DNA of 64,000 bases from a bacterium (GTDB lineage: Archaea; Thermoplasmatota; E2; JACPAO01; JAHFTW01). Shown in pieces: positions 1 to 64,000 of this stretch. A program made the translations under genes and the position numbers. How positions within the stretch are numbered: position 1 is the first letter of the stretch; every line of letters begins with the position of its first letter. The stretch spans positions 337,102 through 401,101 of the forward strand of contig JAZJZE010000001.1 in NCBI GenBank assembly GCA_040390065.1, written 5' to 3'. Under the pieces are notes generated by a model. That model was not told the origin of the DNA. It made no database searches and worked only from the letters and a program-made list of their open reading frames with translations.

Positions 1-44
1 TTGAGGTGCACGTCGAGGAGGTGGAACTTGCGCGCCTTGGGCAT
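1..44 (-). CDS. 5' end of an unidentified CDS running off the window edge
   Basis: Minus-strand ATG at 44..42 followed by open frame MPKARKFHLLDVHL to position 1. Only 14 codons are visible. Confidence 0.2.
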   Translation of the reverse strand, partial: MPKARKFHLLDVHL

Positions 45-51
45 GGCCCGG

Positions 52-2391
52 TCAAGCCCGTCCGGCGTTAGAGGCTTGCCGGCCCTTCGGGGGGCCTGGC
101 GCGGCCGCGAACAGCCACCAGCACGATGGCGACCAGCAGGCCAACCAGGACGAGGGCTGCGCCGCCCAGCACGACCCAGGCGGGGATGCCGGGCGCGGTG
201 GCTGCGGACGTCTCCGGCACGGCCGCCTCGGGGGGTTCATGTCAGATGCCTTGGGCGCGGTGGCTGACGGTGCCGCCGTCGGAGCGGCGACGGCCACCCA
301 GACGGTTTCGACCGCGACGCTGGTGTCCTGGCCGTTGCCGACCTCGAGGGCAAAGCGCAACTGCGTCGCCTGCGACGGAGCGTTGAACGACGGTGTGGCG
401 GAGCTTGCATCGTCCAGGACGACGGCCGGGCCTTCCCACTGGGTCCAGTGGTACGACGTGGCGCCGGTCGAAGCGCTGCCGTCCAGGGCGATGCGCGAGC
501 CGGCGTCGGCGTTCGCTTGGCCAACCACCTGGGCCTGCAGCCCGGAGGCGGTCGGCTGGACGGTGACGGCGACGCCGTCGCTGGCGCCGCGCGAGCCATC
601 CTCGATGGCGACTTCGAGGTAGAACGTCGTCGGTTCCGAGACCGTCGGCGCCTGGAACGTGACGACCGACGTGGTTGCGCCCTGCAAGGCCACGCTAGGG
701 CCCGACGTCTGCGCCCACCGGTATGTGACGCCAGACGCTGCGGTCTGCGCGTGCAGGCTGACCGTGCTGCCGGGGTTGACCATGCGGTCGCGGCCCGCGT
801 CGACGGTCAGCGGGGCCGGAGGCGGCGCGGTCGGCGGCAGGTTGCTGTCAGTTCCCTGCGAACCCGATCCAGACGACGAGCTTGAGGACGAGCCGCCTGC
901 CGAACCGCCGGACCCGCTTGAGCCGCCATTTCCGTTCGACGGATTCGGAGCTGCCACGTGGATCGTACGGCAGCCCTTCGTGCCGACGAGGCCGAGCCGG
1001 TCGTACGGGGTGAGGCACGCGGAGAAGGAGCCGGCATTGCCGTAGATGTGCAACGGCCTGGAGTCGTGCGACAACGCGCCGTCACCGAAGTTCCAGTCCC
1101 AGGCGGACATGACGTCCCCTTGGTCCGGGTCCGTCGAGGAGTCGACGAAGGTGACGGTCTGTCCGGCGACGCCGTCGATGGGGTCTGCGGCGAAGAGCCC
1201 GGTCGGAGGCCGGTCAGGTCCGACAGTGAGCTTGAACGGCGTCGATCCCGTGCAGCCCGCGTCGGAGGCCCTCATCTGCATCGGATAGATGCCTGCGGAC
1301 CCGAGGCCGTCCGTCCACTGGAACGCTCCGGTCGCCGGATTGATGGTCGCGCCCGACGGGATGGTGCCGCCGAGCGAGAACGTCATTGCGTCGTTCTCGA
1401 AGTCCGTGGCCGTGGCCGTGAACTGCAGGACTTGGCCTTCGTTGGCGGTGAAATCGCCCAGGGGCGTGACGACGGGACAGCAGTTGGGGTCGCCGATGGA
1501 GGTCCACGTCTGGGTTGCCGTGTCGGTCGCGCCGAGGCTGTCCGTGATGGTGAGGCTCACCGTCTTTGCGCCGGTTGCCGTGTACGTGTGGGTGGTCGTG
1601 GCGCCGCTTTGCGCCGGTGTCGCGTCGCCGAATGTCCAGGAGGAACTGGTGATGCCGGCCTGCGGGTCCGTCGACGTGCTCGTCGCCGTCACGGTCGAGT
1701 CCTGGCACGTGCCCGGCGAGGTCAAGGAGAAGGAGGCCATGGGGCCGCGCTGGGCGCATGACAGTTGCACGTTGTCGATGAGGACGCCCGCATTGTCGCT
1801 CGACGCCCCAGGCTCGGGGAGGTTCTGGAAACCGATGGCGTAGGTGCCTGCCGCGTTGACCTTGAAGGTCGGCGCAAGCGTCACGGTGCCCCACGCGGCT
1901 TGGTATGCGATGGGCGCCGTGGACGTTGCTGCCGGCAAGGGACGGGCGATGGAGGCGACCGGGATGATGTACGCGCGCAGGGTGTCGGTGGGTGAGAAGG
2001 CGCGCTGCGTCCCCGCCTCACTGAAGCTGAGGGTGAACTGGCCCGTCGGGAAGGTCATCGTGTGGTAGAAGAATCCGGCCTGGTTGCTGGAGCCGTCCAA
2101 GTCGACGAACTTGCCGGTCGTCGTCGCGGCGAAGGTCGCCCCTGGCGCAGTGAAGTCCGCATCCGCGGCCAGCGTGTAGAAGTCCACGGAGCCGCTGAAG
2201 ACCTGCCAGTTGAGCCACGAGGTCTTGCCAAGCTCCTTGGTCCCGCTTGCCGGTGTATCGCCTTCGAAGTTGTCGGAAAACGTCGAGAAGCCCATGCAGT
2301 CGCCACCGGCCTGCGCCGCGCTTTCCGTCACGGCAAGTCCCAATCCAAGCATGAGCATGGCCAAGCATACGCTGACCCAACGAGAAACCAC
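52..2391 (-). CDS. Secreted PKD-domain surface protein; C-terminal membrane anchor is out of frame
   Basis: GTG start and signal peptide (VVSRWVSVCLAMLMLGLGLAVTESAAQA). Two PKD-like modules (WTFGD..HTY, WNFGDG..HIY), a Ser/Gly linker, and two C-terminal repeats paralogous to those of 16650..20099. A TM helix plus basic tail is encoded in another frame at 68..241. Confidence 0.8.
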   Translation of the reverse strand: MVSRWVSVCLAMLMLGLGLAVTESAAQAGGDCMGFSTFSDNFEGDTPASGTKELGKTSWLNWQVFSGSVDFYTLAADADFTAPGATFAATTTGKFVDLDGSSNQAGFFYHTMTFPTGQFTLSFSEAGTQRAFSPTDTLRAYIIPVASIARPLPAATSTAPIAYQAAWGTVTLAPTFKVNAAGTYAIGFQNLPEPGASSDNAGVLIDNVQLSCAQRGPMASFSLTSPGTCQDSTVTATSTSTDPQAGITSSSWTFGDATPAQSGATTTHTYTATGAKTVSLTITDSLGATDTATQTWTSIGDPNCCPVVTPLGDFTANEGQVLQFTATATDFENDAMTFSLGGTIPSGATINPATGAFQWTDGLGSAGIYPMQMRASDAGCTGSTPFKLTVGPDRPPTGLFAADPIDGVAGQTVTFVDSSTDPDQGDVMSAWDWNFGDGALSHDSRPLHIYGNAGSFSACLTPYDRLGLVGTKGCRTIHVAAPNPSNGNGGSSGSGGSAGGSSSSSSSGSGSQGTDSNLPPTAPPPAPLTVDAGRDRMVNPGSTVSLHAQTAASGVTYRWAQTSGPSVALQGATTSVVTFQAPTVSEPTTFYLEVAIEDGSRGASDGVAVTVQPTASGLQAQVVGQANADAGSRIALDGSASTGATSYHWTQWEGPAVVLDDASSATPSFNAPSQATQLRFALEVGNGQDTSVAVETVWVAVAAPTAAPSATAPKASDMNPPRRPCRRRPQPPRPASPPGSCWAAQPSSWLACWSPSCWWLFAAAPGPPKGRQASNAGRA

Positions 2392-2524
2392 ATTTTTTCG
2401 ACACAGACGCAGTACTAGAGGTTTGGGTTGGTCGGTTGCCTCGTCGGTCTATGGATCGCCCGCCACTTCACCAAGGGCCGGCCAGCGGCGTGGCCGGGTC
2501 TGGCGGGGCGCCGTTGTTGCGAGT

Positions 2525-2998
2525 TCAGTTGTGGCCCTGCGTGCCGGGGCAAGCCCAAAGGACGTTCCAGCCGTATTGGTATAGGAGCAGTTCGCAGACC
2601 AGGAGCTGGCCATTCGACAGGCCGTTGGTCGTCCAGGTCACCGTTGCGTTGCGGTCGAAGGCCATGCTCGCCGGCCACTGCATGAACGACGCACAGTCCT
2701 GCGGCACTTGTTCCTGGCCGGCTTGGGCGAGGCAGCGGAGCGCGAGGCCCATGGTCGAGCAGGGGGTCGTGACGATAATCCAGCGGCCGTTCTGGGGATC
2801 GAAGACGCGGGCGTAGTGCTCGCCGCCCGAGCCCCCGGTCTGGACGAAATCGGCGCCGGGTGCAGGGTACGGTTGCTCCGCCGGCTGGGTGGTCACGCAC
2901 TTCGTGTCCGGTGAGCTGGGCGGTGGCGGTCCAGCCCAGGCGGGCGTGGCGGCGAGCAGGACGATGGCGAGGCTGGCGATTGCATACAGGCGTTTCAT
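2525..2998 (-). CDS. Small secreted Cys-containing protein, unknown function
   Basis: Internal ATG at 2998 gives MKRLYAIASLAIVLLAATPAWA signal peptide. 4-nt ATGA overlap with the upstream gene. The longer ORF-track N-terminus is Arg-rich junk. Confidence 0.6.
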   Translation of the reverse strand: MKRLYAIASLAIVLLAATPAWAGPPPPSSPDTKCVTTQPAEQPYPAPGADFVQTGGSGGEHYARVFDPQNGRWIIVTTPCSTMGLALRCLAQAGQEQVPQDCASFMQWPASMAFDRNATVTWTTNGLSNGQLLVCELLLYQYGWNVLWACPGTQGHN

Positions 2999-3765
2999 GC
3001 GTTTTCCTCCGAGACGAAGATCCAGTGATAATCGGCGTCGACCGAGTAAGCGGCCACGGGCGCCATTCCGGCGGGGGCGGCGGCAACGGTGTTGGGCAAG
3101 GTGCCTTGCAGGCTTCCCGCGAGGCTCACGTCGCCGACCCCTTCGCGCGTGCTGGAGTCGAATGCGCCTGCCAGCCCGAGGCCCTGCCCGTGCATGCGCC
3201 AGTCGGCGGACGCCGTGTTGTGGCGCGCAGTCACGCCGCCCAGTCGCAGGTCGAGACTGCCGCCTGCAGTGTCTTGCACGGACCAATGCGCGAGGGCGCT
3301 GTCGGCGCTGCGGTCGATGGTGGCTTGCTGGACGTTGAAGCCGAGCTCGCCCCAGCGGGCGGCCAGCAGCGCATTGTCGACGTAGCCTTCGAGCAGGAAC
3401 AGGTCGGGCGGTCGGCTAGCGTCTGGCGGCGCGACCACGGCGACGAAGGTCATGACGATCCGCACCGTTTCCAGCACGGTGGCGTTGTCGAGCGCCGCGG
3501 ATTTGCACTCGCCGAACCGGGTCGAGACCGGATACACGTTCTCGGTCGTCGGATCGTAGGAGCGCAAGGAGTAGCCGGGGGGCAGGCGGGAGCGCACCGC
3601 GGCCGCGTCGACGGAGTAGGCGGCGTCGATTGCGGTACATCCCTGCAACCAGAAGTCCGCGCCGCGGCCATGGCAGTCCTCGCAGGCCTGGGCCAGAGGC
3701 AGGCGGTCCGGGGGGGTTGCGCATCCGGCCAGGAGCAGGCAGGCAAGTGCCACGCCCAGTCTCAC
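2995..3765 (-). CDS. Lipoprotein, unknown function
   Basis: MRLGVALACLLLAGC lipobox-type signal. 4-nt overlaps with both neighbours suggest an operon with 3762..5384. Confidence 0.65.
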   Translation of the reverse strand: MRLGVALACLLLAGCATPPDRLPLAQACEDCHGRGADFWLQGCTAIDAAYSVDAAAVRSRLPPGYSLRSYDPTTENVYPVSTRFGECKSAALDNATVLETVRIVMTFVAVVAPPDASRPPDLFLLEGYVDNALLAARWGELGFNVQQATIDRSADSALAHWSVQDTAGGSLDLRLGGVTARHNTASADWRMHGQGLGLAGAFDSSTREGVGDVSLAGSLQGTLPNTVAAAPAGMAPVAAYSVDADYHWIFVSEENA

Positions 3766-5384
3766 GTCGAGGCCTCCGCCGTGGCCTCGCGGGTCGGGGG
3801 CGACAGGGTGGGGGCCGGAATGGCGGCGGGCGAGTCGACGGGCAAGGCCGCCATCCCGGCAGCCACGCGCCAGGCGACGGCACGGCCGTGTGCCACGCGC
3901 TCAAGCACGCCTTCCTCTTCCAGCAGCCGCGCGTGGTACAGGACCAGCGGATGCGACGTCACGGCCAGCCCCTGTTCCGTCCAGCTTTGGCGCAACCCTG
4001 CGTAGTCGATGGGCAGGGCGGATTGTCGCACGCCATTGTAGATGCGGGCCCGGATTGGATTGTGCAGGAGCGCCATGGCTTCGAGGTTGGCGGGCGGCGG
4101 ATGCGCTCCACCGGCGTGCAGGAGTTCGGTCATGCCATCGAGCCGGCCGCCGATGGCTTTGGCTCGTTGCAGGACGCGTACATGGAAACGGGTGGTGCTC
4201 TTGCTGAGTCCCAGGTGGCGAGCCATGTCGCCGATGGAGGAGCCTGGCCGGCGCGCGACCTCGCGCAGGATCTCGGCGCGGGCCGGATGCGTGGTGGCGT
4301 TGCGGCGGTGCGCCACGGCCAGTGCGACGAGGGCGGGGCCGCGCAGGATGAGGGCGCCAAGCCCAACGCCCGCCAGGAGCGTGGCGCCCGTGGCCAGCGC
4401 ACTGCGGGAACCGAAGGCTGCGGCGCCGCCGACGCCCAGGTACGTCACGTTGCCAGCAAGGCTCCAATGGGAGGCCGTCTGCTCGTACGAGGCAGCGATG
4501 TGGAGGTCGCCGATCGCCTGGAACATGGCGGTGTCGGCGTCGTAGGATTGCGGTCCGATGTCGACCGCGCCCGTGACGCCCGTGAGCGCCATGTCGCCAA
4601 CGGCGCGGCCGTCGAGGCTCGCGACACAGTGCCGCCAGGTGCCGGCAAATGCTGCATTGGCGGCGCCCGCTTTGGCAATCGCGACGACTTCGTGCCGCAC
4701 GAGGCCGGGGCCGTCGTGGTTGGTGCCGGTCGTGGCAGCACCGGAAGACCATGCCATGGTCCCGCCGTGCAGAAGGACGGTGAGGCCACCGGAGGCTGAT
4801 GGGATGGCCGACGGACCAAGATCGGCGATGCCGCAGGCCCCGGCCGGCGTCGTCGCGGTGGCGTCGGTGTCTGGCAGGTAGCGGCCCTCCGTGAAGCCGG
4901 GCAGCGTGAATGGTTCGAGGCGCTGGTCGCCTTGGGCCTGCAGGGCGCCGACGTAAGGCGCCGACGACAGGAACGGTACGACGAGAAGGGTCGCAGGCAC
5001 GGCCGGAGTACCCTGCGGGAAGAAAGACAGGTTGGGCGCGTCGCCCTCCGCAAGGACGGTTGGTGTCAGGGGTACACTTGTCGACGGCGTCGTCGTCTCC
5101 AAGTAGTCGAAGCGCACGACGCGATAGTGCCAAGCACCCGATGCATCTAGGGCTTTGAGGCCGTCCCCGGCGCCGAGGAGAAGGCTGGCGCGCAGATGGG
5201 CTTCGCCGGAAACCTTGCCGTGCAGGGTCCACGAACCCGTCGCCACGACTTGGCCCTCCAGGTGCCCCGAATCGGCTGCGGCGGGGACCGGGGCGGCCAT
5301 CAGGGCGACCACGGCGAGGCATGCCCCCACGACAGCGAATGCGCCGGTCCGACCGTGCACGAGCTTCCCACCAAATCGAGGCAT
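3762..5384 (-). CDS. Membrane-tethered transcription regulator: signal/TM, ~330-aa extracytoplasmic domain, TM, cytoplasmic double winged-helix (ArsR/TrmB-like)
   Basis: ATG start. N-terminal hydrophobic AFAVVGACLAVVALMAAPVPAAA, second TM ATGATLLAGVGLGALIL followed by HRRN. HTH-like SIGDMARHLGLSKSTTRFHVRVLQRAKAI and a second wHTH-like unit (LVLYHARLLEEEGVLERV). Confidence 0.7.
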   Translation of the reverse strand: MPRFGGKLVHGRTGAFAVVGACLAVVALMAAPVPAAADSGHLEGQVVATGSWTLHGKVSGEAHLRASLLLGAGDGLKALDASGAWHYRVVRFDYLETTTPSTSVPLTPTVLAEGDAPNLSFFPQGTPAVPATLLVVPFLSSAPYVGALQAQGDQRLEPFTLPGFTEGRYLPDTDATATTPAGACGIADLGPSAIPSASGGLTVLLHGGTMAWSSGAATTGTNHDGPGLVRHEVVAIAKAGAANAAFAGTWRHCVASLDGRAVGDMALTGVTGAVDIGPQSYDADTAMFQAIGDLHIAASYEQTASHWSLAGNVTYLGVGGAAAFGSRSALATGATLLAGVGLGALILRGPALVALAVAHRRNATTHPARAEILREVARRPGSSIGDMARHLGLSKSTTRFHVRVLQRAKAIGGRLDGMTELLHAGGAHPPPANLEAMALLHNPIRARIYNGVRQSALPIDYAGLRQSWTEQGLAVTSHPLVLYHARLLEEEGVLERVAHGRAVAWRVAAGMAALPVDSPAAIPAPTLSPPTREATAEAST

Positions 5385-5518
5385 TTATCACCTGTGGCGT
5401 ACGGTTGTTGAACTCGGCCTCTTTCGGCCCAACGTATCTAGACAATAGTGCCCGGATTGGGCCCGCCCTGCCGTGTTTCGCAGTAGCCGTTCCGTTTCGG
5501 GCTTGATGGCCGCGGCGC

Positions 5519-7453
5519 ATGCCACACTTCCCCGTGGGCCCCGCTTCCCGCTGCCCTTGCAGCTTCGGGCATGGACATGGTCCCGACAAACGTCAAGACC
5601 AGGGCCCGAATCGTCACCCTGTGGCTGTCCGCCTGGTGGTTGCATCCCTCGTCCTCTCGGCGGCCGTCGCGGGCGCTGCCCTTCCGGCCCCATCACCCTC
5701 GTTTGCCGGGGGGTCGGCGTACTCGCTGCACATCGTCTGCCCGACGTCGAGTGCCCTGCAGTTCAGCTCCTACTCGCGACCGACCTGTCCCGTCCGCATG
5801 GTGGATACGTCCGAGATGCTTGGCGACCCCGCCTTGGCCATCGACCCGATGGACGGCAACAACCTGGCCATGGCGATGATCCACGGTGCGGTCGACGGCG
5901 GCGGCCCCACGGTGCGCAGTCGCATCGGCCTGCCCTTTACGACGTTCACGTCCAACGACGCAGGTGCCACGTGGGACGACGCCTTTTACCAGTCGCCGCA
6001 GGACCTCGGCAACGCATACGGCGAGCATTCCGCTGCGGCCGTCGACCCGTACGGTCACGTCTACGTCGGTTCCACGTACGCGGTGGGCGAAAGGGGCGGC
6101 CCGTTCCGCTACACGATCGGCGCGCAGAAGTTCGACAGCGTCGAGCAGGTGCGGCAGAAGCAGACGGGTGCCGACGGCTCGTACAACCTCGTCTACGTCG
6201 ACCCGGTGTTCAAGGGCGGGAAGATCCGCCAGACGTGGTTCCTGTTCAACGCGGCCACGGACAACATGACCATGGTGTGGTTCGAGGACCGGGGCAACGC
6301 GCCGTCCGGGTCGGCCACGGTACCCGGCGACGCCCCGCAGGCGGATGCCGATTCCTTGGATGTCCTTCCCGGCTACGCAGCGCGTCGACTTGCGCCGCCG
6401 CCCCACTCGTCACCGCCAGCCAGCAGCGTGGCGCCGCGTGGAACGATCGGCATCGTGTGGACGGGCGTCGGTGACAACGACACGTATCGCCGCCAACCCG
6501 TCGAGTGGTCCATCGGGCCGTGCAGCGGTGCAACGAATCCGGTGCTCTTCGAAGGCTGGCTGTACGTCGGCTGCCAGGCCGACCCGAAGCAGGGGGCGTT
6601 CCCATGGCATCCGGAGACCCAGCCGGGCACGGTGGAGCTGTTTCGCATGGACCCCGACGGCGGCAAGCCCGTCTACATGGGGGCCAGTCCCATCGTTGGC
6701 GGCGCGCCAAAGCTGGGCGTGCGTTCGGATGGCCGGCTTGCCCTGTTGTCGGCCGGCGTCTCCTCGGCCAACGGCTTGGACCTCACTGGCGTCTTCGGGC
6801 ACTACTCCGACGGACGCATCGACTGGACTGGCGTGCACTCGTACTCGGACGGCGTCACTCCTCTGGCCCGCGATGAACGCATCCTGCGCGCCAACATCCA
6901 GGACGTCCTGTACCGCGAGTACTCGGGCGTCGTGCACCTCATCCTGCGCGAGACCATCGAACCGGTGGGCATCGACGCCGTGCAGAAATCCATCGGCCCC
7001 AAGATCCGCAAGTGCTTCGTCGCCTTGGACGAGGATGGCGTCCTGGCCGTGCACCGACTCGACATCGGCAACGTGCTCAACAAGACGGACCCGTTCCTGA
7101 ACTCGCAGCCCGAGATGGCCTACGAGGACTTGAGCGACGACATCGTGCAACTCCCCGCCGCGCCCTTCACGTACAACGGCAAGGACCTTGGCGACACGTA
7201 CCAGCGGGAATTCTTCGCCGTCGGCGACTACGGCGAGGCCATCTTCGCGGAGGTCGTGGAAGTGACCGACCTGCGCTTCGTCCCGCCCGTCCCCGTCATC
7301 GCGGCCGCCCCTGGCATCCCCGCAGCCGCCGCGTCCGGAACGAGCAGCGCGCTCGGAGCCGTCGTCGGCGTCACCACCGGGGCCCTGCTGTTGGCCATGA
7401 TCGCGGCGGGCCGAAAAACGGCGGTCGGCAGCATGGCGAAGATGCGCAAGTGA
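5519..7453 (+). CDS. BNR/Asp-box beta-propeller (sialidase-like fold) surface protein with C-terminal TM anchor
   Basis: Asp-box SNDAGATW. Signal-like VAVRLVVASLVLSAAVAGA (a GTG at 5621 is a plausible alternative start). C-terminal ALGAVVGVTTGALLLAMIAAGRK anchor. Confidence 0.7.
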   Translation: MPHFPVGPASRCPCSFGHGHGPDKRQDQGPNRHPVAVRLVVASLVLSAAVAGAALPAPSPSFAGGSAYSLHIVCPTSSALQFSSYSRPTCPVRMVDTSEMLGDPALAIDPMDGNNLAMAMIHGAVDGGGPTVRSRIGLPFTTFTSNDAGATWDDAFYQSPQDLGNAYGEHSAAAVDPYGHVYVGSTYAVGERGGPFRYTIGAQKFDSVEQVRQKQTGADGSYNLVYVDPVFKGGKIRQTWFLFNAATDNMTMVWFEDRGNAPSGSATVPGDAPQADADSLDVLPGYAARRLAPPPHSSPPASSVAPRGTIGIVWTGVGDNDTYRRQPVEWSIGPCSGATNPVLFEGWLYVGCQADPKQGAFPWHPETQPGTVELFRMDPDGGKPVYMGASPIVGGAPKLGVRSDGRLALLSAGVSSANGLDLTGVFGHYSDGRIDWTGVHSYSDGVTPLARDERILRANIQDVLYREYSGVVHLILRETIEPVGIDAVQKSIGPKIRKCFVALDEDGVLAVHRLDIGNVLNKTDPFLNSQPEMAYEDLSDDIVQLPAAPFTYNGKDLGDTYQREFFAVGDYGEAIFAEVVEVTDLRFVPPVPVIAAAPGIPAAAASGTSSALGAVVGVTTGALLLAMIAAGRKTAVGSMAKMRK

Positions 7454-7611
7454 GGGGCGTCGGAAGCCGCCGTGGCCATGCGGCGGCTGACGGGCCGCGA
7501 TGCAACGCAAAGACCATGCCATCGAGACATGCAATCGGTGGGCGCCGCCGGACACGCCCCGTGGCGCGAACGGTGAAACAACGCAATCCAGCAACGCCGT
7601 CGTCCAGGCGG

Positions 7612-8193
7612 CTAGTATCCAACAGCCCCGCCGCGGATCCTGGGCCGTGGTCCGACCGTGTCCTCGCGGGGCGGGCCGCGCCATGTTCGCCAATGGAGCG
7701 CCACGTCCGTCGGTGTGAAGGAAAGACTGACTGTCATGACGAGCGGCGTCTCTTGCGTCCGCTCCATCCAAGCGCGAATCCATTTGGCTTCTGCGACGTC
7801 CTGTTTCATGTGCATGAGGGCACGGCCCCGCCAAACCTTCCATTCGATGACGGCCAACGGAAAATGGGTTGGCGTCCAGCTCGTGCCGCCCGACTCCCAT
7901 GCGGTGCCATACGGTTCGGGCCAGATGACCAGGTCCTTCGCGATGGCGGCTTTCCGCTTGCCGTTCGTGGCGACGCCGTTGGGGATGCTGACCTCGATTC
8001 CGATCTGGCCGACGTCCTGCAGCGGGCTCCCGGCATGACCAACCTTGGGCAACAGGTGGCGGAAAACGAAGCGATTGACGGCCTCGCGTTCCCGCCCAAC
8101 CCATCCGTCGCCCGCGGCATCCGCCACGAATTCCTGGAGTGCCTCTATGATGACAGTCTGCAGGGTGCGGCAGGATTCGGGGTCGCCCGCCAT
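7612..8193 (-). CDS. Hypothetical protein with PD-(D/E)xK nuclease-like motif
   Basis: ATG at 8193 (MAGDPESCRTLQ..). Motif series IGIEVSI ... KDLVIW ... AVIEWKV resembles the E / D / ExK restriction-endonuclease fold. Lies next to the tRNA-Leu att-like repeats. Confidence 0.5.
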   Translation of the reverse strand: MAGDPESCRTLQTVIIEALQEFVADAAGDGWVGREREAVNRFVFRHLLPKVGHAGSPLQDVGQIGIEVSIPNGVATNGKRKAAIAKDLVIWPEPYGTAWESGGTSWTPTHFPLAVIEWKVWRGRALMHMKQDVAEAKWIRAWMERTQETPLVMTVSLSFTPTDVALHWRTWRGPPREDTVGPRPRIRGGAVGY

Positions 8194-8273
8194 GGGGGAA
8201 TGCCCGGGCGTGCTGCCAGCCACGCTCGGCCAAAGGGGAGCTCCACCATGAGGTTGACGCAACCTCGCGAGCC

Positions 8274-8631
8274 CGCAGCGTTCCTCGCCGCTTCGCGGCA
8301 TCGGCAAACCTGTCCTGGCACCTACGACGTGCTCGCTTCGCTCGCGGTCTCAGTGCACAGGACAGGATTTGGCGCTGCGGCCGCGCAGGCGCAGCCGCAG
8401 CGTTCCTCGCCGCTTCGCGGCATCGGCAAACCCTGCCCATGCACCTGTCTGTCGCCGGCGGGCGCTCGGCGCCGCCGATGCGACGCGACTTAGTGCACAG
8501 GACAGGATTTGGCGCTGCGGCCGCGCAGGCGCAGCCGCAGCGTTCCTCGCCGCTTCGCGGCATCGGCAAACCCTGCCCATGCACCTGTCTGTCGCCGGCG
8601 GGCGCTAGGCGCCGCCGATGCGACGCGACTT
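8274..8631. repeat. Tandem 140-bp repeat (2 full units plus a diverged partial unit), each unit ending in the 3' end of tRNA-Leu
   Basis: AGTGCACAGGACAGGATTT at 8352-8370, 8492-8510 and, in the real tRNA, 8632-8650. Units 8352-8491 and 8492-8631 are nearly identical by eye. Confidence 0.85.
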
Positions 8632-8633
8632 AG

Positions 8634-8715
8634 TGCACAGGACAGGATTTGAACCTGCGAACCACAAAGGAGAAGGCCCTGAACCTTCCGTCGTTGGCCA
8701 CTTGACTACCTGTGC
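8634..8715 (-). tRNA. tRNA-Leu (anticodon CAG), type II, no intron, no encoded CCA
   Basis: Manual cloverleaf: acceptor GCACAGG/CCTGTGC, D arm GTC..GAC, anticodon arm GAAGG-TTCAGGG-CCTTC, long variable arm, T arm GCAGG-TTCAAAT-CCTGT, discriminator A. Confidence 0.85.
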
Positions 8716-8792
8716 ATTTGGGGAAAAGGGCCAGCCCTTGCGGAGGGCTGCATCCGGCCGACTTCAGGTTGGCACTTGAGGGTTGCGCCCAG

Positions 8793-8910
8793 GCGAACCA
8801 CAAAGGGGAAGGCCGTAGCCCTCGGGCCATCAGGTCCGAGGGCGCGACGTGGACGCCGCGAAGCGGCGGCCCGGCCAACCTTCCGTCGTTGGCCACTTGA
8901 CTACCTGTGC
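8793..8910 (-). pseudogene. Truncated, disrupted copy of the tRNA-Leu 5' part
   Basis: The first 34 nt and the next 22 nt (1 mismatch) match the tRNA. The CAG triplet is replaced by a 62-nt two-hairpin insert (8815-8876). No T arm or 3' acceptor strand follows. Confidence 0.75.
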
Positions 8911-8950
8911 AGACGGTTGGGAAGAGGGGAGAAGTGGATTCCCTTGAACC

Positions 8951-9745
8951 TTACATCTCGAGTTCGCCGATGGCGTCCGCGAAGCGCTTGAAGCGCTCGC
9001 CCAGGAGGTCGAGGGCCTTCATGAGGGCGTCCTCGGCCTTGAGCGACCCGTCCGTCTCGAAGCGGAAGATGAACTTGCGGTCGTCGTAGGTGATCTTGAG
9101 GCCGCCCTGCGTCAGCTTCTCGGCTTCGTCCGCGCGGTTGATCTCCTCGGGCTGCAGGATGACGAGCTTGCCGCCATCGAGTCCCAGGATCCCCGCAGGC
9201 GTGCGGGCGACGGCTTCCTTGGCCGCCTCGGGCTTGATCTTGCGATTGTCCAACGTCGCCGTCGGGTAGTACTTGTAGCCGACCGCGGAGCAGACTTGCC
9301 ACTTTGCGTGCTGCGTGCCGTCGCCGAGGATGGCTTCGGCCTCGAGGATGAGGCGCTGGCCTTCCAGGAGGTCAACGAGCGGGACCTTCGCGTCCACGAT
9401 GCTGAACTTCTTGTCCTCGGGCTCGAGGTCGCCGGAGTACACCGTGCACGGGCCCTCCTTGGTGAGGGTGTAGCGCACGAGGTACGTCGGCTTGCCTTCG
9501 GCGTCGACTTGGCCCTTCATGTTGAGCGTGGAGGGGTCGGTCGGCACCGGCAGCAGGCCGATGCGGTGGGCCAGGATCTCGTCGAAGAGCGCGGAGGTGT
9601 TGTCGTAGAACGTCACCTTGTCGATGGCGAGCTTGGGCACTTCCGACAACAGGACGCGGCGCAGGGCATTGACGAAGTACGGGTGAACGCCGTCGATGAC
9701 GAGCTTGCACTCGCGGTCCGTGACGTTGCGAATCTCGATCTTCAT
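8951..9745 (-). CDS. rpoD: DNA-directed RNA polymerase subunit D (Rpo3)
   Basis: MKIEIRNVTDRECKLVIDGVHPYFVNALRRVLLSEVP. Last gene of the S13-S4-S11-RpoD block. A GTG at 9754 is an alternative start. Confidence 0.9.
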   Translation of the reverse strand: MKIEIRNVTDRECKLVIDGVHPYFVNALRRVLLSEVPKLAIDKVTFYDNTSALFDEILAHRIGLLPVPTDPSTLNMKGQVDAEGKPTYLVRYTLTKEGPCTVYSGDLEPEDKKFSIVDAKVPLVDLLEGQRLILEAEAILGDGTQHAKWQVCSAVGYKYYPTATLDNRKIKPEAAKEAVARTPAGILGLDGGKLVILQPEEINRADEAEKLTQGGLKITYDDRKFIFRFETDGSLKAEDALMKALDLLGERFKRFADAIGELEM

Positions 9746-9754
9746 GTCAAGCAC

Positions 9755-10144
9755 CTACACGCGCCGGCCGCGGCGGCCACCCTTCTTGCGGCAGCCGTCG
9801 TGCGGGATGGGAGTGACGTCCTCGATGCGGCCGACCATGATGCCGTTGCGTGCCAGGCCGCGGATGGCGGCTTGGGCGCCGGGGCCGGGGCTGCGGGCCT
9901 TGTTGCCGCCGTAGCCGCGCACGCGGATGTCGACCGTCGTGAAGCCTTTCTCCTTCAGGGCCTCGGCGATGCGCTGGGCGCACGCCATGGCTGCGAAGGG
10001 ACCGCCCTTGTCCTTGTCGGACTTGACGGCCATGCCGCCCGAGGCCTTCGCCACCGTCTCGGCGCCCGTGGCGTCGGTGACGGTGATGAGCACGTTGTTG
10101 TAGCTCGCGAAGATGTGCGCGATGCCGCGCTTGTCGGCGCTCAT
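9755..10144 (-). CDS. rps11: 30S ribosomal protein S11 (uS11)
   Basis: [33 protein letters not shown]; operon position. Confidence 0.95.
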
Positions 10145-10746
10145 GCACTACCTCCCGGACCGGTGGCGCCGGCCGGGGCCGGAGCCTCCGCCAGCGACGG
10201 CGCCGGCGTCTCGAAGCCCTGCGCCTTGGGGCGCACGGGGTGGTTCTCGTCGGCGATGGCGGCGGTGGGGTCGATCATGATCTGTTCCTCTTCGCCGCGG
10301 CGCACGACGTACGACGGCACCGTCACGCGGCGGTCGCCAATCTTGATGTTGCCGTGGCTCACGAACTGGCGCGCCTGCTTGGGCGTGCGGGCCAATCCCT
10401 TGAGGTAGACCTGCGTCTGGAGGCGGCGGTTGAGGACGCGCTCCAGATCCAGGCCCAGCACTTCGTTGAGCGTCGCGTTGTCGCCGAGGTAGCCGCTGCG
10501 CTGCAGGCGGGCGATGAGCAGGCGCGACTCAGTCACGGCCTGTTCGTCCGCCGGGTTGCGCGTGCGGGCGATGAGGGCACGGGCCTGGCCGCGCACGTCG
10601 CGCAGGATGGTCTGGGCCTTCCAGATCTCGGTCTTGTTCTTGAGACCGTACTTGGACTTGACTTCGTTCTCCGCTTTGATGCGTTCGCCTTGCCACGGGT
10701 GGCTCGGCGTGTCGTAGTGGCGGCGGTTGAATTTGGGCTGGCCCAT
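10141..10746 (-). CDS. rps4: 30S ribosomal protein S4 (uS4)
   Basis: [23 protein letters not shown].., S4 domain [26 protein letters not shown]. Confidence 0.95.
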
Positions 10747-11481
10747 CTACTTCTTGCCTCCTGCGGGTTTGGCGGGGGCGCCTGCAGCGGGCTTCGCCGG
10801 GGCTGCGGCCGCCTTGGCCTGGGCACCCTGTGCTGCGCTGGGGGCTGCGGCGGGCTTGGCGCCGCCGAGCGGCTTGGCCCCTCCGCCACCGGCGGCCTTC
10901 GGGGCCGCGGCTGCGGCCGGTGCGCCTTCGGCACCGGGTGCGGGCTGGCCCTCGATCTTGCGCTGCACACCGACAGCGGAGCCGAAGCGTCCGTTGTTCT
11001 TGGTGCGCTGGCCGCGCGTCGGGAGCTTCTTCTCGTGGCGGTGGCCGCGCCAGGAACGGATCTTCTTGAGGCGGTTGAGGTCCTCGCGGAGCATGATGGT
11101 GATCTCGGTGCCGATCATGTGGCGGTCGTCGCCGGACTCGGGGTCCTTGCGGCGGTTGACCATCCACGCGGGCAGCATCTCGGTCAGGCCTTCGATGGCG
11201 GCGTTGACGGCGGCAATCTCGGGGTCCTTGAGGTTCCCGATGCGCTCGTCGGGGTCGACGTTGGCTTCGCGGGCGACGACGTACGCCAGGCGCTTGCCGA
11301 CGCCGGGGACGTAGGCGAGGGCGGTGGCGACGTTCTTCTTGCCGTCCAAGTCGGTGTTGACGAGGCGGACCAGGTGGCGGAAGTCGGGGCCGAACTCGAT
11401 CTTCTTGGCGGGTTCGGATTTCTCCTTCGGCGGGCCTTTCGGGGTCTCCGCCTTCGTGTCGGGCTTGGTGTTCTCTGCCAT
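10747..11481 (-). CDS. rps13: 30S ribosomal protein S13 (uS13) with Ala/Pro/Lys-rich C-terminal tail
   Basis: ATG at 11481 (MAENTKPD..). Core FRHLVRLVNTDLDGKKNV..SWRGHRH. The upstream part of the track ORF overlaps gene 11711..12331 and is rejected. Confidence 0.9.
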   Translation of the reverse strand: MAENTKPDTKAETPKGPPKEKSEPAKKIEFGPDFRHLVRLVNTDLDGKKNVATALAYVPGVGKRLAYVVAREANVDPDERIGNLKDPEIAAVNAAIEGLTEMLPAWMVNRRKDPESGDDRHMIGTEITIMLREDLNRLKKIRSWRGHRHEKKLPTRGQRTKNNGRFGSAVGVQRKIEGQPAPGAEGAPAAAAAPKAAGGGGAKPLGGAKPAAAPSAAQGAQAKAAAAPAKPAAGAPAKPAGGKK

Positions 11482-11626
11482 GGTGACTCCCCCCTCGCCT
11501 CGAAGGGCGCGAGGATCGATGCCGATGCGAACCGTGGAACCGAAGTTCCAGCGGCGTGGCGTGGGCGAACCCACGTCCGCCCGGGTTGCCCCGGACGCTT
11601 CTGCAAGCTTCGCGACAAAGGGGATG

Positions 11627-11634
11627 TATAAAAG
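11627..11634 (-). promoter_or_regulatory. TATA-box-like element (CTTTTATA) upstream of the rps13 operon
   Basis: The only strong A/T octamer in the 11482-11710 spacer. It sits ~145 nt upstream of the rps13 ATG, implying a long leader. Confidence 0.4.
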
Positions 11635-11710
11635 AATTGGGCTGGCCCCGGTGGTGCAAAAGGACTGATGGAAACGAAGGGAAGAGGGGGAGAGGGAGCG
11701 ACCTGTCGGC

Positions 11711-12331
11711 TTACGCGACGATGTAGATGATGCAGACGTTGTGGTTGCCGATGAGGTAGTCGCTGGTGTTGTTGCAGGTGGCAAACGTGGCGCCCGCGGC
11801 GACGTACGCCGTGCCGACGGCGGCGTTGCAGACGATGGAGCCCATGGTGGAGCCGTACGTCAGGGTGGCGCCGACGACGCCGGGGCCGTAGTTGGACGGG
11901 TCGGCGCAGGAGATGTAGACCGCCGACGTGGTCGTGCTGGCAGAGGCCGGCATCGAGATCCCCGTCTCCGTGACGTACACGATCTGGCGCAGCCAGTCGC
12001 CGATGGGCGAGACCGGCGGGTCGCAGGTGCAGGTCGTGGTGCAGCTGCTGCCGAACAGGTAGTTCATCGTCGCCGCGCAGGAGTCGAGGGCGGTGCTGAC
12101 CGCGATGGCGAGCTCCTGGTCGCGCGCGTTGCAGAGGACCGCCGCTTCCTGGGAGACGTACAGCTCGGTGGCGCCAACGACGCCGCCGCTGCCGCCGACA
12201 CTCGGGCAGCGCGTCAGGCACTGCACCGTGCCGCAGATCGTGACGCCGCCGTCGGCCGTCGCCGGGGCGGGGACGGCCAGGATGGCCGTGGCTGCAAGCA
12301 GGCTTGTCGCAAACAGGGTTCGGAGTTTCAT
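11711..12331 (-). CDS. Secreted Cys-rich protein, unknown function
   Basis: ATG at 12331 gives MKLRTLFATSLLAATAILAVPAPATA signal peptide. Many Cys residues, no TM anchor. Confidence 0.65.
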   Translation of the reverse strand: MKLRTLFATSLLAATAILAVPAPATADGGVTICGTVQCLTRCPSVGGSGGVVGATELYVSQEAAVLCNARDQELAIAVSTALDSCAATMNYLFGSSCTTTCTCDPPVSPIGDWLRQIVYVTETGISMPASASTTTSAVYISCADPSNYGPGVVGATLTYGSTMGSIVCNAAVGTAYVAAGATFATCNNTSDYLIGNHNVCIIYIVA

Positions 12332-12384
12332 GCGGTTCACCAGTCCGGCCGTTCCGCCAGACGGTCCGGCATGCCCTGCGCCAC

Positions 12385-13314
12385 TTAAATCTTCAAGGTC
12401 GACAAAATCGGGGAGCCTGGTCGGGGCATTGCGCCGCGGCTCATGGCTTCAACACAACCCGTATCCGGGCACGGCTCCGGGTCGACGGCGACGACCTTGA
12501 TGAGGAAGACGAGTGGTTGCCCGTACAGCGGATGGCCCGCGTGCGCCGCATCCGTGTACGCGTCCTCGGGCGCCAGCCGGACGACGCGCACGGTGTTTGT
12601 GGACAATCCCTTGAGGGCCTTGTTGAAGCCCCGGATGGTCGTGAAGTAGTCCCATGCCGTTCGGTTTCCAGTCGCCGGCCCGACCGGCGTGCCAGCCGTC
12701 GTTGCCGACCACTGTGCGCCGCGTTCGCCGCGTTCGCGGTCGTAGACGTAGACGGGCAGCGCGTCACCGCCATCCCACGAATAGATGGGCGATCGGGCCC
12801 ACCTCGAGTCGTTCTGCACGGCCTCGATGTTGGTGTAGAACAGGGTGCCGTTCTCTAGGAAGCCGGCCGTGAGGACGCGCACGCCGACGCCGGGACGCGC
12901 GACGTCGCCGGGCGTCGGGGCCGCGACCGCCCAGCGCATGTGGCCGGATTGGCTGGCGCGGCACCCGTCCGCTTCGCCGCGCGTCGTCCAGGCCAGCGTG
13001 ACGTTGGCGGTGGTCGCCGTCGCGGGCTGCACCCGCACGCGTACGAGCGACGGCGAGGCCGTGCCGTTTCCTAGCCGCTCGGCGTCCGCCCGCCAGGCGT
13101 CGGGATGGGCGGCGACGGTCGCGTTCCAGTGCAGCCCCGGGGCGTCCTGCAGGACGAGCGTGTCCCATGGCTGGCGGCCGTCGGTCGCCATGAAGTCGGC
13201 GCCGACGTGCGGCGTCGCAAGCAGCGGCACCGCCATGGAACCGCACGCCGTATCCGCGACGCAGCCGGAAAACGGTATGACTGCCAAGGCCCAGAGGAGG
13301 CCCGCCCAACGCAT
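12385..13314 (-). CDS. Lipoprotein with C-terminal FKBP-type peptidyl-prolyl isomerase-like domain
   Basis: MRWAGLLWALAVIPFSGC lipobox. FKBP-like pattern: VRVLTAGFLENGTLFYTN .. IRGFNKALKGL .. VVRLAPEDAY .. PLVFLIKVVAV. Confidence 0.55.
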   Translation of the reverse strand: MRWAGLLWALAVIPFSGCVADTACGSMAVPLLATPHVGADFMATDGRQPWDTLVLQDAPGLHWNATVAAHPDAWRADAERLGNGTASPSLVRVRVQPATATTANVTLAWTTRGEADGCRASQSGHMRWAVAAPTPGDVARPGVGVRVLTAGFLENGTLFYTNIEAVQNDSRWARSPIYSWDGGDALPVYVYDRERGERGAQWSATTAGTPVGPATGNRTAWDYFTTIRGFNKALKGLSTNTVRVVRLAPEDAYTDAAHAGHPLYGQPLVFLIKVVAVDPEPCPDTGCVEAMSRGAMPRPGSPILSTLKI

Positions 13315-13394
13315 GGCCGGCCACGCGGCGCGGCGCGACTTAAGCGTTCCCTGCGTGCATACTGTTCTTCAGGGGCTCGCGTCCTGCGCGACGC

Positions 13395-14516
13395 GTGAAG
13401 GTGACCGTGGTGGGCGGCGGCGTGCTCGGGTGCGCAGGCGCCTTGGGGCTGGCCGATGGGGGGCACGAGGTGACGCTGGTCGAGCGTCGGACCCTTGGCT
13501 CGGGGAACTCCGCGAAAGCGGCGGGCATCCTGTCGTCGTTTGCCTGGAACGACGCGGACTACAAGCTCATCGCCGAGACGCGTGGCGCCATCGGCGAACT
13601 CATCTCGCTCGCCATGGCGGCAGGCGAGCGCAACGCCCGCAATGCTTGGCGGCCGACGCCGTCCATCGTGGTGGGCAAGGGCGACTCGCTGCGGCTGCTC
13701 GACCAATTGCAGGAGCGCGTCGAGCGCCACACGGAGGAATGCGAACGGCTCGACCACCGCAGCGCCGCGCGCGATTTCCCCGAGATGCGGTTCGAGCCAG
13801 GCGAGGAGATCCTCGTGGCGCAGGAGGACGGCATCGTCGAGGTGGGGGATCTCACCGCCGCACTGCGCGCGCGGCTCGTGAGCGAAGGCGTGGCCGTCGT
13901 CGAGAACGGGGCGGATGCCCTTGCCGTGGCGGGCGGCCGGGTGCACGGTGCGGACGCCGTCGTCGTCGCCGCGGGCGTATGGACCGCCCCTCTTGTTGCG
14001 CGCCACGGCGTGCGTCTGCCGGTGCAGAACTACCGGACGCAGCTGGCGAGCCTGGCCATGCCGTCGGAGAACCTGCCCATCGTGCATGACCTGGTGCAGC
14101 ACTTCTACGCGCGGCCCGAGTCGGAGTCCTCCATGATGGCAGGCGACGGCACGCAGTTGCGCCCGTTCGATCCTGAGCACTACAACGAGGCGGCCGATCC
14201 TGAGTTCATCGAGGCCACGGCCGAGCGCGTCGTGCGGCGCTTCGACGATGGCGGCGAGGCGACGGTCCGCTCGGGATGGGCGGGTCTCTGTGTGGCGACT
14301 CCGGACCGGCGTCCGTTGTGCGGTCCGGTCGACGGGGTGGAGGGGCTGTTCGTCCTGACGGGGGACAACGGCTTCGGGGTCATGCGCAGCCTGGCCCTCG
14401 GCGCGAAGCTGGCGGATGCAGTGCGGGGCAGGGTCGACGCCGGCCTCGATCCGCGGCGGTTTGGCAAGGATGCGACGTCCGAGTTCCAGATGCGCGAAGG
14501 ATATGGCGCCCCGTGA
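13395..14516 (+). CDS. FAD-dependent oxidoreductase (DAO/glycine-oxidase-like family)
   Basis: GTG start. Rossmann motif KVTVVGGGVLGCAGALGLADGGHEVTLVE. Length and C-terminal GDNGFG pattern are typical of the DAO family. Confidence 0.75.
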   Translation: MKVTVVGGGVLGCAGALGLADGGHEVTLVERRTLGSGNSAKAAGILSSFAWNDADYKLIAETRGAIGELISLAMAAGERNARNAWRPTPSIVVGKGDSLRLLDQLQERVERHTEECERLDHRSAARDFPEMRFEPGEEILVAQEDGIVEVGDLTAALRARLVSEGVAVVENGADALAVAGGRVHGADAVVVAAGVWTAPLVARHGVRLPVQNYRTQLASLAMPSENLPIVHDLVQHFYARPESESSMMAGDGTQLRPFDPEHYNEAADPEFIEATAERVVRRFDDGGEATVRSGWAGLCVATPDRRPLCGPVDGVEGLFVLTGDNGFGVMRSLALGAKLADAVRGRVDAGLDPRRFGKDATSEFQMREGYGAP

Positions 14517-14593
14517 TGCGACGGTCATCGCATTCCGCGCCATTGAAACGCCGTTTTCCTAGCCCTCGCGATGTCCATACTTGAACAATGACT

Positions 14594-14610
14594 GGATTTC
14601 TGAGAAATCC
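14594..14610. promoter_or_regulatory. Perfect palindrome GGATTTC-TGA-GAAATCC in the promoter region of 14672..16648
   Basis: Seen directly. A further GAAAATCCTTTT patch at 14633-14644 lies ~30-38 nt upstream of ATG 14672. Confidence 0.3.
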
Positions 14611-14671
14611 ATGCGTCGGACTCCGAAAAGACGAAAATCCTTTTCAGGAAAACCAGCGTGAGCCTCAAGGT

Positions 14672-16648
14672 ATGTGGGGAGCACGTGGTGGATTGGGCGC
14701 CGAAGCCGGCGCCCCGAGCAGGGATGAAACGCAGTCGGACCAGGCCCGCCGCGCCTCGCGCGCCCTGTCGGCAGTCGTCCTCGCCTTCCTTGCGACGTTT
14801 GCCGGCCTTGCCATCCCGCTCTTGCCGACCGCGACGGCGGCCCCCGGCGGCGCCGTCTTGGATAACGGCGTCGTCGCCCTCGGCGTCCTGCCACTTGGCA
14901 GCCTCGGCGTCGACAGCGCGGTGATGACGAACTGCAACCGCGCCAACCAGCCGCAGCACGCCGACCCGATCACGCTGCGGCACGACGGCCTGAACTCGGA
15001 CGCCAACTGCCAAGCCTACGAGGCCTGGGGCCTGGCGTATACGGGGGCATCGTCCTGCTGGGCCACGGCCACCAGCGTCGCTGTTCCATGGGCGGGGTTG
15101 AGCTCGCCGCCGCCTACACCTGTGTCCTTCACCGCCACCGCCACGACGGCGGTCTCCGTGGTGACGTGCGGCGACATCCAGATGACCCAATCCTTCAGCC
15201 CGCAGCCGGGATTCCCGCAGATCTTCCGCGACGACATCCAGATCGTCAACACCTGCATGACGTGCACTCTGACGAACGTGCAGTTCCGCCGCACAATGGG
15301 CTGGTTCGACATGAACATGCACACCAACTATGGCGGCAACTGCCAATGCCAGACGGCGCAGGACATCGACACGCTCCCGACGGCGGCGCCGACGCCCGCA
15401 AGCCTCGTCGCGACCGGCCTGGTGGAGCCGTACGCCATCGGCCCGCCGGCGCTCAGCGGCCCCGTGCCCGACCCGACCGTTCCCCTGACGTACGCGGTGC
15501 AAGGCCCCCCAGGCGGCCCCCCAGTGTACCACTTCGCCTACGTGCAGACGCAGTCGATGGTCTACGACCTCAACTTCGGGACCCTCGGTCCGGGAAGCAT
15601 GCAGCCTTTCGTCTTCTACTACGGGGCGGATACGAGCACAGACGCCGCGACGGCGGCCCTCACGACCATCGGGGCGCAGGTGTACAACTACGACAATCCG
15701 GTCCCGAACTGGGACACGCAGGCACCGACCCAGCTCCCCGGGCCTGTCGGCGTGTTTGCCTACCAGGAGCTTCCCAAGATCGACGTGACCCCGCCCGCAG
15801 GGCCGACGGCGAGCCACAAGGGCCAGCAGACGAACGGCTGCGGACTTTCGCCCGTCCAGTTCACCGACTCGTCAACGGCCGGCGGCGCCCCCATCGTGGG
15901 CTGGGCCTGGGACTTTGGCGACGGCAGCACCAGCACCGACCAGAACCCCCTGCACTACTATGGCGGAGAGGGCACGTACGCCGTCACCGAGACGGTCACC
16001 GACGCCAACGGAAACACGAACACCGTTTCGTCCACGGTCGACGTCACGACGACCCAGTGCACGGAACCGACGATCTCACAGTCGGACCCGCAGGGGATCC
16101 GGCCACCGCACGATGGCACCGACCCGGCAATCGCCGGCGCAGACGCGGACGGTGACGGCGTGGCGAACGCCTTGGACAACTGCGTGTTTGCAGCCAACGC
16201 CGATCAAGCCGACAGCGATGCGGACCTGGCCGGCGACGCGTGCGACATCGACGCCGACAACGACGGCTTGGCCAACAACGCGGACAACTGCCCGACGACC
16301 GCGAATCCCAACCAAGAGGACCTCGACGGCAACGGCGAGGGTGACCCATGTGACGACGACCAAGACGGCGACCATGTCCTGAATGGCATGGACAACTGCC
16401 CCACGGTCCCGAACACGCTGCAGGGCGACGTCGACGCAGACGGGGTCGGCGACGCGTGCCAAATCAAGACGCTGCAGGCCTTGGCGGTCGCGCCCACGGC
16501 AAGCCGAGATCTGACGACCGACCGCGGTGTCTCTGCCCCGGCACAGCCGCAGTCCACAGTGCCGCTCCTTCTGCCGGTCAGCATCGCGGCCGCCCTAGGG
16601 GCATTTGCCATCGGCCTCGTTGCAGCCGGCCGCCGGCGGAGGCGGTAG
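14672..16648 (+). CDS. Surface protein with PKD domain, thrombospondin type-3 (Ca-binding) repeats and C-terminal TM anchor
   Basis: Start re-picked at ATG 14672 because 14588-14671 has low third-position GC. PKD ([20 protein letters not shown]). TSP3 array ([45 protein letters not shown]..). Tail [25 protein letters not shown]. Confidence 0.8.
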
Positions 16649-16649
16649 C

Positions 16650-19600
16650 ATGGCGTTCCAGCGGGCCACGCTGCTCGCCCTGGCGCTTGCCGTCCTTGCA
16701 AGTGGGCTGGCCCTGTTTGCCCACACCGCGGCGGCAGGCGGCACCGGGTTCGAGATCCTGGCGGACAGCACATCCGACCATACGGGCGGCAGCCAGGACG
16801 CCGAGATCGTGCGCATCGGCGCCTCGTCCGACGCATCCCGGATCTATTTCTGGGTGAAGGTCGGCGACTCGAGCTCCTCGTATGACCCGACGGCGGCTGC
16901 CAACCACGTCACGGCCCTGACGTTTCCCGTCAACTTGATCGACAAGTTCGGCACCTCCCGCTGGTTCACCAACAAGTACGACACTGCGGGAGCGTGGTCC
17001 GGAGCCGACTTCGCGGTCGGCAACAGCGACTCCGGCTCCTCCACGCAACCGACGCCGTACACCGTCACGTGGGCCTGCAATGAGGTCAAGTATTCAGTCA
17101 GCCGCACGGGCTGGGGCGCCGCGGGTTCGCAAAACCCGGCGGACGGCGATGCCTGGACGGGCATCTGGGTCGATTCCAAGGATTTCGCCGCCGCGACGCT
17201 GTTCGACTCGGCTGGCCGCTCGACGCCCCCACCGGCCGGAACCGGATCCGGTGCATGGACCGTTGGCCAGAACGGAAACACCTGGCAAGACGCACCGACC
17301 CTCTCCGCCCTGACCCCGGTCGGGGACAACAAGGTTCGCGTCTCGTGGTCTGCGGCAGCGGACAACGGTGCCCAAGCCGTCTCCGCCTACCGTGTGTACC
17401 GCAGCGTGAACGGAGTCCTCCCGTTCGGGCTCGTCGCCACGGTGAGCTCCCCGAGCACGACGTACGATGACACGGGCCTCACGACGGGGTCGACGTACGC
17501 CTACAAGGTGTCCGCCGTCAACTGCCCACAACTACCGGCCAAGACGTCGGCGCCACCCGCGGGCGAGCCCTCTTACGTAGGCGGCGAGAGCCTGCGCAGC
17601 GCATCCATGTCCATCGTGCCCGACTTCCGGCCGCTCGCGGCAACCGGGCTTGCGGCTGGATCCCCCACGGCGGACTCGCTGCAGCTGACGTGGACCGCGC
17701 CGACGGACTGCCCCGCGGCATCTTGCACCCCGGCCGGGTCGGGTGGCAGCGGCATCCAGGGCTACAAGGTCTACCGCGGACCGTCGGGCGGCGAAGCCCT
17801 AGTGGACGACGTACTGGCCTCGGCGGTGTGCACACCTGCGTGCGCCTACACCAGTTCGGGCCTGACCGCCGCGACACACTACTGCTACTACATCCGGGCG
17901 TACGACAACTACGCCACGCCGAACCTTGGCCCCGCCTCGGCGGAGGCGTGCGGCGATACGACGTCCAGCGGTCCCACGCCGCCTGCGGCCGTCGCCGATT
18001 CTTTCAACGCAATCAAGGACACGCTCTTGACCGCGACCACTGCGTGCGTTCCGGCAGGCACGCCGGCCGCATCGGGCGGACCGTACGCGGGCGTCGTCTG
18101 CAACGACCAAGACACCGCGAACCACGTCATCACGGCGCTGCTGGTCTCCGGCCCGACCCATATCACGCCCGGAGGGACGTTTTCCCTCGACGCCAAGGGC
18201 GGCGTGACGTACCAGGCGGCGACCGGATACTGCGGCGGCACGGGCGATTCCTTCCAGTACCAACTGAAAGACATCGACACAAACACGCTGCTCAACACGG
18301 TCACGGCCAGCATCGCCGTCGCTTGCACTGCCGCCGACCCGTTCGCCTTGGCGGACTCCTATTCGCTCTCCGAAGACTGCAGCGCCGCTGCGGCCCTCCT
18401 CTGTGCAACGCCCTTTGCGGCAAGCGGGTATCCGGCCTGCGGCGGCACGGCGGGCGTGTTGTGCAATGATGTGAACACCCTCGGCCACGCGATCCGCGCC
18501 ATCCTGGGGGCTGGTGTCCTGCACGGCTCCTTGACGCTCTCGTCGAACGGCGCCTTCTCCTACACGCCCACCGCCAACTATTGCGGCAGCGACGCCTTCA
18601 CCTACACGTTGCACGATGACACCACGGCCGCCGACGTCAACACCGTGGCGGTCACCCTGACGCTTGCATGCGTCAATGACCTGCCGCAGCCGACCAACGA
18701 CAGCTATCTCGTCATCACGAACGCGGCACCGGCCTTGCTGAGCCCGAGTGTGACCGCCACGGACGGCGACCCCGACGCAGGCGTGGCCGCTTCTCCTGCC
18801 GCTTGGAGCACGCTCAGTATCACTGGCGTCACCCTGCCGAACTTTGGCGGCACGGCGACCATCGTCGGCAGCAACATCCGCTACAACCCGGCCGTCGGGT
18901 TCTCCGGTACCGAGACGTTCAGCTACACATTGTCGGACGCCGGCGGCTTGTCCGCAAGCGCCATGGTCAGCATCACCGTCCGCGCCAACCAGCTGCCCCA
19001 TGCCCACTTCGTGGCCAATCCCGGCAGCCCCGTGGTCGGTCAGCCGGTCACGTTCATCGACTCGTCTGCCGACCCGGATCCCGGGGACGCGGTGCAAACC
19101 CGGGCGTGGGACTTCGGCGATGGGTACGCATCCGCCGCGACCAGCCCGACGCACGTCTTCGGAACAATCGGCGGCGCCAAGGTCTGCTTGACGGTCAAGG
19201 ACGGCTTCGGCGCGTTCAGCCTCCCCTACTGCCAGAGTCTGGCCGTGCTCGCGCCGTCCGGTCCAGCCAATCCGCCGGGCTCGGGGCCTGCGCCGCCGAC
19301 CCAGCCTCCGGCACAACCGCCGGCGGAGCAACCGGGGACGCAAGCCTTCCATGTGGATGCCGGGCCGGCCCAACGTGTGCCGGCGGGCTCCGCGGTGACG
19401 CTGCACGCGTCCGCCGCAGGCGCGACCGCCTTCGCTTGGATCCAGACGGCGGGCCCGCACGTCGACCTGCAAGCCGCGGGCACGGCGTCGCCGACGTTTG
19501 CCGCCCCCAAGGTCGCCAATCCGTACGCCGTGCTGTTCTTCGAGGTCACCGCACAGGGTGCGACGCAGAGCGCCGTCGGCGGCGTCATGGTGACCGTGGA

Positions 19601-20099
19601 GGCCGGGCCGGGCCCGGTCGCCGCCGTGAACTCCGACTCCTCCGCCGAGCCAGCGCAGACGGTGGCCCTCGACGCAAGCATGTCCAAGGATGACAACGGC
19701 GAGAGCCTCTCGTACCACTGGACACAGTGGGAAGGGCCGCCCGTCGTCATCGCCGACCCGAACGCGGCCCGGACGACGTTCACTGTCCCCGATGCGCCAT
19801 CCGGTACGAAGCTGCGCTTTGGCCTCGAGGTGAGCGACGGCCAGGCCTCGGGCGTCGCCGTGCAGACCGTCACGGTCGCCCCGTCCTCGATCGAAGTTCC
19901 CCAAGTCCCCGGCGATGGCGAGAAGGCCGCGCAGGACACCGCCGCCGCGGCGCCGGGAGGGGGGGCGTCCGTCCCGCAAGCAGCGGCCGCCGATTCCGGG
20001 GCGAAGGTCGGATTGGCGGTGTGGATCGTCGTAGCAGTTGCTGCCGTAATCGCCGTGGTCCTGCTGGTCGCATTGTGGCCGCGCAAGGGCACCACGTAG
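16650..20099 (+). CDS. Giant adhesin-like surface protein (FN3 x2, cadherin-like Ig repeats x3, PKD, C-terminal repeats, TM anchor)
   Basis: ATG at 16650, directly after the stop of the upstream gene. Signal MAFQRATLLALALAVLASGLALFAHTAAA. FN3 (VRVSWSAA..YRVYRS..YAYKVSAVN). ND..D cadherin-like units. PKD (RAWDFGDGYASAATSPTHVF). Tail LAVWIVVAVAAVIAVVLLVALWPRK. Confidence 0.85.
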   Translation: MAFQRATLLALALAVLASGLALFAHTAAAGGTGFEILADSTSDHTGGSQDAEIVRIGASSDASRIYFWVKVGDSSSSYDPTAAANHVTALTFPVNLIDKFGTSRWFTNKYDTAGAWSGADFAVGNSDSGSSTQPTPYTVTWACNEVKYSVSRTGWGAAGSQNPADGDAWTGIWVDSKDFAAATLFDSAGRSTPPPAGTGSGAWTVGQNGNTWQDAPTLSALTPVGDNKVRVSWSAAADNGAQAVSAYRVYRSVNGVLPFGLVATVSSPSTTYDDTGLTTGSTYAYKVSAVNCPQLPAKTSAPPAGEPSYVGGESLRSASMSIVPDFRPLAATGLAAGSPTADSLQLTWTAPTDCPAASCTPAGSGGSGIQGYKVYRGPSGGEALVDDVLASAVCTPACAYTSSGLTAATHYCYYIRAYDNYATPNLGPASAEACGDTTSSGPTPPAAVADSFNAIKDTLLTATTACVPAGTPAASGGPYAGVVCNDQDTANHVITALLVSGPTHITPGGTFSLDAKGGVTYQAATGYCGGTGDSFQYQLKDIDTNTLLNTVTASIAVACTAADPFALADSYSLSEDCSAAAALLCATPFAASGYPACGGTAGVLCNDVNTLGHAIRAILGAGVLHGSLTLSSNGAFSYTPTANYCGSDAFTYTLHDDTTAADVNTVAVTLTLACVNDLPQPTNDSYLVITNAAPALLSPSVTATDGDPDAGVAASPAAWSTLSITGVTLPNFGGTATIVGSNIRYNPAVGFSGTETFSYTLSDAGGLSASAMVSITVRANQLPHAHFVANPGSPVVGQPVTFIDSSADPDPGDAVQTRAWDFGDGYASAATSPTHVFGTIGGAKVCLTVKDGFGAFSLPYCQSLAVLAPSGPANPPGSGPAPPTQPPAQPPAEQPGTQAFHVDAGPAQRVPAGSAVTLHASAAGATAFAWIQTAGPHVDLQAAGTASPTFAAPKVANPYAVLFFEVTAQGATQSAVGGVMVTVEAGPGPVAAVNSDSSAEPAQTVALDASMSKDDNGESLSYHWTQWEGPPVVIADPNAARTTFTVPDAPSGTKLRFGLEVSDGQASGVAVQTVTVAPSSIEVPQVPGDGEKAAQDTAAAAPGGGASVPQAAAADSGAKVGLAVWIVVAVAAVIAVVLLVALWPRKGTT

Positions 20100-20226
20100 C
20101 CGCCGGCGCCTTCGGCGGTCCCTGACGGTTGAAGGCTCGGGCCCCGGCAACCGGAAAGAGGCTGTTCTTCCCACACATCGCGAGGCCGCCTTATCCAGGG
20201 CACGCGCGTTGGTTGCCCGGGTCCGC

Positions 20227-21210
20227 ATGACACGAACCATCCCCTTGGCGCTTGCCGTGATTGCCGCTGTATCGCTCTTCGTCACGGCCGCCGCCGTCCG
20301 CGGCCCCGAAGGCTCGCCCGCCCCCATCGCGACGCACGCGGCCCCCCTGCCCTCCGTCCAGGAGATTGCTGCGTCGATGTCGGAACCCCCCGTTCGCCAC
20401 ATGATGAAGCCATTCAGCCACGCGCCGGCCGTCACGCTCCCCGTCCCCACCCCGCCGGTCGCGGCTGACGCCCTGCCGTCGGGCGGAGGGAACCTCGTGT
20501 ACCACGGCGGGCCCGTCCAGACGGCCCCCAAGGTCTACCTGGTCTACTGGGGCTGGAACGGCGTCGACCCAGCCAACGTCGAGCCCTACCTCACGGCGTT
20601 CTTCAACGGCGTTGGCGGCACGGGCTGGGCCAACATCCAGACCCAATACTCCAGCATCACCAACCCGACCGGCCAGCTCGCCGGCGTGTGGCACGACAAC
20701 TCGGCTCTACCGCCAACGATCCCCGACCTGTGGCTGCCCGCCGAAGCAATCCGGGCCGAGGCGTACTTCGGATACAGCGCGGACGCCGACTACATCATCG
20801 CGACGCCGCCGTACAGTTCCACGGCGGGCTTCGGCGCGGAATTCTGCGCCTGGCATTCGACCACGACGGACAGCCTGAGCCGCAATGTCGCGTTCACCAA
20901 CCTGCCGTACATGCCGACCATGCCGGAGACCTGCGGCGCCTACTCGGTCAACGGTGGCCTGCCCTACCCGGGCCTTCTCGATGGCGTCAGCATCGTGGCA
21001 GGGCACGAGTACGCCGAGGTCGTGACGGATCCCGTGCCGGTCACCGGATGGGCCGACTCGACCGGCGGCGCCGGCGAGAACGCCGACAAGTGCGCCTGGG
21101 TGACCTCTGGACCCGGCCACATGCAGAACGTCGCCTGGAGCACCGGCACGTTTGCGGTCCAGGGTCTCTGGAGCAACGCCGCCAGCGGTTGTGTCATCAC
21201 GTACCCGTAG
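20227..21210 (+). CDS. Secreted protein, weak resemblance to PHI-1/EXORDIUM family
   Basis: ATG 20227 gives MTRTIPLALAVIAAVSLFVTAAA signal. NLVYHGGPV..VYLVYWG and VAGHEYAEVVTDP recall EXORDIUM-like motifs (from memory; the function call is weak). Confidence 0.6.
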   Translation: MTRTIPLALAVIAAVSLFVTAAAVRGPEGSPAPIATHAAPLPSVQEIAASMSEPPVRHMMKPFSHAPAVTLPVPTPPVAADALPSGGGNLVYHGGPVQTAPKVYLVYWGWNGVDPANVEPYLTAFFNGVGGTGWANIQTQYSSITNPTGQLAGVWHDNSALPPTIPDLWLPAEAIRAEAYFGYSADADYIIATPPYSSTAGFGAEFCAWHSTTTDSLSRNVAFTNLPYMPTMPETCGAYSVNGGLPYPGLLDGVSIVAGHEYAEVVTDPVPVTGWADSTGGAGENADKCAWVTSGPGHMQNVAWSTGTFAVQGLWSNAASGCVITYP

Positions 21211-21270
21211 TTGCCGAGGAATGCGAAATCCATGCCAGGCTCATGAGGGCCCGGCCATGATGCGGCGGCC

Positions 21271-22413
21271 ATGCCTTTGGGCCTGCGTCGCGTCGTGCCG
21301 GCTGCCATCCTGGTCGCCCTCCTCGCCGGGCCGTCCACGGGGCTGGCCCCGACATCGGCGTTGCAGCCGCCCGACGTCGAGTCGTTCTGCGACATGCACA
21401 CCAAGCACTGCGAGCCCGTGCCCCTCGACCTGAGGCAATGGCTGGTCCCGCAGAGCCAACCGATGTCGCAGACGTCGGATTCCGACACACAGCGCTGGCT
21501 CGTGGCGCCGATCCGTGGCTACCTCACGCACGACGAATACCAGATCATCCAAGGCCTGGTGCCGGACATCCCGACTGTGCCGCTCGCAGCACCGCCGGGG
21601 GCCATCAACGAGACAGTCGGGGAAAACGTGACGGTGCACAAGGAGGTTGCCGGCATCACGCTGGACGGCCAGGCCACGCTCAGCGCCACCGTGCTCGTCC
21701 CGCTGCCGCCGGAGCAAGGAGAGGCCCCCGCGGGGTCCGTCCCTTGCACCGACCCGCGCGGCTGTCCTGACCTGACGGTCGACGCCGCCCGGCTTGCCGA
21801 CGGCATCCTCGAGAAGCGCACGTTCACGTCGTCGTCGTGCGCCGTCGTCGAGAACAGCACGTCGCCCGGAACGCGCCGACTCCTGCGTTTCACCTTCGCG
21901 ACGCCGAACATCGGCGACGGCGACCTGCTCATCGGGGACCCCGCCGAGCATCCCTCCTGGTTCCAGTGGGGTGCGTGCCATGGCCATTGGCACTTCAGGC
22001 AGTACGCCGAGTATCGTCTTTGGACGCTGCGGGCGTACGTCGCGTGGCGCCACGCCCGCGACGCCGCCCCGACCGCCACGGCGGCGCAAGTCCTGGCGCA
22101 GCATCCGGAGCTGGCTGCGGGCTTCCTCAGTGGGCACAAGCAGGGATTCTGCGCCATCGATGTCGTGCCCTACGCGCCGCTCGAAGCCCCGCGATACCAA
22201 TCGTGTGCCACCCACCAGGGGATCTCGCGCGGCTGGGCGGACGAGTATGGCTACGCGCTCGACGGCCAGTGGGTGGACATGACCGGCGTGGCGGCCGGCG
22301 CGTACGTGCTCGAAGCGGAAGTGAACCCCGCGCGCTTCTACCAAGAGACGGTGTACACGAACAATTCGGGGGCGCTGCTCGTCGTCATCCCGCCCGACAC
22401 CCCTATCGTGTGA
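21271..22413 (+). CDS. Lysyl oxidase-like copper amine oxidase (LOX family), secreted
   Basis: Collinear with the animal LOX catalytic domain: RRLLRFTF.., WFQWGACHGHWH (cf. WEWHSCHQHYH), GHKQGFCAIDV (cf. GHKASFCLEDT), QGISRGWADEYGYALDGQWVDMTGV..YVLEAEVNP..YTNN. N-terminal signal peptide. Confidence 0.85.
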   Translation: MPLGLRRVVPAAILVALLAGPSTGLAPTSALQPPDVESFCDMHTKHCEPVPLDLRQWLVPQSQPMSQTSDSDTQRWLVAPIRGYLTHDEYQIIQGLVPDIPTVPLAAPPGAINETVGENVTVHKEVAGITLDGQATLSATVLVPLPPEQGEAPAGSVPCTDPRGCPDLTVDAARLADGILEKRTFTSSSCAVVENSTSPGTRRLLRFTFATPNIGDGDLLIGDPAEHPSWFQWGACHGHWHFRQYAEYRLWTLRAYVAWRHARDAAPTATAAQVLAQHPELAAGFLSGHKQGFCAIDVVPYAPLEAPRYQSCATHQGISRGWADEYGYALDGQWVDMTGVAAGAYVLEAEVNPARFYQETVYTNNSGALLVVIPPDTPIV

Positions 22414-22608
22414 TGGTCACCGCAAGTAGGTTCACGGACGCGCCGTTCCTCCGAGAAACATGGCAATTGCGCGGTCGCGGCAAGCGCGGTTGGCAAATGG
22501 TTTCACGCGTTCGTTCTTGGATTTCCCACAAGTCCCGTCAATCATTATCATCGGCGCCCATTATCGACGCCCGCCCGCCGGGACAACCTGGCGGTTGGAG
22601 ACATCGAC

Positions 22609-23616
22609 ATGCACAAGAGAACACTGAGTCTGGGCCTCGCGGCCCTGTTTGCAAGCCTCGCTTTGGCGGGCCCGATCGCATCGGCCCTCCCCGGCGACAA
22701 CCAAGACCTGAGCCGCACGTTCTACATCAACGCGGCCCGCGTCACCACGCCCGGTATCGGCTGGTTCCAGAACACGCCTCATCAGGTCTGTGTCATCGAG
22801 CTCTTCGGTGTCCAAGCCCCTCTCGGCGTCTTCTACTACGAGAGCCTGCGCGTCTACACCAACGCCGGCACGTCGACGACGATCCCTGCCCTCATCCCGC
22901 CGGTCCCGCTCGCTTGCCCGGCCGCCATCAATCCGGCCTGCAACAACCCGGGCCCGGTTGACCCCTGCGCCATCCAGGTCGGCGGCGTTACGCTGGCCGG
23001 TGGCCAGTTCATCAGCCAGGACGCCCTGCACTGCCTCAAGGACGCGGTCAACAACTGCTTCGCCGTCGCCGGCACGCAGGAGTGGACCCTGACGCGCTGC
23101 CCCTACGCGAGCATCGTCTACACGGCCCCCATGGCTCAGGGCAAGGGCACCTTCGCGGGCACCCCCCTCGACGGCGTCCTCATGACCCCCGCCATCCACT
23201 GCACGGCAGGCGCAGCCGGCGCGGCCAGCTTCGACGCCTCGGCCTACATCGACTTCTTCACCGACGGCGAGTCGGGAACGAGCTTCAACATCGTCCCGGT
23301 CGGCACGATCGTGCCGGCCGCCGCTGGTGACAGCTACGTCATCTCGTGCTACAACGTCGACAAGCTCATCCTGTCCGGCGTGCCCATCTCGTCGCACACC
23401 GACCTCGGTGAGGACTCCGAGTCGCACGACTGGGCCCTCGTCCTCGACCAGAACGACGTCCCGGCCAGCCACCAGGCCGCCATCACCGCCCACCTGGGCG
23501 GCGGCAACCTGCAGGGCCTGTACGACCTCAGCGGCCAGAACGGCTGCGATGACGGCTCCAACGTCGCCTACATGGACGTCGACGACCCAGCCGGCGCGAC
23601 CGTCCTGACGCCGTAG
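22609..23616 (+). CDS. Secreted Cys-containing protein, unknown function
   Basis: MHKRTLSLGLAALFASLALAGPIASA signal peptide. High third-position GC. No recognisable domain. Confidence 0.65.
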   Translation: MHKRTLSLGLAALFASLALAGPIASALPGDNQDLSRTFYINAARVTTPGIGWFQNTPHQVCVIELFGVQAPLGVFYYESLRVYTNAGTSTTIPALIPPVPLACPAAINPACNNPGPVDPCAIQVGGVTLAGGQFISQDALHCLKDAVNNCFAVAGTQEWTLTRCPYASIVYTAPMAQGKGTFAGTPLDGVLMTPAIHCTAGAAGAASFDASAYIDFFTDGESGTSFNIVPVGTIVPAAAGDSYVISCYNVDKLILSGVPISSHTDLGEDSESHDWALVLDQNDVPASHQAAITAHLGGGNLQGLYDLSGQNGCDDGSNVAYMDVDDPAGATVLTP

Positions 23617-23633
23617 AGCGGTCCTGAGACCAT

Positions 23634-23659
23634 CCCTTTCCCCCTTTTCCTCCGTTTTT
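23634..23659 (+). terminator. Oligo-T rich stretch (archaeal terminator-like) after 22609..23616
   Basis: CCCTTTCCCCCTTTTCCTCCGTTTTTCG starts 18 nt after the stop codon. Confidence 0.4.
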
Positions 23660-23686
23660 CGTCGGCGAACCTGCTAGCGATGAGTG

Positions 23687-23694
23687 GGAAATCC
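23687..23694 (+). promoter_or_regulatory. TATA-like GAAATCCA about 30 nt upstream of ATG 23719
   Basis: The spacing fits a leaderless or short-leader archaeal promoter. The same WWATCC(A) core recurs upstream of other genes here. Confidence 0.35.
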
Positions 23695-23718
23695 AGTCAA
23701 CCTTGAAGGCGGCCCCAC

Positions 23719-26700
23719 ATGTCGACGGCTGCTTTTCCCATGACCGGCCCAACGACAACCTCACGCCGGCCATCCGGCGCAATCCTCGCAGCCTTGGTTG
23801 CACTCCTCGTCCTTCCTGCACTCCCCGCCGAGGCCGCGACCCCGCAGGACGTGTGGGTCCAGGCGACCGATGCCGTCGTGGCCCGCGCTCCCGCCAGCCT
23901 CCTCGACGAGCCGGATTTCCGTAATGCCAGCGCCCACCATGCCTACCGCACCGCCATGCTGGATGCCAGCGTTGCCCATGCCACCGCCTTGGCCCACGCG
24001 CTCTGGGAGGAAGCACAGAACGCGCCGAACCCGGCCCAGCAGTACTTGTATGAGCTGGCCAACGAGACGCAAGCCAACGCCGGTCGCATCGACCACGCGA
24101 GCGCGCGCATGGCCGCCCTCGAGGCCGGAGACCTGCACGCAAACCAGCTCGAAATCCTCCTCACCGCGGCCAACGTCCTTGCCGATGCCGAACAGGAACA
24201 CGTGCACGCCGTCGGGTACTTGATGCCCGAGCAGTCCGTCGACGTCTTCCGCTCCGAGACCGGGCGATACTCGTTTGCCCACCCCGTCGCCATGGCCGGC
24301 GACCTCGCGGCCGCGACCGAACGCATCCTCGATCTCGTGCCGGCGCCATCCGGGCCGCGGGCCGACCTTGCGGGCATGGCCCAGCGGATCAACGGGCTCT
24401 CGCTGCCCACGTTCCAGTGGCCGGTCGCCCATCCCGGCATCGTCGAGGAGACGGCGCGTCGAATCTATGCATACTCGGCTCTCCAGGGCAACACGACGGT
24501 CGCCGAGCTTGACGCAGTGATCCAGCAGTTGCCCGCTGAACGTCAGCGTCTGCAGGATGCCGGATATGACGGCGTGCATATCGTCGAAGTGCAAGGTGAT
24601 GCCTCCTGGTGGCTGACGCAGGCCCGGGCCGACCCCGACTCTGCAGTCACCGCTGGCGTCGTGCGCAGCCAAGCGGCGTACGCGCACGGTGCCATCCTGG
24701 AGGCCAACCTGCTCGCTGCTCCGGCCAACCGGCCGTCGTCGGCGGCCATGTGGATTGGCCTTGCGTGTGCGGGAGTTGCCCTCGTGGGCGGCCTGTGGTG
24801 GCGCGGACGCCGAAGGTCTGGCGGGCGGAAGGGCAAGGCGCTCCTTGGGCTGCTGGCACTGCTCATGGTGCTGCCACCGGTCCAGGGTGCGCTTGGAATG
24901 GCCGCCGTCAACGACCCGTCCGCCCCGCCGACCGTCGTCCCCGGCCCCGAAGGTGGAGCCTGGGGTTCTGCCGCCGCCCTTGCCAACGGCACACTGCTGT
25001 TTGCCTGGCCGTCCTGTCCCGGCACGTTCGTGGACGGGTGCTCCGACCTCTACCTGCGCATGTACGACCCAGTGGCCGACAAATGGAGCGCGTCGTGGCG
25101 CGCCGTCGACGACCTGTACCACGTCTCGATTGCCAAAGTGTTCCTCGTTGGGGCGGACGTCCACGTCGTCTGGGAGGAACAGCTGGGCAACGCGACCGCC
25201 CCCGTCGTCCTCGTCCATTGCGTGCTGTCCGGTCGCACGTGCGGCGCCCGCGAAACGTTCACGGACACCGCCGGAACGGCCATCATGTTCAGCGGCGCCG
25301 TCGGCGGCAACGGCCACCTGCGGATCGCCTACTTGCGCTCTGACCTGATGCAGGTGCATGTGCGCGAATGGTCGAGTGCCGGCTGGGGAGCCGACAAACG
25401 CTTCGACACGGGCTCGTCCCTGCAGACGCGCCCCAACGTCCTATGCGGGACCGACGGCGCCTGCTACGTCACATGGGAGGAGGGCGTGCCCGGATCCAAG
25501 GAGACGAAGGACCGGCGCGTCGAACTCGCCATCGTCGATGCCGGCGCAGATGTCGCCCGCAAAGTCATCACGGTCCCAGCCCAGGGCTCCTTCCAGCAGA
25601 TGGCCGCCGCCTTCCCCATCCCCGAGGGCGTCGGGGCCCTGTACGGCACGCAGCGGGACTTGTTCTTCGCGGTCCTCGACCCGGCCACGGGCCAATGGTC
25701 GGCGGCCACCAACGTGTCGCGCGGGCATCCGCCCACGGCCCCAGCCCTCGTGGGCGCGTACACGCTGGGCGGCGGTGACGTGCTTGCCGTGTGGCAGACC
25801 GGGACGGTCAACACGTTCCAGATGTGGGCGGCACGGCGCTCCGGCGGCTTCTGGCTCGCTCCCGAGCTGCTCGTCGGCAAACCCTACCAAGAACACATGT
25901 TCGTCCCGATGGCGCAGCCCCAAGCGTCGGGCGACCTGGTGTTGGCGTGGACCGGCAATGGGCCCGGCATCGCGGACAATATCCTGCTCACACGCCGCAT
26001 CGCCGGCGGCACGGCCCCGCCCCCAGGGCCTCCGACCGTGACGTGGCGCGAGCCTCGTGCTGGCGGCTGGACGGGTTCGGCCGTCGACCTGGCAGCGCAA
26101 CTCGAATTCGCCGCGACGCCGGACGCCGCCTCCGTGGTGCTCACCGTCGACGGCCGGGCGCTCGCAACGACGTTGTCGCCCGACGGCCACGCGCACGCAC
26201 GTGCGACGGGGCTTGCCGAAGGGGCGCACCACGTGACGCTGCATGCTGCAGACCGCTTGGGAGCAGCCTGCGATGAGCAATGGGATTTCGCCGTCGATGC
26301 AACGGCGCCGGCACTGAGTGTGCAGATCGTGGGTCCCGCGACATCCGCGTCTGCGCCCTGGGCAAACCAGGTGCTGACGGTCGTCGCCTCGGCTCCACAG
26401 GATGGCGGCAGCCCCGTCCACTTGCAGGTCGACCATGATGCCGCGGGCGATTGGCGCGACGCCACGGCGGCCGGCTGGAAGGCTGTCGGGCTGGTGCCGT
26501 CGATCATTGGTGCCGCCGTGCCCGAGAACCGCCTTCTCGACGTTCGCCTTCGTGCGGTCGATGACGCGGGGAACGTTGCCCTTGGCTCGCCGATGGCCCT
26601 TGGCTGGGACGCCACCCCGCCCCTGATGCAAGGCGGGCCGGCCCCGACGACGCGGCCAGGCCGGGTTCCTCTCCTCTTGACGGACCAGGCCGCAGCGGGA

Positions 26701-27228
26701 TCTCCACTCCACTACGAACTCCAGGTGTCGGGGCCCGGCGGCAACGCGCAGCAGACCTCCATGGACGGCATGGTCATCCTTCCCGCGGAAGGAACATGGC
26801 AAGTCCGTGGGCGCGCATCCGACGCCGCCGGAAATGCACAATCAATCGGCCCGTGGACCGTCGTGGTGGACGGCACGCCGCCGACGGTCTCGGTGGCGTG
26901 GCAGGGCGACGACTTCCGTCTCACCGCCAGCGACGCGGGAGGCCTCGCCCATGTGGCCATGACGGCTGGCGACGGCCGGCCCATCGAGTCGAACGCGACC
27001 GGCACCTCGGCGGCGTCGGATGGCCGCTGGGAGGGCGCCCCCATCGGGGTCAACGTCCGCGACGCGGCCGGAAACGAACTGTCGGGTTTCATTGCAGAGT
27101 CCGGCGGCCAACTCGTCGCGTCGGCGCCGGAAAAGCCGGCGGGGAAGTCGACGCCGGCACTGCCCCTCGCGCTGGTCGGCCTGGCCGTGCTGGGCCTTGC
27201 CCTAGGCCGGAGGCGCCAGGATGGCTGA
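23719..27228 (+). CDS. Large envelope protein: signal peptide, helical ectodomain, TM-basic loop-TM hairpin, beta-propeller-like region, Ig-like repeats, C-terminal TM anchor
   Basis: ATG start. LAALVALLVLPALPAEA signal. Internal AAMWIGLACAGVALVGGLWWRGRRRSGGRKGKALLGLLALLMVLPPVQGALG. Tail LPLALVGLAVLGLALGRRR. Confidence 0.8.
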   Translation: MSTAAFPMTGPTTTSRRPSGAILAALVALLVLPALPAEAATPQDVWVQATDAVVARAPASLLDEPDFRNASAHHAYRTAMLDASVAHATALAHALWEEAQNAPNPAQQYLYELANETQANAGRIDHASARMAALEAGDLHANQLEILLTAANVLADAEQEHVHAVGYLMPEQSVDVFRSETGRYSFAHPVAMAGDLAAATERILDLVPAPSGPRADLAGMAQRINGLSLPTFQWPVAHPGIVEETARRIYAYSALQGNTTVAELDAVIQQLPAERQRLQDAGYDGVHIVEVQGDASWWLTQARADPDSAVTAGVVRSQAAYAHGAILEANLLAAPANRPSSAAMWIGLACAGVALVGGLWWRGRRRSGGRKGKALLGLLALLMVLPPVQGALGMAAVNDPSAPPTVVPGPEGGAWGSAAALANGTLLFAWPSCPGTFVDGCSDLYLRMYDPVADKWSASWRAVDDLYHVSIAKVFLVGADVHVVWEEQLGNATAPVVLVHCVLSGRTCGARETFTDTAGTAIMFSGAVGGNGHLRIAYLRSDLMQVHVREWSSAGWGADKRFDTGSSLQTRPNVLCGTDGACYVTWEEGVPGSKETKDRRVELAIVDAGADVARKVITVPAQGSFQQMAAAFPIPEGVGALYGTQRDLFFAVLDPATGQWSAATNVSRGHPPTAPALVGAYTLGGGDVLAVWQTGTVNTFQMWAARRSGGFWLAPELLVGKPYQEHMFVPMAQPQASGDLVLAWTGNGPGIADNILLTRRIAGGTAPPPGPPTVTWREPRAGGWTGSAVDLAAQLEFAATPDAASVVLTVDGRALATTLSPDGHAHARATGLAEGAHHVTLHAADRLGAACDEQWDFAVDATAPALSVQIVGPATSASAPWANQVLTVVASAPQDGGSPVHLQVDHDAAGDWRDATAAGWKAVGLVPSIIGAAVPENRLLDVRLRAVDDAGNVALGSPMALGWDATPPLMQGGPAPTTRPGRVPLLLTDQAAAGSPLHYELQVSGPGGNAQQTSMDGMVILPAEGTWQVRGRASDAAGNAQSIGPWTVVVDGTPPTVSVAWQGDDFRLTASDAGGLAHVAMTAGDGRPIESNATGTSAASDGRWEGAPIGVNVRDAAGNELSGFIAESGGQLVASAPEKPAGKSTPALPLALVGLAVLGLALGRRRQDG

Positions 27229-27901
27229 CCCCGTGGAAAACGGCAATCCAGGCAGGGCGGAAGGTCCCGGGGCGAGCCCTGGTCCCCACCATTGGACGCG
27301 ACGCAACTCGCCCTCCCCCCGAAAGGCTGAAACACATGCACGCCTCTCCCGGAATGTGGTCGTGCCCGGTCTCCTGGTCCAGGATAGCGCGGGCCGGCCC
27401 TCCGCCGACGGCGAAGTGACCCGCCGACTCGCAGTCGTCGCCCGGATCCTCGCCGAGCAGCCCGGCTGCACGATCCAGGAAGTCGCACTCCAGCTGCAGT
27501 GCAGCCACACGACGGCCGCGTATCACCTCTCCAAGATGGCCGCGGCGGGCCGCGTCCTGCAGCGCCGCGAAGGAAGGGTCGTGCGCCACTACTTGGCCGG
27601 CGATGAGACGCCCGCCGCCTGGCTGCGCGCGTTTGTCGCGGAACCCAAGCGCCGCGAGCTTGCGGTCACCCTCGGCGGCACCGAACGCCGCGAATGGCCG
27701 GTGAACAAGCTTGCCCGCCACATCGGAATGCATCACGGATGGGTCATGCGATCGCTGCGCATGCTCGAGACGCAGCGCTTCATCGTCCTCATTCGGCCCC
27801 GCGCCAGGTATTACGTGCAACGGACCGCCGCGTTGCAGCAGGCGCTGCAAGAGGCGCAAACGGTTCGCGTTGTCGTCGAAGTCGTGACGGACCCGTCGTA
27901 G
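27221..27901 (+). CDS. Double winged-helix transcription regulator (ArsR/TrmB-like), soluble
   Basis: ATGGCTGA start/stop overlap with 23719..27228. HTH units TIQEVALQLQCSHTTAAYHLSKMAAAGRV and PVNKLARHIGMHHGWVMRSLRMLETQRFIV. Confidence 0.7.
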   Translation: MADPVENGNPGRAEGPGASPGPHHWTRRNSPSPRKAETHARLSRNVVVPGLLVQDSAGRPSADGEVTRRLAVVARILAEQPGCTIQEVALQLQCSHTTAAYHLSKMAAAGRVLQRREGRVVRHYLAGDETPAAWLRAFVAEPKRRELAVTLGGTERREWPVNKLARHIGMHHGWVMRSLRMLETQRFIVLIRPRARYYVQRTAALQQALQEAQTVRVVVEVVTDPS

Positions 27902-27966
27902 GGCCGGAACCGCGAGGCCGGCCGGGCCCCTGCAGAAAGTCGTGCTGACTCGAACGGAGTGCGGAC

Positions 27967-28241
27967 CTAGAGGTCATTGCATAACCTCCAGGAGGTCTGC
28001 GCGCGCCGGTTTGCAAGGAGTGCTAGGAGGTTGGGCCGACTTCGTGGCAGCGCCACGACGAGGTCCAGGCGACGACGCAATCCGCCGCAAAGCGGCGCGC
28101 CCTTGCGGGTCGTTTTCCGGCCACACACTCCTGGCGCCGGCGGTCTTGGCGGACTTCCGGCCCGCCGGCGACCGCCCCCGCCAGGATCGCGAAGGCCGGA
28201 AAACGACGCAGGCACCCTGGAAGCTATGCAATGACCTCTAG
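27967..28241. mobile_element. MITE-like element, 275 bp, ~26-bp terminal inverted repeats
   Basis: Left end CTAGAGGTCATTGCATAACCTCCAGG. Reverse complement of right end CTAGAGGTCATTGCATAGCTTCCAGG (24/26 match). No ORF of transposase size. Sits between convergent genes. Confidence 0.7.
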
Positions 28242-29743
28242 TGTTCGCTTCGTCGTGGGCGGCGCGACGGCCAGCCCCCAAGCAGGCTACGCAGAGCTGG
28301 ATCGCCCTCTGCGTCTTCGTGGAGGGTCGGGTCATGGCGGCGAGCGATGTCCAGCCAGGCGAGCGCGTCGTCGCGCAGGTCCAATCGGGCGAAGGTGCGC
28401 GCAGCCGTCAAGGCGTTGCTTGCCATCGCCTCTCCTTCATCGGCCGGGAACCGACGCTGCGCCTCTTGGTGGTCGCGGCGGGCCAGGTCGGCCTTTCCCA
28501 AGGCGCCATGGCAGCGGGCCCGCACTGCGTACGCGTCAGCGCACGATGGATCGAGTCGGATGGCCCGCGTGGCCCAGCGCCGCGCCTGTCGCCAGGCGGA
28601 ATCCTCCGCACTCGTGTGCGCGTGGGCCAATGCCCGGGAGGCGGCGGCGCGGCGGCGCGGACTCACGCGGGTCGGCAGGCGACGCCGCAGCAGGGCGGCG
28701 ATTGCGATTGCCACGAGAGCGGCGCCTAGAAGGTCAAGCCATAGCCATCCAGCGGGTCCAGGCGACGTGGCCATCGTCGCTGGGGACGTGGGGCCGGCCG
28801 TCTGCCCCGAGACCGCTACCGGGATGCCCGATTGAGCGGGGCCTGCCCGCAGCTTGAGGCTGCCCTCGAGGTGGAGGGTCAGACCGCCAACCGGCCCAGC
28901 CACCCCATCGCGCACGAGCGTGCCGACCGGGTTGTGCAGGTCGAGGCGGCCTTGGACGACCATCTCTGGCTGCTGCACGTAGACGAAGGCGATGTCGCCC
29001 AACTCGCTGGGGACGGTGAGCGCGCCGTGGGTGACTTCGAGGAATGCTTCCTGGTCGCGGGTCGCCCCGGGGTCCGCGCTCGGCCCGGCAAGGGGTTGCA
29101 TGCCCGTCGGAATGGAAACCCTTCCTTCCAGACTGTCGAGTTGCACGTCCCACTGCCAAAGGGCCAGGACGAAGTCTCCGGTGATGGTCGCGTTGGCAGG
29201 CGCGCACGGCTGCATGTGCACGGCTGCCTGGACGTCCGCCGTCAGCGTCGCGTGGACGCCGAGTTGGGAACTGTAGGTGAGGCTCTGGGCGTTCGTCGGC
29301 CGAGCGACGTTGCAGGTGATGGAATCGGTCCAGACTGGGGGCGCGTGGCCGGGCATCGGCTGCACGACGAACCAGTAGCCAGGTCGGTTCACGATTCCCG
29401 TGACGCTCGCAGCGTGGTAGTCGTTCTCGCTGTGATGGCGCCCCTGGGGCTGGCTCGCGATGATGCCGTGGACGACGATGTCCGCTTCGTCCACGACCAG
29501 GTGCAGGGCGTCTGCCCGCAGGGAGAAGGGCGACGAGGCCTGGGCATTGCTTGGGGCTCCTACAGGGACGTTGCCGCCCGAGGCCAACTCGAACGCACCC
29601 AGCGGGCCGCTTGTCGCGGTGAGGCCCGTGAGGTCGGCTTGGCTGACGGTCAGGGACCCCTGCACGTCGCTAGCCTCGGCAAGGCCGGCCATCGCAAGGA
29701 CAGCACAAATCAAGGCGGCGGGGAGGAGAGCGCGGGCCGTCAC
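28238..29743 (-). CDS. Single-pass membrane protein: extracytoplasmic domain plus cytoplasmic TPR-like repeats
   Basis: GTG at 29743, 7 nt after the stop of the upstream gene, gives (M)TARALLPAALICAVLAMAGLAEA signal. TM GWLWLDLLGAALVAIAIAALLRRR. C-terminal TPR-like helices (AYAVRARCHGALGKADLARRDHQEAQR). Confidence 0.7.
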   Translation of the reverse strand: MTARALLPAALICAVLAMAGLAEASDVQGSLTVSQADLTGLTATSGPLGAFELASGGNVPVGAPSNAQASSPFSLRADALHLVVDEADIVVHGIIASQPQGRHHSENDYHAASVTGIVNRPGYWFVVQPMPGHAPPVWTDSITCNVARPTNAQSLTYSSQLGVHATLTADVQAAVHMQPCAPANATITGDFVLALWQWDVQLDSLEGRVSIPTGMQPLAGPSADPGATRDQEAFLEVTHGALTVPSELGDIAFVYVQQPEMVVQGRLDLHNPVGTLVRDGVAGPVGGLTLHLEGSLKLRAGPAQSGIPVAVSGQTAGPTSPATMATSPGPAGWLWLDLLGAALVAIAIAALLRRRLPTRVSPRRRAAASRALAHAHTSAEDSAWRQARRWATRAIRLDPSCADAYAVRARCHGALGKADLARRDHQEAQRRFPADEGEAMASNALTAARTFARLDLRDDALAWLDIARRHDPTLHEDAEGDPALRSLLGGWPSRRPRRSEH

Positions 29744-29750
29744 GAGGCGA

Positions 29751-30272
29751 TCAGACCGGTGGCGGGAGGAGGCATTCCGTCCGGAGGTCGTAGAACGGGA
29801 AGCTCGGCAGCGAACGCACAATATTGGTGCAGTACGGGTACGGGAACAGGGTGCCGTCAATCAGGGTGGGCAGGCCGAGGGTGCCGAACACGCCGTTGTA
29901 GAGGGGTGGCGAGTGGACTACGATGGCTGCGGGGCCCTCGCCATCAGCCGTGATGGCGGCGATGCTGAAGACCGTCGGCATGGGGTCCGCCGCCGTCGTG
30001 AAGGTGAGGAGCGGGCCTTCGTAGACAATCTGGGCGTTGGCCTTGATGACGTAGCTCGTCACCGGGTTGGAGCCCGCGATGACGGGCGGGTCCCAGCGCA
30101 GCGCCACCGTGTTGGTGCTGTCGTCGTAGGCCGCGTTGACATGCGTCGGCATGCCGGGCGGCGTGTTGACTGGGTCGGCGTAGGTCGAGGCAGGAACGAG
30201 GATCATGAACAGGGCCGTCAGGAGGATGGCAGTAAAGGGTCGCGTCACGGGACAATCCACCACGGTTGGCAC
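29751..30272 (-). CDS. Secreted fibronectin type III domain protein
   Basis: FN3 pattern (VALRWDPP..VTSYVIKAN). Signal TRPFTAILLTALFMILVPASTYA. A GTG at 30248 is a likely alternative start. Confidence 0.65.
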   Translation of the reverse strand: MPTVVDCPVTRPFTAILLTALFMILVPASTYADPVNTPPGMPTHVNAAYDDSTNTVALRWDPPVIAGSNPVTSYVIKANAQIVYEGPLLTFTTAADPMPTVFSIAAITADGEGPAAIVVHSPPLYNGVFGTLGLPTLIDGTLFPYPYCTNIVRSLPSFPFYDLRTECLLPPPV

Positions 30273-30337
30273 AGAGCCGCGGCATATAGATGGGCGCCGT
30301 TCTTTTCATTCATCCATAGAGCGATGCGATGATGCCT

Positions 30338-30353
30338 GGATTTGCGGTAAATC
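30338..30353. promoter_or_regulatory. Imperfect palindrome GGATTT-GCGGT-AAATC in the divergent promoter region
   Basis: Seen directly in the 30273-30375 spacer. A CATATAGA TATA-like patch lies at 30283-30290. Confidence 0.3.
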
Positions 30354-30375
30354 TGCATTGGCCTGAAGATGGCCG

Positions 30376-30936
30376 GTGGTCTTCGGCCGCGTGGTGGTGC
30401 CGGGACCTTCGAGTCGACATCGGCTACGCAAGCCGAACGTGAATCGCAACCGCATCGAGGACACGGTCCGGCGCAGTCCGGGTGTCACCAAGAGCGAGTT
30501 GGCGCGCCTTTTGGGGCTTGGCTGGGGGACCATCTCCCATCACTTGGCCTTCCTCGAAAGCCAGGGCATCGTTGCGGCGTTCCCCGTCGGCAAGGGCGTA
30601 CGCCTGTACCCGGCTGGGCGCCCCGAGGCCCGTCTTCTCGCCGTCCTGTCGGATGGTCCCGGCGCCGCGCTCACGGCATTGCTGGCGCACCGCCCCGGCC
30701 AGACGCTCAGCGACCTGAGCCGCGGCCTCGGAATCTCCCGCAAGATCGTCCGCCGCCACCTCGGGCAGTTGGGCCGCGAGGGACTCGTCGGCGAGGCCGG
30801 CATGCACCGGCGCCGCTACTTCCTCCATGAAGGCGCGGCCGAGCGGGCCCAAGGCCTGCCCATCGAGGCTCCGGCGCCGCGCCTCTTCGTCGTCGCGAAC
30901 CAACCGGTGCTCCAGTCGGCAAGTCAGCCGGGGTAA
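30376..30936 (+). CDS. Double winged-helix transcription regulator (ArsR/TrmB-like), soluble
   Basis: HTH units TKSELARLLGLGWGTISHHLAFLESQGIV and TLSDLSRGLGISRKIVRRHLGQLGREGLV. Start uncertain (GTG 30376 or GTG 30439). Confidence 0.7.
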   Translation: MVFGRVVVPGPSSRHRLRKPNVNRNRIEDTVRRSPGVTKSELARLLGLGWGTISHHLAFLESQGIVAAFPVGKGVRLYPAGRPEARLLAVLSDGPGAALTALLAHRPGQTLSDLSRGLGISRKIVRRHLGQLGREGLVGEAGMHRRRYFLHEGAAERAQGLPIEAPAPRLFVVANQPVLQSASQPG

Positions 30937-30939
30937 GGT

Positions 30940-32340
30940 CTACGCTTCGTCGACGGCGTCGCCAACGCGGCCGGCCGCGACGCCGCCACCGCCCATCTGC
31001 GCGCCCGTCTTCGAGGTCTTCACGAAGACGCGCGGCTTGCGCAGCACGAACTCATCGAAGAACGCTGCCCAGGCGACGATGCTCAGCATGGTGTAATACA
31101 CGGGGAGGAAGGGCAGGGCGGCCACTTCGCGCCATTCGTGGCGGACACCGTCGATGGCATCGCGCACCATCATCGTGGCCCAGGACACAAACGGCGCCAC
31201 GGCGGCCGCCGTCCAGATCCAAGTCCATTGCGACGGCAAGGCCCCCACGTCGTACCCGAAGCGCCCAAGGATGCCAAGCGGCAGCAGCAGGATCAGCGCC
31301 ATCGGGATGAAGACGTATACGAACGTGAGGTACAGGTCGAGGCGCGGCAGGGCACGCACGCGCAGGCGATGGATGCGCGGCAAGTAGTGGGCTGCAACCT
31401 GGAACCAGCCGCGCGCCCAGCGCTTGCGTTGCGCCCACCAGGCCGCAAGGCGGGCGGGGTTCTCCTCGTGGGTCTGGATGCCCGGGTCGACGCGCAGGCG
31501 GCCGCCGCTGGCGTGGATGCGCACCGAGTAGTCGATGTCCTCGACGAGCTGCTCCTCCGAGTAGCCGCCGACGCGGTCGAACACCGACCGCCGGAAGAAC
31601 ACCTGGCCACCGCCGAAGAACGTGAAGCCGGAGGCCAGCTGTCGGGCGTAGATGTCGCCGCGTTCCAGGATGTCGCGCTCGATGCGCATCATGAGCGCCA
31701 GGGGCGATTCGCGGCCGTTCAGCCCAATGGCGCGTCCCTTGATGCAGTCGAGCTTCGGGTCGGCGAGGAACCAGCGGGCGGCGCGCTGCACGGCGTCGGG
31801 CTTGAGGACTTGGTCGGCGTCGAGGCCAACGAGGATGTCGCCGTGGCACTGCGCCACACCGTCGTTGAAGGCAGCGGACTTGCCCGGCCGGCCGCCGGAG
31901 CGCTCGAACACGCGGAAGCGCGGGTCGCGTTCGGCCTGGTCGCGAAGGAGTTGCTGCGTGCCGTCGTTCGAGCGCGATTCGCAGACGTACAGGAACTCGA
32001 TGCGGTCACGCGGATAGTCGACGTGGGCGAGGGCCGCCATGGACCGCGGCAGGACGTTGGCCTCGTTGTACGTGGGGATGAGGATGGTGACGCGCGGCCA
32101 TTCGGCGCCGTCGGGCTTGGCGGGCGGTTCCGGGTTGCGGCGCAGCCCCGCGATGCACGAGCCGTAGGTCCGCACGAGGGGGAACGCCATGAGGGCCACG
32201 AGGACCACGCCGACCACGGCGAAGTAGTGGGGCACGAAGAAGCCGGGGACGAGCAGCAGGAGCGTGCAAGCCAGCATGGCGAGCGTGGTGGCGACGATCT
32301 CGCCCCAGTCCGGGCGGTCGCGGTGCAGGCTCACTTCCAT
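30940..32340 (-). CDS. Membrane-embedded family-2 glycosyltransferase, processive beta-glycan synthase type
   Basis: ATG at 32340 (MEVSLHRD..). N-terminal TMs. Motifs LDADQ (DxD), VEDIDYS (ED), QRKRWARG (QxxRW). C-terminal TM bundle. Confidence 0.85.
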   Translation of the reverse strand: MEVSLHRDRPDWGEIVATTLAMLACTLLLLVPGFFVPHYFAVVGVVLVALMAFPLVRTYGSCIAGLRRNPEPPAKPDGAEWPRVTILIPTYNEANVLPRSMAALAHVDYPRDRIEFLYVCESRSNDGTQQLLRDQAERDPRFRVFERSGGRPGKSAAFNDGVAQCHGDILVGLDADQVLKPDAVQRAARWFLADPKLDCIKGRAIGLNGRESPLALMMRIERDILERGDIYARQLASGFTFFGGGQVFFRRSVFDRVGGYSEEQLVEDIDYSVRIHASGGRLRVDPGIQTHEENPARLAAWWAQRKRWARGWFQVAAHYLPRIHRLRVRALPRLDLYLTFVYVFIPMALILLLPLGILGRFGYDVGALPSQWTWIWTAAAVAPFVSWATMMVRDAIDGVRHEWREVAALPFLPVYYTMLSIVAWAAFFDEFVLRKPRVFVKTSKTGAQMGGGGVAAGRVGDAVDEA

Positions 32341-33761
32341 GGCATGGCCTCTTCGAGGATGGACTCCGCCCGGACGGGCGCGACGGCGGGGGCGGCGGGC
32401 AAGGCGGGCTCCGCGCCGGTTTTGGACGTCTTCACGTACACCGGCTTCGTCCGCAGCACGAACTCGTCGAGGAAGGCGCTTGCGAACACGGCGCCCTGCA
32501 GGACAAGGTAGGGCCAAAGGAGCGGCACGGCCAACCACTCGACGGCCGCGTGCTTCACGCCGTCGCGCCGGTCGTGCCACCACATGCCGATCCAGGCCAC
32601 GGTGGGCATCGCCGCGAAGAAGATGCCGCCGAAGGTCTCGACGGCTTGCGGGAAGAACGTGCGGACGTGGATGCCGAGGAAGGGCATGATGACGAACGGC
32701 AGCGTCATCAGCAGCACGACCGGCAGGAGCGAGAACGCGAGGTTGTAGAACAGGTCGGCGCGCATGCCAAGCGGTGCGCGGTTCATGGTCGACAGGTGCG
32801 GCAGGTAGCGCTCCACCAGTTGCATGCCGCCGCGCGTCCAGCGCGTGCGCTGCGCCCACCACGCCGACCAGTTGGCCGGGTGCTCCTCATGGCTAATCAC
32901 GAACGGGTCGACGACAAGGCGGTAGCCGGCCTGGTGGATGCGCACCGAGAAGTCGATGTCCTCGATCAGGACCTCCTCGTCGAAGCGGCCGATCTGCTCG
33001 AACAGGCTGCGGCGGAAGAACGCCTGGCCGCCGCCGAAGAACGTGAAGCCGCCGACGACCTCGCGGAAGTAGGTCTCGCCGCGCTCGACGACGTCGCGTT
33101 CGAGCGTCGTGCACAGGGCCAGCGTCGACTCCGTCGCGTTCACGGCCATGGGGCGACCCTTCACGCAGGCGATGTTCGGGTCCGACAGGAACCAGCGCAC
33201 GGCGCGCTCGATGGCGTCCGGCTTGAGGGCGTGGTCCGCGTCCAAGGAGACCAGGATTTCGCCCGTGCAGTGGTCGAGGCCGAAGTTGCACGCCGCCGCC
33301 TTGCCGCCGCGCTTGTCGTTTCGTTCGACCGGCACGATGCGCGCGTCGCGTTCGGCAAAGGAGCGGATGATCGCGGCCGTCGCGTCGGTGCTGCGCTTCT
33401 CGTAGACGTACACGAACTCGATGCGGTCGCGGGGGTAGCGCACATGCTCCATCGCAGCCATCGTGCGTGGCAGGACCGCCGCCTCGTTGTAGGCGACGAT
33501 GAGGACGGACACGGTCGGCCACTCGATGCCGTCGGGCTTTGCCGGGGGGTCCACGGGGCGTCGACCGGTCAGGATCGTGGCCGCCAGGGTGCGCACGCCG
33601 AGGATGGCCAGGCCGACGAAGCCGGCGGTGGCAAGCACGCGGAAGTAGCCGTCGACGTACAGGCCGGGGGCGAGGGCCAGGAGGAGCAGGCCGAGGCCGA
33701 TGCCGAGCTTGCGCGCCACGTCGCGTGGCCGTGCGCGCCTGCCCGACAGCTTGACCTCCAT
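32331..33761 (-). CDS. Membrane-embedded family-2 glycosyltransferase, processive type (paralogue of 30940..32340)
   Basis: ATG at 33761 (MEVKLSGRR..). Motifs LDADH, IEDIDFS, QRTRWTRG. 10-nt overlap with the downstream paralogue. Confidence 0.85.
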   Translation of the reverse strand: MEVKLSGRRARPRDVARKLGIGLGLLLLALAPGLYVDGYFRVLATAGFVGLAILGVRTLAATILTGRRPVDPPAKPDGIEWPTVSVLIVAYNEAAVLPRTMAAMEHVRYPRDRIEFVYVYEKRSTDATAAIIRSFAERDARIVPVERNDKRGGKAAACNFGLDHCTGEILVSLDADHALKPDAIERAVRWFLSDPNIACVKGRPMAVNATESTLALCTTLERDVVERGETYFREVVGGFTFFGGGQAFFRRSLFEQIGRFDEEVLIEDIDFSVRIHQAGYRLVVDPFVISHEEHPANWSAWWAQRTRWTRGGMQLVERYLPHLSTMNRAPLGMRADLFYNLAFSLLPVVLLMTLPFVIMPFLGIHVRTFFPQAVETFGGIFFAAMPTVAWIGMWWHDRRDGVKHAAVEWLAVPLLWPYLVLQGAVFASAFLDEFVLRTKPVYVKTSKTGAEPALPAAPAVAPVRAESILEEAMPWK

Positions 33762-33860
33762 CGCATTGTCTCCCGGGCAGGCCCCACCGGACCCGCCGCA
33801 CCCTCGCACGACCTCCCCACATTCATGAAGGTATGGGTTGACTTCCTTCCTGGGGCGAGG

Positions 33861-33866
33861 AAAAAA
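33861..33866 (-). terminator. T6 run 14 nt downstream of the 33880..35640 stop codon
   Basis: GGAAAAAAGG on the plus strand. Archaeal oligo-T terminator-like. Confidence 0.3.
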
Positions 33867-33879
33867 GGCGGCGTTGCGG

Positions 33880-35640
33880 CTACCGGTGGTAGGCCGCGTC
33901 GAAGTCCTTGCGGGCCGTTGCATCCTTCAGGATGGTCGCGGCGTAGACGTCGGATCCGGCCAGCCGGCCCGCCTCGCCCGTGTGCCGTGTGTCCGCCCAG
34001 AAGACCGTGGCCGATTCCTTGCTCGTGTCCAGCCCGATGTAGTCGCCGATGAAGGGCGCGCCGCTCTGGTGGTGGCCGAGGTCGCCATCGAACGAGCGCT
34101 CCGTCACGCGCACGTTGGGGTGGAAACTGTCGCCGCCGTTGTCCGAATAGGCGTAGTACACGTCGAGCAGGCGGTTGTCCGGCGAGTTGCGCCGGTCGTA
34201 CCACGCGACGTGCACCCCGCCCAGCGGGTCGACGTCGACCCAGGGCACGAATTGGTCGCCCTTCTCCGTGTCGCTGACGCGCACCGGTGCACTCCAGGCC
34301 ATGCCATCGTCGGAGTGCCGCATCATGAGCTGCACGTCCGTGTTGACGCGCCCGGTCTGCTCGGCGTAGACGACGTAGCGCCGGCCATCGTGGGCCCCGC
34401 CGGATGTATCGATGGCGAGCACCGGGTACGTGGCGACGCGGAAATGGCTGGGTCCGGTTCCGTCGCGCGGGCCGACGCTTGGGTCGGACTTGATGGGCGA
34501 GATGGTGAACGTCGACATGACGGGGGCGAAAACGGTGCCGCCGGGTGTGACCGTCCCTTCCGTGTACGACAGTTGGTCGCCGTTCGGGTGGACGCCCACG
34601 GGCAGGGTTCCGTCGGTGTCGGCCGCCCAGATGACAGCGACGCGCGGCATGCCGCCGGGACCGTTGGGCAGATACTGCGGCATGGAGAATTGCGAATCGA
34701 GGCCGCTCGACGTGCCGGGGGCGAACGTGTGCTGCGGGCCCCAGGTCTTGCCACCGTCCATGCTCTCGCAATAACTGATGACGCTCGTCGACTGCGCGAG
34801 CAGGCCGGTCGGGTCGGGGACGCCGCTGGGCAGCGGCGGCGTCGAGTAGTACGGTGTCCACGTCACGATCGCATGGTCGCCGCCCGGCTGCAACGCGAAC
34901 CACTGCTTGTCATTGAATTGGATGCCGTTGTCGCCGACACCGCAGAACGAGATGGCGCCGAAGGTCTTGCCGCCGTCCGTGCTGGTTGCGAAGTAGATCT
35001 GTGTTGCCGTGGTGGCGTCCGTCGACCCCGGATAGACCGGGTTGGGCTGGCTCGGAACCTGACCGGCATGCGCACCGCCGTAGTTGAGGCCCGAGAACAC
35101 GAAGGTGCCATCGTCGTCGAACGCCACGACCGGGTCCGTGTTGCAGGTGTTTCCAGAGATGGCGCTTGGACGCTTGTCGCCGGGGAAGCCAGGCATGAGG
35201 TCGTCGTTCCACGTCAGGCCGCCGTCCAGGCTGGAGAACGTGCCCATCCACACGTTGTATTTCCCGCAACCTGCGCCGCCCCCGAGGTAGGAGACCGTGT
35301 AGTCCTTCGCGCCGCCCGCGACGTTGAGCGGGTTCGTCGGATTCACGGCGACGGACACCTCGTTGCCCGGCCCATGCTGCGTCGTCCAGTCCATCGTGTG
35401 GTTGTCGACGAGCGGATGCGTCACGCGATGGTTGCACTCGTCGATGCCGGCCTGCGACGCCGCCGCCCCGATGCGGTAGCCGGCATTGCACAGGAAGATG
35501 GTGTACGGTGCGGCGCCCGCCAGGTCGGAGTCGGTCGCCGTCGGGGGCAACGCCGGCCCCGTGTCGTCGCTGCCGCCGAAACAGCCGGCCAGCAAGGGGA
35601 CCAGAAACGCCGCCAGGGCAAGTGCGGGCTTTGCCTTCAT
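33880..35640 (-). CDS. BNR/Asp-box beta-propeller lipoprotein (sialidase/glycosidase-like fold)
   Basis: MKAKPALALAAFLVPLLAGC lipobox. Asp-boxes SLDGGLTW, STDGGKTF, SMDGGKTW, HSDDGMAW, SDNGGDSF. Confidence 0.8.
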   Translation of the reverse strand: MKAKPALALAAFLVPLLAGCFGGSDDTGPALPPTATDSDLAGAAPYTIFLCNAGYRIGAAASQAGIDECNHRVTHPLVDNHTMDWTTQHGPGNEVSVAVNPTNPLNVAGGAKDYTVSYLGGGAGCGKYNVWMGTFSSLDGGLTWNDDLMPGFPGDKRPSAISGNTCNTDPVVAFDDDGTFVFSGLNYGGAHAGQVPSQPNPVYPGSTDATTATQIYFATSTDGGKTFGAISFCGVGDNGIQFNDKQWFALQPGGDHAIVTWTPYYSTPPLPSGVPDPTGLLAQSTSVISYCESMDGGKTWGPQHTFAPGTSSGLDSQFSMPQYLPNGPGGMPRVAVIWAADTDGTLPVGVHPNGDQLSYTEGTVTPGGTVFAPVMSTFTISPIKSDPSVGPRDGTGPSHFRVATYPVLAIDTSGGAHDGRRYVVYAEQTGRVNTDVQLMMRHSDDGMAWSAPVRVSDTEKGDQFVPWVDVDPLGGVHVAWYDRRNSPDNRLLDVYYAYSDNGGDSFHPNVRVTERSFDGDLGHHQSGAPFIGDYIGLDTSKESATVFWADTRHTGEAGRLAGSDVYAATILKDATARKDFDAAYHR

Positions 35641-35707
35641 GCTGCAACGGCACTGGCCTGCGCTTCATCACGTTTGGGGCATTGGTGCGGATGGAGCCGG
35701 CCTTCCG

Positions 35708-37051
35708 TCAGTACGATTCCAAGGTACGCTGCAGGCGGCACCGGGCCAGGAGGTCCGCATGGGCCTGCCACGTCTTGAACTGGCAGTGCCGGTCGATGTG
35801 GCGCAGTGCGGATTCGACGTCTTCGAAGACGAGCGGCCGAGCGGCCATCGTCAAGCGGGACACTTCGCGCACGACCCAGACGCCAAGCGGTGTCGTGTAG
35901 TCGTCGGTAATCTCGCGTAGGACGATTGCGGTCGCCTGGCGGCCAGTCGCAATCATGTGTTCGAGGACGGCCAGTCGCGTGGCGTAGTATCCCCCCGCGG
36001 TGGCGGCGTACGTCGTGCGGCCCGCGTGGTCTTCCCAGTCCGCCTCCACGATCCCGGATGCCCCCTCGGCCAGGGGCATGCCAGAGCTGGCCCAAAAACT
36101 CCCCTTCAGCCAGGCCTCGATGGATTCGAACCCCCAAACGCGCGGCAGCAGAAGCGCGAAAAAGCGGTTGCCGAAGCGCTCGCCGACGTGCAGAATCGGT
36201 TTGTCGATGGTCGGCAGGTCACGCACCTTCTCGATCAAGGCCTTGCCGACCTGGTCGTCCGTCGCCGTGATGGCCCAACGCGTCGGCACGAGCTTGCGGT
36301 TCTGCCCGAGGCCGAGCAGGCCCGCCGAGAGCACCCGTTCCAATTGGTACACCGAGGTGCCGCCGGCGTACAGGCCCGCGATGGCTTCGCCGGCCCGCAA
36401 GTCGGTGTCGCCCGCCGCGCGTTCGAGGGGCCGCTCGACGCGCACGTTCTCGGCAAGTGTGGCGCGCTCCACTTCGGCGCTCGGCCCGTGCGGTGGGGCA
36501 AAGTCGCCCACGGTCGGGGCACCGAAACGCGGGGCTTTTGCCAGATGCACCTCGGTGTCGATGGGCCGGGCGGCGAGCGCGAGCTCTTGGCTGAGGCGGG
36601 TGATGCGGTCGGGGGAGAACACGTCGCCGGCAAGCCGCGCCACGTCGCGCACGGCCACTTTGTGCGTGGTGCGCAGCAGGCTCGAGCGCAGGCCCACGAT
36701 GTCCGGGATGGTCATGCCAAGCCACTCTGCGGGCGAGTCGAGGCGGCGCGCGGCGTCGGCCTCGCGGTGCTCGGGGGGCAACATCGGGCCGATTGCCACA
36801 TTGGGGTATCCATGGCGGCCGACGAACAGGCTCGGCGGCGAACTGCCAAACACGTCGCGCCCCAGATGTCCCCCCTCGCGCACGACCTTGGGCATCTGCG
36901 AGCGGATCTTCTGCAACAGCGGGCAGGGGTCGTAGCCGCAGAGCATTCTCGCCCCCTTGCACGAGACGCAGAGCCTCGGGTCGATGGTGGCGAGGACCTG
37001 ATCCAGCTCCGTGCCGTCGCCATGGCCACCACACGCTTTAAGAATCCCCAA
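35708..37051 (-). CDS. Nre-family (archaeal DNA-repair-associated) protein
   Basis: N-terminal LCVSCKGARMLCGYDPCP motif and ~445-aa length recall archaeal NreA-type proteins (from memory). The only in-frame start is TTG 37051. Confidence 0.55.
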   Translation of the reverse strand: MGILKACGGHGDGTELDQVLATIDPRLCVSCKGARMLCGYDPCPLLQKIRSQMPKVVREGGHLGRDVFGSSPPSLFVGRHGYPNVAIGPMLPPEHREADAARRLDSPAEWLGMTIPDIVGLRSSLLRTTHKVAVRDVARLAGDVFSPDRITRLSQELALAARPIDTEVHLAKAPRFGAPTVGDFAPPHGPSAEVERATLAENVRVERPLERAAGDTDLRAGEAIAGLYAGGTSVYQLERVLSAGLLGLGQNRKLVPTRWAITATDDQVGKALIEKVRDLPTIDKPILHVGERFGNRFFALLLPRVWGFESIEAWLKGSFWASSGMPLAEGASGIVEADWEDHAGRTTYAATAGGYYATRLAVLEHMIATGRQATAIVLREITDDYTTPLGVWVVREVSRLTMAARPLVFEDVESALRHIDRHCQFKTWQAHADLLARCRLQRTLESY

Positions 37052-37065
37052 GGGGAGGCCGACAC

Positions 37066-38487
37066 ATGGGCAGGGCCACCGTCGCAGTCGCCGTCTTGGC
37101 GCTGTTTGCCGCGGGGTGCGCCGTGCCCGCGCCGACCCATCTGCCCGGTCGGACGCCGCCCGAGACGCCGCTCGAGATCCCGACCGTGGGCGTCATGGAA
37201 GGCGCCTTCGCGGTCATGCATCGTGGCGGCACCTTGTCCTTCGGCTTGTCCGCAGGCGCAGCCAACCTCACGCTCTTTGCGCCCGACGACCACCGCGTCG
37301 CCGGCTTCCGACTCGATACGATCCACGCACGCCTCGACATGCAGGCGGCCGCGGGTGAATACGTCATGGTCGCCGTGCCGCAGAGGCAGGTCGCCATCGG
37401 GTTCTGGGTCGCGTCGGCGGGGGAAACGCTGCCCGTGCTGCGCAAGTTGCCGTGGGTGTCCGGATTCGCCGTGCTCGCCGATGACAACTCCTTGCCGACC
37501 GAAGGCATGCTGCCGGGCGCCGGCCCATCGGTCCGCCAAGTGAACGTGACCGTGGAGGCGCCCCCTGTGTGGGCCGTGGCACTCGTCGCCGCCGGCGAAT
37601 ACCAGGACCTTGAAGTCGAGTTGCACACCGACGCGGGCGCCCTCCTCGAGGCCAGCAGTGCCGGGAGCCCGTTCGGCCTGCTCGTGCCCCTGCCCGCCCT
37701 GCAAGGCCATCAGGAGTGGAGCGTGCCTGCAAAGACCTACCTCGGCAGCGCCTCGGGCCACGTGGTGGCTGGCGTCGTGCGCTACACGGCCCTCGACGGC
37801 GCCATTCTGCTGACCTGGACGACGTACAGCCGGGCGGGTCACCTCTCCGCGGTCGCCACGGAGCCCTCCCCGACCGGCTTCTCGTACGGTCCGCTCGGGC
37901 CTCGCCCGCTCTTGGCCCACGTCAGCGGCGACGCCGCGAAGCTGACCCTTGCAGCGCCGGACCCCATGGCCGGCCCCGGCATCGTGCAAGTGTGGGACCC
38001 GGACGATCACCCCCTCGGGCCGTTTCGCGTCCCTGCGGGTGCCAACGTCAGCCTGCCCGTGCACCGTGGCGGCGCCTACATCTTCCTCGTCCTCAACGGC
38101 ACGGTCGAACTCGGGGCCGACGACGCCCCGGCGGACCAGTCCCTGTACACGTTGCCGGTGGAGGCACAGCAATTCCCCCTCCGCCGCAGCAGCGTGAGCG
38201 GCCGCTTCGTCGAGGAGACGCAACCCATGGCCGTGGCAACGGGCGCAGTCCCCTTCGGCTTGCAGGCATCCGTCATTTCGCCCTCCACGGCAATCGGATT
38301 CTGCTCCGACGACGTCCACCTCCAGGTCTTGCAGGGGAACGCGACGATCGGCTCGAACGGCCCGGGCGACTGGTGGCAGGCGGCCATTTTCATGGACGGG
38401 CAGCCACTGCAGATCCATTCGACGGGCTTCGGCGAGGACAGCTGCGAGCAAGCCGGCGTCGACCTCTTGTCCTTTTCCCGCCCGTAG
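37066..38487 (+). CDS. Lipoprotein, unknown function
   Basis: MGRATVAVAVLALFAAGC lipobox. High third-position GC. Only 14 bp from the divergent Nre-like start. Confidence 0.65.
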   Translation: MGRATVAVAVLALFAAGCAVPAPTHLPGRTPPETPLEIPTVGVMEGAFAVMHRGGTLSFGLSAGAANLTLFAPDDHRVAGFRLDTIHARLDMQAAAGEYVMVAVPQRQVAIGFWVASAGETLPVLRKLPWVSGFAVLADDNSLPTEGMLPGAGPSVRQVNVTVEAPPVWAVALVAAGEYQDLEVELHTDAGALLEASSAGSPFGLLVPLPALQGHQEWSVPAKTYLGSASGHVVAGVVRYTALDGAILLTWTTYSRAGHLSAVATEPSPTGFSYGPLGPRPLLAHVSGDAAKLTLAAPDPMAGPGIVQVWDPDDHPLGPFRVPAGANVSLPVHRGGAYIFLVLNGTVELGADDAPADQSLYTLPVEAQQFPLRRSSVSGRFVEETQPMAVATGAVPFGLQASVISPSTAIGFCSDDVHLQVLQGNATIGSNGPGDWWQAAIFMDGQPLQIHSTGFGEDSCEQAGVDLLSFSRP

Positions 38488-38532
38488 CCGCACGGCCCCG
38501 GGCCTTATGAGTCGCCGGACCTTGGCGCCCGC

Positions 38533-39882
38533 GTGGACCTCGTCTGCCCCCTCGATTTCCGCTACGGCCGCCCGGAGATGAAGGCCCTGTGGACGGAAGA
38601 GCGGCGCCTGCGGTACCTGCTGCAAGTCGAGGCGGCACTCGCCCACGCCCACGCCGCCACGGGCACCATCCCGAAGGACGCGGCCAAGCGCCTGCAGAAG
38701 GTCGCCGATTCGGGCAAGGTCAAGGCGGACCGCGTCAAGGCCATCGAGGCCGAGATCAAGCACGACCTCATGGCGGTCGTCAAGGCGATGACGGAGGTCG
38801 CGGGCGCCGCCGATGGCAAGTACATCCACCTCGGGGCGACGAGTTACGACATCATCGACACGGCCAACTCGCTGCAGTTCCGCGACGCCATCGCCGTGCT
38901 TCGCGGCGGCCTGCGCGCTCTTCGCGACGCCCTCCTCAAGCAGGCCGATGCCCACCGGCACACGACCATGCTCGGCCGCACACACGGACAAGCCGCCGTC
39001 CCCATCACATTCGGTCTCAAGATGGCCGTGTTCGCAAGCGAAGTCGGGCGCCACCTCGAGCGCCTCGCCGAGGTCGAACCCCGCGTCGCCGTCGGCATGA
39101 TGAGCGGCGCCACGGGCAGCATGGCGGCCTTCCGCGGCAAGGGCATCCAGGTCCAAGCCGCCGTGTGCGCCAAACTCGGCCTTCGGCCCGTGACGGCGTC
39201 GACCCAGATCATCCAGCGCGACCGCTACATCGAACTCTTTGGCCTCATCGCGAACATCGCGACCAGCCTTGAGAAGTTCAGCACCGAAGTGCGCACCCTG
39301 CAGCGCAGCGAGATCGGCGAAGTGGCCGAGGGCTTCGACGCCAAGAAGCAGGTCGGCAGCTCCACCATGCCGCACAAGCAGAACCCCATCACCTCGGAAC
39401 AAGTCACAGGACTTGCCCGCCTCGTTCGCTCGATGGTCTTGCCTGTGTGGGAGAACGCCGTGCAATGGAACGAGCGCGACTTGGCCAACTCGGCGCCAGA
39501 GCGCTTCCTGCACCCGCACGCCTTCATCCTCCTCGACCACATCACGCACCAGATGGCCAAAGTCTTCCGTGAACTGCGGGTCCGCCCAGACCGGATGCAG
39601 GACAACATGGACCGCGCCCAGGGCCTCATGATGGCCGAATCGGTCATGATCTCGTTGACCGAGAAGGGCGTCGGCCGGCAGGAAGCCCACGAGATGTCGC
39701 GCGCAGCCTCGATGAAGGCCATCGCCAAGAACGTCCACCTGCGCGTCGCCCTCGCCGCCGACAAGCGCATCGTCAAGCTGCTTGGCAAGAAAGGCCTCGC
39801 CGACGCGATGGACCCGGCCAAGTACGTCGGCCCCGTCGACGCCATCATCGACCAGGTCATCGCCGAGACGAAGTCGTTGTGA
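38533..39882 (+). CDS. purB: Adenylosuccinate lyase
   Basis: GTG start. FRYGRPEM.., GATSYDIIDTA, TMLGRTHGQAAVPITFG, signature GSSTMPHKQNPITSE. Confidence 0.92.
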   Translation: MDLVCPLDFRYGRPEMKALWTEERRLRYLLQVEAALAHAHAATGTIPKDAAKRLQKVADSGKVKADRVKAIEAEIKHDLMAVVKAMTEVAGAADGKYIHLGATSYDIIDTANSLQFRDAIAVLRGGLRALRDALLKQADAHRHTTMLGRTHGQAAVPITFGLKMAVFASEVGRHLERLAEVEPRVAVGMMSGATGSMAAFRGKGIQVQAAVCAKLGLRPVTASTQIIQRDRYIELFGLIANIATSLEKFSTEVRTLQRSEIGEVAEGFDAKKQVGSSTMPHKQNPITSEQVTGLARLVRSMVLPVWENAVQWNERDLANSAPERFLHPHAFILLDHITHQMAKVFRELRVRPDRMQDNMDRAQGLMMAESVMISLTEKGVGRQEAHEMSRAASMKAIAKNVHLRVALAADKRIVKLLGKKGLADAMDPAKYVGPVDAIIDQVIAETKSL

Positions 39883-39965
39883 ATCCGCGGGACCGGCGGG
39901 CCGCCTGGGCCTGTCGTAGCCACAAGGGATAACCTCCCGTTGCATCGTCTGCGACCAGGATTCCC

Positions 39966-41333
39966 ATGGCCGTCCGACCTCGCACCTACCTCATGTTCGC
40001 CGCTGTCCTGCTGGTCCTGGCGACGCTTGCCTCAACCGCTCCCGGATTTGCCACAGCCCAGCCCTCGCCGACCGGCCAGGTCGAGAAAGCCGCAGGCGAC
40101 CTCGTGCCGACGACGGACCTGGCAATGACGTTCGCCTCGGGCACCGTCACGCCCGCCGTGGGCGTCTTGCAGGACCTCTACGAGCCGACCGTCACGGTTT
40201 CCGGGACGGGAGCCATCTATGTGGCTGGCCACGTCATCGGCGCCTACTCGACCGGCACGCCCGCCTACGTGAGCAACAACAACGGCGTGTCGTGGACGCA
40301 ACTGCCCGCCGTCTCCAGCGTGTCCACCGCGCCCGTCCAGGGCTCGGCCCAGCCCGGCGGCGACGAGGGCATCGTCGTCGCGGACGGCACCGGTCGCGCG
40401 TGGCTCGTCGACATGGGCGCCCAGGGCATGTCCGTCACCGGGTATTGCGGCAATGGCGCCAACGTGTGCTACACGCTGCCTGACGCGTGGAGTCCGAACC
40501 AGTCGGTGGCCTCCGGATGCGGTGTGGCCTCGGTCGCGACCGACAGGCCTTGGGCAGCCTACGCCAACAACCAACTCCTGCTCGTGAACAACGGGTACCT
40601 CGGGACAGCTGGAAACCGCGTCCAGTTGAGCCTGCTGAACGTCGCCCCCGGCGTTGCGCCCCCTGTCACGCCGCCGTTCTGGAACGGCTGCGCCAGCGCC
40701 GCTGGCTTCATTCCTGGCGTGCCTGCCTTGCGGGGCTCCGATGGCCGGTACGTGATTCCGCACGTCCAAGGCGCCAACTTGCGCGTCATCACGGGAACGA
40801 CGCTTGTCCCCAGCGCAACCACGACCGACTTCGCCGTCGCCTCGACGGACCTTGCGTGCCCAGGCAGCGGCTACGGCGCCAACTGGGGTTTCTCCACAGT
40901 CAGTCAGCCCGGCACGTTCTATGTCACGGCCGCGAAGGACGCCACACACTTCAGTGTCTCGGCCACCACGACCGGCACCACGTTCAAGACGGGAACGTTC
41001 GCGACGGTCGCGGGCAACATCGCGTTCCTGTGGATCTCGGGCTCGCAGCTCGCGGAGGGCGCCCTCGTGAGTTGGGCGGAGGACAACGGGTCCTGCTTCA
41101 ACCCGACTTTCTACGCAGCGCACATCAAGCTTGACGCCACCGGCACGCCCGTCATCAGTGACATCACGACGATCGGCGCCGTCAACGGCGCATGCGGCGA
41201 CCTCATGGGCTCCAGCCTGAGCCCGAGCGGCAACGCCTACGTCGTGGTCTTCGCGCAGCCCAACGGATGCACTGACTTCCCCTTGGTGACGCCGCTGCGG
41301 GTGTACAAGCAGACGGCCGGCCCCATCCTGTAG
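39966..41333 (+). CDS. Secreted beta-propeller-like protein (single Asp-box-like motif)
   Basis: Signal MAVRPRTYLMFAAVLLVLATLASTAPGFA. SNNNGVSW Asp-box-like motif. No anchor. Confidence 0.6.
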   Translation: MAVRPRTYLMFAAVLLVLATLASTAPGFATAQPSPTGQVEKAAGDLVPTTDLAMTFASGTVTPAVGVLQDLYEPTVTVSGTGAIYVAGHVIGAYSTGTPAYVSNNNGVSWTQLPAVSSVSTAPVQGSAQPGGDEGIVVADGTGRAWLVDMGAQGMSVTGYCGNGANVCYTLPDAWSPNQSVASGCGVASVATDRPWAAYANNQLLLVNNGYLGTAGNRVQLSLLNVAPGVAPPVTPPFWNGCASAAGFIPGVPALRGSDGRYVIPHVQGANLRVITGTTLVPSATTTDFAVASTDLACPGSGYGANWGFSTVSQPGTFYVTAAKDATHFSVSATTTGTTFKTGTFATVAGNIAFLWISGSQLAEGALVSWAEDNGSCFNPTFYAAHIKLDATGTPVISDITTIGAVNGACGDLMGSSLSPSGNAYVVVFAQPNGCTDFPLVTPLRVYKQTAGPIL

Positions 41334-41386
41334 ACCGACGCGACGCGGGGCGCTAGGCCTAAGGGCGCGTTGCACGTCCGACGCGC

Positions 41387-42724
41387 GTGGACAACCAGCC
41401 CGCCCGGGAAATCCAGCGCCCCCGCGGCACCCGCGACTTCGCCCCGGCCGAGATGGCCGTGCGTCGTCACGTGGCCGACCAGATGCGCGGCGTGTTTGCG
41501 CGTTTCGGGTACCGCGAGGTGCAGACGCCGGCCTTCGAGGAACTCGGTTTGTTCACGGCGAAATCTGGCGAGGGCATCGTCGAGGAATTGTACAACTTCA
41601 AGGACAAGGGCGAGCGCGACATGTGCCTGCGGCCGGAACTGACGGCTCCCGTCATGCGCATGTATTTCCAGGAACACTTCAACGACCCGAAGCCCATCAA
41701 GTGGTTCTACCACGGCGCGTGCTACCGCTACGACCGGCCGCAGGCAGGGCGCTACCGAGAATTCTGGCAGTTCGGCTGCGAGCAGATTGGTGCGGGAACG
41801 CCGTTGGCCTACGCCGAGCTGCTGGCCTTGGCGGACGCTGTCATGCGCGAAGTCGGGCTCGTCGAGCGCGAGTTCTTCGTCGGCCATGTCAAGATCCTGA
41901 AGCACTGCGTGGACACCTTCGGCTTCGACGCCGCCACGCGCGGCAAGCTCATGCGCGCCATCGACAAGGGCGACCGGGCCGAGGTGCAGCGGCTCGCGGA
42001 TGCGAAGGGCGGATGCGAAGCGGCGCTCGACCGGCTCTTCCTCATCATGGACGCGCCGACGGTCGCGGCCGCGCGCCACGCTCTGCTGATCGACGCGACG
42101 TCCGTGTCGGAGGACGACGCTGAACTGCGGGCTGACCTCGCCGACCTCGATGCGGCGCTTCGCTTCCTCGACGGGTTCGGTGTGAAGGGCGTGCGGCTCA
42201 ACCTCGGCATCGCCCGCGGCCTCGACTACTACACGGGCATCGTCTTCGAGATGCATTGCCCCATCCTCGGCGCCGAGAAGCAACTCCTGGGAGGCGGCGG
42301 CTACGACCTCTCGGCCGTCTTTGGCGGCCAGCCGACGCCCACGATGGGCTTCGGGCTCGGGTTCGACCGCACGATCGTCGCACTCGAGAAACAGGCGGAA
42401 CTCGCCGGCCAGAAGACTGCCTTCCCCGCGCACGCCGGACCTGCCGCGTACTTTGCCGCCCTCTCGGACGCCGCCGCCGCGAAGGTGCTGCCAATCGTCT
42501 CGGGGCTGCGCGCAAACGGCCTCGTCGTGGAGCTGGACCTCGCTGGCCGCAAGCCAGGCGCCGTGGCCAAGCACGCCGACGCGGTTGGGGCACGGACCCT
42601 TGTCATCCTAGGCGACCGCGACCTCGAAGCCGGCAAGGCGCAGGTCAAGGACCTCGCCACGGGGAACACCGAGGACGTGGCAATCGATGCCCTGCCTGCC
42701 TGGTTCGTTCGGCACCGTACCTGA
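41387..42724 (+). CDS. hisS: Histidyl-tRNA synthetase
   Basis: GTG start. RGTRDF, FGYREVQTPAFEE, LRPELTAPV, YHGACYRYDRPQAGRYREF class II motifs. Confidence 0.92.
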   Translation: MDNQPAREIQRPRGTRDFAPAEMAVRRHVADQMRGVFARFGYREVQTPAFEELGLFTAKSGEGIVEELYNFKDKGERDMCLRPELTAPVMRMYFQEHFNDPKPIKWFYHGACYRYDRPQAGRYREFWQFGCEQIGAGTPLAYAELLALADAVMREVGLVEREFFVGHVKILKHCVDTFGFDAATRGKLMRAIDKGDRAEVQRLADAKGGCEAALDRLFLIMDAPTVAAARHALLIDATSVSEDDAELRADLADLDAALRFLDGFGVKGVRLNLGIARGLDYYTGIVFEMHCPILGAEKQLLGGGGYDLSAVFGGQPTPTMGFGLGFDRTIVALEKQAELAGQKTAFPAHAGPAAYFAALSDAAAAKVLPIVSGLRANGLVVELDLAGRKPGAVAKHADAVGARTLVILGDRDLEAGKAQVKDLATGNTEDVAIDALPAWFVRHRT

Positions 42725-42818
42725 CCGCGAGGTGTATGCCCGCGCGCGGCGTTTCGTGCGCATGGCCCCTCTTGCCGCGATGCGGTGCCTGAAGCGACGC
42801 CCCGATCGTCCGGCCGCC

Positions 42819-43565
42819 ATGGGACTGCGTGTCCTTGCCGTCTGCGTCGTTCTGTTGCTGGCCGGCTGCTCCGGCTCGTCCAAGCAGGATTCCTCGTCGC
42901 CATCCGCCGCGCGCCCCGCCACGTCCTCGTCGGCAGCCCCTCCACCGCCGCCTCCACCTCTGGCGCCGATGCCGCCGCCTCCGCAGGCGCAGCCCGAGCA
43001 GCCGCCGCAGACGTACCGCGTCCTCAAGGTGGACTTGTGGCTGAACGGGACCGGGCCGCCAGCGCCGCCGCCCGCCAACCCGGTGCCTTGCGACGACGAC
43101 GGTTCGGCCCAGGCCGACTTCGGGACGCAGATGCTGCACTTGCGCGGCGACGGACACGATTTCGTCGTGGGCCAGACGGCGCTTGTCACATACGTTGTCC
43201 CCCGGCTGCACGACCCATCCGTCCCGCTTGGCGAATGCCCGCCGGAAGGCGAGCCCCAGTTCGACGCATGGGACGCTGGCAACCAAACGTTCGCCTACGT
43301 CCTGCACGGCCACCGGGAACGCGTCGCCATCGAACCGACCGGTTTCGGCGTCCGCGCCGACGGTGTGGCGCTCGCGGCGGGCAAGTCGACGGAGCGAGCC
43401 GTGCGCTTCGATTGGACCCAGCCGTCCGACGGCGCGCACTACCGCTACGTTGGCCTCCTGCGTGTGACGTTCGTCGGCTTCTGGTCCTACACCAAGGTGA
43501 ACGAGGCCTTCAGCTCGAACGGCCCAGGCTACGACGCGGGCGAAGGAAACTGGCACGTTGGCTGA
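42819..43565 (+). CDS. Lipoprotein with poly-proline linker, unknown function
   Basis: ATG 42819 gives MGLRVLAVCVVLLLAGC lipobox (ATG 42762/42780 also possible). Followed by the APPPPPPPLAPMPPPPQAQPEQPPQ linker. Confidence 0.6.
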   Translation: MGLRVLAVCVVLLLAGCSGSSKQDSSSPSAARPATSSSAAPPPPPPPLAPMPPPPQAQPEQPPQTYRVLKVDLWLNGTGPPAPPPANPVPCDDDGSAQADFGTQMLHLRGDGHDFVVGQTALVTYVVPRLHDPSVPLGECPPEGEPQFDAWDAGNQTFAYVLHGHRERVAIEPTGFGVRADGVALAAGKSTERAVRFDWTQPSDGAHYRYVGLLRVTFVGFWSYTKVNEAFSSNGPGYDAGEGNWHVG

Positions 43566-43597
43566 GCTTGGCCAGCGCGCAGGTGGGGGCGCGCCCG

Positions 43598-43807
43598 TCA
43601 ACCGCCACTGAACGCCGACAGCAGGACAAGGGTCTCGCCATCGACGACGGGCTCGTCCTCGGGGACCGGCGTCGAGCCGCGAATGGCAAGCGTGTGGTCC
43701 GGCGATTGACCGACGGCGCGAAGCACGTCCCCAACCGTCGCACCGGGCGACAAGGCGACGTCGCGGGGCGGCTCTCGGGCGGGTCGGAAGACAATGCGGA
43801 CCTGCAA
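43598..43807 (-). CDS. ThiS/MoaD-family ubiquitin-like small protein (SAMP-like) ending in Gly-Gly
   Basis: 69 aa. ..ATVGDVLRAVG..VPEDEPVVDGETLVLLSAFSGG*. TTG start 1 nt after the tRNA-Ser 3' end. Confidence 0.6.
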   Translation of the reverse strand: MQVRIVFRPAREPPRDVALSPGATVGDVLRAVGQSPDHTLAIRGSTPVPEDEPVVDGETLVLLSAFSGG

Positions 43808-43808
43808 G

Positions 43809-43891
43809 CGCCGAGGGCAGGATTTGAACCTGCAAATCCAGGGGACACTGGTTTTCGAGACCAGCGCAATACCGGGTTATGCGACCTCGGC
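43809..43891 (-). tRNA. tRNA-Ser (anticodon CGA), type II
   Basis: Manual cloverleaf: acceptor GCCGAGG/CCTCGGC, anticodon arm CTGGT-CTCGAAA-ACCAG, variable arm, T arm GCAGG-TTCAAAT-CCTGC, discriminator G. Confidence 0.88.
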
Positions 43892-44308
43892 AGGTAAGTC
43901 GGCCGACTTGTGGCCGCTATTTCCAGGTTTCGTGCCGTGCGAGCGCGACGCGCGAGCCATCAGGGGGTCGCGGGGGGCGGTAAGCCCCCCCGCAGGTCCG
44001 CGGGGCCGCAGGCCCCGCTGCCCAAATGATCGACCTGTTTGCAGGTCGAGGGACACTGGTTTTCGAGACCAGCGCAATACCGGGTTATGCGACCTCGGCA
44101 GGTAAGTCGGCCGACTTGTGGCCGCTATTTCCAGGTTTCGTGCCGTGCGAGCGCGACGCGCGAGCCATCAGGGGGTCGCGGGGGGCGGTAAGCCCCCCCG
44201 CAGGTCCGCGGGGCCGCAGGCCCCGCTGCCCAAATGATCGACCTGTTTGCAGGTCGAGGGACACTGGTTTTCGAGACCAGCGCAATACCGGGTCATGCGA
44301 CCTCGGCA
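43842..44308. repeat. Tandem 208-bp repeat (2 full units plus a truncated third), each carrying the first 50 nt of tRNA-Ser plus a 158-nt hairpin-rich spacer
   Basis: Units 43842-44049 and 44050-44257 are identical by eye. The third copy ends ~44308 with one substitution (44294). The ORF track shows the same 66-aa peptide twice (43877..44077, 44085..44285). Confidence 0.9.
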
Positions 44309-44340
44309 GAAGGGCGCTGGGGCGGAGGCCAGGGCTCGCC

Positions 44341-44348
44341 TATATTCC
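44341..44348. promoter_or_regulatory. TATA-like TATATTCC between the tRNA-Ser repeat array and the subtilase gene
   Basis: The only A/T-rich patch in the spacer. ~38-45 nt upstream of ATG 44386 and ~35-40 nt upstream of the outermost tRNA 5' fragment on the other strand. Confidence 0.3.
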
Positions 44349-44385
44349 CATTTCGAGGGGCCGCAGGTCGACCCACCCAAACCTC

Positions 44386-45420
44386 ATGTGGGCGGCGCCG
44401 ATAGGATACGCCGTGCGCAAGCGCCTGGCCATGGCCGCCCTCGTCCTCATGCTTCTGCCGGCCGTTCCGGCCCGCGCCGCCGACCCTGGCGACGGCATCG
44501 TGATCGCCGTTCTCGACACGGGCGTCGACTCGAGCCACCCGGAACTGAAGGACCGCGTCGAGCGCATGAGTTTCTACCGATCCCCCATCCCGCCGGTTCC
44601 CGGCTTGCCAGACCCGACGACGCTTCAGCCGGACCCCGATGGCCACGGCACGGCGGCGGCGAGCGTCGCGGCGGCCAAGTCGTTCGGCGTCGCCTCCGGC
44701 GCCCGCATCCTGGACATGCAGGTCAGCGCCCGCTACACGCAAGGCGCCCTCGACCCGACGGCGGAGGAAGCGGCCACGCGTGCGATGGATGAACTGCTGC
44801 GCCACCACGGCGGCAACGGCACGGCGGGACCGCGCGTCGTGCTGCTGTCCTTCGCGAACAACTTGACGGCATCCGGGGCCGCGACCTTGGCCGCGCAGGC
44901 GCACGACCTGTGGGATGCGGGCGTCCTTGTCATCGTGCCTGCGGGCAGCCACTCGCCGCTTCACGACAGCCCATACGTCGTCACCGTCGGCGACCGCGAC
45001 GCTACGTGTGCAGCGGGCGTTCCGGCGGCCGGCGTCCTCAAGCCCGACCTGGCGGCCGCGGCTCGCAACGTCAAGGTGGCGACGCCTGGAACGCCCACGG
45101 GCGGCCAAGGCCAGGCGTCGGGCACCGCGTTTGCATCGGCGTCCGTCGCCGGGGCCGCGGCCCTCATGTGGCAGGCCCGTCCTGGACTTCCCGTCGCCGC
45201 GCTCGCCGCCATCATGCGTGACACGGCGGCCGACAAGGCCGCAGCCGGTCCCGACGGGTGCACCGGTTTCGGCGCCTTGGACGCGGAGGCGGCCGTCGTC
45301 GCCGCGAAAGCCTGGAGCGATCCCGTTCCGCCGGGCACCCCATCAGCGGCCAAGTCGCCGATGCCGATCGGCCCCTTGGTCGCGCTGGTCCTGTTGGCCT
45401 TGGCGGCTCGTCGGAGGTAG
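44386..45420 (+). CDS. Subtilisin-like serine protease (S8) with C-terminal TM anchor
   Basis: ATG 44386 (or 44431). Catalytic-triad contexts VLDTGVD, HGTAAAS, SGTAFASASVAG. Signal LAMAALVLMLLPAVPARA. Tail PIGPLVALVLLALAARRR. The upstream part of the track ORF lies in the repeat array. Confidence 0.85.
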   Translation: MWAAPIGYAVRKRLAMAALVLMLLPAVPARAADPGDGIVIAVLDTGVDSSHPELKDRVERMSFYRSPIPPVPGLPDPTTLQPDPDGHGTAAASVAAAKSFGVASGARILDMQVSARYTQGALDPTAEEAATRAMDELLRHHGGNGTAGPRVVLLSFANNLTASGAATLAAQAHDLWDAGVLVIVPAGSHSPLHDSPYVVTVGDRDATCAAGVPAAGVLKPDLAAAARNVKVATPGTPTGGQGQASGTAFASASVAGAAALMWQARPGLPVAALAAIMRDTAADKAAAGPDGCTGFGALDAEAAVVAAKAWSDPVPPGTPSAAKSPMPIGPLVALVLLALAARRR

Positions 45421-45421
45421 C

Positions 45422-45613
45422 ATGACGGCCGATGCCGAAGAGTGCCAGACCTGCCAGGCGCCGCTGTCATGGGTCGACGCCGCCTACTCCTGCGCCCTCG
45501 ACTGCACGTTCTGCCCTGATTGCGCGGAGCAATACGGCCACGTCTGCCCCAATTGCTCCGGCGAGCTGACCATGCGGGCCCGCAAGACGCAGCCAGTAGG
45601 CCCTCGGCGATGA
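45422..45613 (+). CDS. Small Cys-rich zinc-ribbon protein (DUF1272-like)
   Basis: 63 aa MTADAEECQTCQAPL..YSCALDCTFCPDCAEQYGHVCPNCSGELTMR. ATG 1 nt after the subtilase stop. Confidence 0.6.
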   Translation: MTADAEECQTCQAPLSWVDAAYSCALDCTFCPDCAEQYGHVCPNCSGELTMRARKTQPVGPRR

Positions 45614-46134
45614 CGGTGTCCGTCTTCGTCGGCGTCAGCGTCGACGGCTTCCTGGCGCGCCCCGACGGCGGCCTCGATTGGCTCCCCTCGCCTGGCGGCG
45701 ATGACGCAGGCTATGCCGACTTCATGGCCGGCATCGACGCCCTCGTCATGGGACGAAAGACGTTCGAGACCGCCCTTGGATTCGGCAAGTGGCCGTACAC
45801 CGGCAAGCGCGTCGTGGTCCTGAGCAGCAAGCCCGTCGACCTCGCGGCCGTACGCGGCCACCGCGTCGAAGCGATGGCGGGCACGCCCGCCGACATCGTG
45901 GAGCGCCTTGCGTTGACGGGGGCCCGGAACTTGTACGTCGATGGCGGAGCGACCATCCAGGGCTTCCTGCGCGACGGCCTCGTCGACCGGCTCATCGTCA
46001 CGCGCGTCCCCGTCCTCATCGGCCAAGGCATCCCCCTGTTCGGGCCGCTTGCCAACGACGTCCGACTGCGGCAGGTGGCGACGCGCACGTTTTCCGGTGG
46101 CTTGGTCCAGACCGAATATGCAGTCGTCCGCTGA
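45610..46134 (+). CDS. RibD C-terminal/dihydrofolate-reductase-like family protein
   Basis: ATGA overlap with the upstream gene. VSVDGFLARPDGGLDWL..DALVMGRKTFE..LYVDGGATIQGFLRDGLVDRLIVTRVPVLIG. Confidence 0.8.
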   Translation: MTVSVFVGVSVDGFLARPDGGLDWLPSPGGDDAGYADFMAGIDALVMGRKTFETALGFGKWPYTGKRVVVLSSKPVDLAAVRGHRVEAMAGTPADIVERLALTGARNLYVDGGATIQGFLRDGLVDRLIVTRVPVLIGQGIPLFGPLANDVRLRQVATRTFSGGLVQTEYAVVR

Positions 46135-46445
46135 CCCTGGAAGGCGCCCCATCACCTCTTTATACCCCCCCTCCGTCGCCGCGTTTAGCAGCTTCACCAG
46201 ACGCTGTCGGGCAATGCCTTGTGCAACCCGGTGCGGCAAGTCCGCCTTCCAGTGATGGAGGGCCCCCTTGGACATGCAGCAGGCGTCACGGTGGAACCGC
46301 GTCGAAGTCCTTCGGGACCTCGGCAGTCATCCGTCTTGGGCGATAGGGGCTCTTCCACGATCTCGTGGTGGAACCACCCGTTCCAAACACCAGGCGCGAC
46401 GGCGGCATAGGGGCCGCCTGACCGTCAGCACAGGAGACACATCAC

Positions 46446-47447
46446 ATGGGCAAACGTTCTCACCCGCGACAGGGCTCGATGGGGTTCTACCCCCGCAAGC
46501 GCGCGCGCTCCACCGTCCCGCACGTCAAGGCCTGGGCCGCTGACGCCGGACAACCGAAACTGCAGGGCTTCGCCGGCTACAAGGCCGGCATGACGCACGC
46601 CTTGGTCATCGACTACCGGCCGACCTCCGACACGTCGGGCCAGGAAGTCCGCATGCCCGTCACCGTCATCGAGACGCCGCCCATGGGCGTCGTCGCGGTC
46701 CGCCTGTACGAGAACACCCCGTACGGCCTCAAGACCATCACCGAGATCTGGGCCGACAAGGTCGACCAGCGCCTCGACAACCGCCAGCCCCTCGGCAAGC
46801 AGGCCGACGTCGCCGCGAACTGGAAACTCGTGAGCGAGTCCGTCATCGCCGATGTCCGCGTCCTGGCCCACACGCAGCCCGTCGAAGTGACCGGCGTCGA
46901 CTCGAAGATCCCCGAGATCATGGAGATCCGCGTCGGCGGCGGCGACCTCAAGGCCCGCGTCGAATACGCCAAGTCCATCCTGGGCAAGACCATCTCGGTC
47001 GACCAGGCACTCAAGTCCGGCCAGATGATGGACGCCCTTGCCATCACGAAGGGCTACGGGTTCGAGTCGCGCGTCGTGCGCTTCCACACCAAGTTGCTCT
47101 CGCACAAGAACTCCAAGCACCGCCGCATGATCGGCACCCAGGGCTCCTGGCACCCGAACTGGGTCCAGAGCACGGTCCCGAACGACGGCCAGCGCGGCTT
47201 CCACCAGCGCACGGAGTACAACAAGCGCGTCCTCAAGATCGGCACCGATGGCGCCGAGATCACGCCTGCCGGCGGCTTCCCGCACTACGGCGTCGTGCGC
47301 AACGGCTACATCATCGTGCACGGCAGCATCCCGGGCCCGACGCGCCGCCTCATCCGCATGCGCGACGCCGTCCGCTACACGCGCGGCATCGAGGTCCAGC
47401 AGGCCGACATCCGCTACGTCTCCACCGCCAGCAAGCAGGGGGCCTGA
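46446..47447 (+). CDS. rpl3: 50S ribosomal protein L3 (uL3)
   Basis: MGKRSHPRQGSMGFYPRKRA..; first gene of the conserved L3-to-SecY order. Confidence 0.95.
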   Translation: MGKRSHPRQGSMGFYPRKRARSTVPHVKAWAADAGQPKLQGFAGYKAGMTHALVIDYRPTSDTSGQEVRMPVTVIETPPMGVVAVRLYENTPYGLKTITEIWADKVDQRLDNRQPLGKQADVAANWKLVSESVIADVRVLAHTQPVEVTGVDSKIPEIMEIRVGGGDLKARVEYAKSILGKTISVDQALKSGQMMDALAITKGYGFESRVVRFHTKLLSHKNSKHRRMIGTQGSWHPNWVQSTVPNDGQRGFHQRTEYNKRVLKIGTDGAEITPAGGFPHYGVVRNGYIIVHGSIPGPTRRLIRMRDAVRYTRGIEVQQADIRYVSTASKQGA

Positions 47448-47449
47448 AG

Positions 47450-48211
47450 ATGACGAAGATCACGATCCATAACAAGGAAGGCAAGTCGGCCGGCTCGGTC
47501 GAACTGCCCGCCGTCTTCGACACGCCGCTGCGCATCGACCTCATCCGCAAGGCCGTCAACGTGGCCCAAGCCAACCGCCGCCAGCGCTACGGCGCCATGC
47601 CGGTGGCCGGCGAGCGCCCGTCCGTCGAGTGGCCCGGCAAGGGCAAGGGCATGGCCCGCACGCCGCGCATGAAGCAGGCCGACGGCGCAGCCTTCGTGCC
47701 CAACGCGTACCACGGCCGCCGCGCCCACCCGCCCGAGTCGCGCCACTTCTGGACCGAGAAGATCAACACGAAGGAGCGCCGCCTCGCCATCGCGTCGGCC
47801 CTCGCGGCGACCGCCAACGGCGCCATCGTGCGCGCCCGCGGCCACAAGGTCGACGACAAGCTCGCCCTCCCCGTCATCGTGACGGACGACGCCATCGGCG
47901 CCGCGAAGACCAGCGACCTCGCCGACATCTTCGGCAAGCTAGGACTCGCCGGCGACCTCGAGCGCGCCAAGAACGGCGTGCACGTGCGCGCCGGCATGGG
48001 CAAACTCCGCGGCCGCCGCTACAGGACCCCGAAGTCGGTCCTCCTCGTCACGGCCGACGGCAAGGCCCCGGGCGCACGCAACCTTGCTGGCGTCGAGGTC
48101 GTCGCGGCCCGCAACCTGTCGGCCGAACACCTCGCCCCCGGCGGCGACGCCGGCCGCCTCACGGTCTTCACGCAAGGCGCCATCGCCGCCATCCAGGAGG
48201 CCTTCCAATGA
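47450..48211 (+). CDS. rpl4: 50S ribosomal protein L4 (uL4)
   Basis: Operon position; KAVNVAQANRRQRYG..GKGMARTPR motif. Confidence 0.93.
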   Translation: MTKITIHNKEGKSAGSVELPAVFDTPLRIDLIRKAVNVAQANRRQRYGAMPVAGERPSVEWPGKGKGMARTPRMKQADGAAFVPNAYHGRRAHPPESRHFWTEKINTKERRLAIASALAATANGAIVRARGHKVDDKLALPVIVTDDAIGAAKTSDLADIFGKLGLAGDLERAKNGVHVRAGMGKLRGRRYRTPKSVLLVTADGKAPGARNLAGVEVVAARNLSAEHLAPGGDAGRLTVFTQGAIAAIQEAFQ

Positions 48212-48468
48212 TTGACCCGCACGACGTCCTCCTGCACCCGATGGTGACGGAGAAGACCATGATGCTCATGGACCGCAACAACTCGCTCGAGTTCCTGGTG
48301 CGCCGCACCGCGAACAAGCCCGAGATCAAGTCGGCCATCGAGCAGCTCTTCGACTGCAAGGTCGCGACCGTCAACACCCGCATCACGAAGGACGGCAAGC
48401 GCGCCATCGTCAAGTTCGCGGGCGAGACGACTGCTGAGGACATCGGCATGCGCATCGGGGTGTTCTAA
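48208..48468 (+). CDS. rpl23: 50S ribosomal protein L23 (uL23)
   Basis: ATGA overlap with rpl4. MIDPHDVLLHPMVTEKTMMLMDRNNSLEFLV. Confidence 0.93.
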   Translation: MIDPHDVLLHPMVTEKTMMLMDRNNSLEFLVRRTANKPEIKSAIEQLFDCKVATVNTRITKDGKRAIVKFAGETTAEDIGMRIGVF

Positions 48469-48525
48469 GTGAGCATTCCACAGATTGCCAATGGGAACTC
48501 ACCGACAATCCAGGGGGGTTTCTAG

Positions 48526-49233
48526 ATGGGAAAGCGCATCCTGACACGCCGCCGCGGAGCCATGGCCCCGCGCATGCTGTCGCCCAGCCACCGCCACTCC
48601 GGCAACGTCAGCTACCCGGTCAACTTCACGGGCAGCGGCACGGTCGAGAAGCTCGACCACGCCCCGGGCCGCACCTGCATCCTCGCCACCCTGAAGCTCT
48701 CGGACGGCAAGGAGCTCCTGCACATCGCGAGCGAAGGCATGTCGGTCGGGCAGGTCGTGACCTTCACGGCCACGACGCAGATCCTCCCCGGCAACGTCAC
48801 CATCGTCTCCAAGATTCCGGAAGGCACCCCGATCTACAACATCGAGGCGCGCCCCAACGACGGCGGCAAGTTCGTCCGCACCGCCGGCACGGCCGCCGAG
48901 ATCGTCACGCACGCGGAGGGCCGCACGGTCATCCGCATGCCTTCGGGCAAGTTCCGTGACTGCCACCCGCTGGCCCGCGCCACCATCGGCCTCATCGCCG
49001 GCGGCGGCCGCGGCGACAAACCGTTCCTCAAGGCCGGCAAAGTGTACCACCACATGCGCGCCCGTGGCCAACGCTGGCCCCGCGTGCGCGGTGTCGCCAT
49101 GAACCCCGTGGACCACCCCCACGGCGGCGGCGCACACAACTTCCGTGGCGGTCAGACCTCGGTGGCTCGCGGGGCACCCCCGGGCCGCAAGGTCGGCAAG
49201 ATCGCACCCAGCCGAACCGGCATGAGGAGGTAA
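48526..49233 (+). CDS. rpl2: 50S ribosomal protein L2 (uL2)
   Basis: MGKRILTRRRG..; VAMNPVDHPHGGG motif. Confidence 0.95.
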   Translation: MGKRILTRRRGAMAPRMLSPSHRHSGNVSYPVNFTGSGTVEKLDHAPGRTCILATLKLSDGKELLHIASEGMSVGQVVTFTATTQILPGNVTIVSKIPEGTPIYNIEARPNDGGKFVRTAGTAAEIVTHAEGRTVIRMPSGKFRDCHPLARATIGLIAGGGRGDKPFLKAGKVYHHMRARGQRWPRVRGVAMNPVDHPHGGGAHNFRGGQTSVARGAPPGRKVGKIAPSRTGMRR

Positions 49234-49237
49234 TTCC

Positions 49238-49702
49238 ATGGCAAAACGCGTCATCGTCAACGTCGGCGCCGCCCGCCGCAAGCTGCGCAAGGCAAAGGCG
49301 GTCATCGAGACCCGCTCCAAGAAGGAGTTCCTGTACCGTGGCAAGAGCCTCGCAGAGTTGCAGGCCATGCCCCTGGACCAGGTGCTGCCCCTGCTGCCGA
49401 GCCGCACCCGCCGCCTCTACACCCGCGGTGTGAAGCCGGAGGAGAAGCGCTTCCTCGAGAAGGTCGAGGCCGCCAAGCCCGGCGAGGTCGTGCGCACGCA
49501 CTACCGCCACATGGGCATCCTGCCGCGCTTTGTCGGCAAGATCGTCGCCGTGCACAACGGCCACGAGTTCCAGAACGTGACGGTCCAGCCGGAGATGATC
49601 GGCCACCGCCTCGGCGAGTTCGCGATCACCACGAAGGCCTGCATCCACTCGGGTGTGGGTGTCGGTGCGACACGGTCGAGCAAGCATGTCCCCCTGAAGT
49701 GA
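49238..49702 (+). CDS. rps19: 30S ribosomal protein S19 (uS19)
   Basis: VAVHNGHEFQNVTVQPEMIGHRLGEFAITT; operon position. Confidence 0.95.
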   Translation: MAKRVIVNVGAARRKLRKAKAVIETRSKKEFLYRGKSLAELQAMPLDQVLPLLPSRTRRLYTRGVKPEEKRFLEKVEAAKPGEVVRTHYRHMGILPRFVGKIVAVHNGHEFQNVTVQPEMIGHRLGEFAITTKACIHSGVGVGATRSSKHVPLK

Positions 49703-50322
49703 TTGCCATGGCGACCTACTACTCCACCGTCAGCGATTCCGAAACCACCGCTCGCGCCTATGGCCGCGACCTGGACTGCTCCCCGAAGAGCGGCCGCAAC
49801 GTCGCCCGCGCCATCAAGGGCATGCCCGTCGCGCGCGCCAAGACCTTCCTGCAGGAAGTTGCCGAGCTCAAGACGCCGGTCCCCTTCAAGGTCCGCAACC
49901 GCAAGATCCACCACCGGCGCGGCCAGGGCTTCGGCCCCGGCAAGTACCCGGTCGGCACGGTCACGCGTATGCTCAAGGTGCTCGAGTCCGCCGAGGCGAA
50001 CGCCGAATACAAGGGGCTCGACAAGGAGCGCCTCGTCATCACGCACGCCACGGCCTACCAAGGCACCGTGAACCAGGCGTTCACGCCGCGCGCCCAGGGC
50101 CGCGCAACGCCGCACTACAACCGCAAGTGCAACTTCGAGGTCATCGTCAGCGTCATCGAGGAGGACGAGGAGTCGGCGTCGCCCCGCAAGGGCCGCGCCG
50201 CCAAGTCCGCCAAGACCGCGAAGCCGAAGGCAGAGAAGGGCGAGAAGGCCGAGGCCAAGGGCGCCAAGGCCGACAAGCCGGCCCCGAAGGCCACGAAGGA
50301 GTCCAAGGGAGCTGAGAACTGA
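49699..50322 (+). CDS. rpl22: 50S ribosomal protein L22 (uL22) with Lys/Ala/Glu-rich C-terminal tail
   Basis: ARAYGRDLDCSPKSGRNVARAIKGM. GTG 49699 overlaps the rps19 stop (ATG 49708 is an alternative). Confidence 0.92.
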   Translation: MIAMATYYSTVSDSETTARAYGRDLDCSPKSGRNVARAIKGMPVARAKTFLQEVAELKTPVPFKVRNRKIHHRRGQGFGPGKYPVGTVTRMLKVLESAEANAEYKGLDKERLVITHATAYQGTVNQAFTPRAQGRATPHYNRKCNFEVIVSVIEEDEESASPRKGRAAKSAKTAKPKAEKGEKAEAKGAKADKPAPKATKESKGAEN

Positions 50323-51191
50323 TGGCAGTCGAACGCAAATTCATCAAGGAATCCGTCAACCGCCTCCTGGTCAAGGATTTCGTCAAGAAGGAGACCGAGC
50401 GCGCCGGCTACGGCGGCATGGACATCCAGCGCACGCCGCTCGGTACCCGCGTCAACATCGTCGCCGAGCGCCCGGGCATGGTCATCGGCCGCCGCGGCGA
50501 GACCATCAACAAGCTCACCTCCCGCCTGCACGGCGAGTTCGGCCTCGAGAACCCGCAGATCTCCGTCGAAGAGCCGAACTACAACCCCGGCTTGAACGCG
50601 CAGATCATGGCCATCAAGGTCGCCGAGTCCCTGGAGCGCGGCTGGCACTTCCGCCGCGTCGGCCACAGCACCGTCCAGCGCGTCATGGCATCCGGCGCCC
50701 AGGGCGTCATCGTCGAGATCGCCGGCAAGCTCACGGGCCAGCGCAAGCGCCGCGAGAAATTCATCGCCGGCCACGTCAAGTACTGCGGCGAGACGGCCCT
50801 CACCCTGATGGACGTCGGCTACGCCCAGTGCAAGAAGAAGCTCGGCATCATCGGCTGCACCGTCCGCATCATGAAGAAGGACGCCCACCTGCCCGACGAA
50901 GTCAAGATCTTCGCGCCCGGCGAGAAGGATGCCGCAGAGGCAGCCCGCAAGGCCCGCGTCGCCCAGCAGGCCGCTGGCGTCCAGACCGTGGCACCCGACT
51001 TCGGCGGCGGCGCCGCAGCCGGAGCCAGCCCGCAGACCGGCACGGCATCCCCCGCCCCGGCAGCGCCGGCGGCCCCGGCCGGCCCCCGCATGCCCGCATC
51101 GTCGGGACCGGTGGAGCCGCCCTCGAAGACGGGCGACCGCCGCGAGCGCAAGTCCTTTACCGTCGGCGGCACCTCGGGAGGTAGCCAATAA
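50322..51191 (+). CDS. rps3: 30S ribosomal protein S3 (uS3)
   Basis: MAVERKFIKESVNRLLVKDFV.. KH domain; long Ala/Pro-rich C-terminal tail. Confidence 0.95.
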   Translation: MAVERKFIKESVNRLLVKDFVKKETERAGYGGMDIQRTPLGTRVNIVAERPGMVIGRRGETINKLTSRLHGEFGLENPQISVEEPNYNPGLNAQIMAIKVAESLERGWHFRRVGHSTVQRVMASGAQGVIVEIAGKLTGQRKRREKFIAGHVKYCGETALTLMDVGYAQCKKKLGIIGCTVRIMKKDAHLPDEVKIFAPGEKDAAEAARKARVAQQAAGVQTVAPDFGGGAAAGASPQTGTASPAPAAPAAPAGPRMPASSGPVEPPSKTGDRRERKSFTVGGTSGGSQ

Positions 51192-51445
51192 TGCTCAAGG
51201 CCAACGAAGTCCGCGCCATGCCCAAGGAAGACCGCAAGTCCCGTCTGTCGGAACTGCGCCGGGAACTCATGCAGGAGCGCGGCATCCAGGCCATGGGCGG
51301 CTCGACGCCGAACCCCGGCAAGATTCGCACGCTGCGCCGCGAGATTGCGCGCATCCTGACCATCCAAAACGAAGATGTCCATGGTATCAAGCGTGGCCCG
51401 GCGGTCGTCGTCGCCGGCCGCGCCAAGAAGGAGTCCGCGAAGTGA
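51191..51445 (+). CDS. rpl29: 50S ribosomal protein L29 (uL29)
   Basis: MLKANEVRAMPKEDRKSRLSELRRELMQER; TAATG junction with rps3. Confidence 0.93.
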   Translation: MLKANEVRAMPKEDRKSRLSELRRELMQERGIQAMGGSTPNPGKIRTLRREIARILTIQNEDVHGIKRGPAVVVAGRAKKESAK

Positions 51446-51482
51446 ATTCCGACGTCTCCCGGGCAGCCCGCGGAGGCCCGCA

Positions 51483-51776
51483 GTGATCTGCGACACCTGT
51501 GGCCTTCCCAAGGAGATTTGCGTGTGCGAGGACATCGCACGCGAGCAGCAGGAGATCCGCATCACGACGGACTCGCGCCGCTACGGCAAGAAGATGACGA
51601 TCGTCGACGGCATCGTCGACAGCACCATCAGCCTGGACAACCTCCTCTCGACCCTGAAGTCGAAGTGCGCTTGCGGTGGCACCATCAAGGAAGGCGCCAT
51701 CGAGTTGCAGGGCGACCACGCCAAGAAGGTCCAGAAAGTGCTTCTCGAGATGGGATTCCAGGCCCGCGTTGAGTGA
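51483..51776 (+). CDS. sui1: Translation initiation factor aSUI1 (eIF1 homologue)
   Basis: GTG start. ICDTCGLPKEICVCE..RRYGKKMTIVDGI..CACGGTIKEGAIELQGDH. Confidence 0.88.
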   Translation: MICDTCGLPKEICVCEDIAREQQEIRITTDSRRYGKKMTIVDGIVDSTISLDNLLSTLKSKCACGGTIKEGAIELQGDHAKKVQKVLLEMGFQARVE

Positions 51777-52016
51777 GCATTTCGCAGAATCCCTTCGGTC
51801 CGTCATCCATCTGGATGCCTCGCAGATTGACCAAACCGGGAAAAAACAATCCGTGGAATCTGCTCCCAGTCCGCGCCATTGCAAGACGTGCAAGAGCTCA
51901 CCAGGGGGATACCTGAGATCTCGGGGGAATCTGTGGATTGGTGGCGGGTACTCCGCAACGAGCGCACCAAGGCCTGTTCGACGGCGTTCAGGAACGTCGG
52001 CTGCCTCGGCTCTCCC

Positions 52017-52412
52017 ATGACCCGCTCGCGGCCGCAAGACTCGCCTGAGACGCAGACCATCCTCCAAGCCGCAGTCGGCATCCACAACTGGCTCGGCGGC
52101 GGCCACCCGTGGGCAGCGTACCGCGAAGCGTTGGCATGCGAGTTCGCGCTGCGCGCCATCCCGTTCTGGCGCGAGCCGTTTCGTCCCGGCCACGCCGTCG
52201 ACTTCCTCTGCTCTCCGGGAATCGTCGTGGACGTGCAGCGCGACGTGGACGACGGCCGCGAACGCGACGTGCACGAGGTGCTGCAGGAGACCGGCCTGGC
52301 GTTCGGGCTTCGCCTGGATTTCGCGGGCCCATGCCTCGAAGTGCACCAGATCTGCCTCCGTCACGGGCCCAACCTGGTTTTTCAACGGCCGGCGCCCTCG
52401 GCCGCGTCGTGA
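52017..52412 (+). CDS. Hypothetical protein inserted in the r-protein operon; weak DUF559/Vsr-like endonuclease resemblance
   Basis: ATG 52017. High third-position GC. Its stop overlaps the rnp1 GTG start (GTGA). The segment AIPFWREPFRPGHAVDFLCSPGIVVDVQRD..RDVHEVLQETGL loosely recalls the DUF559 core. Confidence 0.4.
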   Translation: MTRSRPQDSPETQTILQAAVGIHNWLGGGHPWAAYREALACEFALRAIPFWREPFRPGHAVDFLCSPGIVVDVQRDVDDGRERDVHEVLQETGLAFGLRLDFAGPCLEVHQICLRHGPNLVFQRPAPSAAS

Positions 52413-52702
52413 AGCGCACCATCCCCCGGCTCGAGGGGGCCGCGCGGGCCGTCGCCCGGGGCGAACTCATTGGCCTTGCCGTGGCCGTCGTGGAGTCGAC
52501 CGACCCCGGGCTGGTGGGCTTGGCCGGCGTCGTCGTGGACGAAACCCTCCGGACCCTGGTGGTTCGGCGTGGCGATGGGCGCGAAATGCGCGTCGGCAAA
52601 CCCGGGACCACCTTCGAATTCGCTTCAGCCGGCGGTCGTGTTCGTATCCCCGGCGCTGCCATCGAGTTCCGCCCCGAGGACAGGACCAAGAAGGTCCGGT
52701 AG
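52409..52702 (+). CDS. rnp1: RNase P protein component 1 (Rpp29/Pop4)
   Basis: GELIGLAVAVVESTDPGLVGLAGVVVDETLRTLVV..FRPEDRTKK; the expected gene between L29/SUI1 and S17. Confidence 0.88.
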   Translation: MKRTIPRLEGAARAVARGELIGLAVAVVESTDPGLVGLAGVVVDETLRTLVVRRGDGREMRVGKPGTTFEFASAGGRVRIPGAAIEFRPEDRTKKVR

Positions 52703-53023
52703 GGGAAAACCGTCCTTGTCTGCGTGGTCGTGGTGTCGGTGGTGGTGGGCTCCGCCGTCGCCGGTGGGCGCGCCGTCGTCCGGCGCGGCGGCGTCCGCCT
52801 TGTCGCCCTGCTTCAAGGTTTGGGGCTCGATTGGCGCCGAGGCCACGGGTTGCGGCCCCTCGGCGTGGGCGCTTCCCGGGACCAAGGACTGCTGCAGGGC
52901 GGTCGGCGCGGCAAACGGCCGGCCAACCTTCCCCAGGTCCGCACGGTCGGGAAAGGCGACGACGGGGGCAAGGAGGACGAACGCCATGAGCGCGCCCAAG
53001 ATGGGACTTGACAGGTCCCTCAA
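52625..53023 (-). CDS. Possible small secreted His-rich protein (antisense, overlaps the rnp1 3' end)
   Basis: MRDLSSPILGALMAFVLLAPVVAF hydrophobic N-terminus, GGAHHHRHHDHADKDG cluster, mostly GC-ending codons. However, 78 nt overlap rnp1 convergently. Confidence 0.3.
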   Translation of the reverse strand: MRDLSSPILGALMAFVLLAPVVAFPDRADLGKVGRPFAAPTALQQSLVPGSAHAEGPQPVASAPIEPQTLKQGDKADAAAPDDGAPTGDGGAHHHRHHDHADKDGFPLPDLLGPVLGAELDGSAGDTNTTAG

Positions 53024-53165
53024 GGTTGCCCCTCACGACGGCGGCACGCGCGCATGCCCACGCTCTTGGCGCGGTGGGGCCAGATACCTTGCGACAAAAT
53101 TGCCCGCATGGGGCCAGCGACCCCTGACCTGCAAGCTTATCGCGGGGCCCACCCTGGACGCAGCC

Positions 53166-53381
53166 ATGCCTGGAACGTATGCGGTCACGAAGCGGGGCCT
53201 CAAGGGCGAACCCCTCGAGATCCGCTGCGAGTCGCACGAGGGTTGCACCTGGACCATGAAATCCACCGGCCCCAAGTCCGACCGCGACCCCATCTTCGAG
53301 GCGCAGTGGAAGAACCACATGATGGAGGCCAAGACACCCGACGTGCAGGCCTTCGGCCACCTGCGCCGCTCCCGCAAGTAG
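53166..53381 (+). CDS. Hypothetical small protein (71 aa)
   Basis: MPGTYAVTKRGLKGEPLEIRCESHEGCTWTMKSTGPKSDRDPIFEAQWKNHMMEAK.. Strongly GC-ending codons and non-repetitive composition. Start could be further upstream. Confidence 0.45.
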   Translation: MPGTYAVTKRGLKGEPLEIRCESHEGCTWTMKSTGPKSDRDPIFEAQWKNHMMEAKTPDVQAFGHLRRSRK

Positions 53382-53388
53382 GTGCCCC

Positions 53389-53610
53389 GTGGACCAGCAC
53401 AAGCGCATCGCCCACCTCAAGGATCTGCAGAACGAGAACGACATCCTGCTGCACCAGATGCAGGACCACTTGGCGAAACTGCAGCGCCACCACGCCTCCC
53501 GGGAACGCGACCGCGGCATGCTGCACGCCACCAAGGCCATCGCGCGCGCCGAGAAGGAGAAGCGCTGGCTGGACAGGCAGATGCGCAACGAGTCGAAGCG
53601 TTCGAGCTGA
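53389..53610 (+). CDS. Hypothetical coiled-coil small protein (73 aa)
   Basis: GTG start 8 nt after the previous stop, with AGGTG just upstream. (M)DQHKRIAHLKDLQNENDILLHQMQDHLAKLQRHH.. GC-ending codons. Confidence 0.5.
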   Translation: MDQHKRIAHLKDLQNENDILLHQMQDHLAKLQRHHASRERDRGMLHATKAIARAEKEKRWLDRQMRNESKRSS

Positions 53611-53802
53611 TCCGCTTCACAAGGGGCCGCCGGGGCGAAGCAACGCAGTGACCGGCTACCAAATCGTGCGACGGTGGCGACGCGAATGGGGTGCCCGCAT
53701 GGCCGGATTCGGGCCCTACGGAATCACCGATGACACCGATGAAACCGAGACGACCTTTGGGTGGGCCGGTGAAGCTCGCGTTTCTTCAGGCTTGCAAGGA
53801 CG

Positions 53803-53886
53803 GGCGGCCTGGGAGAACAGGAACTTCGTAGAGAGAAGGAGAACGGGTTCCGGTTCTCCGGTCGTCTCCTGTTCTCCCAGGCCGCC
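53803..53886. other. 84-nt hairpin with a perfect 20-bp stem and an inner 7-bp stem
   Basis: GGCGGCCTGGGAGAACAGGA (53803-53822) is the exact reverse complement of 53867-53886. Inner stem GGAGAAC/GTTCTCC. Lies in a non-coding spacer. Confidence 0.8.
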
Positions 53887-53978
53887 GTTGCCCGAAAGAC
53901 CAGGAACCCGTGGAAAACCGGGAAAAAGCGGTTCGCTTTCTTCGGGGGCTTCCCGATCTTTCAGGCCCCCCGAAGCGC

Positions 53979-53986
53979 TTATATCC
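53979..53986 (+). promoter_or_regulatory. TATA-like TTATATCC upstream of rps17
   Basis: Best A/T patch in the spacer. ~193 nt upstream of ATG 54179, implying a ~170-nt structured leader. AGGAG Shine-Dalgarno-like at 54164-54168. Confidence 0.4.
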
Positions 53987-54178
53987 AACGGGGAGTCCCC
54001 GACTCCTAGCAACAGGTGCTGTGGCGTCTCCCGCCGCAATGCCTGGGACCGTATCTAGCCCGACAAACGGCCGGGTCGCAGTCGTCGAGGATTCGTTACC
54101 CTCGGAGGCTGCTAAGGCAACGGAATCTTCCTCCTGGAAGACACCCGTTTCCGCCGCAACACAGGAGAAGTCAATCCC

Positions 54179-54664
54179 ATGCCCAACCGCGACATCGGCA
54201 TCGACGTCAAGGCTCCCGCGCGCGAGCCGGCCCCAGGCGACCGCCTGAACCCATTCAACGGCAGCCTGCCCATCCGCGGCAGCGTCATCGTCGGCACCGT
54301 CGTGTCGGCCAAGATGCAAGGCACCGCCATCGTCGAGAAGCAGCACCAGCGCCTCGTCGAGAAGTTCGAGAGGTACGAGAAGCGCACCCGCCGCTACGCT
54401 GCCCACGTCCCCTCCAACATCGACGTCCACGAGGGCGATGAGGTCTCCATCGCGGAATGCCGCCCCATCTCCAAGACCGTGACCTTCGTCGTCGTCGAGA
54501 ACCGCGGCAACCCGGCCGCCGTCCGCGCCGTCCCGGCCCGCAACGTCCCCGCCAAGCCGGAGCCCAAGGCCAAGCCCATCCCCGCGTCGGCCGAGAAGCC
54601 GGCCGCCGGCAAGGCCGCCGCCCCCGCCGCCAAGCCCGCGAAGGCCCCCAAGAAGGAGGCCTAG
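54179..54664 (+). CDS. rps17: 30S ribosomal protein S17 (uS17) with Ala/Pro/Lys-rich C-terminal tail
   Basis: RGSVIVGTVVSAKMQGTAIVE..YEKRTRRYAAHVP..EGDEVSIAECRPISKT. Confidence 0.93.
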   Translation: MPNRDIGIDVKAPAREPAPGDRLNPFNGSLPIRGSVIVGTVVSAKMQGTAIVEKQHQRLVEKFERYEKRTRRYAAHVPSNIDVHEGDEVSIAECRPISKTVTFVVVENRGNPAAVRAVPARNVPAKPEPKAKPIPASAEKPAAGKAAAPAAKPAKAPKKEA

Positions 54665-54667
54665 GAC

Positions 54668-55069
54668 ATGCGTGGAATCCCCGGCAACGTCACGCGTGGC
54701 CTGCCCCGCGGCGCCCGCATGGAAGTCATCGACAACACGGGCGCCAAGGAAGTCGAGATCGTCATGGTCCCCAAGCTGGGCGGCGTCATGAAGCGCTACC
54801 CGGCCGCCGGTGTCGGCGACATGATCATCGTCTCCGTCAAGAAGGGTACGCCCGAGATGCGTCGCCAGATTCTCTACGCCGTCGTCGTCCGCCAGCGCCG
54901 CCCCTACAAGCGCGCCGACGGCACCACCGTCCAGTTCGAGGACAACGCGTGCGTCATCATCAACGAGGAGGACGGCGAAGTGAAGGGTTCCCAGATCAAG
55001 GGGCCCGTCGCGAAGGAAGCCGCTGCCCGCTGGCCCCGCATCGCCGCAACCGCGGCCACGATCATCTGA
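54668..55069 (+). CDS. rpl14: 50S ribosomal protein L14 (uL14)
   Basis: ARMEVIDNTGAKEVEIV..GDMIIVSVKKG..RQRRPYKRADGT. Confidence 0.95.
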   Translation: MRGIPGNVTRGLPRGARMEVIDNTGAKEVEIVMVPKLGGVMKRYPAAGVGDMIIVSVKKGTPEMRRQILYAVVVRQRRPYKRADGTTVQFEDNACVIINEEDGEVKGSQIKGPVAKEAAARWPRIAATAATII

Positions 55070-55078
55070 GGTGACACC

Positions 55079-55606
55079 ATGTTCCGCTCCCGCTCCGTCC
55101 AGAACCGCAAATTCCGCACCGCCTCCACGCAGCCCCGAAAGCAGCGCAAGGCGATGTACGACGCGCCGCAGCACATTGCCCGCAAGGCGCTGGCCAGCCA
55201 CCTCTCCGAGGAGTTGCTGCTGAAGTACAACCGCCGCAGCCTCACCGTCATCAAGGGCGACGAGGTCAAGGTCCTGCGCGGCGACTTTGCCGGCAAGTCG
55301 GGCAAGATTATTGGCATCGATGTCCCGGCTCGCCGCGTCACCGTCGACGGTGTCGTGAACAAGAAGGCGGACGGCACCGAGGTCGCCCGCTCCATCCACC
55401 CGTCCAACCTGCTCCTGGTCAAGCTCAACCTCGAGGACAACCGCCGCCGCGAGAAACTCGCCGAGGCCGAAGAGTCCACGAAGATGGGCACCTCCAAGAA
55501 GGCGGCCAAGCAGCCGTCCAACAAGGGCAAGCCCGCCAAGAAGGAGGCCCCCGCCAAGGCGGAGGCCAAGCCTGAGCCGAAGAAAGAAGTGGAAGTGAAG
55601 GTATGA
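55079..55606 (+). CDS. rpl24: 50S ribosomal protein L24 (uL24) with Lys/Ala-rich C-terminal tail
   Basis: KQRKAMYDAP..LTVIKGDEVKVLRGDFAGKSGKI KOW motif. Confidence 0.93.
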   Translation: MFRSRSVQNRKFRTASTQPRKQRKAMYDAPQHIARKALASHLSEELLLKYNRRSLTVIKGDEVKVLRGDFAGKSGKIIGIDVPARRVTVDGVVNKKADGTEVARSIHPSNLLLVKLNLEDNRRREKLAEAEESTKMGTSKKAAKQPSNKGKPAKKEAPAKAEAKPEPKKEVEVKV

Positions 55607-56325
55607 GCAAGCACCTGAAGCGCCTGGCAAGCCCGCGTTCGTGGGCGATCCCGCGCAAGACCAACGTCTACACGACGAAGCCCCGCCCCGGCGCGCACCC
55701 CATCGAGCGCGCCCTGCCCCTGGCGACCATCGTGCGCGACGTCCTCCAGCTCACCACCACGGGCCGCGAAGCCCGCCGCGTCATCGGCGCCGGCGAGGTC
55801 ATGGTCGACGGCCGCGTCGTCAAGGAACCCAAGTTCGCCGTCGGCTTCATGGACGTCGTCACCGTCGTGAAGCTCGGCAAGTCCTGGCGCGTCGTCGTCG
55901 ACGAAAAGGCCCGCCTCCGCCTGGCCCCCATCGAGTCGGCCCAGGCCGCGTGGAAGCTCGTCCAGATCGACGACAAGACGACCGTCTCCGGCGGCCGCAC
56001 CCAACTCAACTTCCACGACGGGCGCAACCTGCTAGTCAAGAAGGACGATTACAAGACCGGCGACGTCCTGCGCATGGAGCTCCCGTCGCAGAAGATCCTC
56101 GGCCACTTCCCCTTGAAGGAAGGCGCCCAGGTCTTCATCACGTCCGGCCGCCACGCCGGCGAAGTGGCGCCCGTCAAGGCCATCGAGGTCACGCGCAGCC
56201 ACAAGCCCAACCTCATCCACCTCGCCGTCGGCGACGTCGCGTTCACGACCATCAAGCCGTACGCGTTCCCCATCGGCGACAAGTCCAACATGCCCTCCAG
56301 CACGGCGGTGAAGACGATTGTCTAA
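55603..56325 (+). CDS. rps4e: 30S ribosomal protein S4e (eS4)
   Basis: MSKHLKRLASPRSWAIPRKTNVYTTKPRPGAH; ATGA overlap with rpl24. Confidence 0.95.
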   Translation: MSKHLKRLASPRSWAIPRKTNVYTTKPRPGAHPIERALPLATIVRDVLQLTTTGREARRVIGAGEVMVDGRVVKEPKFAVGFMDVVTVVKLGKSWRVVVDEKARLRLAPIESAQAAWKLVQIDDKTTVSGGRTQLNFHDGRNLLVKKDDYKTGDVLRMELPSQKILGHFPLKEGAQVFITSGRHAGEVAPVKAIEVTRSHKPNLIHLAVGDVAFTTIKPYAFPIGDKSNMPSSTAVKTIV

Positions 56326-57031
56326 GAATGAAAACAAGGGCGAGAACACCCGCGAGAACAAGTCCGGCAAGGACGCGCAGGGCTTCACGATCAAGGCCGA
56401 GAAGGCCGACAAGCCCGCCGCCAAGCCGGGCGCCAAGAACCCGTTGGCCACCGTGTACCCGGACCGCAAGCGCGCGGCCAAGGTCGCCAGGCCGGTCCTC
56501 ACCAAGATGGCCGCGGGCGCCACGAACCCGATGACGGTGCCCCGCATCGCCAAGGTCACCGTCAACATCGGTGTCGGCGACTCCGGCGAGAAGCTGGAGA
56601 AGGCCGAGAAGGTCCTGGCCAAGCTCACCGGCTGCAAGCCCGTGCGCACGCTCGGCCGCGAGATGAACCGCGAACTGAACGTCCGCCTCGGCCAGCCCAT
56701 CGGCTGCAAGGTCACCCTGCGCGGCGAGGACGCCGACTCGTTCGTCAAGCGCGCCCTCTACACGCGCAAGAACAAGGTGTACGAGTACTCCTTCGACAAC
56801 CAGGGCAACCTGCAGTTCGGCGTCACCGACTACACGAACTTCGAGGGCGAGCGCTACGACCCCGAGATCGGCGTCTTCGGCATGGACGTCTGCATCACGC
56901 TCGAGAAGCCGGGCTTCCGCGTCAAGCGCCGCCGCATGGTCGCGGCCAAGATCCCGGCCCAGCACCGCGTCACCCGCGACGAGGCCAAGGCCTTCCTGTC
57001 CAAGAAATTCGCCATCGAGGTGGTTGGATGA
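56318..57031 (+). CDS. rpl5: 50S ribosomal protein L5 (uL5), possibly with ~60-aa Lys/Ala-rich N-terminal extension
   Basis: Core [24 protein letters not shown]... TTG 56318 overlaps the rps4e stop. ATG 56507 would give a conventional N-terminus. Confidence 0.9.
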
Positions 57032-57189
57032 CACTGCAAATGAAGACACGCAAGGTGTACAAGGGCGTCTACGAAGGCTGCCGCCGCTGCGGCCAGATGC
57101 GCTCCATGGTCCGCCGCTACGGACTGCGCCTGTGCCGCCACTGCTTCCGCGAATCTGCGCGTGACCTGGGCTTCAAGAAGTACTCCTAG
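57028..57189 (+). CDS. rps14: 30S ribosomal protein S14 (uS14, zinc-ribbon type)
   Basis: Not in the ORF track (53 aa). Hand translation: [57 protein letters not shown] overlap with rpl5. Confidence 0.9.
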
Positions 57190-57200
57190 GAGGAAATGAC

Positions 57201-57590
57201 ATGCAAAACGATCCTCTCGCCGACGCTCTGACCGTTCTTCGCAACGCCGAGCGCGCATCCAAGACCGAAGCCACCATCACCCCGGCCAGCAAGCTGGTCG
57301 GCCGCGTCCTCAAGGTCATGCAGGAGCAGGGCTACATCGGCCCCTTCGAGTACCAAGACGACGGCAAGGGCGGCCTGTACAAGGTCACGCTCGTGGGCGC
57401 CATCAACAACTGTGGCGTCATCAAGCCCCGCTACGCCATCAAGGTCGGGGAGTTCGACCACTGGGAGTCGCGCTTCCTTCCGGCGCGCGACTTCGGTTCG
57501 CTCATCCTCACCACCACGGGTGGCGTGATCGACCAATACAAGGCCAAGGAGGCCGGCACCGGCGGACGGTTGCTGGCGTACGTTTACTGA
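57201..57590 (+). CDS. rps8: 30S ribosomal protein S8 (uS8)
   Basis: MQNDPLADALTVLRNAERA..; GGAGG 8 nt upstream. Confidence 0.95.
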   Translation: MQNDPLADALTVLRNAERASKTEATITPASKLVGRVLKVMQEQGYIGPFEYQDDGKGGLYKVTLVGAINNCGVIKPRYAIKVGEFDHWESRFLPARDFGSLILTTTGGVIDQYKAKEAGTGGRLLAYVY

Positions 57591-57599
57591 GGTGAATGG

Positions 57600-58145
57600 A
57601 TGTCCAAAGTCGCTGAAACCATCCACAAGATCCCCGTCCCCGCCGGTGTCACCGTCACGGTCGGGCCGAACAACAACAAGACCGTCGTGAAGGGCCCCAA
57701 GGGGACCCTGCAGCGGCCGTTCCGCAGCCTTTCCGTGAAGGTCCGTATGGACGGCGCCACGGTCGTCGTATCCAAGGAATTGCCCCGGCGCAAGGAGAAG
57801 GCCATGGCCGGAACCTACGCGGCGCACATCCAGAACATGATCAAGGGAGTCACGAACGGCTGGACCTACCAGATGAAGGCCGTGTTCAACCACTTTCCCA
57901 TCAAGATGACCATCCACGGCGATGCGTTCCACGTCGAGAACTTCCTCGGGGAGCGCTCGCCGCGCGTCGCACGCATCGAGCCGGGCGTCAAGATCACCGT
58001 GAAGGGCGCCGACGTCACGCTCGAGGGCGTCGACCTCACCGCGGTCTCGCAGACCGCCGCCAACATCGAAGGCTGCACCAAGATCCGCAACAAGGACATC
58101 CGCGTCTTCCAGGACGGCGTGTACATCACGAACAAGGGGGCCTAA
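57600..58145 (+). CDS. rpl6: 50S ribosomal protein L6 (uL6)
   Basis: VTVGPNNNKTVVKGPKGTLQRPF..; operon position. Confidence 0.95.
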   Translation: MSKVAETIHKIPVPAGVTVTVGPNNNKTVVKGPKGTLQRPFRSLSVKVRMDGATVVVSKELPRRKEKAMAGTYAAHIQNMIKGVTNGWTYQMKAVFNHFPIKMTIHGDAFHVENFLGERSPRVARIEPGVKITVKGADVTLEGVDLTAVSQTAANIEGCTKIRNKDIRVFQDGVYITNKGA

Positions 58146-58147
58146 GC

Positions 58148-58705
58148 ATGACTCCGGACAAGAAGAAGGAATCCGCCGCCAAGAAGGCCGGCGAGAAGGC
58201 CCGCGCGAAGGCCGCAGCCAAGAAGGACACCAAGGAGCACAAGCCGGCCGCCACCGACGGCAAGCCGGAACCCAAGGCCGAGTCCTACAAGGCCCGCGCC
58301 AAGCCCAAGCTCACCGCCGACCAGAGCCAGGCCCTCGGCCTGCGCCGCGAGAAGCAGTCCAAGCGCCCAGCGTTCCGCCGCCACGAATGGTGGCGCTACG
58401 TCAAGCTCGGCGGCAAGAACGCCCCGTGGCGCGTCCCGAGCGGCATCCACTCCAAGGTGCGCCGCCACTTCAAGTACCGTCCGCCGGTCGTCTCGATTGG
58501 CTACCGCGGCCCCGCCGACGTGCGCGGGCTGCACCCGTCGGGCTTCGAGGAAGTGCTCGTGTACAACCCCGAGCAGCTCGCGAAGATCGACAAGACCACG
58601 CAGGCGGCCCGCATCGGCGGCACCGTCGGCGGCCGCAAGGCCAAGCTCATCGTGGAGGCCGCCGACAAGGCCGGCATCCGCGTCCTCAACCGAGGTGAGA
58701 ACTGA
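58148..58705 (+). CDS. rpl32e: 50S ribosomal protein L32e (eL32) with Lys/Ala-rich N-terminal extension
   Basis: Core RPAFRRHEWWRYVKLG..WRVPSGIHSKVR. Confidence 0.93.
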   Translation: MTPDKKKESAAKKAGEKARAKAAAKKDTKEHKPAATDGKPEPKAESYKARAKPKLTADQSQALGLRREKQSKRPAFRRHEWWRYVKLGGKNAPWRVPSGIHSKVRRHFKYRPPVVSIGYRGPADVRGLHPSGFEEVLVYNPEQLAKIDKTTQAARIGGTVGGRKAKLIVEAADKAGIRVLNRGEN

Positions 58706-59169
58706 TGGCCGATCTGCGCAACCAGAAGCGCCTGGCAGCCTCCGTCATGAAGGTGGGCGCCAGCCGCATCCGCATCGACCCTGACCGCAACGACGAGGTC
58801 GCGACGGCGGTGACCCGCGGCGACGTGCGCAAGCTCGTCTCCGGCGGCGTCATCACGGCCGTCCAGAAGACCGGCGTCTCACGCGGCCGCGGCCGCAAGA
58901 TCGCATCCCAGAAGGCCAAGGGCCGCCGCACCGGCCCCGGCTCCCGCAAGGGCGCCGCCAACGCCCGCACGCCGCGCAAGGCGACGTGGGTCGGCCGCAT
59001 CCGGGCGCTGCGCGACGAGCTGCGTGTCCTTCGCGAGAAGGGCGCCATCGACGCCGCCGCGTACCGCGACTACTATGTGCGCGCGAAGGGCGGACAGTTC
59101 CGCTCCCGCGCCCACTTGCGCACCCACATGAAGACTGAAGGCGCCCTCTCCGAAGAGGTGGCAATCTAA
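58705..59169 (+). CDS. rpl19e: 50S ribosomal protein L19e (eL19)
   Basis: MADLRNQKRLAASVMKVGASRIRIDPD. Confidence 0.95.
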   Translation: MADLRNQKRLAASVMKVGASRIRIDPDRNDEVATAVTRGDVRKLVSGGVITAVQKTGVSRGRGRKIASQKAKGRRTGPGSRKGAANARTPRKATWVGRIRALRDELRVLREKGAIDAAAYRDYYVRAKGGQFRSRAHLRTHMKTEGALSEEVAI

Positions 59170-59765
59170 TGGCAACCTCACCCCGCACCCGCGTCCCGTT
59201 CCGCCGCCGCCGCCAAGGCAAGACCGACTACCGCCGCCGCCTGGCCCTGCTGCGCTCCGAGGAGACCCGCCTGGTCGTCCGCCGCACCAGCGCCAACGTC
59301 ATCGTGCAGTTCGTCGACTGGGACCAGAACGGCGACCTCGTGAAGGCCACCGCCGTCGCCCAGGAACTCGCCAAGCTCGGCTGGGAAGGATCCAGCAAGA
59401 ACACTCCCGCAGCGTACCTGACCGGTCTCCTGGCCGGCAAGCGCGCTGCTGCCGCCGGCGTCTCGTCGGCGGTCCTCGACATCGGCCGCCGCCCGCCCAC
59501 GAAGGGCTCGCGCGTCTTTGCCGCCCTCAAGGGCGTCCTGGACGCCGGCATCGACGTGCCACACGGCGAGGATGGCATCTACCCCAGTGAAGAGCGCCTG
59601 AACGGGGCGTTCCTGGACCTGGAAACGAACTTCAACGCTGTCAAGGCCAAGATTGGGTCTGGAGACCAGAAGGGCTCTGGACCCGCGAGCGCTGCCCACA
59701 AGGGCAGTGCGGTCGGCGCCACGCCGAAGGCATCGGCAGCTAAGTCCAACGACGAGGAAGAATAA
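59169..59765 (+). CDS. rpl18: 50S ribosomal protein L18 (uL18)
   Basis: RVPFRRRRQGKTDYRRRLALLRSEETRLVVRRT. Confidence 0.95.
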   Translation: MATSPRTRVPFRRRRQGKTDYRRRLALLRSEETRLVVRRTSANVIVQFVDWDQNGDLVKATAVAQELAKLGWEGSSKNTPAAYLTGLLAGKRAAAAGVSSAVLDIGRRPPTKGSRVFAALKGVLDAGIDVPHGEDGIYPSEERLNGAFLDLETNFNAVKAKIGSGDQKGSGPASAAHKGSAVGATPKASAAKSNDEEE

Positions 59766-59766
59766 C

Positions 59767-60678
59767 ATGGCCGACGCTCCAAGCAGTCCAGCCCCCCGCG
59801 CGCCGCGTGCCGCGGGCGAAGCGCCCCGCTCCGGCGGATTCGGTGGCCCCCGCGGCGGCGGAGGCGGCTTCGGCGGCCCCCGCCCCGGCGTGCGCCCAGA
59901 CGGCCGCCGCTCCGCCCCGCGTGGCGGCTCGCGCGATGGCGCCCCGCGCCGCCGCCGCGACGACGACGCACCCAAGCTGCCGTGGGTCCCCAAGACCCGC
60001 CTTGGCAAGATGGTCAAGTCCGGCGACGTGAAGTCGATGAGCGAGGCACTGGCCACGAAGCTGCCGCTTCGCGAACCCGAGATCGTCGACGCACTCCTCC
60101 CGGAACTCGCCGATGAAGTCCTCAACATCAACATGGTCCAACGCATGACCGACTCCGGCCGCCGCGTCCGCTTCAGCATCACCGCTGTCACGGGCAACAA
60201 GGACGGCTTCGTCGGCCTCGGCATGGCGAAGGGCAAGGAAGTCGGCCCCACGATCAAGCGCGCCATCGACCGCGCGAAGATCAACATGATCGAAGTCAAG
60301 CGCGGCTCCGGCTCGTGGCAGTCGGGCGCCGGCGCCCCCGCCAACTCGGTGCCGTTCAAGCTGTTCGGCAAGTGCGCCTCGACCGAAGTCACCATCAAGC
60401 CGGCGCCGCAGGGCACCGGCCTCGTCGGCGGCAAGACCGCCCGCGCCGTCCTCGGACTCGCGGGCGTGCACGACGCGTGGATCTACACGCGCGGCCAGAC
60501 CGGCACGACCACGAACTACGCCAAGGCACTGTTTGCGGCTCTGAAGAACGTCGAGGACATGGAGATGACGCCAGCCCAGCGCTCGCGCATCCAGATGGTC
60601 TCTGGCGCCCAGAAGGCCATCGCACCGCGCCCGGTCGAGCAGCCGCCGGTGGCGGCCCCTGAAGGAGGCGCGGCATGA
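59767..60678 (+). CDS. rps5: 30S ribosomal protein S5 (uS5) with ~75-aa Arg/Gly-rich N-terminal extension
   Basis: ATG 59767 (MADAPSS..). GGFGGPRGGGGGFGGPRPG stretch, then core WVPKTRLGKMVKSG..VTGNKDGFVGLGMAKGKEV. Confidence 0.92.
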   Translation: MADAPSSPAPRAPRAAGEAPRSGGFGGPRGGGGGFGGPRPGVRPDGRRSAPRGGSRDGAPRRRRDDDAPKLPWVPKTRLGKMVKSGDVKSMSEALATKLPLREPEIVDALLPELADEVLNINMVQRMTDSGRRVRFSITAVTGNKDGFVGLGMAKGKEVGPTIKRAIDRAKINMIEVKRGSGSWQSGAGAPANSVPFKLFGKCASTEVTIKPAPQGTGLVGGKTARAVLGLAGVHDAWIYTRGQTGTTTNYAKALFAALKNVEDMEMTPAQRSRIQMVSGAQKAIAPRPVEQPPVAAPEGGAA

Positions 60679-61298
60679 GCACGGCCCGCCCCCCGATGGC
60701 GCACCGCGTCGGCTCCAAGACGGGAGCCTTCACCATCATCCGCCTGCGCGGCACGCAGAACCTCAACCCCAAGACGAAGGACACGCTGCGCTACCTGCGC
60801 CTCAACCGCGTCAACCACGCCGTCGTCCTGCCGCAGAACGAGACGACCATCGGCATGCTCCAGGTCGCCAAGGACTACGTCACTTGGGGCGAGGTCGACG
60901 CTGCAACGTTGTCCAGCGTCATCAAGTCGCGCGGCCGCGTCGTCGGCAACGGTCCCCTCACGGAGGCCCACGTCGCGAAGCACACGCCGTTCAAGACCAT
61001 CGACGCACTGGCCTCGGCCATCGTCGAGGGCAAGTTCCGCTACCAGGACGTGCCCGAGGTCAAGCCCCTGTTCCGCCTGCACCCGGCCCGCAACGGCCTG
61101 GAAGGCATCAAGCGCTCCGTCCAGGTGGGCGGCGCGCTCGGCTACCGCGGCCCGGCCATCAACAAGCTGCTTGGCAAGATGATCCACAGCGACAACGAGG
61201 GCACGGGCTCGACGGCGCCGAAACAGACCGTCAAGCAGCCCGCGAAGGTCGCCGCCACCTCCGTCCGCGCGGGCGCCCAGACATCGGGAGGTGCCTGA
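60675..61298 (+). CDS. rpl30: 50S ribosomal protein L30 (uL30)
   Basis: FTIIRLRGTQNLNPKTKDTLRYLRLNRVNHAVV; ATGA overlap with rps5. Confidence 0.93.
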   Translation: MSTARPPMAHRVGSKTGAFTIIRLRGTQNLNPKTKDTLRYLRLNRVNHAVVLPQNETTIGMLQVAKDYVTWGEVDAATLSSVIKSRGRVVGNGPLTEAHVAKHTPFKTIDALASAIVEGKFRYQDVPEVKPLFRLHPARNGLEGIKRSVQVGGALGYRGPAINKLLGKMIHSDNEGTGSTAPKQTVKQPAKVAATSVRAGAQTSGGA

Positions 61299-61299
61299 G

Positions 61300-61845
61300 A
61301 TGGCATCGGGTGGCAAAGCCAAGAAGATGCGCGGCAACCACACGCACGGACGCGGCAAGAAGGCCGGCCGTGGCGCGGGTCTGCAGGGCGGCCGCGGCCG
61401 CGCCGGCGCCAACAAGCACCGCTACCTCATGTTGCAGGTGCTCGGCGGCAAGCACGCCCACATGGCGGCCAAGCCGTGGGGCCGCATCGGCTTCAAGTAC
61501 CGCAGCCGCGACGGCAACCCGAAGCCGGAGTCGCTCAACGTCGGTGACCTCGCCCTGGTCTTCCCGGGCAAGTCCGACATCGACCTGACGCTCGCGGGCT
61601 ACGGCAAGTTGCTGGGTTCCGGCGACGTCGCTGGCAAGTTCACGGTCAAGGTGGAGTCGGCCTCGGCCGGCGCCATCGCGAAGGTCAAGAAGGCCGGCGG
61701 CAACGTCGTCCTCCCGGCCGGCGCCTCCCCAGAGGAGAAGGCCGCAGCGGCGAAGGCAGCCCAATCCAAGGCCGCGGCCGCCAAGCCCGCAGCAAAGGGT
61801 GCCCCCGCCAAGCCGGCGGACAAGCCCGCTCCGGCCAAGCCGTAG
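61300..61845 (+). CDS. rpl15: 50S ribosomal protein L15 (uL15) with Ala/Lys/Pro-rich C-terminal tail
   Basis: MASGGKAKKMRGNHTHGRGKKAGRGAGLQGGRG. GGGAGGTG upstream. GTG 61291 is an alternative start. Confidence 0.92.
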   Translation: MASGGKAKKMRGNHTHGRGKKAGRGAGLQGGRGRAGANKHRYLMLQVLGGKHAHMAAKPWGRIGFKYRSRDGNPKPESLNVGDLALVFPGKSDIDLTLAGYGKLLGSGDVAGKFTVKVESASAGAIAKVKKAGGNVVLPAGASPEEKAAAAKAAQSKAAAAKPAAKGAPAKPADKPAPAKP

Positions 61846-61944
61846 ATAGGTCAGGCCCGTTTTCCCCTTCTTTCCCTTCCTTCAAGTCCGAGCCCTTAAG
61901 AGGGAACCCTCTTTGGGCGCAACAATCCCCGGCTGGTCCCACAC

Positions 61945-63537
61945 ATGGCAGACACGGAGAAACGCAGTTCCCTCTACGCACTGGAGCCCCTCATCAAGAG
62001 GTGGCCTGCGGTCACGAAGCCTGAGGGTCACGTCTCGTTCAAGACGAAGCTCCTCTGGACGACCATTTGTCTCCTGCTGTACTTCGCGCTGTCGAACATC
62101 CCGCTCTTCGGGGTGTCGAACCAGCAGCTCGACATCTTTGCGAGCTTCCGCGCCGTCTTGGCCGGCCAGTCCGGCACTTTGATGCACCTGGGCATCGGCC
62201 CCATCGTCACCGGGTCCATCGTGATGCAGCTCTTCACGGGCGCCAAGATCATCAAGCTCGACCTCACGAAGGACGAGGACAAGGCGATCTACCAGGGCGC
62301 CCAGAAGATCATGGTCCTGCTGTTCATCTTCATCGAAGCCATCCCGCAAGTGTACGGCTTCCTCAACCCGGACCCGAAGTTCATCTCCTGGTTTGGCAGC
62401 CACAACATCGGCGGCGGCGAGGCCTGGTCCCGCAGTGTCATCATCGCGCAGTTGGCTCTCGGCGCCATCATCGTCTTCCTGATGGACGAACTCATCTCCA
62501 AGTGGGGTATCGGTTCGGGCATTTCGCTCTTCATCGCGGCCGGTGTGAGCCAGTCGCTGTTCCAAGGCACCTTGTCTTGGCAGCCGTCGAACGCGGGCCT
62601 TGGCAACCACTACAACCCCATCACGAACCCGCCCGTCGGGGCCATTCCCATGGCGGGATACGTGTTCTGGAACCGTGACTTGCAAAGCATGGTGCATGGG
62701 CAAGGCTTCGAGAACGTCTTCATCGGCGGCGGCAACTTCCCCAACCCACTCATCGCCTTCTTCGGCACGATCATGATCTTCATGTTCGTGGTCTACGCGG
62801 AAGCAAGCCGCATCGAGTTGCCCCTCGCGCACGGCAAGGTCCGCGGCGCCCGCGGCCGCTACCCGCTGCGCCTCATCTACGCCTCGAACATCCCGGTCAT
62901 CCTGATGGCCGCGCTGCTCGCGAACATCAACATCTTCAGCCTGCTTCTCTGGCAGCACCCAACGTTCAGTCACATCCCCGGCATCGGCCACTCCTGGTGG
63001 GTCGGCACGTACGAGACCGGCGGCGGCTCGACGCAGCCCATCGCCGGCGGCGCCTGGTACCTGCAGCAGTTCCGAGGATTGTCCGATTGGTTCCTGCCCC
63101 TGTTCGACCCGCGCTACAGTGGGCTTGCCCACGGCCACGTGTGGTGGCAGATCCTCATCAAGATCACGTTGTTCCTGGGCCTCTTCATCGGCGGCTCCAT
63201 CATGTTCGCCAAGTTCTGGGTCGACACGACGAACATGGGCCCCCATGACGTGGCCAAGCAGATCGAGAAATCCGGCATGCAGATTCCCGGCTTCCGCCGT
63301 GACCCGCGCGTGCTGGAGAAGGTCCTCGAACGCTACATTCCAACTCTTACCATCATCGGTGGTGCGACGGTCGGTGCTCTGGCAGCCGTTGCCGACATGA
63401 TCGGTACCGTCGGCCAGGCGTCCGGTACTGGATTGCTGCTCTGCGTCGGCATTTTCATGAGGATGTACGAGCAGATTGCGAAGGAACAGGTCATGGAAAT
63501 GCACCCCGTGCTCCGTGGCTTCTTCGGCGCGGAATAG
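61945..63537 (+). CDS. secY: Preprotein translocase subunit SecY
   Basis: 530 aa, 10-TM pattern, LLWTTICLLLYFALSNIPLFGV.. Follows rpl15 as in all prokaryotic spc-type operons. Confidence 0.95.
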   Translation: MADTEKRSSLYALEPLIKRWPAVTKPEGHVSFKTKLLWTTICLLLYFALSNIPLFGVSNQQLDIFASFRAVLAGQSGTLMHLGIGPIVTGSIVMQLFTGAKIIKLDLTKDEDKAIYQGAQKIMVLLFIFIEAIPQVYGFLNPDPKFISWFGSHNIGGGEAWSRSVIIAQLALGAIIVFLMDELISKWGIGSGISLFIAAGVSQSLFQGTLSWQPSNAGLGNHYNPITNPPVGAIPMAGYVFWNRDLQSMVHGQGFENVFIGGGNFPNPLIAFFGTIMIFMFVVYAEASRIELPLAHGKVRGARGRYPLRLIYASNIPVILMAALLANINIFSLLLWQHPTFSHIPGIGHSWWVGTYETGGGSTQPIAGGAWYLQQFRGLSDWFLPLFDPRYSGLAHGHVWWQILIKITLFLGLFIGGSIMFAKFWVDTTNMGPHDVAKQIEKSGMQIPGFRRDPRVLEKVLERYIPTLTIIGGATVGALAAVADMIGTVGQASGTGLLLCVGIFMRMYEQIAKEQVMEMHPVLRGFFGAE

Positions 63538-63917
63538 CGCGCAGCGCGTTCCGCCGACGGGAGCCGGAGCCGGGCGCATCCAGGCCAGGTTCCCGCAATG
63601 TGCTCGCAGCGAGGCCCGCAGGGCCGAGCGGACCTACGGCTGCGCCTCAGCGCGGCCGTAGGGCACGAAGGGCGACGCCGCAGCGTCGCCCGACAGCAGA
63701 TTGCGAAGGAACAGGTCATGGAGATGCATCCGGTTCTGCGCGGCTTCTTCGGGGCCGAATAGCGCGCAGCGCTTCGGCCTTCGAAGGCCGTGCAGAACAG
63801 CGCGCCCGAGCGATGCGAAGCGAGCGTGGGCAAGCGGACCCTGCGGTTGCGCTTCAGCGCGACCGCAGGGGTGGCGAGCGACGCCGCAGCGTCGCGAGCC
63901 GTGCTCCGTGGCTTCAC
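63470..63917 (+). repeat. Re-copied secY 3' end: second 78-bp copy at 63695-63772, third 17-bp fragment at 63899-63915, separated by related hairpin-rich spacers
   Basis: Copy 2 encodes the same 21 residues plus stop as the secY C-terminus, with 8 third-position differences. Spacer hairpins at 63633-63662 / 63839-63870 and 63671-63690 / 63878-63895. Confidence 0.85.
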
Positions 63918-64000
63918 CCGACCCTGCGCAACATTCAGGAAAGCCCGGGTTGGTCAGGCGAAACCTTGTCGGCCCTCAACGTCGGCCAGCCCCGCCGCTC

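Follow-up and report, generated by a model that had tools for sequence, protein, structure and literature searches.

The DNA window analysed here, a stretch of 64,000 nt taken as a whole, comes from an uncultured soil archaeon belonging to Thermoplasmatota. The genes rnp1 and rps17 were separated by a gap of 1476 nt (52703-54178). Inspection of the sequence found, each in its place, the four elements that an earlier sequence-only reading of this DNA had assigned to the gap, which were a minus-strand ORF, two tandem small ORFs, a structured non-coding stretch and a TATA-like motif followed by a leader of rps17. The gap is a composite of the minus-strand ORF, the orf71-orf73 pair, one copy of a dispersed hairpin repeat, and the promoter and leader of rps17, arranged with the flanking genes as follows.

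52017-52412: GxxExxY/PDDEXK_3-like ORF neighbouring the gap, with profile scores near the cut-offs
52409..52702, plus strand: rnp1 (RNase P protein Rpp29/p29), 97 aa, Pfam PF01868
52625..53023, minus strand: predicted small low-complexity membrane-anchored or secreted protein (ORF, independent gene call)
53135..53141, plus strand: putative orf71 promoter, TATA-like GCTTATC, ~29 nt before the orf71 ATG
53166..53381, plus strand: orf71, 71 aa (coding signal, homologues)
53389..53610, plus strand: orf73, 73 aa (coding signal), beginning 7 nt past the end of orf71
53640..53801, no strand assigned: non-coding spacer, its 5' part (~53643-53715) resembling a module found ahead of unit A in other repeat copies
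53802..53886, no strand assigned: repeat unit A, 85 nt folding as a long imperfect hairpin whose outer 20-bp arms are perfect
53887..53972, no strand assigned: repeat unit B, a second ~85-nt hairpin ending 6 nt from the rps17 TATA box
53970..53985, plus strand: putative rps17 promoter, a BRE-like element (CCGAAGCG) and then the TATA box (CTTATATC) (conservation)
54006..54178, plus strand: predicted rps17 leader RNA, ~170 nt (covariance model R1, covariation)
54179..54664, plus strand: rps17 (uS17; NCBIfam uS17, 1e-37), with a K/A/P-rich C-terminal tail

The rnp1 product matched the p29 family of Pfam (PF01868; 70.4 bits, cut-off 27, 1.3e-19), and orthologues in relatives shared 64-75% identity. 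The true start of rnp1 was the GTG at 52409, giving 97 aa, in which an independent gene call concurred. This GTG overlapped the TGA of the upstream GxxExxY-like ORF, which scored 29.1 bits against TIGR04256 (cut-off 35) and 22 bits against PF13366 (cut-off 22). On the other side of the gap, rps17 was followed by the genes for L14, L24, S4e, L5, S14, S8 and L6. ARAGORN detected no tRNA or tmRNA gene in the gap.

Variable content of the gap

The minus-strand ORF was convergent with rnp1, overlapping it by 78 nt, and carried a hydrophobic N-terminus and the histidine cluster GGAHHHRHHDHADKDG, in line with the signal-like N-terminus and histidine cluster described by the sequence-only reading. The product would have 132 aa when started from TTG or 120 aa when started from the ATG at 52987, and the latter start was the one called in a Logan assembly. 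An ORF at the same position and strand in a relative (G004) had a similar MRD-plus-TM N-terminus and a remainder that could not be aligned. The coding statistics of the ORF were ambiguous, and neither it nor orf71 nor orf73 matched a family in Pfam, NCBIfam, PHROGs or PADLOC. The product is predicted to be a fast-evolving small membrane or secreted protein.

The two tandem ORFs showed GC3 values of 0.90 (orf71) and 0.93 (orf73) and in-frame codon log-odds of 0.76 and 0.91, respectively, whereas no other frame exceeded -0.4, in agreement with the strongly GC-ending codons seen before. Their GC content and codon usage were native-like, and the latter was nearer to that of ribosomal-protein genes than the codon usage of rnp1 is. 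Homologues of orf71 were found in eight relatives (50-82% identical), in 17 clusters among 1.8 billion representatives and, by a scan of genome contigs, at three loci. Five other members of the genus also had orf71 inside the gap, indicating that this gene is old at the site. Thus orf71 and orf73 clearly encode conserved, lineage-specific small proteins.

The invariant residues of the orf71 family were C21, H24, C27 and H51 together with a C-terminal QAFGHLRRSR, and the AF2 model (pLDDT 70.8) consisted of a beta-hairpin and a helix. Neither Foldseek with this model nor a profile sequence search found a match of orf71 in the PDB. The homologue search with orf73 yielded four proteins only, and the gene was again located directly after orf71 in two relatives (G004 and G019). 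The AF2 model of orf73 was composed of two long helices (pLDDT 89.2), suggesting a helical-hairpin (antiparallel coiled-coil) protein, as the coiled-coil-like 73-mer of the sequence-only reading had anticipated. The TATA-like GCTTATC at 53135 had a counterpart, GCTTATG, at the equivalent place in G004, though the surrounding spacer was only 42% identical, and it may serve as the promoter of a leaderless or near-leaderless orf71-orf73 unit.

No coding signal was present in any frame of 53611-53978, in which a perfect 20-bp inverted repeat was located at 53803-22/53867-86. Searches of the genome placed this sequence in a family of 29 intergenic loci of mosaic build, none of which overlapped a robust ORF. 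Unit A was present at all 29 loci with 72-87% identity, unit B at about 15 of them, and some loci contained further modules. The closest relative of the 53643-53715 module was found at C19:7400-7480, where the match on contig C19 was 69% over 253 nt. The repeat was nearly confined to this species and almost missing from its relatives. The segment 53802-53972 is a copy of this selfish-type mosaic hairpin repeat, which we describe as belonging to the class of REP/BIME-like dispersed palindromic repeats. The ~370-bp stretch of the sequence-only reading was accordingly non-coding and rich in strong hairpins as proposed, but it corresponded to a dispersed-repeat copy and not to a dedicated RNA gene; Rfam returned sub-threshold miRNA-hairpin look-alikes only.

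The repeat resembles the REP/BIME/REPIN elements of proteobacteria and the MITE/PATE elements of archaea in being short, palindromic and intergenic, in its mosaic build with tens of copies, and in its gain and loss between close relatives, whereas its units, at ~85 nt, are far longer hairpins. A search of the 89%-complete genome for a Y1 transposase of the RAYT or IS200/IS605 kind (PF01797) was negative, while the controls were positive in 6 of 14 genomes, and identity with PATE or REP was rejected on this test for a cognate Y1 transposase. The alignments of the copies showed neither terminal inverted repeats with target-site duplications, as expected of a MITE, nor a consistent boundary.

The comparison of synteny demonstrated that the rnp1-rps17 spacing was not constant, ranging from 38 nt to 4.95 kb across relatives, and that different genes occupied it. 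Outside the genus the spacing was 38 nt (G027), 137 nt (G022) or 153 nt (G016), and in the nearest sister families the two genes were adjacent. Within the genus it varied from 431 nt to 4.95 kb with differing gene content. Among the cargo seen in relatives were an M28 peptidase (in four genus members), hemerythrin, a wHTH regulator, GNAT, DUF1428, DUF4287, a SnoaL-like protein and a PIN toxin. These results bore out the view that the sequence in the gap is non-ribosomal. No integrase, transposase or att-like duplication was found in any gap examined.

Predicted promoter and leader RNA of rps17

The TATA-like TTATATCC at 53979, giving rps17 a leader of ~170 nt, was present as previously described. 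Its TTATAT core was invariant in all 12 aligned genomes (11 genus members and G015), and in nearly all genus members the TATA box lay 26-28 nt before the first position of the covariance model. The position of the TATA box together with the covariation described below suggests that transcription of the rps17 unit starts near 54006, and for the same reasons the leader is taken to be a transcript. The genera g5 and g11 had a short, degenerate spacer of 137-153 nt (14.7 bits to the model) lacking the TATA box, indicating that leader and promoter are not universal in the family.

The proposal that the insertion had created the promoter and leader of rps17 was contradicted by their conservation, as CTTATAT[CG]C and the leader were kept in all 11 genus members examined and the leader was found in seven genera. 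Being common to seven genera, they are not a recent acquisition, and their conservation indicates that the division of the operon into two units is old. The suggestion of an operon split by acquired sequence consequently held for the non-ribosomal, variable content of the gap but not for the split itself.

The 200 nt upstream of rps17 were 77-84% identical across the genus, and the DNA farther upstream was unrelated. The direct repeat CCGCCGCAA reported in the leader was found at 54031 and 54151. The small stem-loops of the sequence-only reading were replaced by one large conserved fold with covariation, composed of the following elements.

54013-54045, plus strand: P1, the 5' hairpin, with loop UCUCC at 54027-31
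54048-52, plus strand: single-stranded ACCGU
54058-62/54072-76, plus strand: P3
54078-81/54109-12, plus strand: P4, with inner hairpin 54086-90/54100-04 and loop AUUCGUUAC
54113-17, plus strand: UAAGG
54116-23/54145-52 and 54126-31/54136-41, plus strand: P5, around an AA/CAC internal loop
54153-57, plus strand: GCCG(C), pseudoknot partner
54164-68, plus strand: GGAGA, Shine-Dalgarno (SD) site

The conserved blocks in the alignment of the leaders were AACAGG, GCCCG, CGGGYCGCA, CGTTAC, YAAGG, GGAA..YACC and CAGGAGA, and all 24 leader matches ended with CAGGAGA or AAGGAGA some 8-12 nt ahead of the AUG. Identification as an RNase P RNA, an H/ACA or C/D sRNA, a T-loop or tRNA-like element or a leader peptide was considered and rejected, as the defining boxes were absent and the lengths of the indels in the alignment were not multiples of three.

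RNAalifold detected compensatory double changes in 15 of 31 pairs, and the 24-sequence alignment to the covariance model contained double changes in 21 of 31. In this alignment 92.9% of cells were paired compared with 74.4% in shuffles, and the covariation score was 0.491 against 0.178 in shuffles (reached by 0 of 500) and a maximum of 0.135 in slid controls, although the shuffle statistics overstate significance because sequences within a genus are kin. An independent MAFFT alignment also yielded P3 and P5, compensatory changes being seen in 11 of their 17 pairs, and the many G-U pairs fixed the strand of the leader as that of rps17. The 'P1' of RNAalifold, in which AGG pairs with CCG after P5, competes with a local CAGG/CCUG stem, so the fold is partly ambiguous. 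Screening every combination of two columns blindly for additional tertiary pairing gave only noise from conserved G and U/C columns.

In the 5' hairpin five of nine pairs were compensatory, and CUCC lay in the apical loop in most genus members. In other genera the anti-SD motif YCUCC was located in the 3' strand of this hairpin, paired to a GGAG decoy. The 3' end of the organism's own 16S rRNA is ..CACCUCCU. Since the anti-SD and SD sequences are invariant, their pairing is outside the reach of the covariation test. The pseudoknot joined the P3 loop (GCGGU) with GCCGC, 6-7 nt before the SD site. Its 5-bp duplex was kept through the variants GCCGC, ACCGU, GACGG/CCGUC and UGCGG/CCGCA, with a mean duplex length of 4.75 compared to 4.05 (sd 0.17) in shuffled tails.

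The covariance model R1 matched 24 of 32 genomes in 7 of the 11 genera of one Thermoplasmatota family, with exactly one copy per genome, and the match adjoined rps17 wherever both positions were listed. No match was obtained in 165 other genomes of the class, and a sample of 401 genomes of the phylum gave one marginal match outside the family (E=0.009). The Rfam/Infernal searches identified no known family in the gap or leader; the cmscan of 51000-55000 with Rfam 15 at E<=1 reported nothing in 53985-54185. By alignment and covariation, the leader is considered a conserved folded RNA, absent from Rfam 15 and previously undescribed.

Proposed regulation by the leader and alternative explanations

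Very few cis-regulatory RNAs are, to our knowledge, known in archaea. The L1 mRNA site of Methanococcus is an experimentally studied ribosomal-protein leader (r-leader), and the present leader, at ~165 nt with a pseudoknot, is larger than most r-leaders. Four further candidates from archaea have been reported, S15-Halobacteria, S15-Methanomicrobia, eL15-Euryarchaeota and L4-Archaeoglobi (Eckert & Weinberg 2020, PMC7247131). Neither these four nor the Methanococcus L1 site is a leader of an rps17/spc-type unit. As in other r-leaders, we found a covariation-supported 5' UTR structure ahead of ribosomal-protein genes and co-oriented with them, occurring once per genome in a restricted lineage and including the ribosome-binding site, with the SD sequence in a conserved block. 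Unlike the known archaeal examples, it precedes rps17 at the head of the spc-like part, belongs to one uncultured Thermoplasmatota family and has no match in Rfam 15.

On balance, we consider it probable that rps17 heads a unit with its own promoter and a new autoregulatory r-protein leader, and that the gap in front of it is a site of variable cargo. In this family the large ribosomal-protein cluster would comprise two transcription units with their boundary between rnp1 and rps17, placing rps17 and the genes for L14, L24, S4e, L5, S14, S8, L6 and others under a separate BRE/TATA promoter and a folded leader acting as a cis-regulatory RNA of the r-leader kind. The core formed by P3, P4 and P5 would be locked by the pseudoknot between the P3 loop and GCCGC beside the SD site, and the loop of the 5' hairpin would display the 16S-like anti-SD YCUCC. 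A surplus ribosomal protein encoded by the operon would then bind the leader core and shift the balance between an anti-SD held in the hairpin and one paired to the SD, thereby damping the translation of rps17 and of the genes coupled to it downstream. The combination of an anti-SD with a pseudoknot strand beside the ribosome-binding site in mutually exclusive pairings is also seen in the E. coli rpsO/S15 leader and in preQ1-II and SAM-II; unlike these, the present leader is archaeal and known from its sequence, and the likeness is one of mechanism, not homology. With its large, strongly covariation-supported fold, readable anti-SD loop and SD-adjacent pseudoknot, the leader is a case in which translational feedback in archaea using SD initiation could be tested directly.

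The spc operon of E. coli is autoregulated by S8, which binds a site at the start of L5 that mimics helix 21 of 16S rRNA. The regulated genes correspond to those downstream of the present leader (S17/L14/L24/L5/S14/S8/L6 and others), making S8 a candidate ligand by precedent. The element described here, however, lies in front of rps17 and does not reproduce the helix-21 core (UAGAC). BLAST and motif comparison of the leader with the organism's own 16S, 23S and 5S rRNA found 8-10-mers only and nothing that convincingly mimics a site in rRNA. The 10-mer AAUGCCUGGG is identical to part of 16S helix 21 but is specific to genome G000, and mimicry of the S8 site was rejected, as the S8 core is not kept: the leaders have an invariant UCGCA where 16S has UAGAC, only CCUGG is conserved among them, and no internal loop of the helix-21 type carrying the conserved A/U/A core was found.

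In G000 the leader also resembled 5S helix III, GACACCCGUU / ACGGAA (ACGG-AA / CAC-CCGU), a resemblance resting on the small GGAA/YACC core. The 5S rRNA is invariant (CA) and the leaders vary (CA/UA), showing no co-variation, and in a crude scan, which also missed the leader's own P5 loop, loops of the GGAA/YACC type occurred at chance frequency in rRNA. We keep 5S mimicry as a low-probability lead. It is unlikely that the pseudoknotted core binds uL18 or uL5 through a circularly permuted 5S helix III and so flips a switch between decoy-SD, anti-SD and SD. Such a sensor, if real, would couple the output of the whole spc-type operon to the supply of 5S rRNA by a recognition logic genuinely new for archaea.

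The lack of detectable rRNA mimicry would suit a sensor of riboswitch-like or physical type, in which a small molecule, an ion or temperature acts through the pseudoknot and anti-SD with no ribosomal protein bound. The compact multi-helix fold with its SD-adjacent pseudoknot, and the conserved unpaired blocks (ACCGU, the CGUUAC loop, YAAGG and GGAA/YACC) typical of ligand pockets, are also consistent with a sensor. However, the leader occurs once per genome and only before ribosomal-protein genes, whereas a riboswitch typically governs a number of genes for transport or biosynthesis. The well-documented RNA structures at this genomic position are, moreover, all protein-binding leaders (PMC7247131), and we regard a sensor of this type as improbable.

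A processing or stability element, such as a 5' structure that stabilises the transcript or an endonuclease entry site at which the messages of rnp1 and rps17 are parted, or else a separate small RNA, might account for the position of the element directly after the gene for an RNase P subunit and for its degenerate, TATA-less version in the 137-153-nt intercistronic spacer of g5 and g11. Against these functions, the conserved block continues unbroken into the SD site, stopping 8-12 nt short of the AUG, and the pseudoknot partner and the anti-SD motifs have their positions set relative to the SD. Rfam and ARAGORN, moreover, reported nothing resembling a tRNA or related to RNase P within the gap, and we think such functions very unlikely in place of translational regulation. 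The least probable explanation, that a recent foreign segment divided a formerly unbroken operon and supplied or gave rise to the promoter of rps17, would fit the non-ribosomal, species-variable content, the nearly species-specific repeat copy and the adjacency of rnp1 and rps17 in the closest sister families, but is largely refuted for promoter and leader, which are retained in seven genera, and is opposed by the recurrence of orf71 in five other genus members and of the M28 peptidase in four, by the native-like composition of orf71 and orf73, and by the lack of integrase, transposase and att-like duplications in the gaps examined.

In the autoregulatory-leader explanation that we prefer, the old two-unit split probably makes the junction tolerant of insertions. 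Expression of rps17 would be independent of read-through from rnp1, so that cargo could come and go in the stretch separating rnp1 from the promoter. An own promoter for an inner operon gene could in this way make the junction upstream of it permissive for insertions, which would explain how accessory genes, toxin-antitoxin pairs and selfish repeats amass in an otherwise rigid ribosomal cluster. The cargo here would comprise the minus-strand gene for a small membrane protein, the orf71-orf73 unit and the single copy of the mosaic hairpin repeat, which appears to have landed directly against the rps17 promoter.

The rnp1-rps17 interval in the window and in relatives

The window derives from an archaeal MAG (G000, where it spans C1:337102-401101; 2.68 Mb in 50 contigs, 89% complete, GC about 67%), for which named homologues were few and were labelled 'Thermoplasmatota/Thermoplasmata archaeon'. 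The region is a large ribosomal-protein cluster with the gene order L2, S19, L22, S3, L29, SUI1, GxxExxY-like ORF, rnp1, the gap, S17, L14, L24, S4e, L5, S14, S8 and L6.

Features of the interval and its flanks
52017-52412, + strand: GxxExxY-like ORF (131 aa) between SUI1 and rnp1
52409-52702: rnp1 (97 aa), its GTG start overlapping the TGA of the preceding ORF
52625-53023, - strand: minus ORF
52703-54178: gap
53166-53381, + strand: orf71
53389-53610, + strand: orf73
53802-53972: hairpin repeat copy
54006-54178: predicted leader RNA
54179: start of rps17

Gene calling done independently on a Logan contig likewise gave an rnp1 of 97 aa. The ORF preceding rnp1 is a second insertion within the same operon. 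It had an orthologue (46% identical) at the same position in the congener G004, not in G005, G006 and G007, and matched the GxxExxY and PDDEXK_3 models weakly (29.1 bits where the cut-off is 35, and 22 where it is 22, respectively). L22, S3, S17, L24 and L5 (49699-50322, 50322-51191, 54179-54664, 55079-55606 and 56318-57031) carry long low-complexity extensions rich in K/A/P/E, as in the S17 tail ...PAKPEPKAKPIPASAEKPAAGKAAAPAAKPAKAPKKEA, which resemble histone H1 tails.

The sequence-only reading had regarded the gap as a 1.5-kb acquired insertion splitting the operon in two, and the minus-strand ORF, the two tandem small ORFs, the hairpin-rich stretch and the TATA box with its leader were all found in place. 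The spacing was compared by a DNA search of 40 relatives, followed by placement of the flanking genes on their loci by tblastn. The gap proved to be non-ribosomal and variable DNA, ranging from 38 nt to 4.95 kb and differing in cargo.

rnp1-rps17 spacing and gap cargo in relatives
G027 (sister family): 38 nt
G022 (other genus, same family): 137 nt
G016 (other genus, same family): 153 nt
G015 (other genus, same family): 1.0 kb
G006 (window's genus): 431 nt; DUF4287
G008 (window's genus): 1.2 kb; SnoaL-like protein
G004 (window's genus): 1.65 kb; minus ORF, orf71, orf73
G005 (window's genus): 1.7 kb; M28 peptidase lipoprotein, DUF1428
G012 (window's genus; C49, L028): 1.7 kb; PIN-domain toxin gene directly 3' of a 69-aa ORF, antitoxin-like in appearance (no family match)
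G002 (window's genus): 3.4 kb; M28 peptidase lipoprotein
G007 (window's genus): 4.2 kb; M28 peptidase lipoprotein, GNAT, 635-aa secreted protein
G009 (window's genus): 4.95 kb; M28 peptidase lipoprotein, hemerythrin, wHTH regulator, 520-aa secreted protein

The layout in G004, from the GxxExxY-like ORF and rnp1 through to S17, was identical to that in the window. Neither integrase nor transposase was found in the relatives' gaps whose cargo was examined. As both cargo and spacing differed among relatives, the gap is an old, plastic site rather than the product of a single recent insertion.

The predicted leader RNA of rps17

The promoter and leader of rps17, attributed in the sequence-only reading to acquired sequence, were common to seven genera and are thus older than the particular cargo of this genome; that rps17 is served by a promoter and a leader of its own was borne out. 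From 53968 on, identity across the genus was 77-84%, equal to the conservation of the rps17 coding sequence. The alignment showed an invariant TTATAT followed by a block of approximately 165 nt, in which conserved single-stranded words alternate with helices varying by compensatory substitution, such as GCAG/CUGC, GCAC/GUGC and GCAU/AUGC, or UCUUCC/GGAAGA versus GGGUG../..GCCCU. The leader is a new, family-specific, pseudoknotted RNA before the archaeal rps17-L14-L24... unit, and is the valuable result of this analysis.

The covariance model of the leader, R1 (157 positions, 31 bp), matched 24 of the 32 family genomes in 7 of the 11 genera, exactly once per genome, the match adjoining rps17 wherever the DNA search of relatives also placed that gene. 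The TATA box lay 26-28 nt 5' of the first R1 position in nearly all genus members, so the transcription start is predicted near 54006-54010. R1 had no match in the class's remaining 165 genomes and a single marginal one (E=0.009) in a 401-genome phylum sample; the leader had no match in Rfam 15, and a published list of archaeal r-leaders contains no S17 or spc-type-unit entry (PMC7247131). The genera g5 and g11 have just a short spacer that lacks a TATA box and matches R1 weakly; it may be degenerate, or it may reflect an ancestral condition in which it was co-transcribed. The 137-153-nt spacers of this kind, in G022 (L029) and G016 (L030), have in common a conserved GGGGGGGAACGUGCCCCC hairpin and a P3-like stem, CCCCGG..CCGGGG, and at 14.7 bits to R1 may be related to the leader in reduced form.

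In the 24-sequence alignment, 92.9% of cells were paired versus 74.4% in shuffles, with double changes at 21 of the 31 pairs. The covariation score was 0.491, compared to 0.178 when shuffled and at most 0.135 in slid controls, the shuffle-based significance being inflated by the relatedness of the sequences. A MAFFT alignment not fitted to R1 also recovered the helices P3 and P5 (compensatory pairs, 11/17). The frequent G-U pairs indicated that the leader RNA is on the rps17 strand. The long-range 'P1' helix of RNAalifold and a local CAGG/CCUG stem are alternative candidate pairings.

This CAGG/CCUG stem is the invariant lower part of a hairpin at the leader 5' end, the upper stem of which covaries (5/9 pairs). 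Its apical loop carries CUCC, the anti-SD of the 16S rRNA 3' terminus in G000 itself (..CACCUCCU), in most members of g1 and g8 and also in g9; in g2, g4 and g6, CUCC is instead in the hairpin 3' strand, paired with an upstream GGAG. Judged from these motifs, the hairpin and the SD form a putative decoy-SD/anti-SD/real-SD arrangement. The P3 loop GCGGU can form a pseudoknot with GCCGC located 6-7 nt 5' of the SD, and this pairing was kept through the variants ACCGU (G005, G006), GACGG/CCGUC (g4) and UGCGG/CCGCA (G023), with a mean duplex length of 4.75 versus 4.05 (sd 0.17) for shuffled tails. The conserved block reaches into the SD (CAGGAGA) and ends 8-12 nt before the AUG. These three features lead us to infer an SD-sequestering switch, which would be controlled by a ligand binding the P3-P4-P5 core. 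By precedent, the ligand would most likely be a ribosomal protein encoded in the operon. Candidates are uS17, encoded by the closest gene; uS8, for which E. coli sets a precedent; and, on a weak 5S rRNA resemblance, uL5 or uL18. The tests run for rRNA mimicry by the leader gave no positive result. Leader GACACCCGUUU (54142-54152) and ACGGAA (54120-54125) nearly repeat helix III (GAUCACCCGUU, ACGGAA) of G000's own 5S rRNA (C1:29076-29195) with circularly permuted connectivity, a likeness of which just GGAA/YACC is conserved among leaders.

The dispersed hairpin repeat

The strong hairpins of the supposed structured non-coding stretch were present, but this stretch is a copy of a selfish repeat. 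The family comprises 29 loci in G000, all intergenic and very unevenly distributed: 17 on contig C9, four on C11, three on C8, two on C2, one each on C1, C12, C17 and C19, and none on the 450-kb C5. Unit A, an 85-nt long hairpin, occurs at every locus, and unit B, a second hairpin of about 85 nt, at about 15. Some copies have further modules after the units and others a 5' module like 53643-53715 before unit A; such differing combinations make the family a mosaic. Relatives had one weak copy at most. The independent Logan contig breaks within unit A, a break that a repeat would be expected to cause. No Y1 transposase was found in G000 (89% complete). By that test the repeat falls outside the families derived from REP/RAYT and IS200/IS605, which it otherwise resembles in descriptive terms. 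Just 6 nt separate the end of the window copy from the rps17 TATA box 3' of it, and the promoter itself is intact. Two equal-scoring copies, C9:265821-265982 (+) and C9:270911-271072 (-), are inverted approximately 5 kb apart, with no visible difference in alignment.

Small proteins of the gap

None of the minus ORF, orf71 and orf73 had a match in Pfam, NCBIfam, PHROGs or PADLOC. A clear coding signal was found in orf71 and orf73 (GC3 0.90 and 0.93), with codon log-odds, trained on neighbouring r-protein genes, of 0.76 and 0.91, respectively; rnp1 scored far lower, at 0.23, and S17 and L14 higher, at about 1.25. A GCTTAT(C/G) box 29 nt 5' of the orf71 ATG was kept in G004 despite an otherwise unalignable spacer (42% identity), which points to a near-leaderless orf71-orf73 unit.

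Homologues of orf71 (50-82% identity) were located inside the gap in G004, G009, G007, G002 and G010, and outside it in G019, G006 and G011. Its profile recovered only 17 clusters, nearly all of about 70 aa, from 1.8 billion representatives; C21, H24, C27 and H51 do not vary, nor does the tail QAFGHLRRSR. The AF2 model was a beta-hairpin plus helix (pLDDT 70.8), for which neither structure nor sequence-profile search gave a PDB neighbour. In G006 (Thermoplasmata archaeon nzgw65; C24, L039/L067), the homologue is directly 3' of a 244-aa ORF judged by eye to be aIF2-beta-like. This neighbour, the r-protein-cluster location and the codon usage of highly expressed type are hints of a role in translation. 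The orf73 product, a confidently predicted helical hairpin (pLDDT 89), is one of only four proteins of its kind found; orf73 also follows orf71 in G004 and G019.

Coding statistics for the minus ORF were ambiguous because the antisense frame scored equally; the independent gene call on the Logan contig made it a 120-aa gene. It is probably a fast-evolving small membrane or secreted protein. The product of the G004 ORF at the same place and strand opens with MRD, followed by a hydrophobic helix, and has a C-terminal tail that is acidic and of low complexity.

Follow-up and report, generated by a model that had tools for sequence, protein, structure and literature searches.

Stacked ~200-base units at secY and tRNA ends in uncultured Thermoplasmatota: a possible undescribed kind of small insertion cassette replacing gene ends

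The window analysed in this study is a 64,000-nt stretch of a Thermoplasmatota genome (contig JAZJZE010000001.1, positions 337,102 to 401,101). Towards its right end lies secY, the product of which shares 79-91% identity with the SecY proteins of Thermoplasmatota MAGs. The gene is followed by an array of spacers, hairpins and untranslated copies of its own 3' end, hereafter called echoes (Table 1). Both tRNA genes in the window carry arrays of the same kind. A preliminary description of this DNA had remarked that adk is missing after secY. This gene is indeed not located 3' of secY, but its absence is no anomaly, since secY is followed by adk in none of the relatives examined and this is normal for the clade.

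Table 1. Features of the secY array and of the two tRNA arrays in the window.
Feature	Position	Strand	Basis
secY, 530 aa, final gene of a ribosomal-protein cluster	61945..63537	+	ORF
Gene-attached repeat copy: last 22 codons of secY, stop and 10 nt	63470..63547	+	Repeat search, codon comparison
Inverted copy of the secY segment at the repeat start	63593..63608	+	Reverse complement TGCGAGCACATTGCGG vs gene TACGAGCAGATTGCGA, 13/16
Small hairpin GGCCC-GCA-GGGCC, first part of the module	63613..63625	+	Read from sequence
GAGCGGAC motif and large hairpin 1 (13 bp, loop TCAG), unit 1	63626..63666	+	Fold, covariance model, covariation
Hairpin 2 (GCGACGC-CGCA-GCGTCGC), unit 1	63672..63689	+	Repeat search, fold
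Echo 1: full untranslated secY-end copy, 8 synonymous differences vs gene-attached copy	63695..63772	+	
Unit 2 module: AAGCGGAC and large hairpin 1' (14 bp, 63839-63870)	63819..63873	+	Covariance model (66.6 bits), fold
Hairpin 2, unit 2	63878..63895	+	Repeat search, fold
Echo 2: 17-nt core-only copy (codons P-V-L-R-G-F), equal to gene-attached copy	63899..63915	+	
Probable 3' end of a convergent gene (...PDQPGLS*), bounding the array	63935..64000	-	Translation; GC-rich third positions by eye
tRNA-Leu(CAG) array: tRNA 3' end repeated twice downstream, period 140, module before each echo	8349..8659	-	
tRNA-Ser(CGA) array: tRNA 5' half present three times, period 208	43842..44309	-	

The 78-nt repeat given in the preliminary description, with its offset of 225, was recovered by a repeat search: positions 63470-63547 and 63695-63772 are 90% identical, and both copies encode QIAKEQVMEMHPVLRGFFGAE followed by a stop codon. 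The differences are exactly the eight third-position pairs that had been listed, all of them synonymous. Thus 8 of the 22 codons differ, with third positions changed in 8/22 cases and first or second positions in 0/44. When eight substitutions were placed at random, 0 of 200,000 placements were all-synonymous. The third-position divergence of the echo fits the inter-species range found in the body of the secY gene (0.2-0.5). The further 17-nt fragment, CCGTGCTCCGTGGCTTC, is 100% identical between 63506-63522 and 63899-63915 and, as had been claimed, agrees with the gene-attached copy and not with the full echo; unique sequence lies directly 3' of it. The full echo is open and in frame with secY, TAG being the sole interruption.

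Echoes of the secY end are located ~100-150 nt 3' of secY in the window and in L029, L001, L004, L028 and L005, a set of six independent assemblies (the window and five other Thermoplasmatota) in which the L005 contig is cut where its echo begins. In five genomes, every difference between gene and echo is synonymous (synonymous/total: window 8/8, L029 11/11, L004 6/6, L028 5/5, L001 1/1). Pooled, these ~31 differences include no non-synonymous change, and no indels occur inside the echoes. The probability of an all-synonymous outcome by chance is 2e-4 to below 5e-6 per gene-echo pair. These results support the view, already put forward for the second copy in the window, that the downstream copies derive from secY ends shaped by selection on the protein. 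The same counts speak against a simple tandem duplication with neutral decay at secY, a test that is uninformative for the tRNA arrays because their units are identical. A static echo beside a gene that alone drifts was also rejected, as the echoes of different genomes differ from each other, and synonymously only. For instance, echo 1 of the window and the echo of L029 show 6 differences, all synonymous; they match at 63/69, versus 57/69 for the two gene ends.

The window and L029 have a common layout (gene, spacer, full echo, spacer, partial echo) and common junctions, with units of different lengths joined through unique junction sequence. A partial echo ATGCTCCGTGGC... found in L001 and L029 corresponds to a P-M-L-R allele, which is the functional gene end in L007. 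How much of the secY end an echo contains varies by genome: all of it, only its first 16 codons, its last 16 or last 9 codons, or 17 nt. Every echo in every genome nevertheless overlaps the 17-nt P-V-L-R-G-F segment, and echo boundaries cluster in a core of ~15 nt. Counted modulo 3, the gene-to-echo offset is 0 for the window and L001 but 2 for L029, L004 and L028; stop-codon read-through or frameshifting into the echo was therefore rejected as a conserved feature. The C-terminus of SecY is unaltered across all echo-bearing genomes. Divergence between the window and L029 increases toward the 3' end of secY, and the genes 3' of secY vary among close relatives.

Each spacer terminates in a module composed of a small hairpin, then GGAC, then a large hairpin. 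Small hairpins equivalent to that of 63613..63625, with loops GAA or GCA, are present in all units. The large hairpin of unit 1 (13 bp, 63633-63645/63650-63662) folds at -27.8 kcal/mol (z = -4.65) and that of unit 2 (14 bp, 63839-63852/63857-63870) at -31.0 kcal/mol (z = -5.67). Both folds had been described with compensated differences, and all three changes are present: A-T to G-C, C-G to T-A, and one additional pair. Compensation extends to nine sequences, in which 9 of the 13 pairs of the large stem have double changes and 89% of cells are paired; 0 of 500 shuffles reached this level and slid controls gave 33-47%. This strong covariation bears out the earlier suggestion of a selected structure, and the module is under structural selection. 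Its covariance model, which matched the unit 1 module at 63613-63666 with 63 bits, was searched against ~318 kb and matched only at the arrays and secY flanks, a result that rules out a dispersed repeat of the MITE/REP type. No Rfam family reached its gathering score (best 23.7 bits vs 70). The conservation of hairpin 2 between units was also borne out, as the same 18-nt sequence, GCGACGCCGCAGCGTCGC, is found at 63672-63689 and 63878-63895 (folds of -19.6 and -15.7 kcal/mol). Hairpin 2 was not found in L029 and, because of this absence, seems specific to the lineage of the window. Two spacer flavours are distinguished by BLAST and landmark motifs only; a division into type A and type B by global identity was rejected, all pairs lying at 74-86% in GC-rich sequence and not being separated. 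One may guess that the hairpins, which lie on the sense strand, act in the transcript too, e.g. by insulating or stabilising its 3' end.

The first spacer also bears an inverted copy of the start of the repeat, with which it is able to pair. This inverted copy is found at the equivalent spacer position in L029, L004 and L005, where it tracks the synonymous codons of each lineage. Its behaviour in L004 is best seen next to the sister genome L030. In secY, the two genomes show 2 differences over 437 nt upstream, against 6 over 69 nt in the tail. When L002 is used as outgroup, the gene-attached tail of L004 is the outlier at 6/7 informative sites within the last 76 nt, while its echo has the native state at 3/3 informative sites in its span and three private synonymous changes in addition. 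L030 is without the module, and its secY stop overlaps the start of the next gene. By this comparison, L004 carries an imported secY tail and L030 represents the empty site, which supports the displacement of the native end by a replacement end in L004. Moreover, the inverted copy in the L004 spacer fits the imported codons GCA AAA, and by this match the tail, flank and module arrived as one block. A change-point is also found 563 nt upstream of the stop (7/997 vs 31/563 differences, P = 8e-9), and both genomes are mosaic over the last 563 nt of secY; plain homologous exchange of larger fragments is therefore operating as well.

In the tRNA arrays, the units are in tandem with 109-156 nt between copies. 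The tRNA-Leu array has covariance-model matches at 8370-8421 and 8510-8561 (56 bits) and a conserved counterpart in the sister genome L032. In the tRNA-Ser array, the module is diverged and was read from the sequence. Its two proximal units are identical and its distal copy differs by 1 nt, as would be expected if the distal copy were the displaced original.

The preliminary description had attributed the secY repeat to an integrating element bringing a replacement gene end, an idea that is partly borne out. The displaced native end is seen in the L004/L030 pair; however, no element body or integrase was found between or beside the copies in the six genomes, where the DNA between copies is ~100-157 nt long and non-coding. 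No recombinase domain was detected in the window ORFs or array neighbours (30 ORFs, window to 64000 and relatives), nor any recombinase in the called genes of L029-L031, and ~340 kb of related loci contained no autonomous element using the same att site. Viral and plasmid counterparts were sought with the SecY C-terminus, a degenerate hairpin pattern, two tRNA-array junction sequences and array blastn. There was no match in IMG/VR or INPHARED and none in PLSDB, collections in which the archaeal elements of this clade, viral or plasmid, may be unsampled. No report of secY as an integration site was found in the literature. The features expected of an attL-element-attR arrangement are thus partly present: gene-end direct repeats flank the insert, the gene is intact and a relative has the empty site, but neither an encoded integrase nor a free or relocated copy carrying attP was found. 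As in CIMEs, att-like flanks occur without recombination or transfer genes.

A diversity-generating retroelement does not fit, since the differences (A/G, C/T, C/G, G/T, C/G, T/C, C/G, G/C) are not adenine-specific; searches of the window ORFs and array neighbours revealed no RT domain. For an integron cassette array, GAGCGGAC does flank a covarying hairpin, without a GTTRRRY box, and no integrase was found. For a casposon, no Cas1 or PolB was found, the repeats are 17-78 nt long, and the inverted copy is internal, not terminal.

Taken together, the stack of ~200-base units points to an undescribed tiny insertion cassette. In the reading that we favour, and to which we give an even chance, cargo-less cassettes of ~200 bp would insert at the end of a gene by recombination, furnish it with a functional terminus and displace the former one in the downstream direction. 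Such a cassette would be a non-coding unit of ~190-225 bp. It would open with a functional copy of the final 10-23 secY codons, followed by the stop and a short 3' flank, and would close with the small hairpin, the GGAC motif and the large hairpin. On entry, its secY-like segment would recombine with the resident secY end in the Campbell manner, through homologous recombination or with the aid of a recombinase that is encoded elsewhere. The newly arrived copy would then become the translated end of secY and the former end would be displaced downstream as an untranslated echo, repeated rounds stacking several ends. The same process would act on tRNA-Leu and tRNA-Ser. Gene and echo would differ at synonymous sites only because each echo was recently a functional secY end, in this or a related lineage. 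We infer from the arrays that the ~200-bp unit may be mobile as such, possibly through a circular intermediate and with the help of an enzyme. A circle of 200 bp would be a stiff, unusual recombination substrate, which counts against cassettes, as do the negative searches for a recombinase and for a free, viral or plasmid form. The three-copy layout common to the window and L029 also counts against them, since an old array could simply have been inherited vertically. The echoes themselves would then need selection, given their 6 all-synonymous differences.

The arrays could also be scars of kilobase-sized provirus or plasmid elements at secY and tRNA att sites, in which attL and attR are left over and the cargo is deleted, as in cis-mobilizable remnants. 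In archaea, tRNA genes and protein-gene 3' ends are the classical places of attachment, and one site is known to be re-used in tandem; the clustering of all echo boundaries in the P-V-L-R-G-F core fits this explanation, and the 17-nt echo resembles a core by itself, abutting unrelated DNA that continues out of the window. We nevertheless consider it unlikely, as no copy pair in the six genomes spans more than ~150 nt, no integrase is nearby, IMG/VR, INPHARED and PLSDB gave no match, and the module is under structural selection; independent deletion to the same structured remnant of ~200 bp in every lineage and at three loci would be improbable. Somewhat less probable still is an old, hairpin-promoted tandem duplication (replication slippage) of the secY end and its native flank, inherited vertically, with the coding content of the echoes preserved by some role that they themselves have (3'-UTR pairing or a short peptide) or by gene conversion. 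Against it, gene conversion strong enough to remove non-synonymous changes would also remove the third-position differences of 36-48%. The frame of the echo relative to the gene varies among genomes, and foreign alleles are indicated both by the P-M-L-R marker and by the import in L004. As echoes are of such unequal extent, they preserve neither a peptide nor a pairing partner common to all. The duplication would, however, account for the layout common to the window and L029, for their echoes being closer than their gene ends with synonymous differences only, for the pairing of the inverted copy with the repeat start, for the in-frame echo of the window with TAG alone between, and for the identical units of the tRNA arrays, as products of a fresh duplication.

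Ordinary homologous recombination of larger chromosomal fragments between related species would need no dedicated mobile unit: a variable island would be anchored on its left by the conserved secY end, and the echo would be no more than a second homology arm through which an existing array spreads. This explanation draws on the change-point and mosaic patches of L004 and L030, the variable genes after secY and the climbing divergence between the window and L029. It leaves unaccounted for the origin of the first duplication, the same module and layout at tRNA-Leu and tRNA-Ser, and the start of the imported L004 block at the repeat boundary, and is in our opinion quite improbable. Finally, two strain alleles of one locus could have been concatenated during assembly. 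Contigs do tend to break at the arrays (L005 ends at its echo start, and L027 and L028 are short contigs). The same architecture is nonetheless found in six assemblies that come from different projects and were built with different assemblers, junctions are common to the window and L029, and the units are unequal in length and joined via unique junction sequence. Co-assembled strains, the possibility that the preliminary description had held against its own proposal, are excluded by this recurrence, and an artefact of any such kind is hardly credible.

Integrative elements that enter the 3'-distal part of a protein-coding gene and bring a replacement end include ICESt1 and ICESt3, located at the fda gene. 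CIMEs are kilobase-sized remnants of decayed ICEs and occur together with related ICEs sharing their att site. Both CIMEs and the accretion arrays formed by streptococcal ICEs are mentioned in PMC7563491. Like these, the arrays described here consist of att-flanked units that lack recombination genes and are stacked where a housekeeping gene ends, but no parent element is seen for the secY and tRNA units. Archaeal integrated elements use 3'-distal parts of protein genes and stack in tandem (PMC6563490). Such elements, including thaumarchaeal iMGEs (PMC6563490), resemble the secY array in the gene-end direct repeat, the intact gene, the displaced old end, the tandem re-use of a site and the empty site in a relative. 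They measure kilobases and carry an integrase, whereas the secY units are ~200 bp long, non-coding and provided with a terminal hairpin module. Archaeal virus and plasmid integrations leave partial tRNA copies that enclose 9-23 kb of foreign DNA (PMC9897764, PMC8371274); the near-identical partial copies beside an intact tRNA gene are alike, but here they are 109-156 nt apart, in tandem units. Integron cassettes with attC also form tandem units ending in an imperfect hairpin in which structure is kept over sequence, but the present arrays have no IntI, attI or GTTRRRY boxes and their units carry the end of the neighbouring gene, not unrelated ORFs. Casposons insert at EF-2 or tRNA 3' ends of archaea, including Thermoplasmatota, also in tandem (PMC6563490, PMC4779613). 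They share with the present arrays the archaeal host, the gene 3'-end target, the tandem insertion and a short target duplication, but are marked by terminal inverted repeats, a 14-15 bp duplication, and genes for Cas1 and PolB, features that the secY and tRNA arrays lack.

A bolder and rather improbable proposal is that the units form a new non-autonomous archaeal class, i.e. self-replacing gene-end cassettes of ~200 bp that target essential genes (secY, tRNAs) by pairing-directed insertion. The inverted copy of the insertion point, which lies just 5' of the conserved double-hairpin module, would then guide a recombinase or nuclease acting in trans or serve for its synapsis. If the cassette reading is right, the hairpin module and the target-complementary inverted copy provide handles for finding the enzyme and the targeting rule. 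On the practical side, the arrays break metagenomic contigs and can yield false partial tRNA calls. If cassettes of the kind favoured above exist, the ends of secY, which is essential and highly conserved, and of tRNA genes would be repeatedly swapped by tiny non-coding units across an uncultured Thermoplasmatota clade. Site-directed insertion would here take a minimal form, made harmless by bringing its own replacement gene end, and would mark a recombination hot spot where a variable genomic island begins.

The window, which SecY comparison assigns to the uncultured Thermoplasmatota, closes with a secY gene whose end recurs downstream as an untranslated copy, here called an echo. The preliminary description had claimed that this 78-nt end is duplicated with eight purely synonymous differences. 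This was confirmed by the repeat and by a codon-by-codon comparison, in which all eight differing codons were changed synonymously at the third position, an outcome obtained in 0 of 200,000 random placements of eight substitutions. Gene and echo thus differ at 8 of 22 third positions and at none of the 44 first or second positions, and this third-position divergence lies within the between-species range along the secY gene body (0.2-0.5). The further 17-nt copy described there is indeed identical to the gene-attached copy, and folding recovered both spacer hairpins; all the sequence facts stated hold. Read-through of the TAG in the window would extend the protein by 75 residues, the last of which repeat the SecY C-terminus. 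Such a product, possible in the window, was rejected as a general feature since the gene-to-echo frame offset varies among genomes (the relatives L029, L004 and L028 differ from the window).

Coordinates of the arrays and neighbouring features (window positions unless a relative is named)
Feature	Position	Remarks
secY, archaeal	61945-63537	530 aa; last gene of the window
secY end	63470-63547	last 22 codons, stop and 10 nt
secY echo	63695-63772	90% identity, offset 225
17-nt secY fragment	63899-63915	100% match to gene-attached copy
Convergent gene, apparent end	63935	past the 17-nt fragment
First echo in secY frame	63538-63696	sole stop TAG; this genome only
Large hairpin, unit 1	63633-63662	13 bp, z = -4.65
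Large hairpin, unit 2	63839-63870	14 bp, z = -5.67
Hairpin 2	63672-63689, 63878-63895	GCGACGC-CGCA-GCGTCGC, identical in both spacers
Three-base-loop mini-hairpins	63538-63900	
tRNA-Ser(CGA) array	43808-44309	5' half (~50 nt) three times, period 208
tRNA-Leu(CAG) array	8273-8911	
tRNA-Leu 3' end echoes	8489-8519, 8349-8379	period 140
38-nt spacer block, tRNA-Leu array	8273, 8395, 8535	three copies
tRNA-Leu 5' 35 nt, repeated upstream	8877-8911	beside variable-arm-like fragment (8796-8815)
ORF in ribosomal-protein cluster	51879-52412	
Family-2 glycosyltransferase genes	30940-33923	two neighbouring paralogues; repeats 1421 nt apart, 72-77% identical
tRNA-Leu array in L032	4844-5250	three echoes, spacing 88, 115, 120
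secY stop/next gene start overlap in L030	7366-7372	
Other repeat family in L008	3851-4100	3' of secY

A copy of the secY end was also found ~100-150 nt downstream of the gene in five further assemblies of related uncultured Thermoplasmatota (L029, L001, L004, L028 and L005), which come from different projects and assemblers. This recurrence speaks against an assembly artefact, co-assembled strains included, and we regard that explanation as hardly credible. L029, with a SecY 91% identical to that of the window, carries one full and one partial echo, and the L005 contig ends precisely at the echo start. A peptide scan of all loci confined echoes to the window and these five relatives, and revealed no long insert between successive copies in any genome. 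About half of the close relatives (L002, L003, L006-L008, L024, L027, L030 and L031) have no echo.

Every gene-versus-echo difference was synonymous in the window (8/8), L004 (6/6), L028 (5/5), L001 (1/1) and L029 (11/11, read from the alignment), and echoes of different genomes likewise differ only synonymously (six of six sites between the window and L029). Their extents vary (E508-end; E508-R523 only; V515-end; (M)L522-end; P-V-L-R-G-F only), but each of them overlaps a core of ~15 nt within the P-V-L-R-G-F codons. In L001 and L029 the partial echo opens with ATG CTC CGT (Pro-Met-Leu-Arg variant). Since Pro-Met-Leu-Arg is the functional secY gene end in L007, the variant marks an allele and is no artefact of the junction. 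Judged by sequence, the echoes look like gene ends that were functional until recently.

The sister genomes L004, with echo, and L030, without it, allowed the two states to be compared. Between the two, secY differs at 2/437 nt from -1000 to -563, and beyond -563, towards the stop, at 13/363, 12/131 and then 6/69 nt (change-point -563, Fisher P = 8e-9). Within the last 76 nt, with L002 as outgroup, the gene-attached copy of L004 is the outlier at six sites and L030 at one, and the L004 echo has the native state at 3/3 informative sites within its span. In L030, the start of the next gene overlaps the secY stop, and both the spacer and the hairpin module are absent. The outlier tail, the native-state echo and the bare L030 site together indicate that a new tail and spacer were placed at the repeat boundary and that the former secY end of L004 now lies downstream. 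This picture is somewhat blurred: three synonymous changes are private to the L004 echo, and L004 and L030 are each mosaic over the last 563 nt, which argues that ordinary homologous exchange is active at secY too. Plain exchange as the entire account, the echo being a second homology arm, seems quite unlikely.

Close relatives differ in the genes that separate secY from a conserved HNH-like/ClC channel pair, so that the region 3' of secY is a variable spot. A small conserved gene (motif AHC..H..VTTRKGAKTF), without Pfam match, follows secY in L030, L002, L003 and L027. In L008 this region holds CGCGGATT/AATCCGCG palindromes, which give a very long hairpin.

Each spacer ends in a module: the large hairpin comes last, preceded by a G(C)GGAC motif and, before that, by a small hairpin whose loop is GAA or GCA. 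The next echo starts 1-5 nt past the large hairpin or, in the window, after hairpin 2. Conservation of pairing, previously proposed from the two window spacers, was examined in nine aligned copies (two from the window, one each from L001, L003, L004, L005, L027 and L028, and one tRNA-Leu unit), and the large stem covaries: 89% of cells in the 13-bp stem are paired, against 33-47% in slid controls, 9 of 13 pairs show two-sided changes, and not one of these measures was attained in the shuffles (0/500). Recurrent U.G pairs and a sense-strand fold better by 3-4.5 kcal/mol indicate that it is the sense strand that folds, either as RNA or as single-stranded DNA. A covariance model, run over ~318 kb, found the module only 3' of secY and in tRNA-Leu arrays, which rules out a dispersed REP-like repeat; no Rfam family matches it. 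L003 and L027 have the module without echo. Mini-hairpins with C-G-closed GAA/GCA loops (GCGAAGC, CGCGCAGCGCG, GGCCCGCAGGGCC, GCCGCGAAGCGGC) crowd the secY spacers of the window and those of all related loci; in single-stranded DNA, three-base loops of this kind are exceptionally stable. CGAGCGAAGCGAGC lies 3' of the gene end in two settings: at secY (L001, L002, L028) and, in the window, at the distal echo of tRNA-Leu.

Gene-proximal spacers of the window, L029, L004 and L005 also contain, at spacer nt 50-71 and immediately 5' of the module, an inverted copy of the secY segment at the repeat start; second-type spacers are without it. Of its 16 nt, 13-15 agree with the gene-attached copy, and it tracks the synonymous codons of each lineage (CAG-ATT-GCG, CAA-ATC-GCG, CAG-ATT-GCA-AAA, CAG-ATC-GCC), with shuffle tests giving 0/500 for L005, 5/500 for L029 and 14/500 for L004. 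As the L004 inverted copy matches the imported codons, tail, flank, inverted copy and module must have travelled together. The inverted copy could be a long-range 3' UTR helix, a stem formed with the next echo so as to close the module, an insertion guide or a trace of template switching.

Both tRNA genes of the window bear arrays of secY-like design. Identity between the two proximal units of the tRNA-Ser array is 100%, and a single T-to-C change marks the distal copy; each unit also includes a stretch resembling the native upstream (promoter-like) region and GC-rich hairpins. In the tRNA-Leu array the module precedes each echo (covariance model, 56 bits), and here too 1 nt is changed in the distal copy. 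Identical proximal and differing distal copies are what insertion would give, with the original displaced to the distal position. In L032, a sister genome sharing its ENA sample with L029, the large-hairpin stem of the tRNA-Leu module has covaried (CCCCGAGGC...GGCCTTGGGG), and the units carry a 9-bp complement equivalent to the inverted copy of the secY spacers (shuffles 3-5/500).

We give about even chances to small cargo-less cassettes that would insert into a gene end by recombination, provide a replacement end, displace the old one and pass between lineages. That the units are instead scars of larger integrated elements is unlikely. No integrase, transposase, Cas1 or reverse transcriptase was found in the window or adjoining the arrays in relatives, and IMG/VR, INPHARED and PLSDB gave no counterpart. 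For the ORF in the ribosomal-protein cluster, a weak match to PD-(D/E)XK nucleases was obtained (22 bits, barely at the Pfam cutoff). An old local duplication, with echoes maintained by a function of their own, is slightly less likely still.

For archaeal and bacterial integrative elements, 3'-distal integration into protein genes, gene-end replacement and tandem stacking are established (PMC6563490, PMC8371274, PMC9897764). The units described here likewise stack in tandem at gene ends and would replace them, whereas known elements span kilobases and carry a recombinase gene of their own and these units are ~200 bp and non-coding. The literature searched gave no precedent for a non-coding unit of ~200 bp that carries a covarying hairpin module, for such a unit at both secY and tRNA genes, or for a target-complementary inverted copy. 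Given this and the size and recombinase of known elements, we place the secY and tRNA arrays outside any named family and file them as related to the known integration at gene ends.
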